A stretch of 64,000 nt of DNA, from NCBI GenBank assembly GCA_951406725.2, contig OX597824.1, forward strand, positions 17,856,001-17,920,000, written 5' to 3'. Within the stretch, counting starts at the first letter, position 1, and every line of letters begins with the position of its first letter. Of this stretch, positions 1 to 64,000 are shown piece by piece. This DNA is from Octopus vulgaris. Its lineage: Eukaryota. The position numbers and the translations under genes are program-made. The notes under the pieces are model-generated. The model had not been told where the DNA came from, did not search any database, and saw only the letters and a list, made by a program, of their open reading frames with translations.

Positions 1-639
1 ATTTTCTTGATTAAAACACATTAATCTCCCATCTCCTATGCATTTTTTGCACACACTTATTCATACACAGACACACACACATAAATTAGCGCGCGCTTAC
101 GGTATATATATAAAGATACACAGAAATTCCACCCAAGTGGCTAATGCACACAGATACCGAAATCCTCTCCATTATAGACATAATAGGCTGAAATAAACCC
201 ATAGAAATCTCACACAACACTTAAAGACACATTGAAGATTTAGATTTACACGTGAAAATGAACTCCCACGTTCATAGATATAATACATATATACCCGTCT
301 TCACAAGAGCCTTAAACACCAATACCACCCCGAAATCACCCCCAGCCGTATACCAACTCCCCACACAGCAATTCTTTCTACATTTATTCCTCTCCTGGAT
401 AACTCATCAATTTAGTTTTACGTCGATGTTTCCGTCTAAGTATGTGTGCGATTGCATTGTATTTAGTGGATGTGCGTGTAGTTCAGTGTGTACGTGTTTT
501 CTTTTCTTCGCCACTTTCGTTTTCATTAACTGTCTCCTCTAATCTTCGGGGACAAGGAATATTCCTTTTGATCTTTTTTCTAATATCTTCTAAAAGAAAC
601 AATAAAAAAATTATTTTTTGTAGCAACTTCTTTTTTTGG

Positions 640-1790
<1,151 letters not shown>

Positions 1791-2365
1791 TATGTAGTAT
1801 TATCTCTAAATATAGCGCTGCTTGATCTCACCATACAACTGATGACAGGTGCTGTTATACATTTACAAAATGTCTAGAAACATTGCCTCCTGCACGGCTC
1901 CCCCGACACCACAGAAACACGCAACGCACCGTCCCCCCCCCCCACCACCACCTACATATCTCAGCCTCCCAAAAACCCCCATTCCCTTCCCATCGAAATA
2001 TCTCTCCCTCCATTCGTTTTACTTAATTTCGCTTTAAGTGTGAGAGTGATTGTCTCAAACGTGAAATAAGGAAAGAAGCACACGTTTGTGTGGAATTTAA
2101 TTTCTTCTTCGACAGCCACCAATTTATTTCTCGTACACAAAACAAATCATAATCTTTTGTCCTTTACAATACGCCGTGATAGGAATGGTAACGAGCAAAC
2201 AATGAATTGTAAAATATGACTTATTATACTTCAGTCTAAATACAACAGAACCATTCTACTTGGAAAAACATGAATGAAAAAAAATCTCTCTCTATCTCTC
2301 TCCCTCTTTCATTTGCTTTCTCTCTCTCTCTATCTCTCTTCCGGTTACCATATATATTATATATA

Positions 2366-2456
<91 letters not shown>

Positions 2457-2525
2457 ATATGTATATATATATATATATAAATATATACATATATATATAC
2501 ATATATATGTATATGTATATATATG

Positions 2526-2556
<31 letters not shown>

Positions 2557-2973
2557 GTATATATATATATATATATAATACATACATACATATATATATG
2601 CTACATATATACATACATATATATATACTACTACATATATACATATATATATATACGTATATACATATATACATATATATGTATAAATATATATATATAG
2701 CTAGCAAGATAGATATATAGATAGATAGATAGAGATATAGATGTATGCTTCTATCTCACGATTGTGACTGTGACATATATATTACAGACACGCGCACACA
2801 TATATACACACATGTATAAACGTTTGCTGATGCAAGCAGGAAAAGTAGGACACAAAATATGAATATATGTTTATTTCGATAAGTGATGTTCGATGAGCAC
2901 CAATAAACGAAACTCTCAGTCCTTGAGTCACTGTTGCTTCTGCAGTGGTTGTATGGTAAGGACCTTGTTGAGT

Positions 2974-3141
2974 ACGGCCATGCTGGAGCACCGCTTGTAT
3001 TCGAACAAATCGACTCAAGAAATCATTCTTTGTGAGCCTAGTACTCGACCGTCTTTTTTTGGGGCTAACTGCTATATTACCAGGTCGTAAACACGCCAAA
3101 ATCGGTTATCAAGTGATGGTGGGGGACAAACACGAGCATAT

Positions 3142-3238
<97 letters not shown>

Positions 3239-3438
3239 CATGTATGTATGTAGGTATATATGTATTTATACCTGACGGGCTTCTTTCAATGCCCATCTAA
3301 CAAATCCTCCACTCACAAGGCTTTGGTTGGCACGAGGCTATATTAGAAAACACTTTCCCAAGGAGCCACATGGTAAGACTGAACCCGGAACCATGTGGCT
3401 GGTAAGGAAGTTACTTACCACACAGCCACTCCTGCGCC
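2974..3438 (-). mobile_element. SINE family A (tRNA-derived head, internal microsatellite, LINE-like tail)
   Basis: Reverse complement of GGCGCAGGAGTGGCTGTGTGGTAAG (A box) ... GGTTCAGTC (B box), internal (CA)n, tail GCGGTGCTCCAGCATGGCC; about 15 related copies in the window. Confidence 0.9.
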
Positions 3439-3462
3439 TGTGTATACACACACACGCACACA

Positions 3463-3524
<62 letters not shown>

Positions 3525-3733
3525 CATATATATATATCATATATACATATATATGAATTGGTATATCAATTTTATTATTTTGGGGCTTGTTTATTTTGTC
3601 TCTTTTTCTTCTCTCCTGGTGCTATATGAACATTTAATGTGGTTTTAAAGTCTTTAGAGTCACGTTTTGGCTACTATTTCCAGCGTGGTGTTATCTCTTA
3701 GATACCCTAAATTATAATTTGATATATATATAT

Positions 3734-3780
3734 CAACGGCGGTGCATCAGCATGGCCGCAGCTCTGAGCTGAAACTAGAG
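3734..3780 (+). mobile_element. Isolated 3' terminus of CR1/L2-like LINE
   Basis: CAACGGCGGTGCATCAGCATGGCCGCAGCTCTGAGCTGAAACTAGA resembles the 3' end of the LINE relic at 26652-26700 and the SINE A tail. Confidence 0.55.
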
Positions 3781-4429
3781 AGAACATATATATATATATA
3801 TATATATATAGTGAGAGAGAGATATATGCACACTCATAATTTCACTCGTATTTTCATGGCTGTGTATATATGTGCATGTGATAATATATGTATATGCATA
3901 TTTACATATGGACCACCACAGAGATATCTCTTTTCTTGCATACGTTTCAAACGAGCGTTGAAAGTCGTAAACGTCACAAGTGATTTGCTTTAATATTTAA
4001 GTTGTTTTGGGAACTGTCACTTTTATATCGTAGTAACAAGCAATATATTTATTAAAGATTCTTTCTTACGAAATAATTTTAGGAATTTTTTCATTTTTCA
4101 AAACTCTGTTATTAAAGTATATTCTTTGAGATTACGAAATGTTCATCGCAAGAAATATCAATTTCTAAGAACGTCACTCACTCACACGTTTTCGTAGTAC
4201 ATAATGTCGATCAAAGTAACTGTAGTGCATGGTTACATTTTCAAAATTGGGTTTCTATTCGCAGAGAAACCCAACCGAATTCTAGTTAAACCTCTCGAAC
4301 AAATCTAAATTTCAGTTTTGCTAACTTATATCTCGTATTTACATATTTAAATTTACATATTCAAATGCTATCTCTGTATATAATACTGTAACATTCTATA
4401 ATTCTTGTTGAGAATTCCCTGATGCATTA

Positions 4430-4977
4430 CCAAGGAGTGGCTCCCGTGGCTTCTGATCTTAACTGATTGGAAGTGTTATCATGTACATTGCTTTGTCTTG
4501 GTATAAATGATGGGCTATAGCAAATATTCAGCTCCATACCACAGATTTGCTTGTCAGTTGTTTGACCGTAACCAGTTGAGCATGTCCCTTAGTGGCTGAC
4601 GACATGTGCATCTCTGATCATGAGCAAAAGTAGTGGCAGAGCATCATAGCCATTTGTTGAGAGGGATTCTTTGGGGTTTGAATAATTCATCTCTGGAAAC
4701 ATGGGTGTTTCGTTCAACATCCTTAAACAACTCTTATTCAGGGACCTTTTGAGCGGCATGGGCTACTCGACCTGAAGAAAATTCTAACTGGGCCCCACCT
4801 GCAAGGTCATGTGCTGTTTATCTTGATATGAGATCACCATGTCGCGCACATATGGTTGTGATGCATGTGCCTGGTGCACCCTTATCAGACGGGTAGTCAT
4901 GATGGGTATACTGGGCTTCGTATATTTTACCCCAGTGTCACTTTGATGGCATGAACTGCTCTCTCACTCAATAATGA
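4430..4977 (+). mobile_element. Probable 3' UTR of a 5'-truncated non-LTR retrotransposon (R4/Dong-like)
   Basis: GC-richer non-coding block ending CTCTCTCACTCAATAAT next to trinucleotide repeats; recalled as a common octopus repeat, clade is inference. Confidence 0.5.
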
Positions 4978-5129
4978 TTAATCTCTACCACTACCACCAC
5001 CACCACCACCACCACCACCACCACAACAACAACCACAACAACAACAACAACAGCAACAACTATAACACTGTTGCTCGAGAAAATATACCTCACTGAGGAT
5101 ATTCTTCAAGTATAATACTTATGGTATAA

Positions 5130-5360
5130 GGCGGCGAGCTGGCAGAAACGATAGCATGCCGGGCGAAATGCTTAGTGGTATTTCGTCTGCCGTTACGTTC
5201 TGAGTTCAAAATTCCGCCGAGGTCGACTTTGCCTTTCATCCTTTCGGGGTCGATAAATTAAGTACCAGTTACGCACTGGGGTCGATGTAATAGACTTAAT
5301 CCGTTTGTCTGTCCTTGTTTGTTCCCTCTGTGTTTAGCCCCTTGTGGGTAGTAAAAAAAT
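5130..5360 (+). mobile_element. SINE family B, monomer
   Basis: Head GGCGGCGAGCTGGCAGAAACG, B box GAGTTCAAAATTC, body GTCGACTTTGCCTTTCATCCTTTCGGGGTCGATAAATTAAGTACCAG; flanking repeat TATAATACTTA. Confidence 0.9.
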
Positions 5361-6329
5361 ATATAATACTTAATTCTTTGAAAAACTACATTGAAGTTGG
5401 AATAAGGGAATATTGTAGTATGGGACACAGTGCTCATTCTGCTATTCCATTGCAGTCTTCCTTCAACCTAATGCTTTTTTTTTTTTTTTTGGTTCTTTTC
5501 GTGTTAATTCTACAATTCAGCCGAGAATTGACTATATAAAGACATGCTTCTTCTAACATCCTCCGTGATCATTTCATGTGCCAACCGCATGCACTTTTTT
5601 TTCTTTTCGTTTGCTATTACTTTGGAAAAAAAACAAAAAAAACAGAAAAAAATTCTTCCAGCAGTGATAATGGTTTGCTACCCTGTGTCTCACCAAATAC
5701 GACACGCTCACGTAGCAAGCTGCCTGAATGTTGAGAAGTTAGTGTGTGTAACACTCTATCTGCCTTTTCGTTCTCCTCTCCGACACCCAATAGTCCCCTC
5801 GCCATCTTTCTGTTCTTGCGATGTACGGTAATAGACTGATGTCAGACATATTACATGAAATGCGCTTTATTTTATTTTTGTCAAATATTTTTTCTGTTTT
5901 CTTTTTGATTTCCTCTGTCACGGTCTACAGAATCTAGGTATTCTACTTTTTTCACTTCCAGTACCAGAGAACCATATGTTATGGCTGGCACTGCGAAAAG
6001 TTTATGCTGCACATATGGTATGTTTGCAATTTAGACGAGGTTAGGAGCAGTGTTATGACTGACATAACATTTATATCTAGTTCACATTCTCATAGCTCCC
6101 CGTACACACACGTACACACATGCACACACACACATACACACACATACACAGAGATTTTCCTTCATCTTTGTCTAGGTATTTTTTTTTAAATATTATAGTA
6201 CGACTTACACGTTATCTCCCTTGTATGAAGTTCAAACTCGTGTCCCACGTGACTGTCTGTCATATCTTCAGTCGCACATTTTATTTATTTATTTATTTTC
6301 TTTTTCAATTTAAAGGACATATTAATGCG

Positions 6330-6756
6330 TTTACTCTTTTACTCTTCTACTTGTTTCAGTCATTTGACTGTGGCCATGCTGGAGCACCGCCTTTAGTCGA
6401 GCAAATCGCCCCCAGGACTTATTCTTTGTAAGCCTAGTACTTACTCTATCGGTCTCTTTTGCCGACCGAATCGTTAAGTTACGGAGACGTAAACACACCA
6501 GCATCGCTGGTCACACATGCATATATATACACGCGCGCGCGCACACACACACACACGCGCGCACACACACGCACATATATATATACATATATACGACGGG
6601 CTTCTTTCAGTTTCCATTTACCAAATCCACTCACAAGGCTTTGATCGGCCCGAGGCTATAGAAAAAGACACTTGTCCAGGGAGCCACGCAGTGGGACTGA
6701 ACCCGGAACTATGTCGTTGGTAAGCAAGCCACTTACCACACAGCCACTCCTACACC
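6330..6756 (-). mobile_element. SINE family A, near full length
   Basis: Head at 6756 (revcomp of GGTGTAGGAGTGGCTGTGTGG), GTAAAAGA-type tail at 6330. Confidence 0.9.
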
Positions 6757-7127
6757 TATTTATTAAATTACCTTTAGGAATAGCTGACGTTTCCGTAATT
6801 TAGGTACCAATAGCAGAATATAGATTGTGAGGTAGATACATAGTTGCTTACATAGACATACACACATGCCCAATTGTGCACACAGGCATAAGGGTACACA
6901 TACACACGCACCCACGCACATACGCATATATACACACGCAAAAATACACACAATGTCAATGTAAAAATAGATACGTATATACGTAAGTATGTATGCATGG
7001 ATGTTCGAATGTCAATGTCCAGTTTTATTTCATGATTTCTTGCCAGTAGAGAAAGGACCGGTTTCTAATCTAGATTCAAGGCTCCTTCACTCGAATTTCA
7101 ACAACATCAACAGAATATTTGCTCATG

Positions 7128-7504
7128 TCATCATCATCATCTTCCTCACCATCGTTTATCGTCCATTTGCCATGCTGGCATGGGTTGGACGGTTTGACTG
7201 GGGACTGACAAGCCAGGAGGTTGCACCAATCTGATATGGCATTGTTTCAACAGCTGGATGCCGTTCCTAACGCCAACCACTCCGAGACTGTAGTGGGTGA
7301 TTTTTACGTGTCACCGGCACGGGCGCCAGTCAAGCGGCACTGGCATTGGCCACGTTCGGATGGTGCCTTTTACGTGTCACCGGCACAGGAGCCAGTCGGG
7401 GTGAGGTGCTGCCATCGACCTCGTTCGGATGATCCTCTTTACCTGCCATGGCACGGGGAGCCAGTCAGGCGCCTCTGGCAATGACCCATCCATGAATGGT
7501 GCTT
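7128..7504 (-). mobile_element. RTE-tailed non-autonomous retroelement with three internal ~68-bp tandem repeats
   Basis: Minus-strand 3' end CCGTCCAACCCATGCCAGCATGGCAAATGGACGATAAACGATG with degenerate (GAT)n tail; unit TTTACGTGTCACCGGCAC...GCCAGTC...CGGATGGTGC repeated three times. Confidence 0.65.
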
Positions 7505-7730
7505 ATTATATATGTGTCATGTGAGTTTGTGTGTCTGTGTTTGTCCCCCCAACATCGCTTGACAATCGATGCTGGTGTCTTTACGTACCCGTAACTTAGC
7601 TGTCCGACAAAAGAGACCGATAGAATAAGTACTAGGTTTACAAAGAATAAGTCCTTGGGTCGATTTGCTCGTCGAAAGACGGTGCTCCGGCATGGCCGCA
7701 TTCAAGTGATTGAAGCAAGTAAAAGAGTAC
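7502..7730 (+). mobile_element. SINE family A 3' module (headless)
   Basis: TGTTTGTCCCCCCAACATCGCTTGACAA...GTAAAAGAG. Confidence 0.85.
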
Positions 7731-8069
7731 TCCAGTACCCCAATAGATACATATATAGTTATGAACTTGTAATCTGAGTAGGTAACTGTAGATTTCTCAA
7801 TAGTTTTCTGTAGGTGTTTTCTCTTACTTTCGTCTTACGTTAACATCCACTGGACTACTAATGTATGTATATTGATATGTATGTATTATGAATGTATTAT
7901 GTGTGTGTGTGTGTGGGGGGGGTGCATGCATGTGAGTGCATATATAAAGCCTTGCCACATGTATTAGTAAATGGATGTTATCATAGCAACAGGAATTCAA
8001 GATACTGACAGAGAGAAATGGTACCACCATTTTTATTTAATTCTGATGATTGCTGGTATAAGCTGTTCC

Positions 8070-8217
8070 CTTATTTCTTTATTGCCCACAAAAGGCAAAG
8101 CGTAGAGGGGACAAACAAGGACAGACGAACGGATTAAGCCGATTACATCGACCCCAGTGCGTAATTGGTACTTAATTTATCGACCCCAAAAGGATGAAAG
8201 GCAAAGTCGACCTCGGC
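8070..8217 (-). mobile_element. SINE family B, 5'-truncated
   Basis: Reverse complement of B body and tail (GGACAAACAAGGACAGACGAACGGATTAAG...GGCAAAGTCGACCTCGGCG). Confidence 0.85.
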
Positions 8218-8450
8218 GTACTCTTTTACTCGCTTCAATCATTTGAATGCGGCCATGTCGGAGCACCGCTTTTCGACGAGCAAATCGACCTAAGGACTTA
8301 TTCTTTGTAAACCTAGTACTTATTCTATCGGTCTCTTTTGTCGGACAGCTAAGTTACGGGGACGCAAAGACACCAGCATCGATTGTCAAGCGATGTTGGG
8401 GGGACAAACACAGACACACAAACCCACATGACACACATATATAATAAGCA
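8218..8450 (-). mobile_element. SINE family A 3' module, inverted twin of 7502-7730
   Basis: Shares private variants and both endpoints with 7502-7730. Confidence 0.85.
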
Positions 8451-9086
8451 TTACTCTTATAAAAAAACCACCTCAAACTCTCTCTAAGACTTTTTGTCAA
8501 GTCTAGTCAGAGAGATGAATGTAGCTCCCCTCCTATAGAAGTAGAGCAACGGAGGTAGGGGTTGAGAAATAAACTCAAATAAGCTAAATCGCGTGCTGAC
8601 GCTGTGTTTTGCAAAAATAGATACTATGAGATTAATGAAGGGTGTCAAACGCTCACATATGGAAATTAGGCTATTAACTATGGTGATACTCTAATTAGTG
8701 ACTGCTTATAGACTGCTGATATATGCTTTTAATAGGCGACGGAAGCCGAGGAAATCTCAGTGAAGCTGTTAAGAAACTGTTAAACAACATAATTGCAAAA
8801 ACATTTCTACTTCTTTGTATACGTCAGTAATTATAGAATAAAAAGGATTTACATTCTTATTTTACCCACAGTGGGGCTTTAAAATATTTATATGCGTATC
8901 CTTAATTTTTCTTTGCGCAGAAATGAATATTTACTCAGATAAATATTTGTTTTGAACGGATGTTTATTTATGAATATATGCAGATAATTCTCTCGCTTTT
9001 TCTCCCGTCGTCCTTTCTATCATTCATTCGTTCTCTCACTCTCCCTTTCTCTCAATGTGCTTGCATACATACACATATATATCGTC

Positions 9087-9298
9087 ATGGCATTCGGTTA
9101 CGTTGACGAGGGTTCCAGTTGATCCGTTCAACCGAACAGCCAGCTCGTGAAATTAACGTGCAAGTGGCTGAGCACTCCATAGACACGTGTACCCTTAACG
9201 AAGTTCTCGGGGAGATTCATTGTGACATAGTGTGTGACAAAGCTGGCCCTTTGAAATATGGGTACAACAGAAACAGAAAGAGTAAGAGAAAGTTGTGG
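9087..9298 (-). mobile_element. SINE family C 3' half (RTE-like tail)
   Basis: Reverse complement of 42790-43005 (GGGTACACGTGTCT...TTTCACGAGC...GGAACCCTCGTC). Confidence 0.8.
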
Positions 9299-9850
9299 GG
9301 GCTAAATATAGAGGGGACAAACAAGGGCAGACAAAGGTTTAAATCGATTAAATCAACCCAGTGCGTAACTTGTGCTTATTTAATCGATCCCGAAATAAAT
9401 GACGAAAGATGAAGTCGACCTTGGTTGTGTCTGAACTCAGAACATAAAGATAGACGAAATACCTATTTCTTTACTGCCCACAAGGGGCTACACACAGAGG
9501 GGACGAACACGGACAGACAAACGGATTAAGTCGATTATATCGACCCCAGTGCGTAACTGGTACTTAATTTATCGGCCCCGAAAGGATGAAAGACAAAGTC
9601 GACCTTGGCGGAGTTTGAACTCAGAACGTAAAGAGAGACAAAATACCTTTCTTTACTACCCACAAGCGGCTAAACACAAAGAGGACAAACAGGGACAGAC
9701 AAGCGGGTTAAGTCGATTATATCGACCCCAGTGCGTAACTGGTACTTATTTAATCGACCCCGAAAGGATAAAATGCAAAACTGACCTCGTCGGAATTTGA
9801 ATTCAGAACGTAACGGCAGACGAAATAATGCAAAGCATTTCGTCAGCTTC
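9297..9850 (-). mobile_element. SINE family B trimer
   Basis: Three ~184-bp units joined by GACGAAATACCTATTTCTTTACT-type junctions; partial head at about 9850. Confidence 0.85.
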
Positions 9851-9942
9851 CCCAATAAATATTGAGAGGTTTCCCGTTGAAATTATGGAGGAAAGAATTA
9901 ATTCCTAATGTTAATATTTAATAGCATCTATGATAAACAAGG

Positions 9943-9981
<39 letters not shown>

Positions 9982-10242
9982 GGGGGAGCGAGCATAGTAG
10001 AGACGAGAGATTGGGTAAGAAACTCGATAGATTAAAAAAATAACGAATACTTAGATTTGTGGTATCTAAAGTGCTAAAAATAAGGATATCAATACTATCG
10101 ATATTATATATCGATACCGGTGTTATCTTGATTGATTATCATAGAGTCACAGTGAAACACACACCATTAGCGACAATAATTATGCATAATTGCTTGACTG
10201 AAAAATAAAACACATACTCGCACGAGTTTCTGTATGTTCGTA

Positions 10243-10381
10243 TGTATGATTATGTATTCATACGCACACACATGTCTATCTAGCAACACACACACATATA
10301 TATATACATACACACACACATATATAAATATGTATGTATATATGTATATATATATGTATATGTATAGACACACACACACAC

Positions 10382-10445
<64 letters not shown>

Positions 10446-10586
10446 GTGTGTGTGTCTATACATATACATATATATATATACATATATACATACATATTTA
10501 TATATGTGTGTGTGTATGTATATATATATATATGTGTGTGTGTTGCTAGATAGACATGTGTGTGCGTATGTATACATAATCATACA
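10243..10586. repeat. Near-perfect ~345-bp palindrome centred on (TA)n
   Basis: TGTATGATTATGTATTCATACGCACACACATGTCTATCTAGCAAC mirrored by GTTGCTAGATAGACATGTGTGTGCGTATGTATACATAATCATACA. Confidence 0.9.
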
Positions 10587-10710
10587 GTTACAATCAGACG
10601 CAGATACATACACCTATAAGTACAGATACGTGTGTAAAAAGATATGAATAGTCATACATACACATATGTGAGTGTGTGTTTGCGTGAGAGTGTATATATA
10701 TATGTATATA

Positions 10711-10876
10711 GGTGCAGGAGTGGCTGAGTGGTAAGTAGCTTGTTTACCAACCAGATGGTTCCGGGTTCAGTCACACTGCGTTTGAGCAAGTGCCTTCTAC
10801 TATAGCCTCGGGCCGACCAAAGCCATGTGAGTGGATTTTGGTTGACGGAAATTGAAAGAAGCCCGTTGCATATATG

Positions 10877-10923
<47 letters not shown>

Positions 10924-11120
10924 TTGTGTGTCTGTGTTTGTCCCCCCCAACATTGCTTGACAACTGATGCTGGTTTGCTTTCGACATCATAACTTAGCGG
11001 TTCGACAAAACAGACCGATAGAATAAGTACTAGGCTTACAAAGAATAAGTCCTGTGGTCCATTAGCTCGACGAAAGGTGGTGCTCCAGCATAGCCGCAAT
11101 CAAATGACTGAAACAAGTAA
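10711..11120 (+). mobile_element. SINE family A, full length
   Basis: GGTGCAGGAGTGGCTGAGTGGTAAG head through GACTGAAACAAGTAAAA tail. Confidence 0.9.
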
Positions 11121-11128
11121 AATATATC

Positions 11129-11359
11129 TCTTTCTTTACTACCCACAAGGGGTTAAACACAGAGAGGACAAACAATGACAGACAAACAGATTAAGTCGAT
11201 TATATCGACCCTAGTACGTAACTGGTACTTATTTAATCGACCCCGAAAGGATGAAAGGCAAAGTCGACCTCGGCGGAATTTGAACTCAGAACGTAGCGGC
11301 AGACGAAATACCGATAAGCATTTCGCCCGGCGTGCTAACGATTCTGCCAGCTCGCCGCC
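11129..11359 (-). mobile_element. SINE family B inserted in the tail of SINE A
   Basis: Full head and body; 16-bp TSD ACAAGTAAAATATATC at 11113-11128 and 11360-11375. Confidence 0.92.
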
Positions 11360-11726
11360 ACAAGTAAAATATATCGTATAGTGTATGTGTGTGAGTGTGC
11401 TTATGTTTGTGATTATAAGATCAGCTGTGTCTTTGTGTATGTGGGTGCGTATTTGCGCACCTAAAACTACGTGAGCATACGAACCTACGCGACTTTTATT
11501 GCTTAATACTTAGAGAAATGAAAACAAAAAAAAAGTGTATATTTACGCATAATTATTTGTATACATAATATATTTTTAATATTCCCCTTTCTAACTTAAG
11601 TTTGTTTATCGGAGTAATTAGATAGCGTTCTGATATTTGCACTGATTATAAAAGTATTCATCTGTATTGATTTATTCGTTTGCGAAACCAGAGAAAATTA
11701 TCAAATAAAAAATAGAGAAGCATACA

Positions 11727-11817
<91 letters not shown>

Positions 11818-12009
11818 CTTTATATATATATATATATATCCTTATGTTTAGAAAGAAATGTTGTTAATATATATTTCCAACTGGACTCTGTAACATACCA
11901 TTCTACGGCAGCAACCTACATTACCTGTGATTTTATCAATTTTACCTTTGTTTTTAATATAACGGGAAATCATCTCAGAACAGAAATTATGAAATATATG
12001 ATGCACACG

Positions 12010-12060
<51 letters not shown>

Positions 12061-12310
12061 TCATATATGTGTGTCTGTGTGTTTGTGTGCAGGTGTTTGT
12101 GTCAAATGCCTTCAAGATCTTTATATATATATATACATATATTTATATACCCACAAAAGAAGGCATAAATAATGGTCATTATATTATTGTTATTGATATA
12201 TTTAATTAATCGGCCCATTTTTAACCTACTGTACTGACAGGGAGCTTATAAAGTTTTTGCACGAATGGATAATCTTTCACTAATATATATATATATATAT
12301 ATAAGAGAGA

Positions 12311-12449
12311 GATGACCACTAAGTGGACATCCATTTTGCGAGAAGTCTACCCCTATGGTCTTACGACCAAGAAAGGAATGTTCTCAAGAAAATTCCAGAA
12401 CAGTATGGGTTCGACTTCTAGTATAACGGAGGCTCACTTAGTGGTCATC
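12311..12449. repeat. Fold-back hairpin element (MITE-like or PLE inverted end)
   Basis: Perfect 15-bp inverted repeat GATGACCACTAAGTG/CACTTAGTGGTCATC extending imperfectly for about 45 bp. Confidence 0.7.
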
Positions 12450-12840
12450 AATCTTATATGTATTTAATATAATTTTTCTATATGCTAGACCACTGGTTTA
12501 CAATTGATATTAATCAAATTAATATTCAATTTTTCACCCTTGTTATTTTAAATTTATATAGATATATATATATAATTTTAATGTGATTCTTTATATTGCA
12601 AAATCGACTTCGAAATAGAAACTTCAAATTCGTTGCTAGAAATTACTCAAGCAATGTTTTTGATTGCAGAGAGCAACTCTGTCATATTACAAATAATGAA
12701 GGCCTTTGTTTCAGTCGTAGTCTTGATATCCTTCTAAAAGGCGACCGGTATATGTACCCGCCTCGTTTTTGTTAATCAGACAAGAGCAGCAATCATCGAA
12801 TGAGGTTGGTACAAGATTAATTAACTATCAGCTTATATTA

Positions 12841-12935
12841 CTGTATTGCGGGACGGTCATTTTATTAATTTATTATTTATTTATCTATTTATCTATTGCC
12901 AAATAAACATACGCACTATATATTCGTTTTTCAAT
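12841..12935 (-). mobile_element. Penelope-like terminus fragment
   Basis: GTATTGCGGGACGGTCAT and AAACATACGCACTATATATT resemble 15580-15640. Confidence 0.5.
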
Positions 12936-13409
12936 CTTTCGTCATACACCTATGATCCCATGTGCTTATTTGGCAAAAAAAAAAAATAATAATAAATAAA
13001 GTAAATCAGGAATATTGCAACGCAAATTCATAAACGTATCGGCTTATAATTTTTCAGCTGCTCTTTAAGTACGAATAAATAAAGGAAACATAGTTACTCT
13101 CTGCAGATTATTTCATGTGAGAATTGATCTATTACGTCAAATAATAACCATTTCAAAAGCAAGTCTAGACATCTTATATGCCTCTATACTGTGGTTTGAC
13201 GTGATAGAATTAGCGTACCACACATTTATCGCATAAAAAGAAGAGGAATCGGCATTGATAGATACCAAAAATTTCAGGCCATGTGCTATTGTTGAAAGGA
13301 TATTACTGCTGTGTATACTGTTGAGTGATCTTACAGTATTAAATTTTGCTTTTACATTAGTGCTGTTACACTAGTTACAATGTGAAGAATCCGCTATTAT
13401 ACATATATA

Positions 13410-13831
13410 CGCGTAGGGGTGGCTGTGTGGTGAGTAGCTTGCTTGCGAACCACATGGTTCTGGGTTCAGTCACACTGCGTGGCACCTTGGGCAAGTGTCT
13501 TCTACTATAACCTCGGGCCGACCGAAGCCTTTTGAGTGGATTTGGTAGACGGAAACCGAAAGAAGCACGTCGTACATATGTTTATGTATATATGTGTATG
13601 TTTGTGTGTATATGTTTGTGTGTCAGTGTGTGTCCCCCCCCCCCCGACATCGCTTGACAACCAATGCTGTGTTTACGTCCGCGTAACTGAGCGGTTCGGT
13701 AAAACAGACCGATAGAATAAGTACTAGGCTTACAAAGAATAAGTCCTGGAGTCGATTTGCTTGATCGACTAAAGGAGGTGCTCCAGCATGGCCACAGTCA
13801 AATGACTGAAACAAATAAAAGAGTAAAAGAG
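13410..13831 (+). mobile_element. SINE family A, full length
   Basis: Head, internal microsatellite, tail AAAAGAGTAAAAGAG. Confidence 0.9.
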
Positions 13832-14893
13832 TATATGAATCTTTACTCATACACATGCGCGCACACACACGCATACATATATGCATGCATACACTCGTAC
13901 ATACATGCATACATACATGCATGCATATATATATGTATATACATAATATCGCATTCACAAACACACACCACCTACCAATACAATGTTAGCGAAAAACAGT
14001 TGATAAAATAAAACGTCAAATAAATAACTACACGCACACAAACACACGTATATATATATATATATACACACACACACAAAGAAGGCAAGAATAAAGACAC
14101 AGAGCTAAACCTTAAATTATTCACAAACTAATTGTTTCTAAATGATAATGCCTAGCTGGTATGCTCTGCATTATTCTGTTGTGACCATAGCGAGTAATGA
14201 CACTCTACGCCGTGCAGCTGTGAAAAAGGATAACCCCGTCTCCAATAGACGAACTAGTTCATTGAGTGAATAGAAAAGAGATATCATCCTTTTTCTTTTC
14301 CTTTTTCCCTGTCATGACCTCAACTTTACATACTGAACTGAGAATAGAACGAGGGCGGGTGAGAGAAGTGTTAAAGAAGAACTGTTATATTTAGTGATGT
14401 TGTTTGTGGTGTACATTTTACGTTTGTATTCCCTTTTCTTGTAGTACACACGCACACATCAGTGTAGATATTTATACTGTTTTATAGTTATTTTTTATGT
14501 AAATTTTGTTTTGTAAACCTCTGCCAAAGGCTAACTATCGGTGGAATTCAACAGCTACACTTCCAAGTTTATGCATCACGCATGCACACCTAAAATCTCC
14601 ATCAGCGAACTCATTTGCTAACACTCCTCCGATCTGTTTCAGAGCATTATAATATAATGAGGCATCAAAGGAATATGTGTGTGTGTTTGTCTGTCTGTAT
14701 TGATGTATGTATGTATATATATATATTAGATAACCGAAAGGGCTCACACACATCAGAAAGAAACTTCTTCCAAACAGATTAATGGTGTTCTGATAAAGAA
14801 TTTACAAGTTTGTTTTCAACGAATAATTGTTGAAAAAGACCTTTTTTATACTTGGTAAATCTACATCAAGTAATTTTCATGGAGACATATAGA

Positions 14894-15000
<107 letters not shown>

Positions 15001-15006
15001 GTATAC

Positions 15007-15080
<74 letters not shown>

Positions 15081-15082
<2 letters not shown>

Positions 15083-15481
15083 CGCAGGAGTGGCTGTGTG
15101 GTAAGTAGCTTGCTAACCAACCACATGGTTCCGGGTTCAGTCCGACTGCGTGGCATCTTGGACAAGTGTTTTCTGCTATAGCCCCGGGCCGACCAATGTA
15201 TTGTGAGTGGATTTGGTAGACGGAAACTGAAAGAAGCCTGTCGTATATATGTATATATATATATGTATGTGTGTGTTTGTTTGTGTGTCTGTGTTTGTCC
15301 CCCTAGCATTGCTTGACAACCGATGCTGGTGTGTTCACGTCCCCGTCACTCAGCGGTTCGGCAAAATAGACCGATAGGTTAAGTACTGGGCTTACAAAGA
15401 ATAAGTCCCGTAGTCGATTTGCTCGACTAAAGGCGGTGCTTCAGCATGGCCGCAGTCAAATGACTGAAACAAGTAAAAGAG
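15081..15481 (+). mobile_element. SINE family A inserted in (TA)n
   Basis: Full-length match, flanked by TA runs. Confidence 0.92.
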
Positions 15482-15522
15482 AGAAAGAAAAGATATATAT
15501 GTATATATATATATATATATAC

Positions 15523-15740
15523 ATTTGTTTGTTTTGCAAGATTCTTGATGTGAAATCGTGTGTTGAAACAGATATTGTTGTATTTGGGGATGGTCATGTT
15601 GCCAGTTTAGCCAATAAAAACACACGCACTATATATTTGGTGTTAATTTGTCTCAGCTCTATTTTATTTTTTTGCAATAATTGTATTTCGGCCAGAGTTC
15701 TTTCGTCACACTTCTGTAACCTCATCAGTGGTTCTTTGCT
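15523..15740 (-). mobile_element. Penelope-like pseudo-LTR: hammerhead motif followed by ORF start [25 protein letters not shown]
   Basis: Hammerhead core at 15731-15692, then an ATG peptide conserved at 19108, 45673 and 61272; adjacent to (TA)n. Confidence 0.6.
15692..15731 (-). ncRNA. Candidate minimal type I hammerhead ribozyme
   Basis: CCA-CUGAUGA-G-GUUACA-GAAG-UGUGAC-GAA-AG-AA-CU-C-UGG: intact core, stems I/II/III, one extra G before stem II. Confidence 0.55.
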
Positions 15741-16164
15741 ATTGTAAACAGCATAAAAACGACAGAATAATAATTTCAAATTACAGGCGTATTTCATGAA
15801 GCAAAATATTTCAACGGTCCAGAATAAACGGCCTCTTTACATGCCCCAATATTGCACAAGGATTCTTCAGAGAAAAGTTTAATATTTCCGAACACTAACA
15901 ATACCCACAACGCAGGTATTGTCAGGGAAGTGGCATTTGGAAATTGAAATTTTATATGAAGGATTGTAATAATTATTCTCTTTCTTCATAACGTTTTGTT
16001 ATTTCTTTTATCTTTTTTTTTTTGTTTTGCCTGTGAAGTTTTTTTTATATAATTCGTCAAATTACGTATAATATCTTTTCCAACACTCCCTGTCTTTGTG
16101 CATCATCTCTATCTTACCCTACATATCTTTGTAACTTCCCTGTTCATCTTTACCGTGTATGTAT

Positions 16165-16570
16165 CTTTTTTTACTTGTTTCAGTCATTTGACTGCGGCCA
16201 TGCTGGAGCACCTCCTTTAGTCGATCGAGCAAATCGACTCCGGGACTTATTCTTTGTAAGCCCAGTACTTATTCTATCGGTCTCTTTTGCCGAACCGCTA
16301 AGTGACGGGGACGTAAACACACCAGCATCGGTTGTCAAGCAATGCTAGGGGGACAAACACAGACACACAAACATATACACACACACATATATATATAAAT
16401 ACATATATACGACAGGCTTCTTTCAGTTTCCGTCTACCAAATCTACTCACAAGGCATTGGTCGGCCCGGGGCTATAGCAGAAGATATTTGCCCAAGATGC
16501 CACGCAGTGGGACTGAACCCGCAACCATGTGGTTGGTTAGCAAGCTACTTACCACACAGCCACTCCTGCG
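16165..16570 (-). mobile_element. SINE family A, full length
   Basis: Reverse complement match; inverted relative to the similar copy at 15081-15481. Confidence 0.92.
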
Positions 16571-16659
16571 TATTTTTTATTATTTGTCACTCTGCATGGC
16601 GTTATGGTTACTAAAGGAAAATGATCATGTTTAGGTTTATCGCTGGCTCTTTATCAATT

Positions 16660-17600
16660 CCGTGTTGGTCAAAATTGCTTCTTATCCTTTCGAGGTCGAT
16701 AAATTAAAGTACCAACCAAGTACTGAGGGTGATATAATCGACTTGCCCCAAATTCCAGAGTTTGTAGCTATATTAAGCATAATAAATATTTTGATTATAT
16801 ATAAGCTTTTCGGAGAAAATATTTCGTACAGTTCCTTCTGATGATCTTTCTGACATCAAATTCTACCGAAATTAACATTTCATCCTTCCGGTGTCAATAA
16901 AAATTAATGCCAGTCAAGAAATAGGGTTGGTAAAATTGCTGGCTTTGTGCTAAAATTTGAAGCAATTATAATTGGGATTATTATTACGGCGGCAAAAGGC
17001 GACGAGTTGGCAGAATCGTTAGCGTGCCGGGCAAAATGTTTCGCGGTATTTCGCCTGTCGTTACGTTCTGTGATCAAATTCCGACGAGGTCGACTCTGCC
17101 TTTCACCCCATCCGGGTCGATTAAATAAGTACCAGTTACGCCAAGCTGCCCTTGTGTAAAAAAAAAAAAAAGATGAAATCATTATTAAGGTGGTGTGCTG
17201 ACAGAATCGTTAGTAAGCCGGGGAAAATGCTTAGCGGCATTTCGTCTGCTGTTTAGTTTTGAGTTCAAATCCCACTGAGATCACCTTGATCTTTCATCCC
17301 TTCGGGGACGATGAAAAAATAATTACTAATTGAACACTGGGGTCAATGTAATCGACTTAACTCCTTCCCCAAAATTGTTGCCCTTGTGGCAAAATTTGAA
17401 ACCATTATGAAGCTGGTAAGCTGGTAGAATCAGCGCTTCGAACAGTATAGTTCACGGCATTTCTACCAGCTCTTCAAGTTCGTAACTGAAACCAATTCCG
17501 CATTCTACCTCTCCGAATCAATTAAATAACTTACCCGTAAAGTCCTGGGATTCCGATAATGGATATAACCCTCCATTCAATCCTGCAGGCCTTACTGCAT
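16660..17600 (+). mobile_element. Cluster of 4-5 old and young SINE B copies
   Basis: Repeated CTTTCATCC..GGTCGAT..AAGTACC core; older tail CCCCAAAATTG..CTTGTG..AAATTTGAA; clearest copies at 16997-17140 and 17188-17405. Confidence 0.75.
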
Positions 17601-17723
17601 ACTTTTTCCTTCCATAATTGGAGTTAAAAAGTATTAAATTTCGCATTATTCACTCATTATTGTATTATCGTCAATGAATCTAAAGGTGAAATAACTTTAG
17701 ACGTTAAAAAGTTTCTTTACGCG

Positions 17724-17792
<69 letters not shown>

Positions 17793-17916
17793 TATTGTAA
17801 ATGAAGAGGTGTCTTTCTCTAAACACACAGATATGTATATAATGTTATATTTTTTATAGCAAACAAATATCTTGATATGTATATACGCGTGTGTGTATAC
17901 ATACATACATACATAC

Positions 17917-17968
<52 letters not shown>

Positions 17969-18507
17969 GTCTAACTGTCCGGATGTTTTATTGTCCTCTA
18001 TTGCGTTTTTGCTCCATTTTATACAGATATGTGCGTGTGTATACATACACGCGTGCGTGCGTGCGTGTGTGTGGACGCATACATACAGAGAGATAAGTAG
18101 ATAGTTACATAAATAGATAGATATATAGATAGACAGATGCACACATGCCACACACACACACACGCACACACAAACACACTTGTCCTACTTACATTGATTT
18201 ACAAGGCAAATGAAAGAATCTTTGGAATTATTCAGGAGTGGTAGAGGAGGGAGGGTTAGGCATAATGAGTGTGTTAATGGGGTCATATTTGCTTCTCAGA
18301 AAGGGGTTCTTTTGGAACTGGTGTTTACAAAAGCCCGAATACTAAACAATGCCATAGAATCACTATCGTCATAGCTTCCAGCCACGGTTCACATTTCGCA
18401 GGGTCATTTAGTTGCGTGTGACTGTGTCACTGTGTCACTGTGTACGTGTGTGAGTGTGTGCCTATGTGCACTCTGATAAATACATCTTCCCACCACCCAC
18501 AAGTAGT

Positions 18508-18526
18508 GCTGCCACCTGCTGGCAGC
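18508..18526 (-). promoter_or_regulatory. CTCF-consensus site overlapping E-box CACCTG
   Basis: Minus strand CCAGCAGGTGGCAG matches CCASYAGRKGGCRS exactly, in unique sequence. Confidence 0.45.
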
Positions 18527-18635
18527 CGCATGGAACCGTTTGTACAACTGACCAATTCATCCTAATCTCGTGAATTGCGTTCACAGAGTGACCTCGATTT
18601 CTGGATCTCATCGAGTTTCCAAACTTAACTGCAAA

Positions 18636-18654
18636 ACTACTACTACTACTACTA

Positions 18655-18726
<72 letters not shown>

Positions 18727-18753
18727 ATACTACTACCACCATCACCATCACTT

Positions 18754-18817
<64 letters not shown>

Positions 18818-18859
18818 TTCTACTACTTCTACTACTATGATGATGATATAATAATAATG

Positions 18860-18914
<55 letters not shown>
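18636..18914. repeat. (CTA)n then (AAT)n trinucleotide microsatellite
   Basis: Directly visible. Confidence 0.95.
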
Positions 18915-18915
<1 letters not shown>

Positions 18916-19205
18916 CTGTTGTGTCTGGGTAGAGTCATTTTCTTTTTTTTGTGCCTTATAATATAACACACTCACCGGTAAAATTTCCACTTTTTTTCTT
19001 ATTTTTATTATTAAAAATATTCTTATTATTAAAAATAAAAATAAGAAAGAAAGTGGAAATTTTACCGGTGAGTGTGTTATATTATAAGGCACAAAAAAAA
19101 TAGAAAATGACTCTCCCTAGACACAGCAGAATATGCTTCAACACACGAACTCACATAAAGAATCTTGCAAACCAAATCCAAAATAATGATAATAATATTG
19201 GTGTA
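18915..19205. mobile_element. Inverted pair of Penelope-like termini (palindrome 18915-19130)
   Basis: ~95-bp near-perfect inverted arms; the right arm continues into MTLPRHSRICFNTRTHIKNLANQIQ. Confidence 0.65.
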
Positions 19206-19377
19206 AAAACAACATCCAATCATGAATTTATTTATTTATTTATTTTTTAAATACATATTTTACCTGTGAATTTGCGCGTGTAATCTGGGAATGCATACAA
19301 TGAGCTTGTCTGCCCTAGGTGTACGGAAAACACCCTGCGAGAAATGGAAGAAAATTTGAAGAAAGAAGGAAATGATG

Positions 19378-19443
<66 letters not shown>

Positions 19444-19447
19444 GTAA

Positions 19448-19710
19448 AGTCCAATGTGACTCCCTAATCGTGGCTTGGAAACCAATAGATAAATGGACAG
19501 AAGAATCCAAGATCATAGATGTTGCATTACCTGGAGATGAACGCATAAGTGACAAAGAAGTAATGAATATTGGTAAGTACTGACTACTAAAAGACGGAAT
19601 TGCAAGAATGTGGACTATGAGAAGAGTGTCTGTCATTGTAGCAGTTCTAGCGGCACTCGGAACACTAACAACCAAGTTTGAGAAATACGTCAAAGAAATC
19701 GGAATTGACA
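19448..19710 (+). pseudogene. Restriction-like endonuclease domain fragment of an R4/Dong-type non-LTR retrotransposon
   Basis: VQCDSLIVAWKP-IDK...SKIIDVALPGDERISDKE..IGKY*LLKDGIARMWTMRRVSVIVAVLAALGTL fits the RLE pattern KPD..IIDVAIPGD..KY..L..LW..V.P.V.GALG; adjacent to (AAT)n. Confidence 0.85.
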
Positions 19711-19721
19711 ACAGATCAGAA

Positions 19722-20352
19722 TAAGAACTAGCGGCAGACGAATACCTATTTCTTTACTACCTACAAGGGGCTAAACATAGAGGGGACAAACAAGGACAGA
19801 CATACGGATTAAGTCGATTACATCGACCCCAATGCGTAACTGGTACTGAATTTATCGACCCCGAAAGGATAAAAGGCAAAGTCGACCTCAGCGGAATTTG
19901 AACTCAGAACGTAACGGCAGACGAAATACCGCTAAGCATTTCGCCCGGCGTGCTAAAGTTTCTGCCGGCTCGCCGCCTTCGCCATCATGGAATATTCTTT
20001 TTTACTCTAGGCACAAGGCCCGAATTTTTTGTGGGGAGGAGGCCAGTCGATTAGATCGATTCCAGGACGCAAATGGTACTTAATGTATTGTCCCCGAAAG
20101 GATGAAAGGCAAAGTCGACCTCGGCGACTTAGAACGTAACGGCAGACGAAATACTGTTACGCATTTCGCCCGGCGTGCTAAAGATTCTGCCAGCTGGCCG
20201 CGTTTAAACGGTAGAAATATTCTTTTCTACTGTAGGTACAAGGCCCAAAATTTTGGGGAGGGGGGACCAGTCGATTTGATTGTTCCCAGTATGCAACTGG
20301 TACTTAATGTATCAACCTCGAAAGGATGAAAGGAAAGGTTGACCTCGGCCAC
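19722..20352 (-). mobile_element. Three adjacent SINE B copies
   Basis: Heads at about 19978 and 20200; young tail with unit junction at about 19741; older CTTGTGCCTAGAGTAAAA tails. Confidence 0.85.
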
Positions 20353-20557
20353 ATTTTGGGCTAGGCCAGGTCTCACCTTATAGCACCACTTGACTGAATC
20401 AATCAAAATAAACAGAAACGCCGCTGAAATTAACTTCAATTTATATTCAAATAAAGAACACAGACATCTTTGATTTACTTTAATTAAGACTGGTTCGATT
20501 TCGCATAATGTTATGCAACAAAAAAGAAAAAAAGAAAACGAAGCATGTGAAAACGAA

Positions 20558-20728
20558 GGCGCAGGAGTGGCTGTGTGGTAAGTAGCTTGCTAACCAACCA
20601 CATGGTTGCGGGTTCAGTCCCACTGCGTGGCATCTTGGGCAAGTGTCTTCTGCTATAGCCCCGGGCCGACCAATGCCTTGTGAGTGGATTTGGTAGACGG
20701 AAACTGAAAGAAGCCTGTCGTATATATG

Positions 20729-20765
<37 letters not shown>

Positions 20766-20983
20766 TTGTGTGTCTGTGTTTGTCCCCCTAGCATTGCTTG
20801 ACAACCGATGCTGGTGTGTCTACGTCCCCGCCACTTAGCGGTTCGGCAAATGAGACCGATAGAATAAGTACTGGGCTTACAAAGAATAAGTTCCGGGGTC
20901 GATTTGATCGACTAAAGGCGGTGCTCCAGCATGGCCGCAGTCAAATGACTGAAACAAGTAAAAGAGTAAAAGAGTAAAAAGAG
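20558..20983 (+). mobile_element. SINE family A, full length
   Basis: GGCGCAGGAGTGGCTGTGTGG head, (GTAAAAGA)x3 tail. Confidence 0.92.
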
Positions 20984-21030
20984 TATGTTTTATAATTTAC
21001 AACATCCATTCAAAGTCATGTTTTAATTTA

Positions 21031-21253
21031 CAGTAATCCAGCGCCATATCGCGGTTCGCCTATCGCGGTTTATTGTTTAAGCATACATCGATTCTTCCAT
21101 GATGTTGTTTTGCATTTGTGACAAAATAAATATATACAAATTATAAAAATGATAAGAAAGAAATACAATACACTACTGTTTATACTTCGCGGATTTTCAC
21201 TTATCGCGAAGGGCTTTGGAATGTAACATCCGCGGTAGTCGGGAGGATTACTG
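21031..21253. mobile_element. Tigger/pogo-like MITE
   Basis: TIR CAGTAATCC.../...GGATTACTG, TA TSD on both sides, subterminal TATCGCG motifs. Confidence 0.8.
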
Positions 21254-21651
21254 TATATCACAGACTAATTAGTTAAGCTAAACTTCCACGATATTAATAA
21301 TATGTATGGGCAAACACTTATATGCATAATAAAAGATACGACTGTCTCCAACGTAATTTTAAGTTAAAATGCACATGTATTCCGTGTTCATATCAAGAAG
21401 AAGATGCATGTTTGTGTGTTCTGTGTCTGCATGTCTCTGCTTTTACTTCAATATATGCTTAATCATATGTATGAGAGTTTTAATGTGTACGTGGAATGCT
21501 CTTATCTGAGTGACTTGCGTATATTTAGTCGGTAGTGCATGCGTGAATATTCGATTACAAGCTTCTGTGTGTGTCTATAAACAATTGCATACGTGTGTCT
21601 GTCAGTGTATATATACATACCTGGTGTGCGTGTATTTGTATGCATGTATAT

Positions 21652-21682
<31 letters not shown>

Positions 21683-21733
21683 CATGTATGTGTGTAATGT
21701 GTGTGTATGTGTGTGTATATATATATATATATG

Positions 21734-21791
<58 letters not shown>

Positions 21792-22296
21792 TATATGTAC
21801 GTATGTTTGTATGTATTGTGTACTTTTAAATCCTGCCGTTGTGTGTTTCTGTCTAATGGAGTATATTGAATGTATACGATAATCTTTTGGTATGAAACTT
21901 CACTTGTCATTTAATGAAATCAAAGTAGATTTCAGAAGGAAAAAATATATATATATATCGCAAAAGGAGAAAACTAAAATAAAATGTAAACAGGGTTTAA
22001 CAAAAGACAGAAAGAGAGAGAGAGAGAAAGTGTCTGACAGGAACAGAGAGGCAGGAAAATATAGAGGGTGAGTGAGGGAGTGAGTGAGTGAGGGAGTAAG
22101 TGAGTCTGCCTGGATATATGTATTTGTGAGTCTGTGTGAGGATGTAATGTATGTGTGTGATAATTAGACAAAAGAAATGGAAATAGAAAAAAAGTTGAGA
22201 AAACAGAAAATTAGAGCATAAATGAAGAGAGGACTTATTCTTGTTCAAAGTGAAATTAAGAAAGGATATGAACATGAAGACGTGTGTGTATATATA

Positions 22297-22355
<59 letters not shown>

Positions 22356-22364
22356 GTATTATAC

Positions 22365-22411
<47 letters not shown>

Positions 22412-22721
22412 TATATATAAACAGATATATATATATATATACATATATGCATAAATATATACACCATTATATGTACACATATATATATATATAAACATAT
22501 ATATATATATATATATATCTTCATCTTTTGTTTTTTGTAAATTCCAGCTATATATGTATATATGTATATATGTATATATGTATATATATATGTATGTATA
22601 TATAAATACATATAGATATACATATATATATGTGTGTATAAGTGCATGTATAATATATATATATCTATATATACACAAACACAATCACACAAGCACATAC
22701 ACATACTCACTCACACACACA

Positions 22722-22786
<65 letters not shown>

Positions 22787-23422
22787 CATACATATATAAA
22801 TGCAGCACAGAATATATGCATTTAGCATAAACTATTTGCCTCGAAAGATGATCAAAGAAGGCTAAAGTATTTTGTGCGATTATCCGTATAATAATACAAT
22901 GGAGAGCGAATTGATTATAGAAGGACGACGGATATGTGACGAACATCATAGTCATCATGACCAGCCACAGCCGGTATCAAGAGGCTGATAATGATAATGA
23001 TGATGGTGATGATGACGGTGAAGATGGTGATGATGATAAGCAAGACGATGGAAGTGATGGAAGGCGATGGAGGTGGGTAGGGACAAGGAAAGGCGTAGCG
23101 GTATCGGGAACGTGGTGTTTGGGGTCGGAATAGAAGGAAATTAATGGCGGTAGCGGTGATACAGATATTAGAATTTCTGTGTAAATGAACTGGTGGTGGT
23201 GGTGGTGGTGGTGATGGTGATGGTCGTCGTCGTCGTCGTTGTAGTGGCGGTGGCGCTGGTGGGGCGTTGTTATGGCACGAGTGAATGAGATGGGCTGAGG
23301 GTTTACAAGAAAGCAATAGAATTATAATAAGATTAAAATTAAAGCATTTCAAAGAATTTGGTGTTTGTTCATGAGAAAAGAAAAGTAAAAGTCCAACAGC
23401 AAACAGAAATGAGCATAGAGCC

Positions 23423-23521
<99 letters not shown>

Positions 23522-24165
23522 CGTGTCTATATATATATATATGCATATAAATATATATATATACATATATATGTATGTATATGTATACGTATATATGTAT
23601 GTATATGTATACGTATATGTATGTATGTTTGTATATATATATATATATATATATGTCTGTATGTATATGCCTTTATATCTGCACTTACATATACATGCAT
23701 GCATATATATATGTGTGTGTAAAGTATAAGGTGAATGAAAATACATATAAAATTTTCAAAATTTTGGGATATCACAAAAAAAAAAAAAGAAAAAGAAAAT
23801 GCGTAAATTATACTAATAAATATTAATAAAACGGAATGAGACAAAAATAAGTAAAACAGAAACAATACATTGGAAGAAAAATTATGGTAAAGAACATCTC
23901 TGAATAATTTGCTGAGAAATTTCTTATTCTAGGACTTTTATGTTTTCCATTGAAAAGTAGAATTTCTAGACAACATCAACAGATTAACAAAATAATTGTT
24001 ACGTGTGTCCTGAATGCACGATTGTTTAACCAATTTTTTTTTTTTCCATTTTAGCTTGTAAATTTCGAAGGATTTGGCATAAATGGATTAATGAACACTA
24101 CATACATACTTACATGCATACATATACATATAGGCACACACATATATATATATGCATATGTACAG

Positions 24166-24264
<99 letters not shown>

Positions 24265-24459
24265 TACATACGCACATATATATATACGCATATATGCATG
24301 AATGTATATATGCACATATATATATATATATACATGTCGTTAATAGTTATAGAAGCGTGTGCACATCGATAAACAACCACATTTATTTCCGCACACGAGG
24401 AAACATATCTTTCATATAAGCAATTAGAGTTAAGATTTAAACATATATATATATATATC

Positions 24460-24537
<78 letters not shown>

Positions 24538-24571
24538 TATATATGTAAATATACATATGTATGTATGTATG

Positions 24572-24611
<40 letters not shown>

Positions 24612-25066
24612 TGTGTAAACACACACACTGATAGATAGGGAGAGAAAGAAAGAGGCTGAGAAACAACCAGAAAGAGATTTAGAAGTGAAAAGTAGATGCA
24701 TTTGAGAGAGAGAGAGAGTACGTGTATGTGTATGTGTACTCGCTAGTACCTGCTTGTATGTGATCCTGTCTGTGTGCGATTGTGCGTAATGAAATAGCTT
24801 TTAAAAAATTCTTTTTCCATTAATCCTACTAAGAAATTTATGCAGATTAGATTTTTAGGTTTTAATATTTGTTTACTTAGGTTTATAATTTCTTTCATTA
24901 CATCCGTATACTTTTGCTCTGGATTGTTCTTTTTTAATGTAAGCCTGAAGTGGCATGGTGTTCTGTGTTTTCTCTATATTCTTATTAACGGTATTGTGCT
25001 TCGCATTTATGTATTTTTGTTATTGCAGCTGTATGCATCATTAATTTATTATTATTATCATTATTA

Positions 25067-25148
<82 letters not shown>

Positions 25149-25283
25149 CATTATTATTATCGTTATTATTATTATTATCATCATCATCATCATCATCATC
25201 ATCATCGTCATCATTATTAATAGCTGTATTCCTTTTTAATAATTTCCTTCGGTCCCCATCCACATTCAGTTATCCATTTAACC

Positions 25284-25358
<75 letters not shown>

Positions 25359-25665
25359 TGTATATATATGTATGCGTGTGTGTGTGTGTGTGTTTTATCC
25401 ATCCATACACACGCATACATATATATAGTTTACATTTTTTGTATGAATTACTTTATTTGTTTGTAGAGTAATGTATTGTCTGCGATAATTTTATTACCGA
25501 TTTTATATGATTAATGGATATTCTGTTACAATTAGAAAAATACCTCTAAGTGAATAAGATATTGTATGACATACAAAATATCATTTATTTCATTGGATAT
25601 AACTAGGACTGTGATACGAAATATTTATACAGACTCGTAAATATCATATACGTGTATAAAAGTAC

Positions 25666-25717
<52 letters not shown>

Positions 25718-25744
25718 ACACACACACGCAAACACACACATATA

Positions 25745-25988
25745 TAAGAGTTATAGAATGAAGTAGATAAAATCCGGGCTACATATGTTTCGCAGCCCGT
25801 GGAACCTCGGAAGTGGTTAATATCCAAGTGAGGTGTATACGGCAGGCTAATCGTCAGGCCAAGGGGATCTTGATTGAGTGAAAGTTCATCTTGTTGCGAA
25901 GTGTTACATTTTAACACATAGAAGATTCGATCAGAATGTGAACGCTGTCTTTTATATTTACTACGGATTGCTTGAAGCTAACTTTCTT

Positions 25989-25990
<2 letters not shown>
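25745..25990 (-). mobile_element. Probable Penelope-like terminus carrying a hammerhead ribozyme
   Basis: Unique ~240-bp island between TA/CA microsatellites containing a type I hammerhead. Confidence 0.55.
25777..25860 (-). ncRNA. Type I hammerhead ribozyme candidate with palindromic stem III
   Basis: GGC-CUGACGA-U-UAGCCUG...CGGGCUG-C-GAA-ACAUAUGU-A-GCC: stem I GGC/GCC, 7-bp stem II, self-complementary ACAUAUGU, GUA cleavage triplet; pair 10.1-11.1 is U-C. Confidence 0.7.
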
Positions 25991-26048
<58 letters not shown>

Positions 26049-26117
26049 CAAAGACACATATCTTGAGTGTTTGGCAAATAATCAGGTGGCTGGGGTTCGA
26101 TCTCAGTTCGTAAAAAG

Positions 26118-26322
26118 TGGAGGCGTGTGGCTTAGTGGTTAGGGTGTTGAACTCATGATCGTAAGGTTGTGGTTTCGATTCCAGGACCGGGCGATGCATT
26201 GTGTTCTTAAGCAAAACACCTCATTTTGCCGTATTTCCAGTCCACTCAGCTGGCAAAAATGAGTAATCTTGCGACGTGGGGAATTTCCACGCCAATGAAA
26301 CCGGGAAACCGGCCCTATGCTC
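26118..26322 (+). mobile_element. SINE family D (tRNA head, CORE-like body)
   Basis: GGAGGCGTGTGGCTTAGTGGTTAG (A box), GGTTTCGATTCC (B box), CTTAAGCAAAACACCTCA..CACTCAGCTGGCAAAAATGAGTA body; tail GAAACCGGGAAACCGGCCC. Confidence 0.75.
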
Positions 26323-26339
26323 CACAAAGAGCAAAAAGG

Positions 26340-26651
<312 letters not shown>

Positions 26652-27272
26652 GGGGTGCTAGTTTTAGCTCGAGTGCTGCTGGAGTTCCGCCGTTAGCTTT
26701 GCTACATTTCCACTTCAAGAAACCACCATTGGTATATGGCATTTCGTGAATGAGTGATTTTAATGTTGCTGCTCGCATCTGTGTTTCTTGCCTTGTGTAG
26801 ATTCATCCAGAACTATTGACAGGACATGCAGTTTTATCTTGAAATCACCTTTATTCACCCTATGTAGGTCTGTCAGGCTTTTTGGAACGATACTGCAGAG
26901 ACGTGGGCCCTTCAGACTCAAATGGTTTTAATATCTAGTCCTCTGTCCAGATTTCAATGTTGAGATCTTGGTACTTTGTAGTGTCACTACGTGCTCCAAT
27001 TTGTGTAACATTCAAAGCCAATGTTTGGTACAATTCCTTCCAAGATTTTCCAGTTGTATATCACTGCATAGGTTTCCCGCATCCCTTGTAAGGAGTAGAG
27101 TTGTACAATGTTTAGTCTCTCACAGTAGCTGACACGTGATACTAAGACGATCTTTTTTATGTAGCTTTGCTGGATTGCTTTGAGTTCCACCGTTAACTTT
27201 GCACCATATGATGGCCATAATTGAGAACAACAATTTAAACGACTGAGCACAAATGTCCGCCAGAGGGCCATA
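26652..27272 (-). pseudogene. CR1-like LINE ORF2 C-terminus and 3' end, degenerate
   Basis: ALWRTFVLSRLNCCSQLWP..ELKAIQQSYIKKI..SYCERL..QLYSLQ..IYNWKILEGIVPN, then LKGPRLCSIVPKSL..FKIKL; typical post-RT region of CR1/L2-group elements. Confidence 0.85.
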
Positions 27273-27562
27273 CATCTGAATGTTTATATATATATATATA
27301 TGTGTATGCATGCATGTATGTATGTATGTATATATATGTATGTATATGTATGTATATATATATATATAAACCAGCTTAGAGAAGAAGAAGAAACGAAACG
27401 AAACCAAACGAATCGAATCATCGTTTCTCGTTGAGTTCTACGTCTATTTGTGGTGTCCTGTACACACGTATATATATTTATATATGCATGTATATATACA
27501 TGTAGATGTAGGTACGTACATATATGTTTGTATGTATGCATATATCTTATTTATTACACTAT

Positions 27563-27647
<85 letters not shown>

Positions 27648-27648
27648 G

Positions 27649-27935
27649 AAATACAATAAGAGGCTTACAAGTAGGAAAGCCTTGGGCTAGAAAGAGCAGT
27701 AGAAAACTCAAAACCACCAAATAAGGATAACTTTTCGAAAGGAATGTAAATTAAAAACGTTTACCATGTCAATTATTTCCCAGACCATGGTTTCTAACTA
27801 TTTCCAGCAAAAAAATATTTGCTAAAGGTCAGATTCATCGCATTTCTATGTGAATAATATATAGTCTAATGACTAATTCGTTTTTGTGCTAGACCACCGG
27901 TATTAATAATTTCTTATTACCCTATTGCTATTCAT
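27649..27935 (-). mobile_element. Microsatellite-embedded repeat terminus (probable PLE)
   Basis: Homolog of 26371-26444; shares TGCTAGACCAC with 12483; degenerate GAAACCATGGTC motif on minus strand. Confidence 0.5.
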
Positions 27936-27938
27936 TAT

Positions 27939-27975
<37 letters not shown>

Positions 27976-28363
27976 AAACGTAAAAAGTAAAACGAAAAAG
28001 AGTCAAAAGGAAGAGCAGGTACGGTTAGGCAGATTTTTAATAATCACTACAAATGTTTCGATACATATAGATCCATGTATATACAGGATTTAAATTTAAA
28101 TTAAATTATATAACGATTTACCTGTTTAAGAAGATCCATGTCAGGCGATATTTAATTGCTGTCTCCGTAAGTAAATCTAGATTTCGAGCTGAATACACAA
28201 GACTAGAATTGATAGCATACCATAATAATACTAACGGATATTTGGGAATTCTAAGGGTGAACGATCTCTATTCGTATTCTAATACGTTCTTAACAGAACA
28301 CACCTCAACTATATATACATACATTCATACGCACATACATACATACATACATACATACATACA

Positions 28364-28396
<33 letters not shown>

Positions 28397-28399
28397 GTT

Positions 28400-28620
28400 A
28401 TCTTTTATTTGTTATACTACAACCATACTGGGGCTACACCTGAAATGTTTCATGGAATGAATCAACACACTACTTATTTGTGTAGGCTGGCACTTACGCT
28501 ATCGATCACTTTTGCCGAAATGCTAAGTTACGTTGACATACACACACAAAAGCACGCACCAACACCGGTTGTCAAGCGGTGCTGGTGGACAAACACGGAC
28601 ACAAAGTCACTCGCACACAT
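28400..28620 (-). mobile_element. Degenerate SINE A 3' module
   Basis: TTTTGCCGAAATGCTAAGTTACG..CGGTTGTCAAGCG..GGACAAACAC. Confidence 0.65.
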
Positions 28621-28622
28621 AG

Positions 28623-28693
<71 letters not shown>

Positions 28694-28961
28694 GATGATA
28701 ATATGAGGGAATATTATTCCAAACTTACAGGGAAAAATTCAATTTAGAAATACTAAATAAAATTTCTCAAAATATAATATATATATATTCTGTTGTCTCT
28801 GGGGAAAATCATTTTCTTTTTGGAGTTGAAATCGCACTGCTTCCTTTTGTCTGCTATCAGTCTAGAGTGAATGACAACATTTCTGCTCTTGTATATAAAA
28901 TAAGATTCATTTTATTCGATATTAGAATTTCAAAAGAGTTTGATTAATTTTGTTCTTTCTA

Positions 28962-29370
28962 CGAGGTCAGCTGAAGACTTCATAGGCTGACCAAAATACT
29001 TCTATGGAATGTGACTAAATGAGAATTATTTTTCAACAAAATTCCCCTTGCAGTCCACACATTTCTTCCATCGGTGTGGCAGTGCTTAGCTTCCATTGGT
29101 GAAATAAGCTTTCATTCTGTTCGTCAAACTTGTCATCAACAGAAGATATGAAGCCACTTTCATTGCGATACTGGTTCCCAGCCAAGTTTTTTTTCATGTT
29201 AGGGCACCCGATGCGTATCTGATGGAGCCAAATAAGGAGAATGGGCCAAGTGACCAATCAGTTCAATGTAGCTCGTACGGCAGCCACTTGAACAAAGCAT
29301 TTGTGTGCGAATGTAGCGACCAATGTCAGTATGAATGTCCTTGGGAGCTGAACCCATTTTGTGCAGGTAA
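28962..29370 (-). mobile_element. Mariner transposon 3' fragment (pseudogenised transposase)
   Basis: ELIGHLAHSPYLAPSD (YSPDLAPSD motif), NMKKNLAGNQY, and WKKCVDCKGNFVEK* across frameshifts; TA-CGAGG terminus. Confidence 0.8.
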
Positions 29371-29375
29371 TTGAT

Positions 29376-29611
29376 AGGCGAGCTGGCAGAAACGTTAGCA
29401 CGCCGGGCGAAATGCTTAACGGTATTTCGTCTGTCTTTACATTCTGAGATCAAATTCCACCGAGGTCGACTTTGCCTTTCATCCTTTCAGGGTCGATTAA
29501 ATAAGTACCAGTTACGCACTGGGGTCGATATAATCGACTTAATCCGTTTGTCTGTCCTTGTTTGTCCTCTCTGTGTTTAGCAGCTTGTGGGTAGTAAACA
29601 AATAGGTATTT
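29376..29611 (+). mobile_element. SINE family B monomer
   Basis: Head, body and tail; TSD-like AGGTA(A/T)TTGATA on both sides. Confidence 0.9.
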
Positions 29612-30366
29612 GATACAAGTACAATGCCAAATTTTGTTAATTTTCAATAGAAATCGCTGCCAGTTACATCTGGAGTCTTCTTTGAATAGTCAGATATCAG
29701 TTTACCTGGGAATAAACAATGCATTTATTAAGGAAAAACAATTGAAATCAACGCATGCGAGATTTCACCCCTCAAGTGTCACTCCTTTGTAATCAGTCAA
29801 TATAGTCTTCTGCGCCCCCTCGTAACTCGCAAATGAATTCTTGACAGTTTTGGAGGTGCAAAACCGACTATCGTACGCAATTGAGAGTTTTGGACGATGT
29901 TTCCTGGATTAAAAATCAAAAGATTTGTTTGTAATATGTACATCGAAAAGTATAAACTTGGTCATATATATTTCTGGTCGCACAACATGCGTTTAACAAA
30001 TTGTGATTACTTAAAGATTTCAGTGAGTGTAAAGACCACGTTTAGCCCTAAAATTTTTACTTGCCATTTAGTGGTAGGTGTAGCCTATTGTGAGAAACCA
30101 AATTTCATTTATTATGTGTTTCATTACATTCTGTATTTATTACATGCAATCATTTGTATATATTTTGAATAAATAACATTTGTCTCTGTATAAATTGTGA
30201 AAATCCTGTTTATTTCTACTCGACAGAAATTACCTGCCCTCAACAGCACGTACAAATAAAGATCCCTTTCAACAGACAACATATTTTATTGTATGTCTCT
30301 AGCCCTTCTATAAACTAAAGTGACAATATTTCTCTCTTTATTTTTCCTCTTCTAATCTTCATACGA

Positions 30367-30512
30367 TCTGAGTTCAATGTCAGCTGAGGTCGAATTTACC
30401 TTTGATGCTTCCGGAGTCGATAAAATAAAGTACCAGTTGCACACTAGGATCAATATAATCGACTAGCGCCCACCTTCCTGGAATTGCTGGCACTCTCCCA
30501 ACATTCGAGTCC
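30367..30512 (+). mobile_element. Old SINE B fragment
   Basis: TCTGAGTTCAA..GAGGTCGAATTTACC..GTCGATAAAATAAGTACCAG. Confidence 0.7.
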
Positions 30513-30567
30513 ATTATGATTATTATTATTATTATTATTATTATCATTTTCATTATCATTATCATTA

Positions 30568-30637
<70 letters not shown>

Positions 30638-30833
30638 CATCATCATCATACTTAACAAGCAGCAGCTCTAGTATTAGTAGTAGTAGTAGTAGCAGCAGCA
30701 GCAGCAGCAACTATTGTTGTGATTATTGAATGGTAAAAAAAAATATTATTAGATGCAGCTTCCGTTAATATAGCAAAACGCCTAGTTACGAAAACGTGAC
30801 GAAACCATCAAAGAATGTTTAGCTGAATACATG

Positions 30834-30875
<42 letters not shown>

Positions 30876-30986
30876 CATACACACACACACAACCAAACGC
30901 ACACATAATTACACATAAACATACACGCATCATAAATACATACCTACATACATATGAGTGTGTGTGTACATATATGTTCATATATG

Positions 30987-31040
<54 letters not shown>

Positions 31041-31379
31041 TGTGTGTGTGTGGAATAGAGGAATAGAGAGTCAGAGAAAGAAAGAAAGAAAGAAATAAAG
31101 AAAGGAAAAGAGCGAGAGATGAAGTCACATACAGCTTGATAGAGAGAGAGAGATACTCTGAGAAAGAGATGGATTGTAATATATGAGATGAATCAAAAAA
31201 TATATATATACAAAGAAATCAATGTAAACGAATATGCATAAGAAATATATGGAAGACCAAAACAAAATAAAACGGAGAAATTTATTTAAAAAATCACAAT
31301 AAAAATACTATCTTCAAAAAAAGATAAAAAATTAAATACATATATGTGTGCGTGTGTGCTAGTGTTTGTACATCTATAT

Positions 31380-31420
<41 letters not shown>

Positions 31421-31470
31421 AATACATATATATCTCCTGCTGCCAATCTCTTTCTTTCTCTCACACTCTC

Positions 31471-31533
<63 letters not shown>

Positions 31534-32184
31534 ATATGTATGCCTGTATGTATGTATGTGTGTGTATATACGGGTAGAGAGAGTAAGAGAGAGCGGTTTT
31601 GTGGGAAGGAGAGGAGAGAGAGACTGCGATGTTACAACATTGGTTAAGAGTCTAGTACTGTGTTTATTATATATATGCCTAGGTTTTGCGGTTTCTGAAC
31701 AATTCTAGTCGTCCCAACCCACGACCTCCTCTGCATGTAATCGATGCAACATTTGTCCTCTGTCTTCTACTCTGACTTCCTGCAACACATTTTCGTCATT
31801 ATAATAACCATCGTCAAAGCAGATGCTTAAATTATCATTTTCGTTGGAAATCGAGACGTTCATCATCATCATCATTATCATTACCATCATCCTCACCACC
31901 ACCACCACCGACGAAAACAACAACAGCAGCCGTTCAAGCATTTGGACCTAGAGATCTCCATTTCCAGCGACCTCTAGGGCCACCTACCATTGGTGTCGGG
32001 CGTCACCGAAGAGCCCTCGACTACAACAAGACGACCAAAGTTTTTTTATTTTTCCAAGGTCTGGGGTCACCCGCCCCTAAACCCTAGACCATCACCTAAT
32101 CACCATTACCTGTCTTGTTGCTTAACAACAACAATCACCAACATCAGTACTAGCAGCGTTGTCATCTTCATCGTCATCCTCATG

Positions 32185-32590
32185 TCAGAATCGTTAGTGT
32201 TTAGAACGAAACACCTGGCGGTATTTCTCCCCTTTTTAGAATTTTAATTTTTATCTGATTTGGGACACTTCCAAGTTTTGCTTCACCTTTTACTCTTTCG
32301 AATCCATGGTATAACGTATCCATGGAATACGAGGGTCAGTGCTAGCGGATAAGCCAGTCCCCAGATCTGGCAGACCCTGCTTCAACTTTAGTAACCATTT
32401 TCATAGTACTAGCAAAATCTTTAGAGTCACGGACAAAATGCTTGTATTATTTTCTTCAGCTCTTTACGTTCAAATACCACCAATTTCAAATTTGGCTTTA
32501 ATTCTTCGGATTCAGTCAAAGAATTGGATTGAAGATATCGACTCAACACTTGCCACCAAGTTTTATGCTTTGTACCTATGGTTGATGTAA
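32185..32590 (+). mobile_element. Two highly diverged SINE B-like copies
   Basis: CAGAATCGTTAG..GGCGGTATTTC..TTTGCTTCACCTTTTACTCTTTCG remnants. Confidence 0.5.
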
Positions 32591-32720
32591 TTCATATTTG
32601 CTTCGCTTCGGTGATTCCTTTCAAGAATATTTGAACAGAAAATTGAAGAATGCACATTTTACCATCAGTATTCATTGGAACATATTCCTCCCCTGTTATT
32701 CTTGAGTTAAAAATGTATTT

Positions 32721-33043
32721 AAAAAAATTTTTTATGCGCCCTTTTCAAGCCTAGACAGGCTCATGGGCCCGGTTTCCCGGTTTCTGTGGCGTATGTGTCC
32801 CCCCCTCCCAGCTGGATGGGACGCCAGTTCATCGCAGCGTTACCCAAGAAACAGGAAGAAAGAGTGAGAGAAAGTTGGGGCGAAAGAGTACAACAGGGGT
32901 CGCCAGCACCCCCTGCCGGAGCCTCGTGAAGCTTTTAGGTGTTCTCGCTCAATAAGCACGCACAGCGCCCGGTCTTGGAATCGAAACCGCGACCCTCCGA
33001 CCGCGAGTCCGCTGCTCTAACCACTGGGCCATTGAGTCTCCAC
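32721..33043 (-). mobile_element. SINE family C (tRNA-Arg-like head) with tail type 3
   Basis: Head TGGCCCAGTGGTTAG..GGACTCGCGG..GGTTTCGATTCC; 12-bp TSD AAAAATGTATTT at 32709-32720 and 33044-33055. Confidence 0.88.
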
Positions 33044-33583
33044 AAAAATGTATTTGGCGAGACATATTTATTTTTACTCTATCGGCAGTAAAAGTATTAC
33101 TGCAGATTTATATAATTCATATTCACTCCTGTTACAATCTCCTCGGAATGAGCAGAAAGAGTTGCTTCCCCCTGTTCTGGTAACTGTAGCGTCAATACCG
33201 TAACCAAATTTATCTTTTAATTATTTTCAAACATGAAAGCAAATTTGAAACGATGCAGACAATGCGACAAACAAATAGCTAGACAGTGCTCCGGGCATAA
33301 ACACCTATAGTTGCATACTAGGAGACACAAAGGAGAATCGTGTTGTAAATATTAATGTAAAATTGAATTCGGAAGAATAACCACAACGCTATCCCCAAAT
33401 CATCATTTCAACTTTTGCAAATGATGCTCGTCTTAAGAAGCTGGTCAATGTTTCTTTGTACAAAGTGTTTACCGAGATAATAACTGTAAAAGTGAAATAA
33501 GACAGGTGATTTATGGAGATAAACACTTAAAAAGGAATTATCGTGAGTCTTAGCTGATGGTTGGCAGAATATAAGTTTCATAA

Positions 33584-34262
33584 AGGCGGCGAGCTGGCAG
33601 AATCGTTAGCATGCCGGGCGAAATACTTAGCCGTAATTCCACTGCCGCTACGTTCTGAGTTCAAATTCCGCCGAGGTCGACTTTGCCTTTTATCCCTTCG
33701 GGATCGATTAAATAAGTACCAGTTACGCACGTGGATCGATATAATTGACTTAATATGTTTGTCGGTCCTTGTTTGTCCTCTCTGTGTTTAGCCCCTTGTG
33801 GATTATAAAGAAATAGGTATTTCGTCTGCCGTTACGTTCTGAGTTCAAATTCCGCAGCGGTCGACTTTGCCTTTTATCCCTTCGGGATCGATTAAATAAG
33901 TACGAGTTACGCTCGTGGTTCGATATAATTGACTTAATATGTTTGTCGGTCCTTGTTTGTCCTCTCTGTGTTTAAGTCCCTTGTGGGTAATAAAGATATT
34001 GGTATTTCTGGCAGAATATAAGTTTCTTTAAGGCGGCGAGCTGGCAGAAACGTTAGCACGCCGGGCGAAATGCTTAGCGGTATTTCGTCTGTCGTTACGT
34101 TGTGAGTTCAAATTTCGCCGAAGTCGACTTTGCCTTTCATCCTTTCGAGATCGATAAGTTAAGTACCAGTTACGCACTGGGGTCGATGTAATCGACTTAA
34201 TCTCCTTGTCTGTCCTTGTTTGTTCCCTCTCTGTTTAGCCCCTTGTGGGCAATAAAGAAATA
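33584..34262 (+). mobile_element. SINE B dimer plus a second SINE B monomer at the same target
   Basis: Heads at 33584 and 34032; target ATATAAGTTTC present three times. Confidence 0.88.
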
Positions 34263-34482
34263 AGTATATAAGTTTCACCAGTAACGTGGAAGAATATGCC
34301 GAGTTAAGTTCACCTGGGGACCTTCGTCTTAGAAGAGGAATGATTAAATAAGAAAAAGGAATGATAAGCATACATAGAGGTGCCGAAATCACTGATCTGA
34401 AAACTATGACTACAGCTATCACACTTTCTAAGAATCAAAGAACGCAGGCACAAGGAGAGGCCGGGCGAACCAGAGACAATTA

Positions 34483-34699
34483 CGAAGGGGTACTGAAAAG
34501 TTTCTGGTTTTAATGGTGTTTTGAATGGCCAAGTAGGAGGCCCAACTTTCCGAGTTCTTTTATAGGGCTTAAGAAAACTGAAGAACCGCTGCAATAAATG
34601 TGTGAGTCTGAGAGAGTAATATATTGAATAAAATCAAAATTAACCGAACTTCCTTTATTTTCTTTCACTCTAAACCAGGAAATTTTCAGCCCCCTCTCG
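34483..34699 (+). mobile_element. Mariner-derived MITE
   Basis: TIR CGAAGGGGTACTGAAAAGTTTCTGGTTT / AAACCAGGAAATTTTCAGCCCCCTCTCG, TA TSD; homolog at 60241. Confidence 0.8.
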
Positions 34700-35268
34700 T
34701 AATCTCAACGTTTTCAATGGAACCGTTGGGCGATGAGTTAGGTGAAGTGAAAGTCTCTTCGTTCAACACAGTTACAGTCTATGTGAAAGAGTTCCACCCG
34801 ATTGTCTTGCAGTGATGGAGATATAATACTCGGAGACATGTAATGAAAGAAGGAAAAGGGCACGAAAATATGAATGAACCTTGAGGAAAGTAAGTATATG
34901 ACAGGAAACCCTAGCAAAAGCGCAAAACTCTTTTCAATGGTTAAGTTTTACTGGTGAGCTAAGAGCTAACTATAGTCTACATGATCTAACAAAAAACCGA
35001 AAATAGGAAAACAATACTTTACTGAATGAAGAAATAAGAGGGATTGGATAACAAGGAGCCTTGGAATATACATTGGTTGTTCAGGATTATATCGGTAGTT
35101 AGTTGGAGTAGAAGGTGAAAATGTCTTGTATGGAAACTTTTTGATAGAACCTGTGTGTGGAAGTGGTTTGTGTCTCCGCTCCATAGACTAACTTTTTTAA
35201 CACAATTTTAATATATTACTACACTTCACGTCCATTTCCTTCGTGTTTATTACGTTTGTTCATATAAC

Positions 35269-35341
<73 letters not shown>

Positions 35342-35369
35342 TATGTGTGTGTGTGTGGACAAGCAGATG

Positions 35370-35593
35370 TTCTTTTATTTGTTTCAGTCATTTGATAGTG
35401 GCCATGCTGGAGCACCGCCTTTAGTCGAGAAAGTCGACCCCAGGACTTATTTTGGTAAGCCTAGTACTTATTCTATCGGTCTCTTTTGCCGAACCGCTAA
35501 GTTACGGGGACGTAAACACACCAGAATCGGTTGTGAAGTGATGTTGGGGGGACAAACACAGATATTCAAACATATACACACGCGTACATACAT

Positions 35594-35634
<41 letters not shown>

Positions 35635-35785
35635 TACGACGAGCTTCTTTCAGTTTCCGCCTACCAAATCCACTCACAAGAATTTGGTCGGCCCGAGTCT
35701 ATAGTAGAAGACACTTGCCCAAAGTGCCACGCAGTGGGACTGAACCGGGAACCATGTGGCTGGTAAGAAAGCTACATACAACACC
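35370..35785 (-). mobile_element. SINE family A
   Basis: Reverse complement match to head, microsatellite and tail. Confidence 0.88.
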
Positions 35786-36325
35786 GATCACGCATAATTT
35801 CTTTTGAGTAACACTCAACGAACTTATCCAGCTTAATTTGAAACGAGACATACTAACAGTTACATTTAGCTGTCGGGAATTTCGCATGTTAATCCCTTAA
35901 ATCTTACGTATATGGGTTTATACAGCAAAGATGTCAATCTATAACTCTGCATGCGTATGCGTCTTCCTATTATATTTATACAATTATTAGTTTGCTTAAT
36001 TTCTTTACTTTATTAATAATATTTCACTACACGAATATTTATTGCATTTCGTCAGATCGGATTAAAATCTCATATATTTTTTTTTTCGTCACGTCTGATT
36101 CATTTTGTAGTATAAGATCAAAATCTTTGTAAAAATGCTAAAATGTGACCTGTCTGTTGAAAGAACGAGAAGCTGATGAACATTATTATTATTATTACGG
36201 GATTACAACATTGAAAAATCCTGCAAAATATTTAGCAGCAATATATATATATAAATGTGCCTGTTTGTGTATGTGTGTAGCGTGTGTGTGTATGTGTATT
36301 GCCTGTATGTATATTTGTGTATATA

Positions 36326-36378
<53 letters not shown>

Positions 36379-36737
36379 GAGAGAGGTGAGAGATAAGGAG
36401 GGTGAGATATACAAATTTATACACAAGCACACACATGTATATATGCAAATATTGCTACATGTATACATGAACACGTGTATTAGTACAACACAATTTATAT
36501 AAGGAATTGGAAATTCAAGACTAAGAGTTTCTGGTTGTTACTGCATTAAACTCAGTGAAGTATTACGTTAAGGAGTAAATACATAAATAACAACTTTAAT
36601 AACTTGATTACCGAGATGTGCTTAGAGTGACAATCACTTCTAGGTCAGTGACACACAGATATTGTAATTTAATTTTAAATATATGCCAACATGTGTACAT
36701 AGTTATTCATATAAATAAGTAAATATATATGCATGTA

Positions 36738-37162
36738 GTGGGTAGCGATTTTCTTCACTACTTCAGGGAGTGGACGACCCTTCCTGAAACGAGTCCCGGG
36801 CTCAGCTGGTTCTGGCTGACAGTATCCGGTATGGGCCCCTATCCTGAGTTACGGAAAGGAGACAACGTTCAAAGAAATCCGGATTGGAGTCCCGTAAGCG
36901 GTTTAGTGTTCGACTCGACACTCTTCCGGCAGCTCCTGCAACCAAGCTGGTGCCAAACGTAATGCTCTGCAATCCTTTAGACTACGTCAGCAAGGTCGAG
37001 AGAGGAATCCTGACGATTGGGCTACCCAGGATTTTCTTACAACTTGCCCATGCCTTCGCAAAACTGGAGAGGAAACTGGAGAGGACATGAAATGTAAAAA
37101 CCAGACTGGGTTAGTTTATGCGCAACTCCATTGTTTCCCAAGACAAAGGGATGCCAACAACA
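36738..37162 (+). mobile_element. Internally deleted (bipartite) RTE-type non-autonomous retrotransposon
   Basis: 11-bp TSD ATATGCATGTA at 36727-36737 and 37163-37173; 3' end CCATTGTTTCCCAAGACAAAGGGATGCC(AAC)n is RTE-like; GC-rich 5'UTR-like body. Confidence 0.7.
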
Positions 37163-37304
37163 ATATGCATGTATGTTAAAAAAAAATTGTAGTCTCTGAC
37201 CTTTTCTTCTTGGATGGATGGTCATTTACTCTGAGTTAATTCGCCCTTTGAGAGGTTTTATATTTCGACTTGCAGGGTCTCCAACGGAAACCCTTTCCAA
37301 TGCT

Positions 37305-37800
37305 GGGCGTATTTTGTGGCTGGCCTTGCGCCAAAATTTGAAACCAGTATAAATTAATATCGACTTCAGATTGTTGTGCAAGGACAGGAAGTTGGAGGCA
37401 GAAGGTAAGTCGATTACATCGAATAACAGTGTTGTACTGGTATTTATTTTATCGACCCCGAAACGATGAAAATAAAGGCGAACTCGTCGGAATTCGAACT
37501 CAGAATGTAAAGTCGTGAGAAACGCCACTAAGCATTTTTGCCCGGCGTGTATTTTTACCGCCTTATATATAGATTAATATTACATAACATCAAGGCTGTG
37601 AGATGGCTGATATGTTAATACGGCGGGGAAAATTGCTTAGCGGCATTTTGTCCGTTTTTATGGTCTGAGTTGATAATGTTGCCAAGGTTGAATTTAAATT
37701 TCAACCCTTCGGGGTCGATAAAATAAGTACCAGTTGAAGACTGGGGTCAATTTGATCGACTTATTCCCTCTCCTGGCCTTGTACCAAAATTTGAATCCAA
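37305..37800. mobile_element. Two old SINE B copies, head to head (37305-37562 minus, 37593-37800 plus)
   Basis: Core GGGGTCGATAAAATAAGTACCAG on both strands with the older tail. Confidence 0.75.
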
Positions 37801-38806
37801 TATTACATAACCTTTTTATTTTCACTTTTCATATCTGTTTCTATGCGATGAGTAAGATCGTTTAATTTTGGAATATTGTGTACTCGTTGTTCATGAACAC
37901 GCATTGTATAAGAGGCCCCCACTTGTTTATGATCTATTTCCTGTATATATTTCCATTTTTGCCGATTGCCCTTAGCATGACTAATCGAAAATTTTCAGTA
38001 ATTGACTGATGGTGCCATTCTATAAATTCTACCACGTAAAATATATAAATCTTGACTAAATGGAATGTTCTTTGTTTTTCGCTATTTGCTTTTGTATTTA
38101 ACAGATCTTCAGTGCTGACAACCTTACCTTTCTTTTCATAAATAATGAGTGAATAAAATAGAACACACACCAGGAAATAAATACACTTAAAATGCCAGAT
38201 GTTGCAAAAGAAAAGAAAAAAATATATGTAACAGTGAAGTATGCAAAAGGAAATACGTATGACGGAACGACATAAATGACAGAGAAATCTAAAGATACAC
38301 GAATTTCTAAAGAAAATGAGAATACTATTGTATTCTGCGACATTTCGAAAACTTACATGAGAACTATTTATTCGATATCACATGTGATAATCTTTTTATC
38401 AGTTACGTAGTTATGCAGCGGATTTCAGAATGCTGAGTATATAATGATACACATGAGTGGCAAGTTTATTAAGTGCAGTGGTATATCTAGATATAATTGT
38501 ATAATAGAGCTGTTAGTACACAGTAAATGGTTTAGTACTGTTTGACGTTTAGTGTTTGAAATATAGTTCACGTTCGTAATATTGGACTTGCAGCATTATT
38601 GACGGATGAATCTTTGGTTTCAGTTTGTAATGTATATACGAAGTAGTGGCTACAAGAATTCCCTACTGTAGGCTCCGATTCGTTAATCATATCTAGAAAT
38701 TGTTTTCTAGATGTACCGTTATGTTTTATTAAAACAAGCTGAGGAAGGAAATATTTTACCATTATTTTATATGATTTAAAAGTCTAATGAGATCAAAATC
38801 ACTGAT

Positions 38807-38952
38807 AATACAGTTCTATATTTAAGAGATGAGGAATTATGTACATTATTTATATTATTTACATTATTTACATTCGAGGGATGTTTGTCTTCATCTTGTT
38901 TGTTGATAACACAACGTTTCGGTTGATATACCCTCCGGCCGTCTTCAGGTGA
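38807..38952 (-). mobile_element. 146-bp Penelope-like insertion with hammerhead motif
   Basis: 12-bp TSD AAAATCACTGAT at 38795-38806 and 38953-38964. Confidence 0.75.
38910..38951 (-). ncRNA. Minimal type I hammerhead ribozyme candidate
   Basis: CAC-CUGAAGA-CGGCCGGAGGGUAUAUCAACC-GAA-ACGU-U-GUG: stem I CAC/GUG, palindromic ACGU stem III, stem II partly decayed. Confidence 0.55.
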
Positions 38953-39377
38953 AAAATCACTGATGTTCAGCTAAAAATATTTGTAAATCTCTGATGGTAG
39001 AAGGAGTAAATATGTAAGAATGTAAACATGTGTGATTATATGGCTTGAAAGTTCAAAGGGAGGTGGAATTGGTGAAAAATGTGAATTTTTAATTATTTTC
39101 TGAGATTTTACAAAAACAACAAAAATATTTTTTTAATTTTCTTAGTAGGCAGTCTGGAGGATGAAAATGAATAACACATTCGGCGTTGGAGGAATTCTCC
39201 AAAAGGAAAATATACAGATAACTTGTTCATCGCAACAGCGTCCTCAGATATACTAACGATGAAATGCAAATAGCGATGTGACAGTTCGTATGTGAATAGA
39301 GAGTTCGTGAGTACTATTTTGGTAATAACGAGATTGGCCTTCTCCGGAAAATGCGGGCATTCTTGGGTTCTCATCAG

Positions 39378-40221
39378 AGCATTCTGAGTCACTATGTGTT
39401 TGTGAATATCCCGCCTTCTTTAGCATCAAACTTCCTCTACTCTGGTACCGATAAATAGAGGAGATAATCCAGAGATTTACTCTGAAAGAACTCTAAAGTA
39501 ATTGTTGAGTAAAATTAGCGATTCTTTCATTGAATATGTTCTTGAGACTTGAGAGTGGCCCAGTGGTTGGGCAGCGGACTAGAGGTCATAGGATCGCGGT
39601 TTCGAATCCCAGGCCGGGCGTTCACTGAGCGAAAACACCTAAAGCTCTACGAAGCTCCGGCAGGGGGTTGGTGGCGAATACTACTGTACTCTTCCACCAT
39701 GACTTTCTCTCGCTCTTTCTTCCTGTTTCTGTTGTACCTGTATTTCAAAGGGTCAGCCTTGTCACACTCTACGTTACGCTGAATCTTCCCGAGAACTACG
39801 TTAAGGGTACTCGTATTTGCGGAGTGCACAGCCACGTCCACGTTAATTTCACGAGCAAACTGTTCCGTTGATTGGATCAACTTGAACCCTCGTCGTCGCA
39901 ACCGACGGAGTGCCGTAGTAGTATATTATATAATACATAAATATATTATCAGATGAAGCGTTTGTAACATCTTGCAGTCCTACGTCAGGAATCTGTCCGA
40001 AATGAAAAGTCGAGTGAGTAAATAGATATACTATAAGCTACTTAAAGCATCCTGTGTCACTGTGTATTTGTGAATATCCCGCCTTCTTTGGCAACAGACT
40101 TCCTCTACGCTGGCACTGATAAATAGAGGAGATAATTCATAGATTTACTCTGAAAGAACTATAAAGTAATTGTTGATTAAAATCAGCGAATCTTTCGTTG
40201 AATATGTTCTTGAGACTTGAG
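39378..40221 (+). repeat. Diverged ~175-bp direct duplication (39378-39553 and 40046-40221)
   Basis: Both copies read TTTGTGAATATCCCGCCTTCTTT...GATAAATAGAGGAGATAAT...GAATATGTTCTTGAGACTTGAGA. Confidence 0.85.
39554..39914 (+). mobile_element. SINE family C with tail type 1
   Basis: GTGGCCCAGTGGTT head through GAACCCTCGTCGTCGCAACCGACGGAGTGCC. Confidence 0.85.
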
Positions 40222-40982
40222 AATCTCTGGTGCCATGTCCAGTTTTTCTTTATCATTTTCTTTTTAAAAAGACTTCTGTTACATTAACACGAGTTAGAAA
40301 GGAAATTCTTTAATATCTAGAGCATCATTATATGAGGAAATTATTTTATGTCGAATAAAACTGGAAATTAATATCTCAATAAGGAAATAGAGGCAAATAA
40401 AAGGCGTTCTATTATGGTGTAATAAAGTAATGTAGGTGACAATCGAATGAAGAGAGTAAATGTCAAAGTTATTCACGTTGTATCAGATGTTTGATAATCC
40501 AATAAATGACTCATAATTCTGATGGCATTAGTATAATAACTACATTTTTTATGATGATAACTAGGATATCAGATGTCATTGCAAATATATTCGCTTTGGT
40601 GTCACTATATAAAAAGGAACAGCAGCAGCGATGGAGAAAATTGAAAATTCACTCTCTTTCTATCTTCATCACCAACCTCTCTCTTTCTACCTTCTTCTCC
40701 CTCTCTCTCTATATGTATATGTATATGTATATGTATATAAATTGAGAGAGAGAGATACATATACACACAAATGCACATGTAAATATGCGTACATATATGT
40801 ATGATATGTCTAAATACATACATACATTCATACATACATACATACATAATACATGCATTCATACATACATACATACATACATACATTCATACATATATAC
40901 ATACATACATATATTCATACATACATACATAAATACTTTCATACATACATACATAAATATTTCCATACATACATACATACGT

Positions 40983-41627
40983 GATGGCTGCCCCCTCGTT
41001 ATCGAGTATGGCCATAGCACGAAGCTTAACTGTTATTGGTGCTGTGATCGAATGTGACTTTTATTTGCTTTTTAAGGCTACAGCCAGCCATTCAGTTGAG
41101 ACTCACAGCACCATCAACAATCATGAACAATGTTGTTGTGCAATGCCTGTGCAAGAAGATTTTTTTAAAGTGAGGAAAGGCTGTGCACTGAGTCAATCCC
41201 ACTCACTAAGCAACAGCAGCCATAATCCGAAAAGAAGAACAAGTCAACATCATCGGTAACCACTGAGCCGCAGTTTTTATGTCGGAGTTATCCCAGTTAC
41301 CTGAGTTACCTACTCCTAGAAGAATGCCCTAACAAACCTAGCAGTCCTTCACTCCGAATGGTTTAACCGTGCGATCGGGTATTCAGTCCGATTATTTCTA
41401 TGTCCCGCGCATGATACAGCCTTAAGACATTTATTGGATGGCCGTTGACTCTCAAGAGTTCCTCCGCCCTTTGACGGATTTTGCTTTTTCATCCCGCAGG
41501 GTGGCCAATAAACACCCTCCTCACCAAGCAAGCTTGGTGGGGTTGCCGGCTTAGTCGCCGACGGCCCGACCATGCAAGAGTTTGTACTGGGTTACATGTT
41601 ACTAGTATCACTCGAAAGTGACCTGAC
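40983..41627 (-). mobile_element. Second internally deleted RTE-type element in (CATA)n
   Basis: GC-rich non-coding body with RTE-5'UTR-like CAGTGCACAGCCTTTCCTCACTTTAAAAAA and 3' end CCATACTCGATAACGAGGGGGCAGCC; no ORF. Confidence 0.55.
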
Positions 41628-41792
41628 ATAAACATACATACATGCATTAATACATACATACATGTCTGCATACATACATACATTCACACATACATACATA
41701 TATACTTATATTCATACATACATACATAAATACTTTCATACATACATACATATATTCATACATACATTCATACATACATAGATACATACATT

Positions 41793-41840
<48 letters not shown>

Positions 41841-41859
41841 CATACATGCATATATGTGT

Positions 41860-42160
41860 AGGCGCAATGGCCTAGTGGTCAGGGCAGCGGACTCGCGGTC
41901 GCAGGATCGCGGTTTCGATTCTCAGACCGGCCGTTGTGAGTGTTTATTGGGCGAAAACACCTAAAAGCTCCACGAGGCTCCGGCAGGGGTGGTGATCCCT
42001 GCTGTACTCTTTCACCACTCTTTCTCCCACTCTTTCTTCTGTTGGCCTGCTCGCTTAGCCAGCAGGGTGACGTCATTCGAAGGCTAAAACAATGCGAACG
42101 CATTGTGACCAGCGATGTGTAACAACATCTGATGGTCTGGTCGGTCAGGTGATCACGTGA
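41860..42160 (+). mobile_element. SINE family C with tail type 2
   Basis: Same head as 42627, then unrelated tail GGCCTGCTCGCTTAGCC...GGTGATCACGTGA. Confidence 0.85.
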
Positions 42161-42626
42161 CATGCACATATAATTATGTATAATAAAATGATTGTAATAT
42201 CTGCAGTAGGGACAACTTGTGTCCAAAGACGGACTTGTTACTCATATGAAATCTGATAACTATATTTAGTAATTGAGGGGATAAGCTTTGTAAAGAAGTG
42301 GAAACCACCATATAAACACATCTAGATGTGTATACATGTGTATATATGCAAGTGAAAGAGAGAATTAGAGGGGGAGTTAAGTCATAAATATTAAAAGTTT
42401 GAAACGGTAATTTTCTCTTTAAAACTACTAAGCACAGTGTCGATTCCACCTATTAACTTTTAGTACACGTCATATTGCCGGCCGTTTCAGTACAGAAATC
42501 AACGCCATATGAATTTTGACGTTTCATGAATTGAATAGCTTAGTAAATATTATGGCGTCGTGCTTGATTGGATGAAAATGAAGAATAAACTATGATACAT
42601 TTTATTTCTGTATAATCTCTTATTTA

Positions 42627-43033
42627 GTGGAGGCGCAATGGCCCAGTGGTTAGGGCAGCGGACTCGCCGTCGTTGGATCGCGGTTTCGATTCCCAGACCG
42701 GGCGTTGTGAGTGTTTATTGAGCGAAAACACCTAAAGCTCCACGAGGCTCCGGCAGGGGATGGTGGTGATCCCTGCTGTACTCTTTCACCACAACTTTCT
42801 CTCACTCTTACTTCCTGTTTCTGTTGAACCTGTATTTCAAAGGGCCGGCCTTGTCACTCTCTGTGCCACGCTGAATATCCCCGGGAACTACGTTAAGGGT
42901 ACACGTGTCTGTGGAGTGCTCAGCCACTTACACGTTAATTTCACGAGCAGGCTGTTCCGTTGATCGGATCAACCGGAACCCTCGTCGTCGGAACCGACGG
43001 AGTGCTTCCATCCATCCATCCATCCATCCATCC
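42627..43033 (+). mobile_element. SINE family C with tail type 1 and (TCCA)n end
   Basis: 13-bp TSD AATCTCTTATTTA at 42614-42626 and 43034-43046. Confidence 0.92.
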
Positions 43034-43035
43034 AA

Positions 43036-43584
43036 TCTCTTATTTAAAATCCGTTCTGTCTGTTTTTCTGAGTATGTGTCTTCTCGGATCTCGGGCATCC
43101 ACCATCCGATTGCGCTGAAATTTGATATGTACATACCGACGGTATCAGGGCGTGTATAAGTCTTGAAAAAATTACAAAAATCGATTCCAGGTGAGAATTC
43201 GATCGATAAAGCCGTTTTTGTTCGGCTTTTCTTCCGTCAACCCGTACATAACTGCACCTTCCATTTTTTGTTGTTTTTGTACTGATTAAAAGCACGTTTC
43301 GTTCCTGCATGTTTAAACCATGTTTGTGTTCTCCCAGTAAACAGTCTAATAATTACTGGTACTTTAAACTCTTCGGTTGCATATTTGTGTGAATAAAATC
43401 GTTTTTCTTTGGTATAGGAAAAAGTCTATCTTTATTTCTTCTTTTGCTGGTGTCTCAAATTTAGGTTAAATCAGTGTTTCTCAAAGGGGAGGCCTGTGGG
43501 ACGGTCGGGCAAGTTGTTTTAAGAAAATTTGGTTTAAATGCTTGAAAACACAGCACCGTCCATTGGACGGGGGCATTCTGCTCG
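43036..43584 (+). mobile_element. Non-autonomous Helitron (original 5' end at 42616)
   Basis: A|TC start, 3' hairpin CCGTCC-ATT-GGACGG, end CTCG|T (canonical CTAG). Confidence 0.7.
43472..43531. mobile_element. Tiny hAT-like MITE nested in the Helitron
   Basis: CAGTGTTTCTCAAA / TTTAAGAAAATTTG degenerate TIRs; 8-bp TSD GGTTAAAT/GTTTAAAT. Confidence 0.5.
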
Positions 43585-43663
43585 TATAATAAATATATCT
43601 ATACAGCTAATATTGTGTAACCGAACATATGCACGTAAGTGCATATTCATGATGTGTATTATA

Positions 43664-44040
43664 TCTTTATATATAAAAGTCAAGTTGTGTGTCTGTCTCC
43701 TACGATTTAGATTCCTAACTACTCCCACATTTTGCGGTGCAGTTTAAACAAAACCGGGTATCTTATAGTCGTGATTCATATCGAGCCCTTCTGGGTATTA
43801 GCGGGCGTCTACGATGAGTCTACGATTTAAAAAAAAATGTACCATCATTTTTTTCGCTATTATATAAGGGAAGTAACTCTCTAAAAATGTCTACGATGAG
43901 TCAATGATTTTAAAAAAATTTACCATCATTTTTTTTCATTTTTAATGCATTTTTTTGCCATTTTTTGGCTATAACTCCCTAAAAATGCTTATATAGTTAT
44001 TTCCCTTACAAACCCGAGCAACTCCGACCGATACTGCTAG
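43664..44040 (+). mobile_element. Non-autonomous Helitron
   Basis: A|TCTTTATATATAAAAG start, CTGCTAG|T end, subterminal CCCGAGCAACTCCG hairpin remnant, internal duplication GTCTACGATGAGTC..TACCATCATTTT. Confidence 0.82.
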
Positions 44041-44099
44041 TTTAAAATATAAATTAATACATTTTAGAAATATTAAATGCTGACATCCTGACATAGTTA

Positions 44100-44538
44100 C
44101 ATGGATGTTTGTACTTTCAGTCTTTTCCTATTGTGTCTTCTTACTCTGTTTTCTCTCAATCTGCACATTGTTACTTTGCCTCTCTCTCTCCCTTCTTTTC
44201 TTTTACCTTTTTGTCTTCTCTTCTCACTTTCTTCTCCTTTCCTCTCTGTTTCTGCCTCCTTCCTCCTTCTTTCTCTCCTTGTTTTTATTTTTTTCTTCTC
44301 CTCTCACCTCTTGTATTTTTTCTCCTCACCCTTTTGAATGTTTCCTCTTCATGTCTTTATTTGCCTTTCTCCCCCTTTCTCTTTTTCTCTTTTCTTTCCT
44401 TTCTTTCTCTTTTCTTCTCGTTTTCAATCTTGCCCGATTACAAACCTTTCCTCTAGCCACGACTGATCGCTAGCCACTGAACCTGTTTTGTTTATTCTCT
44501 GTGCTTATTTCTTTGTCCCTTTCTGTTGAAGAGCGTAG
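44100..44538 (+). mobile_element. Pyrimidine-rich probable PLE fragment truncated within a hammerhead-like motif
   Basis: CT-rich tract ending CTGTTGAAGAGCGTAGG; GAAA half missing. Confidence 0.35.
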
Positions 44539-45522
44539 GGTATGTTGTGATCGAAAAGTATTATGGAAGATTTTAATTGTTTAAATTTGAGGCTGAGTTA
44601 TTGTTCAGATTTCACTCATGCATGTAGAAATTGTAATCAACTGTGTCTATTTAGGTGTGTCAGCTTCAGGTTTAGTAAAGTTCTGTTTTTTCTTTACTGA
44701 GTTTCACAAAAGAATGTACGTATATCAAAACGGTTATATTCGATTAACGGATGTATCACTTGACTTAGTTGTTATTCGTTATATAAGGATGTTAGAGGGC
44801 AATTTAAACTTTTATGGGTGGCAATATGAAGGATAAATTTAAGAGTCCAGTCAAGCAATAATAACTTACATTTGAAAGTTTAGGTGTGTCAGTTTTAGGC
44901 TATGGAGATTATTAAGGGTTCTCAAAATAGGGAGCATCGGAGGAAAGTTTAGTTGATCAACCAATTTCTTTACTTTTATTAATCCTACATATAAGATCCC
45001 TATGATTTTGCGAATAATTTACATATATCATCTCTAGGCCATCGTGTAGAAATGTATTCATTGTGTGTTTTAACATTCAGAAAAAGAATAACGTAGGTGT
45101 AAAGTTCAGTTGGTCAAATTAATTAGCTCTCGGGGATGGCTCTAGTTACCATTTCATTATTAATTAGAAAATTTAATCTTTCAGTTTCTGGGAGGTCTAT
45201 ATGTTCATAGATATTTCTTCTGCTCCGATTCAAGTCTCAATATTTTTCTCACGCATTATTTTGAGTGGATGTGTACACGGAAATGTGGGTCGTGTTATGT
45301 GCGTATATGTGTGAGAATGTGTCCGCGTTTCTACGTAAGTGTATGATTCAAGTCACTCATACACACCATCACATTCTTATGCATATACACAAACATATAC
45401 ACACACATATATATGTACATAAATATAAATATGCATATATATCCATAAATAAATATATGTATATACATATATTCTTTTAATTTTTTACTTGTATCAGTCA
45501 TGTGTGTATATACATATATGTT

Positions 45523-45596
<74 letters not shown>

Positions 45597-45602
45597 TTAA
45601 AT

Positions 45603-45687
45603 ATTTGTTGTGCAAGATTTTTTATGTGAAGTCGTGTGTTGAAACAGATATTGTTATCTTTCGGAATGGTCATTTTGCCATTTTAGC

Positions 45688-45692
<5 letters not shown>
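45603..45692 (-). mobile_element. Penelope-like terminus fragment in (TA)n
   Basis: Homolog of 15523-15615; minus-strand [25 protein letters not shown]. Confidence 0.65.
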
Positions 45693-45736
<44 letters not shown>

Positions 45737-45799
45737 ATGTATGTATGTATATATATTTATATATATGTATATATATATATATATGTATATGTGTGTATA

Positions 45800-46020
45800 T
45801 GTTTGTGTGTCTGTGATTGCCCCCCCCCTTCCAACATCGCTTGACAACCGATGCTGGTGTGTTTACGTCCCTGTAACTTAGCGGTTCGGCAAAAGAGACC
45901 AATAGAATAAGTACTAGGCTTACAAAGAATAAGTCGTGGGGTCGATTTGCCCGACTAAAGGTGGTGCTCCAAGTTGGCCACAGTAACATGACTGAAACAA
46001 GTAAAATAGTAAAAGAGTAA
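45800..46020 (+). mobile_element. SINE A 3' module (headless)
   Basis: CCAACATCGCTTGACAACCGATGC...GTAAAAGAG. Confidence 0.85.
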
Positions 46021-46068
46021 CAGAGAATATATATATATTCTCCGTTACTCTGTGTGTGTGTGTGTGTA

Positions 46069-46116
<48 letters not shown>

Positions 46117-46131
46117 TACATATATATATAA

Positions 46132-46180
<49 letters not shown>

Positions 46181-46219
46181 TATGTATATATGTGAATAAG
46201 TATATGTATGTGTATATAG

Positions 46220-46253
<34 letters not shown>

Positions 46254-46829
46254 CTGTATGCAGATGTATTAATTTATATATTAATACATATATATGTATC
46301 AATACATATATACTTTATTAATCTATTCGCACATTTGCGCTCACACTTCTTGTGCGTTTGTATGTAGTTATTTGTATTTATATGTATGTAAGTGTGTGTG
46401 TTCGTGTACATAATTATCGATATTCATAATACAGTCTTGTGGGACTTAGAGCTCAGAAATTGAATATAAATTCCACTTCTAAGTTACTTTGTGATTGTAT
46501 CAATATCCGCTAAGAAAAAGCAAAGTTCAAAAAAAAAAAAAAAAATGTAAGTTATTCCAAACGAAACCGAACCATTTTCAATTCGGTTTATATTAAGTTG
46601 AATATCAGAAGAATTTAATGCTCTAGTTCTCTGTATCAACTGGTCCCTTTGAAACTAGTAACATATTTAAATTTTGAATGATCTCTGTCCGTTTGCCCTC
46701 TTCCCTCCTCGTTGTCCCGCGTTGCCGTTATTAACGGCGTCTTCGTCTTCCTTGTTTCTCAACCTGGTGTCGTAATTATTATTATTATTAGGAATGTACT
46801 TTTGTTCTGTTATTACCTGTTCTAGTATA

Positions 46830-46832
46830 ACT

Positions 46833-46866
<34 letters not shown>

Positions 46867-47047
46867 CGAGGATGACGATGAGAATGATGATGATGGTGAT
46901 GACGACGACAACGATATTAATAATAATAATAATAGTAATAATAAAAACAATGATAATAATAATAATAATAATAATGATAATTATAATAATAATAATATTA
47001 ATAATAATAATAAATAATAACAAAAATAATAATAATAATAATAATAA

Positions 47048-47078
<31 letters not shown>

Positions 47079-47242
47079 AGAAGGAGAAGAAGAAGAAGAA
47101 GAAGAAATTGAAGAAGATGATGATGATGAAGAAGATAATGATGATGACGACAACGTTATTAATAATATTAATAATAATAATAATAATGATAATAAAAATA
47201 ACAATAATAATAATGATAATAATAATAATAATAATAATAATG

Positions 47243-47325
<83 letters not shown>

Positions 47326-47492
47326 AAGAAGATGAGAAGAAAAGGAAGAAGAAGAAATTAGTATTATTGTTAACATCGTCGTCGTTGCCATCATCATCAT
47401 CATAATTATCAACACCACCACCATCACCACCACCATCATCATCATCATTATTATTACCATTATTATTATTGTCATTATTAATGTTATTATTA
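46830..47492. repeat. Compound trinucleotide array (GAT/AAT/AAG/CAT) with internal higher-order duplication
   Basis: GATGACGAC(GAC)AACG(A/T)TATTAATAATA module recurs at about 46898 and 47141. Confidence 0.9.
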
Positions 47493-48103
47493 TAAAAGTA
47501 GATTATATTACAATTGCGGGTTTGTTAAGTGTATTCATTGCTAATCGGCTTATATCGATATGCAAGCCATTCCAATCTACGCTTATACGCAGGTGGCAAA
47601 CCATATGTTATCGCTTCAGGTGATTAACAACTGAAACGAACAACAATTTAAAATACTTCTAATTGATTGATGAGGGACATTCCTACTATCGTTATATATT
47701 CTCTGTCCGTTTTTCCTCTTCTCCTCTCGAAATGAAATATCTTAGGTTAATTGCTTGGTGTTTAGCTGAAGATTAAATGTATTCAAATGAAGGAGAATTG
47801 CACGTGTTCCTGTATACTTAGAAGCTACCGTACTCATTTATACAGATATGGCATCGAGGTAAACTTATGTACGCATTCCTTCTACCTAGGATTCTTGTGG
47901 GAATGAAACAATCTATACGTTGGAATGCAGTGAAATTCAAACAGACACATATAGACATATACTCATATATGTAAACTTACTTAAAATGTATTACTTCTCG
48001 CATACATACATAGTAGACTAAAACACATATGGTATATATATATATATATATATTCTTTTATCTTTTACTTGTTTCAAACATTTGACTGTGGACATGCTGG
48101 GGC

Positions 48104-48138
<35 letters not shown>

Positions 48139-48203
48139 TTAATAGACAGATAGATAAAATATACATACTTTAGACATGCATACTCTTATTAAACGTACTA
48201 AAT

Positions 48204-48251
<48 letters not shown>

Positions 48252-48274
48252 CTATCTATCTGTCTATATATCTG

Positions 48275-48307
<33 letters not shown>

Positions 48308-48336
48308 GTTTCTGTATATGTATATATATGTATATA

Positions 48337-48386
<50 letters not shown>

Positions 48387-48496
48387 AGTCTATCTATATC
48401 TCTCTCATCATCTGTCTATTTATCTGTGTGTGTGTGTGCGTGAGTGTATATATGTGTGTATGTATGTATGTATGTATGTATATGTATGTATGTATG

Positions 48497-48549
<53 letters not shown>

Positions 48550-48868
48550 GTATGCATGCATGTATGTATGTATGTATGAATGTTGGTAGGTAGCTAGGCA
48601 GGTATAACATATGTAAAAGGATTATAGAAATTTTTGGTATAAACATATTTGATACGTAAGCTCAAAAATAAACATAGCGTTAAAAAAATCACAGGAGGCA
48701 TAATTTGTAAGTATTTTCTAAAGAGCCACGCTTCTATATCTACCTTATATTTTCCTGCTTTACTAAACGCATGTATTTGTGTGTGCATATATGTGAGTGT
48801 GTGTGTGAATGTGAAGAGATAGATACGTGAGATTAATATATATACTGGTGAACATTAATACACACACG

Positions 48869-48925
<57 letters not shown>

Positions 48926-49182
48926 ATATATTAAACTTAATTGCAGCCGGATATTCTGACATATAAGCAAAGGCATTGTTTTCTTGAGAGACGTAAATAT
49001 CGCTGGTTATGCGTCATTGATATGTCCACATTTAGATTTGGAGCTTTAGGGGAAAAATACACAAATTTTGGTCATCGAAGCAATTATATAAAGACTAAAG
49101 TTAACGGAAATTATCACATATGAAAGACATCCTCTTCAATAGACACAAGCAGTTTTACATAATCCCGCATATATATATATAT

Positions 49183-49416
49183 GGGATACGGCACTTTGGT
49201 CTAAGACACTTTGGTTTAAACCACTTTAGTCTAAGACATTTTGTCTAAAAGCATTTTCGTCTAAAGATAAAAAGGATTATTACAGTATAGTTATTTAGAT
49301 CTTTTACATTTCGTTTTTAGATTCTATAGACAAAATAGTCATCAGACCAAAGTGAGTTTAGACAAAAATGTTTTTATACTAAAGGGCATTTAGGAAAAAT
49401 ATCTCTAGATTGTAGT
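49183..49416. mobile_element. Foldback MITE with inverted arrays of ~15-bp subterminal repeats
   Basis: Left five CACTTTGGTCTAAGA-like units; right five to six inverted TAGACCAAAGTG-like units. Confidence 0.65.
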
Positions 49417-49522
49417 GCATTTATACAAAAGTAACTCTTTTGTATTTATAGTGTATCTACAAAAGTCTGAAGGCCGATGTTCCATCGAAGTGATTTCGAC
49501 GAAAAATCCAAAATCCATACAT

Positions 49523-49599
<77 letters not shown>

Positions 49600-50006
49600 T
49601 TACTCTTTTAGTTGTTTCAGTTATTTGACTGCGGCCATGCTGGAGCACCGCATGTAGTCGAGCAAATCGACCCCAGGACTTATTCTTTGTAAGCCTAGTA
49701 ATTATTCTATCACACTTTTGCCGAACCGCTAAGTTACGGAGACGCAAACCACCATCGGTTTTCAAGCGATGCTGGGGGGGGGACAAACACAGACACACAC
49801 ACACACATACACAGACACACACACATATATATATAAACATATATACGACGGGCTTCTTTCAGCTTCCGTTTACCAAATCCACTCACAAGTCTTCGGTCGA
49901 AACGAGGCTATAGTAGAAGACACTTGCCGAAGGTGCCACGCAGTGGGACTGAACCCTGAACCATGTGGTTGGTACGCAAGCTACATAGCACACAGTCACA
50001 CCTGCG

Positions 50007-50008
<2 letters not shown>
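49600..50008 (-). mobile_element. SINE family A in (TA)n
   Basis: Full-length reverse match flanked by TA runs. Confidence 0.9.
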
Positions 50009-50098
<90 letters not shown>

Positions 50099-50108
50099 AT
50101 TATATATA

Positions 50109-50151
<43 letters not shown>

Positions 50152-50173
50152 TATGCGCAGGTATATGAACATT

Positions 50174-50324
<151 letters not shown>

Positions 50325-50749
50325 TACCATATATGAATTCACTCACACACTTCCATATACACATGCATACATAAACATATTCATATATATATATATACAG
50401 CATTTCCGATATTTAGGAAAGATTTGTAGTTGAATTATTTGCCCACGTTATTGTTTATTTGATCGCAGAATGGAGAGCTACATAATTGTCTGCGGTAGGA
50501 TTTAATCTTATAAACAAATGCAAGATTTCTAACCTGGCATCCTACCATTCTTATCAGACACCATTTAAATGCATTGATATCCAACATAAGGACGTAGTCA
50601 CATAATCATGTACAGTTGAATAGCCCCACTTTATTACGAGTACCTTGTCTATCAGCTCTGAAACATTACTTTCAAATTTTTGGCACTGCCCACCAATTTT
50701 CTACAGGAAATAAAGGTCGATTGCATCGACCCCAATGTGCTACTGATAC

Positions 50750-51533
50750 GGTGAGCTGGCAGAAACGTTAGCACGCCGGGCGAAATGCTTAGCGGTGTTT
50801 CGTCTGCCGTTACGTTCTGAGTTCAAATTCCGCCGAGGTCGACTTTGCCTTTCATCCTTTCGGGGTCGATAAATTAAGTACCAGTTACGCACTGGGGTCG
50901 ATGTAATCGACTTAATCCGTTTGTCTGTCCTTGTTTGTTCCCTCTATGTTTAGCCCCTTGTGGGTAATGAAGAAATAGGTATTTCGTCTGCCGTTACGTT
51001 CTGAGTTCAAATTCCGCCGAGGTCGACTTTGCCTTTCATCCTTTCGGGGTCGATAAATTAAGTACCAGTTACGCACTGGGGTCGATGTAATCGACTTAAT
51101 ACCTATGTCTGTCCTTGTTTGTTCCCTCTATGTTTAGCCCCTTGTGGGTAATGAAGAAATAGGTATTTCGTCTGCCGTTACGTTCTGAGTTCAAATTCCG
51201 CCGAGGTCGACTTTGCCTTTCATCCTTTCGGGGTCGATAAATTAAGTACCAGTTACGCACTGGGGTCGATGTAATCGACTTAATACCTATGTCTGTCCTT
51301 GTTTGTTCCCTCTATGTTTAGCCCCTTGTGGGTAATGAAGAAATAGGTATTTCGTCTGCCGTTACGTTCTGAGTTCAAATTCCGCCGAGGTCGACTTTGC
51401 CTTTCATCCTTTCGGGGTCGATAAATTAAGTACCAGTTACGCACTGGGGTCGATGTAATCGACTTAATCCCAATGTCTGTCCTTGTTTTTCCCCTCTGTG
51501 TTTAGCCCCTTGTTTGTGGTAAAGAAATAGATA
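50750..51533 (+). mobile_element. Young SINE B tetramer (one head plus four 184-bp units)
   Basis: TTTCGTCTGCC at 50798, 50982, 51166 and 51350 (period 184); units nearly identical. Confidence 0.95.
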
Positions 51534-52258
51534 CTTATTTTTATTGACCCCGAAAGGATGAAAGGTAAAGTTGACTTGGGTGAAATTTGAACGTGAAGAC
51601 TGACGAAATGCCGTTGAGCATCTCGCCCTTCTTGCTAACGACTCCGAAATAATGAAAAGCTGTTTGAATAGCAATATCGCAGTGGAATTTGAACCTCGAA
51701 TATCAAGAGCCGTTACTAAATACTGCATGGCAATTTGTCCAACGATATACCTATTTCTTTACTGCCCACAAGGGGCTAAACACAGAGACGACAAACAAGG
51801 ACCGACAAATGGATTAAGTTGATTACATTGACTCCAGTGCGTAACTGGTACCTATTTAATAGACCCCGAAAGGATGAAAGGCAAAGTGTCCTCGGCGGAA
51901 TTTGAACTCAGAACGTAACGGCAGACGAAACACCTATTTCTTTACTACCCACAAGGAGCTTAACACAGAGAAGACAAACAAGGACAGACGAATGGATTAA
52001 GTCGATTACATCGACCCCAGTGCGTAAATGGTACTTATTTAATGGACCCCGAAAGGATGAAAAGCAAAGTCGACCTCGGCGGAATTTGAACTCAGAACGT
52101 AGCGGCAGACGAAATACCGATGAGCCTTTCACCCATCTTGATAACGACTCTGAAATAATGAAAAGCTGTATGAGCAGTAATGCCACAGTGGAATTTGAAC
52201 CTCGAATATCAGGAGCCGTTAGTAAATACTGCATGGCAATTTGTCCACCGATATACCG
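51534..52258 (-). mobile_element. Old SINE B plus a SINE B dimer flanked by a ~150-bp direct repeat
   Basis: 51602-51751 duplicated at 52108-52258; two units lie between them. Confidence 0.85.
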
Positions 52259-52503
52259 TTGCTGACAGTTCCAGAACTCTTCATAAATATTAATGAAAAA
52301 AGAAAAGAAAAAGAATGAAACTGTGTATCTCCTATACATGGAATCTGATCTAAACTAACGTTAAGGCTTTTAAAGACTTCTGTGCGCCTCTGGTGTAGCT
52401 AGCGAGCAAGTAAACTTCTTGAAAAGTGACAACAAGGCGGCGAAACATTTTCACATTTTCGAATCATTCATTAATAACAGATTCGGTCTTTTGAGAAGTC
52501 AGT

Positions 52504-52518
52504 GATGCCCCCTAGTGA
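52504..52518 (-). promoter_or_regulatory. CTCF-like site
   Basis: Minus strand TCACTAGGGGGCAT, 2 mismatches to CCASYAGRKGGCRS, in unique DNA. Confidence 0.3.
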
Positions 52519-52725
52519 GATTCAGTGTAAAATATAATTTGTTTGCCTCTTTGGCTGATTCGGTTTTCGTTCGGTTTTTCAATATTTTTAATTTTATTTC
52601 ATTTCCTGAATATTTACGTGAAGTTTCGTGAAGTAAATACCTAACAAGTCTTTTCAAGCTTCCATCACAACACAACGTTATTTTATGATTTTTATATAAA
52701 CGCAGTGTAGCTAGCAGACCAACAT

Positions 52726-52767
<42 letters not shown>

Positions 52768-53692
52768 AACTACTACTACTACTTGTTTTTAATATTTCTA
52801 TAGGTATATTTTTTGTTCGTTGCTATCTCTTGAGTTTCATAGAGATTCAACGGAAGTGAGCAAATGTCATTCATAATCATTTGTTTTAAAGGCAAAATAA
52901 ATAAATGGAAAGACAAACCAACAGAAATGGCCTCATGGTGTCAATAGTGTTGTAGGTTTTACAGGAAAAACAAACAACTTTTCTTCCGTTACAAAACACA
53001 AACTTTCTTTCAAATTTATCATATTATTTTGGAAAAAGAAAGAAAAGCAAAACAACAACAAAAGAAACAAAAAAACAATAAAGCAAAAAAAAAATTTGTT
53101 CATTCACAAATATTGAGTTAAATTTATTGGAATATAATATGAAATTGTAATTAAATGTATATACTTAATCATTTGTCGTTGAATTAATAAATGGATTATC
53201 TTTCAAAATATTATTGCAACTGAAACGTATCAACTGTTTCAACCTTGTAGATTGAGAGTAACGAATATAAATTGATAAAGACTTTAATAGCCATTGTGTT
53301 TTAACCCTCTACCAATTTGAGGTAGCGGATCGAGTCTGTACGAGTTTCAAGTGAGTCTAATATTACGCGTTTTGTACTGTTCATAGTGACAGAGTTAGCT
53401 ACAGAATAACATCATCAATCTCGTTCACCATACACGACTTCCTTTTCCTCTATCTCGATAGATGTTCAGTGTAACGAGCGACCATCTTGTATGCCACGTA
53501 TTTTGCTATAATTCCCAATAATTTCTCCACAGAATGTTTCCCATTTAGTATTTCCTACTTGGAAACCCTGTTCCAACTGTTTTAATTTGAACGCCACCAT
53601 CTGCATCAGTAACAAACGGCACGTATATGATATGTACAGCAATGTACCTTCTCATTAAATACTAATGATGATGATGATGATGATGATTATAA

Positions 53693-53743
<51 letters not shown>

Positions 53744-53774
53744 TAATAATAATAATAATAATAATCGTAGCTAT

Positions 53775-53950
53775 AGGCGTAAAGTGGCTGTGTGGTTAGT
53801 AGCTTGCTTACGAACAAACATGGTTCCGAGTTCAGTCCCACTGCGTGGCACCTTGGACAAGTGTCTTCAACTATAGCCTCAGGCCGACCAAGGCCGTGTG
53901 AGTGGATTTGGTAGACGGAAACTAAAGGATGCCCGTCGTATATAAGTATT

Positions 53951-54003
<53 letters not shown>

Positions 54004-54209
54004 TTGTGTGTCTTTGTTTGTCCCCCCAACATCGCTTGACAACCGATGCTGGTATGTTTACGTCCTCGTAACTTAGCGGTTCCGTAAAAGAGACAGATAG
54101 AATAAGTACTAGACTTACAAAGAATAAGTCCTGGAGTTGGTTTGCTCGACTAAAGGCGGTGCTCCAACATGGCCACAGTCAAATGGCTGAAACATAAAAG
54201 AGTAAAAGA
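53775..54209 (+). mobile_element. SINE family A
   Basis: Full-length match with internal (TG)n. Confidence 0.9.
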
Positions 54210-54254
54210 ATGATAATAACAACAATAATAATAATAATCATAATAATATAAGAT

Positions 54255-54900
54255 GATTCAGGCAAAAGACCATGATTTTTATACCGACCCCATTACATGA
54301 CTAGTACCTTGTTTTATCAATACCGAAGTGATGTCAGGCAAAACTGACCGCATCGGGATCTGATTTCAGAATGTAACGAGACGTATCAAAATCGTTAGGC
54401 CTTTTCCAACGCGCTAACAGTTCTGACAATCCAATGCCCCAATAAATACTTACGTTGCTGCTGCTACAGATGATGATGATGATGATGATGATGATAATGT
54501 TAAATGCGATGGTGGAGGCGGTGGCGATTAATAATCTTTTCTTCTACAGACAAAAGACCTGAAATTTTGGGAGAAGAGGGTATTTGATTACATCGAACCA
54601 AGTGCTTTTATCGAACCCCAAATGGAGGAAGTTCAAACTCGGCCTCGGTGGCATTTGAACTCAGAACGTAAAGTTGGACGAAATGGCGCTAAGCATTTTG
54701 TACGATGTGTTATCGATCCTGCCAGCTCGCCGCCTTAGGTGATAATTAATATTTGTAATAATTGTTTCAAAATTTGGCAATACGTATGCACTTTTAGCTG
54801 AGGTGTTTTATTTCATTACATCAACCTTTGTATTAAACTGGTATTATATGTTATTAGCAGAAAGGTAAAGCTGACCTAGTCAAGAATTCTGATTTATAAC
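54255..54900 (-). mobile_element. Three degenerate SINE B-like copies
   Basis: CCTGCCAGCTCGCCGCC head at about 54737, TTTGAACTCAGAACGTAA remnants. Confidence 0.65.
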
Positions 54901-55629
54901 TAACGAGTCTCTTAAACTACTACTCCCCAAAATAAAGGGGGAAAAAGAATAACAAATGAAAACTACTTCCATTTGATGGATAACAGTATTCTAATTTGTA
55001 AACACCCTTTAAAAGAATGAAAGCCCCTTATTTGGGAACGACTACAATGCCTATGAGATTAAACTAAAAATTCTTTACACCAATAAATATTTTCCTGAAA
55101 TTTTTTGAGAATATTTATGTAGGCGAAAATGTTTTCTTAATACATAGAAAAAATATGAAATTTAGTTCAAAAGTAACGCAGCAAATATGGCGGATAATGC
55201 TTCAGAAACGTGTTTCTTTTTAGATTTTTGAAACAGAGGAAGAAGATTGCATGTCACAGATTTGCAGAACCAAACTATCCGGGGGGAATGAATGAACTAA
55301 GTAATATTCATTGTAAATGTGTGTTCCGAATGACTGCCAAATTCTAAATTCGGCTAGATTTACCGAGGGCCAGTAAATGGTGTTAAACTTTGGGGCTGTA
55401 ACTCCTGCTGTCAACTAGTACAGCGCGGGATCACTTTCCGAGGAGTTAACGCCTACTGGATTTAAATTACAAACCTTTGGTTCAAGCCATTTCCCTCAAG
55501 TGCAGCACAATGTAACCAAACACTGAAACCACGTGATTATTTGTCAAATCATACAGCTATGTCAGCACCCATATATTTTGTAGAAACCAAGGTACCATTC
55601 GACATTTGGCATATATTAGTGCAAATATT

Positions 55630-55757
<128 letters not shown>

Positions 55758-55759
55758 GG

Positions 55760-55822
<63 letters not shown>

Positions 55823-56319
55823 TAGATTTAGCGGCTGGAATAACCCTGTAAGGGATAAGAATATCCGTTTATATAATGTACTGATCCGTGATAGAGAATA
55901 CAAGCAAAAAGCACACCTAAAAGTGAGAGATAAATATTGTTTTCTATTCTAGGCACAAGGCTCGGAATTTTTGGAGAGGGGGCCACTAGATTGTCATGAC
56001 GAACTAGAGGAATTGAATAACAGAAGAAATCAACCTAGTTTGGTACCCTATATATATGAGAACTCATAGATATATATATGGCTCCATTGAAAATTTAGAA
56101 TGTGAAAAACAAGAAGAAAATGGAGAGATATAGATCTGAATTGATTTATTAACATGTAGTTAATAAAAATGCTTAAAATTGTTTTAATTTTACTCAATGA
56201 TAATTACATATTTATAAATAAAATATAATTTGCCTTTAGACTATTACATGTGTAAACTTTCATCAGGGTATTATGACATAAAGGGAATATTATATGTTGT
56301 CAGGTTGACATTGGATGTA

Positions 56320-56367
<48 letters not shown>

Positions 56368-57135
56368 TATATGTATATATATATATGTATATATATATAT
56401 ATTTTTTTCCCTTGCATGCATATCTATATATGAATAGGTATATATAGACGCAAACACGCATACAAATATATGTATGCACACGCTGATAAATACTTACACA
56501 CATATAGATATGAAGGTGTACACACAAACACATACACACACACACACAATTTATGTACAATTTCAGACACTAAACGCTACTTTATAACTCCACTGTTCGA
56601 GTTTGCTAAAAATTTGCGTTCAGTTCAATCGCTTGTTTTCCAACAATAAATTCATTTTTATTACGTATTTGTTATTATGATATAGCGATACAGAAACAAT
56701 AAACACTACAGAAATCAATGAAAATTTATAGGTATAAATCATAAATTAAACCAAAGAGAACTTTAGAAGATGCATATTTTTATTGTATAATATAAAAATT
56801 TTCTTTAGAAAAATATAGAAAAATTTGTTTTGTTTAACAATCTCCAGTGCAGCTCAGCTAATGAAGATATATTAAAATCACCTGCAAAAAGAAAGTGTTC
56901 CGGTGTAAAGATACAGTTTCTTAATTGCTTATAATCGACTTGTTTGTGTTCTCTATATGACCACTTACTTAGGAATTAGGTTACCAATTTCCACGCACTC
57001 CTCTATTCTCGTTGTTCCTATTTGAGATAAAGAAATCTTCAGGTCTTCTGCTAGGTGAACCAAATGAAGTAGCAGATATCACAAAAATTACTCTTAAATC
57101 AGGACCCGTCGTCTAAGAAAAATAATATAAAAATA

Positions 57136-57700
57136 TTTGGTTGTCCGGAAAGTTCGTGCCGATTTTTAAAGGAAAGAAAAAGATCAATAAATACTTGCCA
57201 TTACATTTTTAATCAACCAAATATTAACCATTTTGTTGCACAATGCGTCTTCATCTTTCCTTCGACTTGAAAATACCCTCTTCCCAGAATTGAGGTGGTT
57301 TCGTGGCAAAGAATTCATCAAGGTATCTTTTTACGTCATCCAAGGAATTGAAATTTTCACCATTAAGACTATTCTGCAGAAACCTGAATAAGTGGAAATC
57401 CGAAGGAGCAATATCTGGTGAATATGGAGGGTGGGGTAACACATCCCAGCCGAGCTGCAGCAATTTTTGTCTGGTTCTCAAAGCATCAAGTGCCGAAAAT
57501 GAACTTTCCTATCTTCCATTTTAAAGGGTTACAGATTTAACACAGGTTATAGAACATAAACCTTCTTCCACCAAAATATATCTTAAACTGTGCTCTAAAT
57601 GAAGGTTTAGTCAAATCATATTTCATGGAATCAACCATGTTCTAAACTAAGTCGAAAGGTAAGCTACTATAAATCGGCACGAACTTTCCGGGCAATGCAA
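57136..57700 (-). mobile_element. Internally deleted mariner transposon with both TIRs
   Basis: 30-bp TIRs (CCGGAAAGTTCGTGCCGATTT), TA TSD; transposase C-terminus QKLLQLGWDVLPHPPYSPDIAPSDFHLFRFLQNSL..FWEEGI at 57251-57475. Confidence 0.92.
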
Positions 57701-57729
57701 TATATAAACAGATATATAATTATTTCTGT

Positions 57730-58435
57730 TTGAAGCATACAGCCAGTAATTTGATGGGAAGGGCTAGCCAATTACATCAACTGGTACTTATCTTACTGAC
57801 GCGGTAAGGATGAAAGGGTACGTTAATCTTTGAACGCAGTACGTAAAGGTGAGCTTAAATGCCTTAAATTATGTTGTCGTGCGTAGTAACGATTCTGCCA
57901 GACCAGGGCCTTTGTACATTGATAATGTTTCTTTCTACTATAGGGCACAATGCCTGAAATTTGAGGGGAGTGCTGCTAAACATTTAAGTGCCGCTAAACA
58001 TTATGTCAACGATACTGACGATTCTCCCACCCTCTTTTAATTATTCGCCGCCTTTAATAGATAATCTGTTCTACTATTGGATCAATGCCTAAAATTTCGG
58101 AGGAGGATGTAATCAATTAATTACATCGACCCACTATTTGACTGGTAACTATTTTATAGACCCCGAAAGAACGAAAAACAAATTGAACCACGCCGAAGTT
58201 TGAACTTAGAACGTAATGTCGGATGAAATGCTGCGAAGCAACTAGATAAATAATCCTTTCTATTGTAGGTGCACGGCCTGGTGGAGGGGACAAGTTGATT
58301 ATATTGAGCCCAGTACGCAGGATGAAAGGTAAATTCGATCTCCACAACATTTGAACGCAGAACGTAAAGACGGACGAAATGCCGCTAATCATTTTGCCCC
58401 ATTGTGCTCACGTTTGTGCCAGCTTGCCACCTTAA
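57730..58435 (-). mobile_element. Cluster of old SINE B-like copies
   Basis: Repeated CTGGTA(C)TT..GGATGAAAGG..TTTGAAC..AGAACGTAA remnants. Confidence 0.65.
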
Positions 58436-59182
58436 CTGGGCAAATAATAGAAATGATACAGGGTGGATAACATCACTCTGGGATTCCTGCTGTGATGGTC
58501 AAAATTGGAAACGGCTTTCAATGAAAGTAAAGTAATTTCATTCCGTATTAAATTAAAGCGAAGCGATGCCTGCAGCACATTCAGTTTTCACAGCACAATA
58601 AGGAAGTCTCTACATGGTAGTTAGAACTGCTGGAAATACCAGCTAACCAACCTCAAAACGTACAATATGTAAATATTGGATGTAGTATTCATACATATCC
58701 TAATAAAAAGAGGATACTCATGACTGGCACAAAAAGCACATCTTTCATTTACACGGAAAAATGCGGGAGTCTTTAGATGGTAATTCAAATTTGTAGAAAT
58801 ACCAGCTAAGCTTCCTTTCAATCACACGCTACAGTCTTGGAATTACGATGGAAGTATTAGTTGCAGTATTCATACAGATACTTACAAAGTTGGGACGGTC
58901 GAGGATGGAAGGCTAAGGCTTATGCTTCAATAGACAAAACTGCCATTGATTTACAAACAATAGACATATAAACCTGTACATATTATTGGTGACACAATAT
59001 AGGATTTCAATGAATGATAACTTCTGAAGAATATAGAAATAGTGCCGTTCATTGAACAGAAGCCATGCTGTATTATATTCGTTCATACAATGATCCACGT
59101 GCGTACTTCCACAAAGCATGTATTTCTTAAATTTAAGCATTAAAAATACCAAAGCACTTACCAATGGTATTTATGTTTCAAA

Positions 59183-59583
59183 AGGCGACGAGGTGACAGA
59201 AACGTTAGCATGCCGGGCGAAATGCTTGTCTGTCCTCTCTGTGTTTAGCCCCTTGTGGGTACTAAAGAAATAGGTATTTCGTCTGGCATTACGTTCTGAG
59301 TTCAAATTCCGCCGAGGTCGACTTTGCCTTTCAAAAAAGAAAAAAAAAAGTCGAGCTGGCAGAAACGTTAGCACGCCGAGAGAAATGCTTAGCGGTATTT
59401 CGTCTGCCGTTACGTTGTGAGTTCAAGTTCCGCCGAGGTGGACTTTGCTTTTCATCCTTTTGCGGTTAATTAAATAAGTACCAGTTACGCACTAGGTCGA
59501 TATAATCGACTTAATCCGTTTGCCTGTCCTTGTTTGTCGCCTCTATCTTTAGCCCCTTGTGGGTAGTAAAGAAATGGGTATTT
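59183..59583 (+). mobile_element. Rearranged SINE B composite
   Basis: 17-bp TSD GGTATTTATGTTTCAAA at 59166-59182 and 59577-59593; head-tail-junction-body, then a second full copy. Confidence 0.88.
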
Positions 59584-59640
59584 ATGTTTCAAATCGTTTG
59601 ATTTTCCTAATTTCATTTATCGTGGATATTTGATCAAAAC

Positions 59641-59763
59641 CAGTGGTTCTCAACCGGGGTCTATAAGGTCCCTGAGGGTCCGTATAAGATTTTTGCGGGT
59701 CCAGCAGGATAAAATAGTAATCAAAGGGGTCCATTTATTAAAAGAAATGGTTGAGAAACACTT
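59641..59763. mobile_element. hAT (Charlie-like) MITE
   Basis: TIR CAGTGGTTCTCAACC / GGTTGAGAAACACT; internal GGGTCC repeats; TSD not retained. Confidence 0.7.
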
Positions 59764-60240
59764 ACCTAATTCGTATTAATATAAAATGTAGATTATATAC
59801 TTTGTATTTAATTGAATACTGTAATTATTTTGCTGCCAGTGCAAATATCTAAGTAAATAATTAACCAACCGCTTCATTGATCAATGACGAATTGTTCATA
59901 CTACTACAAAGGTATAACAAAATTTAGACAGGAGTAATTAACCGATTTGATATATAAAACAATCAGCTTTGTTTCCTTTCTATCGCGTTTGTTATAACTC
60001 ATTTACGCTAACGTCCATTACAAATTGTCCATCGAGCTATGAAACCCCAACGTGGTTGGTCAGTCAATTATCAAAGAAATAAGAAACAGTAATGAAAGAT
60101 AGAAACCTATTGAAATGGTAAGTAGAGTACTGATGTATGTATCTTTCCGTCTATGTCTGTATGTAGGTATGTATGTATGCATGTACATTTTGTAGGTATG
60201 TGTGTTTGTATGAATGTATGTTTATATACATAGATACATA

Positions 60241-60457
60241 CAAGGGGCAACTGTAGAGCTTCTAGATTTAAGGGTGTCGCAAAAGGCCTGGCTGAAGGCC
60301 CAACCTTCCGAATTCTGTTACAGGGCTTAGAAAAACGGAACAACGCTGCAATAAGTTTGTGAATCTGAAAGTAGAAAATGTTGAATGAAATCGTAATTAA
60401 CTAATCCTCCTCTATATTTTTTTTACCCAAAGCCAGGAACTTTTCAGCAACTTCTCG
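60241..60457 (+). mobile_element. Mariner-derived MITE (homolog of 34483-34699)
   Basis: Shared AGGCCCAAC..CCGA..AGGGCTTAG..CGCTGCAATAA; TA TSD. Confidence 0.75.
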
Positions 60458-60746
60458 TATATCATCGACCGCACATACTGAATGCCTGTGTTTTATTTGT
60501 TCTCCGGTTCACTGTGACATAGCGCTTGGGGGGCGGCTGCCTCATTACGCTGGATGCTAAAACATCTGAACGTCATAGACAAACCAGATAACTCACCTCA
60601 GTTATAACTAAGGAGTGATGGACTTCGCCTCAGTTGTAATTAAGGAGTGATGGACTTCGCCATCTTTGTGGCTTATCAACGTCACGTACGGGAAGCGAAC
60701 CGGGGATGAATCACAGCAGTCTCTCCCTATATACAAGTAGTGTAAA

Positions 60747-60985
60747 AAAATTAGGAGGTGAGGTGGCAGAAACGTTAGCACGCCGAGCTGAATACCTTGC
60801 GGTATTTCGTCTGCTGCTAAGTTCTAAGTTCAAATTCTGTTGAGGTCAACGTTGCCTTTCAGCCTTTCGGGGTCGATAAATAAAGTACTAGTTTCTCACC
60901 GGAGTCGATATAATCGACTTAATCCGTTTGTCTGTCCTTGTTTGTGCCCTCTGTGTTTAGCCTCTTGTGGACAATAAAGAAATAT
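60747..60985 (+). mobile_element. SINE family B monomer
   Basis: TSD TATATACAA(G/A)TAGTGTAAAAAAA on both sides. Confidence 0.88.
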
Positions 60986-61294
60986 ATATACAAATAGTGT
61001 AAAAAAAATATGTATTACTGAAACACCAAAGACGATCTAGTGACCAAGTGGGTGGGATAGCCACTGAAAACGGTGCGATGGCGACAAAAGAACTTTGACG
61101 AAGAACAGCAACGACAACACAAAAAAAAACGAAAAAGAAAAAAAACGATTGCCAGTTTGACCAAAAAGTTAAAGAAACGAACTTTTAGTTAGTTGGATTG
61201 ATATATAACGAATTGATTAATAATAAAGAAGCTGAATTGAACCAGTGCGTGTGTTATTAAATATTGGCGTAATGACCCTCCCAAGACACAACAA

Positions 61295-61440
61295 TGTATG
61301 TATGTATGTATATTTGTATTTATGTTTGTATGTAAGTATATATGTATGTATTTATGTATGTTTGTATGTATGTTTGTATGTACGTATGTATTTATGTATG
61401 TATGTATGTACGTATGTAAGTATGTATGTATGTATGTTTG

Positions 61441-61471
<31 letters not shown>

Positions 61472-61788
61472 GTATGTATGTTTGTATGTATGTATGTATG
61501 TATTTATGTAAGTATGTATGTATGTTTGTATGTATGTATGTAAGTATGTATGTATGTATATTTGTATGTATGTATGTAAGTATGTATGTATGTATGTATG
61601 TAAGTATGTATGTATGTATGTTTGTATGTATGTATGTAAGTATGTATCTATGTATTTATATATGTATGTATGTATGTATGTATGTAAGTATGTATGTATG
61701 TAAGTATGTATGTATGTAAGTATGTATGTATGTATGTATGTATGTTTGTATGTATGTATGTATGTTTGTATGTATGTATGTATGTAAG

Positions 61789-61819
<31 letters not shown>

Positions 61820-61860
61820 GTATGTATGCATGTATGTATGTATGTATGTATGTATGCATG

Positions 61861-61891
<31 letters not shown>

Positions 61892-62130
61892 GTATGTATG
61901 TATGTTTGTATGTATGTATGTATGTATGTATGTTTGTATCTATGTATGTAAGTATGTATGTTTGTATGTATGTATGTATGTATGTGTATGTATGTATGTA
62001 TGTATGTATGTATGTGTATGTATGTTTGTATGTATGTATGTATGTATGTATGTGTATGTATGTTTGTATGTATGTAAGTATGTATGTTTGTATGTATGTA
62101 TGTTTGTATGTATGTATGTATGTATGTTTG

Positions 62131-62161
<31 letters not shown>

Positions 62162-62217
62162 GTATTTATGTATGTATGTATGTAGGTATGTTTGTATGTA
62201 TGTATGTATGCATTATG

Positions 62218-62248
<31 letters not shown>

Positions 62249-62330
62249 GTATGTATGTTTGTATGTATGTATGTATGTATGTTTGTATGTAATTATGTAT
62301 GTATGTATTTATGTAATTATGTATGTATGC
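61295..62330. repeat. ~1-kb (TATG)n tetranucleotide satellite with TAAG/TTTG variants
   Basis: Directly visible. Confidence 0.97.
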
Positions 62331-63212
62331 ACGTGTATATGCTTGCCTCTATAAAGCAACAGAGTCGGGGAGACGAAATACGATGTAATAGATTGAAGAC
62401 AGTCAATTTATACTTCAACATACATTTGTTATTGTCAAGGATTCTTACACAAGTTAAGGACGTCAGTTCAAATTTCTCTTACACCGTGCTCTGTTTGTTC
62501 ACGTGTCCCCTTGAGTGATTAAATATTGCTAATTGATTTATTGAATAACAACAACAACAACTAAAAGCTCACGCTTTGTATGTAACACGATCTCTGTATG
62601 AGTAACTTTAATATGTTCCGTATCAAGTTTACGCCTTCCTACCGCCTTAACCTATTTGTTGATCTTTCATTATTCATGCTGATACACATATGAAATATTT
62701 ATGACTCCCGACCTTCGAGACTGGACAGGGCTGCCTAAAGAAGGAAAGATAACTAAAGAGAAAATAACATCTTTCTGCGTCAAATATATCTCATTTTCAT
62801 TCCCCCATCTGCACATTTTCTCCACCTACCATCTTTCTTCTCTCTCTCTCCTTCCCGTCGTTTCCCCCTCTCTGTCTGCACCCTTCTCTTTTACTTTCTG
62901 TCTCCCTTCTGTTACTCTATTTCTCTCTTCCTTCCTACATATTTTCATATATTACGCCCTCGTTCTCTCTAATACGGACTCGTCATCGAAGTGTTTCTCC
63001 CTGTCTATCCTTCCTCCTTATCTCCTTATACAACATTTAATCTCTTCTCCGTCTCGATTTCCATCTTTCTCTCTTTTTTTCTTTGTTTTTCTTTGTTTTG
63101 TTTTGTTTTGTTTTTGTCTCTTTTCGATTTCCTTCTGCACACGGACACTAGATACTTCACATCTTCACTGAACAAAAACAACAATAACAAATACAATGAG
63201 AGTAACAATGAT

Positions 63213-63247
<35 letters not shown>

Positions 63248-64000
63248 ACACACACACATACAAAAGAACAATAAACAACATTGTCAGCAGGAACAATAAC
63301 AATAGCACCAGCAGCAGCAACAGCAGCAGCAACGACAGCAATAACAACAGAATCAAAGCCAGAAGAACGAAGCAGTTGACACAGACGATATATTTACTCA
63401 TTCGGCGATTATTACAACAGTGTAAAATGTACTTTGATCTATGGATCTTGTCACTACATGCGTTACGTTGTATTCCCTTCGATGTTGGCGATCTCGTCTG
63501 TTGCCGTGTCCCACACCATGCATTTATTCTGAACAGAACAAATACAAAATAAATGTATTTCTTATAATGACAAGCTTTTCACCGTTTCTTGTGTACAAAT
63601 GATATAGTTGAATGTGTATAACAGCGTGTAGAATTAGAAACTATCCTCCTCTCTCACTCTCTCTCGCTTTCTTTCTGCATAATATGTAGCGTAGATACGT
63701 ACATGTACATATATACAGATACATAAATACATACATACGTATTAATTTTTATATCTATAAATAACACGCGTGTACGTCACGGGGTTAATTAGAAATAAAT
63801 TAAATGGGAGGAAAGGACAAAATTAGCTCAATAACATATTCTGCTCATGATGCTATGTACGTTAGACAACTACATAAATGTTTCCGCAGCATTAGAACTC
63901 TTCAGAAAATTATACGTTTTCCTTACCTGTCCAGTTTGATGAGAGAATCGCAAACTAAATGTAAAATGAAGGAAGTTAATCGATGTAAAATTAGCATATT

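Follow-up and report, generated by a model that had tools for sequence, protein, structure and literature searches.

Short tandem arrays of a tRNA-type SINE in Octopus vulgaris and insertion of the element at a motif in its own head

An array in the window and its SINE family

The window, which is the whole stretch of 64,000 nucleotides of Octopus vulgaris DNA that was analysed, contains a tandem array of a SINE referred to here as family B (Table 1). BLAST and direct slicing resolve the array into a head at 50750–50793 and, from there to 51529, four units of exactly 184 bp, and TRF reports a period of 184, 3.9 copies, and 98% matches over 50794–51513. The first-pass annotation had described one A-box head and four units at a 184-nt period, which TRF, BLAST, and slicing all confirm; the start that it gave also stands, but its end at 51533 already lies in the 3′ flank. 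The head reads GGTGTTTCG, which corrects the earlier description. No differences separate units 2 and 3, unit 1 differs from both at 4 bases, and unit 4 differs from the others at 10–12 bases. In unit 2, 175C and 177A agree with unit 4, and 195T, 202A, 223A, and 225G, towards the 3′ end, agree with unit 1; within positions 173–177 both unit 2 and unit 3 carry two of three diagnostic bases as in unit 4. This mixture of unit 4 and unit 1 variants suggests that a dimer expanded twice would be the simplest history of the array. The array interrupts an older SINE copy of antisense orientation. The break falls at an antisense GGTAC site in degenerate form, GATAC. The GATAC duplication is weak, being 4–5 bp long compared with the usual 12–24 bp, and was missed by the automatic rule for target-site duplications (TSDs).

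Table 1. Features of the array and its surroundings (positions are those of the window).
Feature	Position	Strand	Evidence
Piece of older diverged SINE (consensus ~134–167), interrupted by the array	50716..50749	−	BLAST 82%, sequence
Left copy of short putative TSD, GATAC	50745..50749	+	
Single SINE head (consensus 6–49)	50750..50793	+	sequence, BLAST
A-box-like TGGCAGAAACG in head	50757–50767	+	
Second junction site (consensus 17) within array head	50761	+	
13-bp predicted RNA hairpin	50777..50806	+	fold z −4.14
Unit 1 (consensus 50–233)	50794..50977	+	BLAST
B-box-like GTTCAAATT in unit 1	50821–50829	+	
Unit 2, chimera-like	50978..51161	+	BLAST, variant table
Unit 3, identical to unit 2	51162..51345	+	BLAST, slicing
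Unit 4, last, most diverged (10–12 differences)	51346..51529	+	BLAST, variant table
Right copy of putative TSD, GATAC	51530..51534	+	
Second piece of older antisense SINE (consensus ~22–136)	51532..51640	−	BLAST 76%
Adjoining independent dimer, same family and same junction	51752..52152	−	TRF, motif scan, BLAST
Junction 19-mer matches	9453, 33808, 50970, 51154, 51338, 51741, 51924, 59265		motif scan

Two samples were used. The unbiased sample comprises the window and 117 ten-kb stretches at fixed positions, with a total of 1.234 Mb (1.064 Mb in the earliest analyses), and the targeted sample comprises about 200 three-kb loci picked by exact patterns. Frequencies are taken from the unbiased set, and age and identity statistics from both sets after removal of duplicates and edge-cut loci; most array statistics rest on loci picked by exact junction patterns and are thus biased towards intact copies. 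Positions are numbered on a 233-bp B consensus built from 27 full copies, in which the main junction lies at 50.

According to SINEBase, a SINE is an interspersed repeat of less than 1 kb with at least 100 copies, a Pol III-RNA head, TSDs, and a LINE-related 3′ end (PMC3531059). The B consensus falls well within this size and is dispersed over every sampled contig; the junction 21-mer has 38,496 exact matches genome-wide, and about 200,000 3′ ends are extrapolated from 88 in 1.234 Mb. TSDs were found at 52 of 94 monomers and at 34 of 58 multimers, where they enclose the whole multimer as had been anticipated, and a stricter rule gave duplications of 12–24 bp in 61 of 163 cases. At the 3′ end, 35 of 42 nt match the end of the LINE family L264, a match that was partly selected by pattern. 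The consensus carries an A-box-like motif at 13 and a B-box-like motif at 77, both called with the usual box consensus sequences. No tRNA was predicted by ARAGORN, and an Rfam scan of 50600–51700 gave no tRNA match at E ≤ 10; a MIR8007 match in Rfam (33.6 bits vs. 195) was attributed to an inverted SINE pair. B is treated here as a tRNA-type SINE with a putative Pol III promoter recognised by motif likeness, and published octopus SINEs (OK/OR1/OR2, MetaSINE) may already name it. B was also seen at very high depth in assembled contigs of four differently labelled organisms (X2, X4, X5, and X8).

An older group, A, has three tail types; positions 1–168 are common to A and B and the tails differ. 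Divergence from the own consensus is 13–18% for A, compared to 6% for B. Head-to-tail chains of family A, joined via AT-rich tails with a period of ~225, occur at 19812–20349 of the window and at L176:1278–2200.

Multimers account for 39 of the 95 unbiased B loci, and unit numbers at the unbiased loci run from 1 to 6. The array at locus L010 has 7 units, and that at locus L155 has 6 units of a 217-bp type. If a SINE-derived satellite is taken to have at least four middle monomers and a unit shorter than the SINE (PMC10702118), the array at 50750–51529 falls short with two such monomers, and the L010 and L155 arrays would qualify. At L158:5950–6370, on the minus strand, tandem coding-like repeats that resemble C2H2 zinc fingers adjoin a SINE dimer.

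Junction positions and the insertion target

The sequence across the junction of adjacent units recurs far beyond chance. Within the window, its 19-mer has 8 matches at up to 3 mismatches, compared with 0.02 expected, and the genome contains 3,487 exact 29-mers besides the 21-mers counted above, with 0 matches for the reversed controls. The proposed recurrence at independent loci holds for most of the positions that had been listed, but the join at 9640 is a degenerate one from 226 to 45, and at 19741 only ~17 nt of a second unit follow. What does not hold is a single fixed junction, because 48 junctions after the B 3′ end fall at position 50 in 34 cases, at 17 in 11, and at 66 in 3. The position-17 junction has 2,997 exact genome matches and builds 217-bp arrays of its own, as in L155, and among 62 arrays with at least two junctions, 17 and 50 are mixed in 23. 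The six-unit position-17 array of L155 (722–2031, 217-bp period) lies within one perfect 15-bp duplication.

The junction had also been placed in the loop of a hairpin in the head. The hairpin itself is predicted, but in the predicted fold its 3′ arm begins with the junction base 50794, which places the junction at the boundary of loop and 3′ arm. Similarly, the sequence does contain the palindrome GAAATA-GG-TATTTC, but shuffled versions of the 41-nt junction region fold just as well (z −0.46). The palindrome was rejected as a cause of the junction in view of this insignificant fold and of its absence from the 17 and antisense junctions.

The junction base can be compared with the sites at which B inserts elsewhere. 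Among 58 3′ flanks of B scored as non-SINE, some of which may be short SINE remnants, 19 start with GGTA, 12 with TATA, and 4 with AGAA, against a GGTA background of 0.26%. When the antisense class is set aside, 40 TSD-verified sites give counts of 10 for GGTA and 5 each for AGAA and TATA, and 30 of these sites follow a pyrimidine. B thus targets GGTA after a pyrimidine and, less often, AGAA or TATA. Its own consensus contains six sites of the preferred type, including +17, +50, and −138; AGAA at 17 and GGTA at 50 (C/GGTA, with the slash at the insertion point) lie in sense and GGTA at 138 in antisense orientation, and all three are used. The junction base at consensus position 50 is accordingly the ordinary insertion preference of B. 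Antisense insertions at ACT/GGTACTT give 920 exact matches and show clean 9–19-bp duplications beginning with GGTA. Sense insertions of a full copy at 50, which leave two heads, give 51 exact matches; 16 of 23 such loci scored have an exact 8–17-bp duplication beginning at 50 (in 5 loci of the listing, the B end is out of range), and several show the variants of the old copy on both sides of the insertion. Together, the clean duplications at two-head and antisense insertions indicate that genomic DNA is cut at the motif, with or without a hairpin.

The motif is not uniform in quality: GGTATT is hit more often than GGTAC, with 8 of 657 vs. 3 of 1,178 sites occupied. Pairing of a run-on RNA ending in GGTATTT was considered and found no support (p = 0.48), since GGTATTT at TSD mismatches is matched by the downstream copy in 11 cases, by the upstream copy in 7, and by neither in 4. 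No LINE was found at position 50, either in 26 non-head, non-tail cases or in the first 100 of the 8,282 matches in the genome. One subfamily of B, marked by 45G/50C and including 13 of 61 monomers (e.g., L127, L045, and window position 33583), has lost the GGTA target of its own head, and older A1/A2 copies have GGCA at the junction site; the loss in the subfamily could be an escape from invasion. A complex locus at 59182–59575 of the window, where an internally deleted unit, a 50-junction, and part of a unit occur with one more complete copy, is enclosed by one 17-bp duplication beginning with GGTATTT.

Young heads, older last units, and the origin of the arrays

The units of one array are mostly unrelated copies. 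In two-unit arrays, the mean difference is 9.2% within and 10.4% between arrays, and in 34 pure dimers the median difference is 9.3%, with only 2 dimers within 2.5%. The units of a dimer are therefore about as unlike as random copies. The view that the junction does not come from local slippage of one monomer proved right, and slippage duplication of a lone monomer was rejected, because 23 of these 34 dimers have no private change in common between their units.

Furthermore, the last unit is usually the older one. Private divergence rises from 2.8% in first units to 3.8% in last units (p = 3e-4, 89 arrays). Age classes were assigned from diagnostic bases, with a monomer divergence of 4.3% in the oldest and 2.6% in the youngest class; the oldest class contains 29 of 58 last units vs. 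25 of 123 first units, and the last unit belongs to an older class than the first in 37 arrays, to a younger one in 4, and to the same one in 16. Often the last unit is from a SINE family other than B, with a tail of another type: at 45 B-to-A junctions, the B unit diverges by 4.4% and the A remainder by 7.5% (p = 4e-5), the A part being not more diverged in 15 of the 45. The single head, on the other hand, is young. Heads before an A remainder have 21A in 12 of 16 cases, as do 57 of 75 monomers, whereas target-bearing A copies have 21T in 15 of 20; their divergence is at the B level, and positions 50–66 of one-head arrays are almost devoid of private bases of the old copy.

One-head dimers outnumber two-head loci by 18 to 2 in the unbiased sample. 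Sense junctions at 50 exceed antisense junctions 42-fold (38,496 vs. 920), but ordinary 5′ junctions of the TSD type show no sense enrichment (51 sense vs. 107 antisense), so that the sense excess lies in the one-head products. Per site, 24 junctions were counted on 106 head sites, compared with 8 on 657 GGTATT sites; once the preference for GGTATT over GGTAC is taken into account, the excess related to homology is about 10- to 20-fold rather than 42-fold.

We consider it reasonably probable that the multimers form when a young B inserts into an older genomic copy, homology settles the 5′ end, and duplication at the DNA level follows. A LINE-type endonuclease would nick the old copy at 50, and B RNA would be copied by target-primed reverse transcription; the 3′ end of the cDNA could then anneal to the homologous old head upstream and displace it, which would yield a single head and a new body, followed by what is left of the old copy, inside the outer duplication of that copy. 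Homology-assisted 5′ joining is known for L1 and R2. Capture of the head in this way would make sense-strand events far likelier to complete than others. Repeated hits at head and junction sites would give mixed arrays, and inner units that are nearly identical or chimeric, such as units 2 and 3 of the array at 50750, probably come from unequal exchange or slippage between neighbours. A point against capture is that the new head and positions 50–66 fit it only if the cDNA strand wins. A comparison with cross-species contigs gave no pair of alleles from before and after an insertion; at L158, the site is occupied in one run, whose contig extends into the head, and two runs of another organism have no contig over the flank.

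Signs of expansion at the DNA level are found within the longer arrays. In arrays of at least three units, 12 of 59 inner pairs are within 2.5%, compared with 1 of 19 among pairs formed with the last unit. Where private changes are common to the last two units, they are found further towards the 5′ end than those not in common (p = 5e-4, 8 pairs), as expected of unequal exchange, or of a truncated cDNA finished on the old copy. L010 has six near-identical units, yet its changes build up stepwise along the array and its last unit is of an old class. Head-only tandem repeats with periods of 59–69 bp, derived from two-head loci, were seen at L074/L075, L097/L098, and G000:C13:69036075–69036259.

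A different account of the one-head dimers is read-through transduction, in which a two-head locus is transcribed through and the dimeric RNA is retrotransposed whole. The longest T run in the B consensus is 3, and without a T4 terminator Pol III would read from the young promoter into the old remainder. Such an origin predicts the wholly young head directly and the older last unit as well, and two-head source loci do exist. Whole arrays also lie inside fairly well preserved outer duplications: these were detected at 10 of 19 arrays ending in A (9 mismatches in 158 positions) vs. 2 of 15 lone A copies, and mismatches number 6 of 182 for arrays ending in the old B class vs. 8 of 136 for old monomers. 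The better-kept duplications lean weakly, and not significantly, towards a younger insertion of the whole array. However, about nine products per two-head source would be needed (18:2), together with priming on old family-A tails in the time of B. Last units of different arrays have no excess of common private changes (0.13 per pair vs. 0.11 in monomers), an objection that is weak if the sources number thousands. Siblings were sought for two loci: at L029, where the first unit is almost consensus, a private 20-mer of the old last unit is single in the genome, and the last unit of L158 has no match above 96% among the 40 of 4,639 candidates that were scored. Transduction is a serious competitor to capture, although the less probable of the two as the main source of the dimers.

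Reiterative template jumping, which the first-pass annotation had put forward, would have the reverse transcriptase halt at 50, where the cDNA end is primer-like, and jump to a second B RNA at its 3′ end. Template jumps in vivo are documented for R2 (PMC3414825), and unrelated adjacent units within one outer duplication are what this process would give; some junctions could still have formed so. It leaves the age polarity of 37 to 4 unexplained, because templates drawn from one RNA pool predict none. In addition, free copies truncated at 50 are lacking, the two unbiased loci that start at 50 following decayed tail sequence, and the two-head and antisense insertions show cutting of this motif in genomic DNA. 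As a general source of the arrays, jumping is improbable. Another possibility is a two-head insertion followed, much later, by a deletion between the heads. Heads do slip, as the tandem head duplications show, and the L029 head mixes the A-type 21T with 45G of the B subfamily. Later deletion, however, cannot make sense events as a whole more frequent than events at comparable targets, and a head that is partly old would be its usual product, whereas the heads before A remainders are at B-level divergence. It is on this account distinctly improbable. Least likely, and scarcely credible, is the proposal that reverse transcription rolls around a 184-nt RNA circle that opens at the anticodon-like loop; a processed RNA end is not supported either. 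Runs of near-identical units, six in L010 and units 2 and 3 of the array at 50750, are what a circle would produce, but the stepwise changes and old last unit of L010 already disagree with it. Neighbouring units are mostly unrelated, a single array may combine junctions at 17 and 50, and TSD-flanked insertions occur at the same base. Last units that are older, and that come from the foreign family A, could not be copied from a circle of B RNA. Heads are retained, 61 of 95 loci starting at position 13 or before, and a 184-nt circle would lack the head. The annotation was right that no hammerhead is recognisable: no hammerhead family matched at E ≤ 10 over 50600–51700 in Rfam, and the exact hammerhead core CTGANGA is absent from both strands of the consensus, the doubled unit, and the array. 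There is no sign in these sequences that circular RNA was involved.

If insertion with head capture is the correct reading, homology lifts the completion of retrotransposition ~10- to 20-fold and renews the promoters of old copies, and a tandem unit with a fixed junction becomes possible without ribozymes or circles. Whether B is, beyond this, a self-homing SINE, whose partner endonuclease has its best target in the promoter of the element itself and whose cDNA overwrites older heads by homology, seems to us an evenly balanced question; if it is, tens of thousands of decayed copies would have been re-headed in place and turned into chains.

Related repeat systems and the candidate partner LINE

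Several known systems resemble the B arrays in part. In crocodilians, SINEU-3/Tx1-Mar inserts at a site in Mariner-N4_AMi, its tandem copies are described as sequential insertions, and a Tx1-clade partner was inferred (PMC4494074). B is similar in having a preferred site inside an abundant repeat and in stacking by insertion, but SINEU-3 copies sandwich a TSD, whereas B targets its own head and most of its products are minus one head and the inner duplication. The TSD1-(SINE)n-TSD1 arrays of Scapharca broughtonii, for which unequal recombination was proposed (PMC11481361), also have a full tRNA head first, later units head-truncated at one position, and one outer duplication; they involve ~3% of copies and include inner units that are 3′-truncated too, whereas 39 of 95 B loci are multimers, their 3′ ends are complete, and the junction is the insertion motif. 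Squamate SINE satellites likewise have a tandem unit shorter than the parent SINE, but reach tens to hundreds of units, with unequal recombination and same-locus insertion both named as causes (PMC10702118); B arrays are scattered and short, with 1–6 units in the unbiased set, and usually combine copies that are not related to one another. Head-to-tail multimers of the rodent SINEs B2 and Dip and of Ves comprise up to about half of the copies (PMC8466645), with full-length units joined at the tail rather than, as in SINE B, by an internal join at a fixed head base. Metazoan non-LTR retrozymes have a type I hammerhead in each unit of ~170–400 nt and a circular RNA (PMC11722881). The 184-nt B unit lies in this range and is tandem and non-autonomous, but B has no hammerhead and shows a putative internal Pol III-type promoter, a LINE-like tail, and unrelated adjacent units; judged by the missing hammerhead, the B arrays would not be retrozymes. 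The main text of PMC13282606 does not mention SINE dimers or satellites, and a literature search, which stopped short of subscription papers, Repbase/Dfam entries, and some supplements, found nothing on self-insertion at an internal head site or on B arrays.

How the 5′ ends of non-LTR insertions are joined, and whether multimers arise by insertion into a previous copy or from a dimeric template, is left undecided in the SINE literature (PMC8466645), and the second of these choices is also the one between the two main rivals for B. Natural insertions of B at a single base number in the tens of thousands, and the genome supplies controls for them: the motif also occurs in antisense orientation, where homology is lacking, sense position 17 gives a further site, and families A and B differ in age. 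Repeat libraries will break up what a single process yields into numerous spurious "dimeric" families.

The enzyme that mobilises B is probably encoded by an L1/Tx1-like LINE, judging from sequence likeness. The terminal ~42–44 nt of unit 1 are similar to the 3′ end of such a LINE, young members of the L264 family encode endonuclease, reverse transcriptase (RT), and zf-RVT, and related LINE pieces terminate in B's own GGGTAATAAAGAAATA. A rarer LINE relative has exactly the same 16 terminal bases as B, yet no GGTA preference. In the comparison with the Tx1 clade, the domain order and the microsatellite target fit, and it is the LINE with the closest terminus that lacks the GGTA preference. Three tail-related LINE groups were considered as partner candidates, and none fits both tail and target. 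The young LINE family has 25,213 candidates, sits in (CTAT)n microsatellites, where it is often stacked, and ends in 42 nt that resemble the B tail; an intact young member, L294:2333–6903 (G000:C15), with L265–L293, has a 363-aa first frame and a 1,149-aa endonuclease-RT-zf-RVT frame. Several copies of the rare relative (L139 and L314–L339) are clustered on contigs C28 and C29, and five of them have a common 3′ flank, as segmental duplicates.
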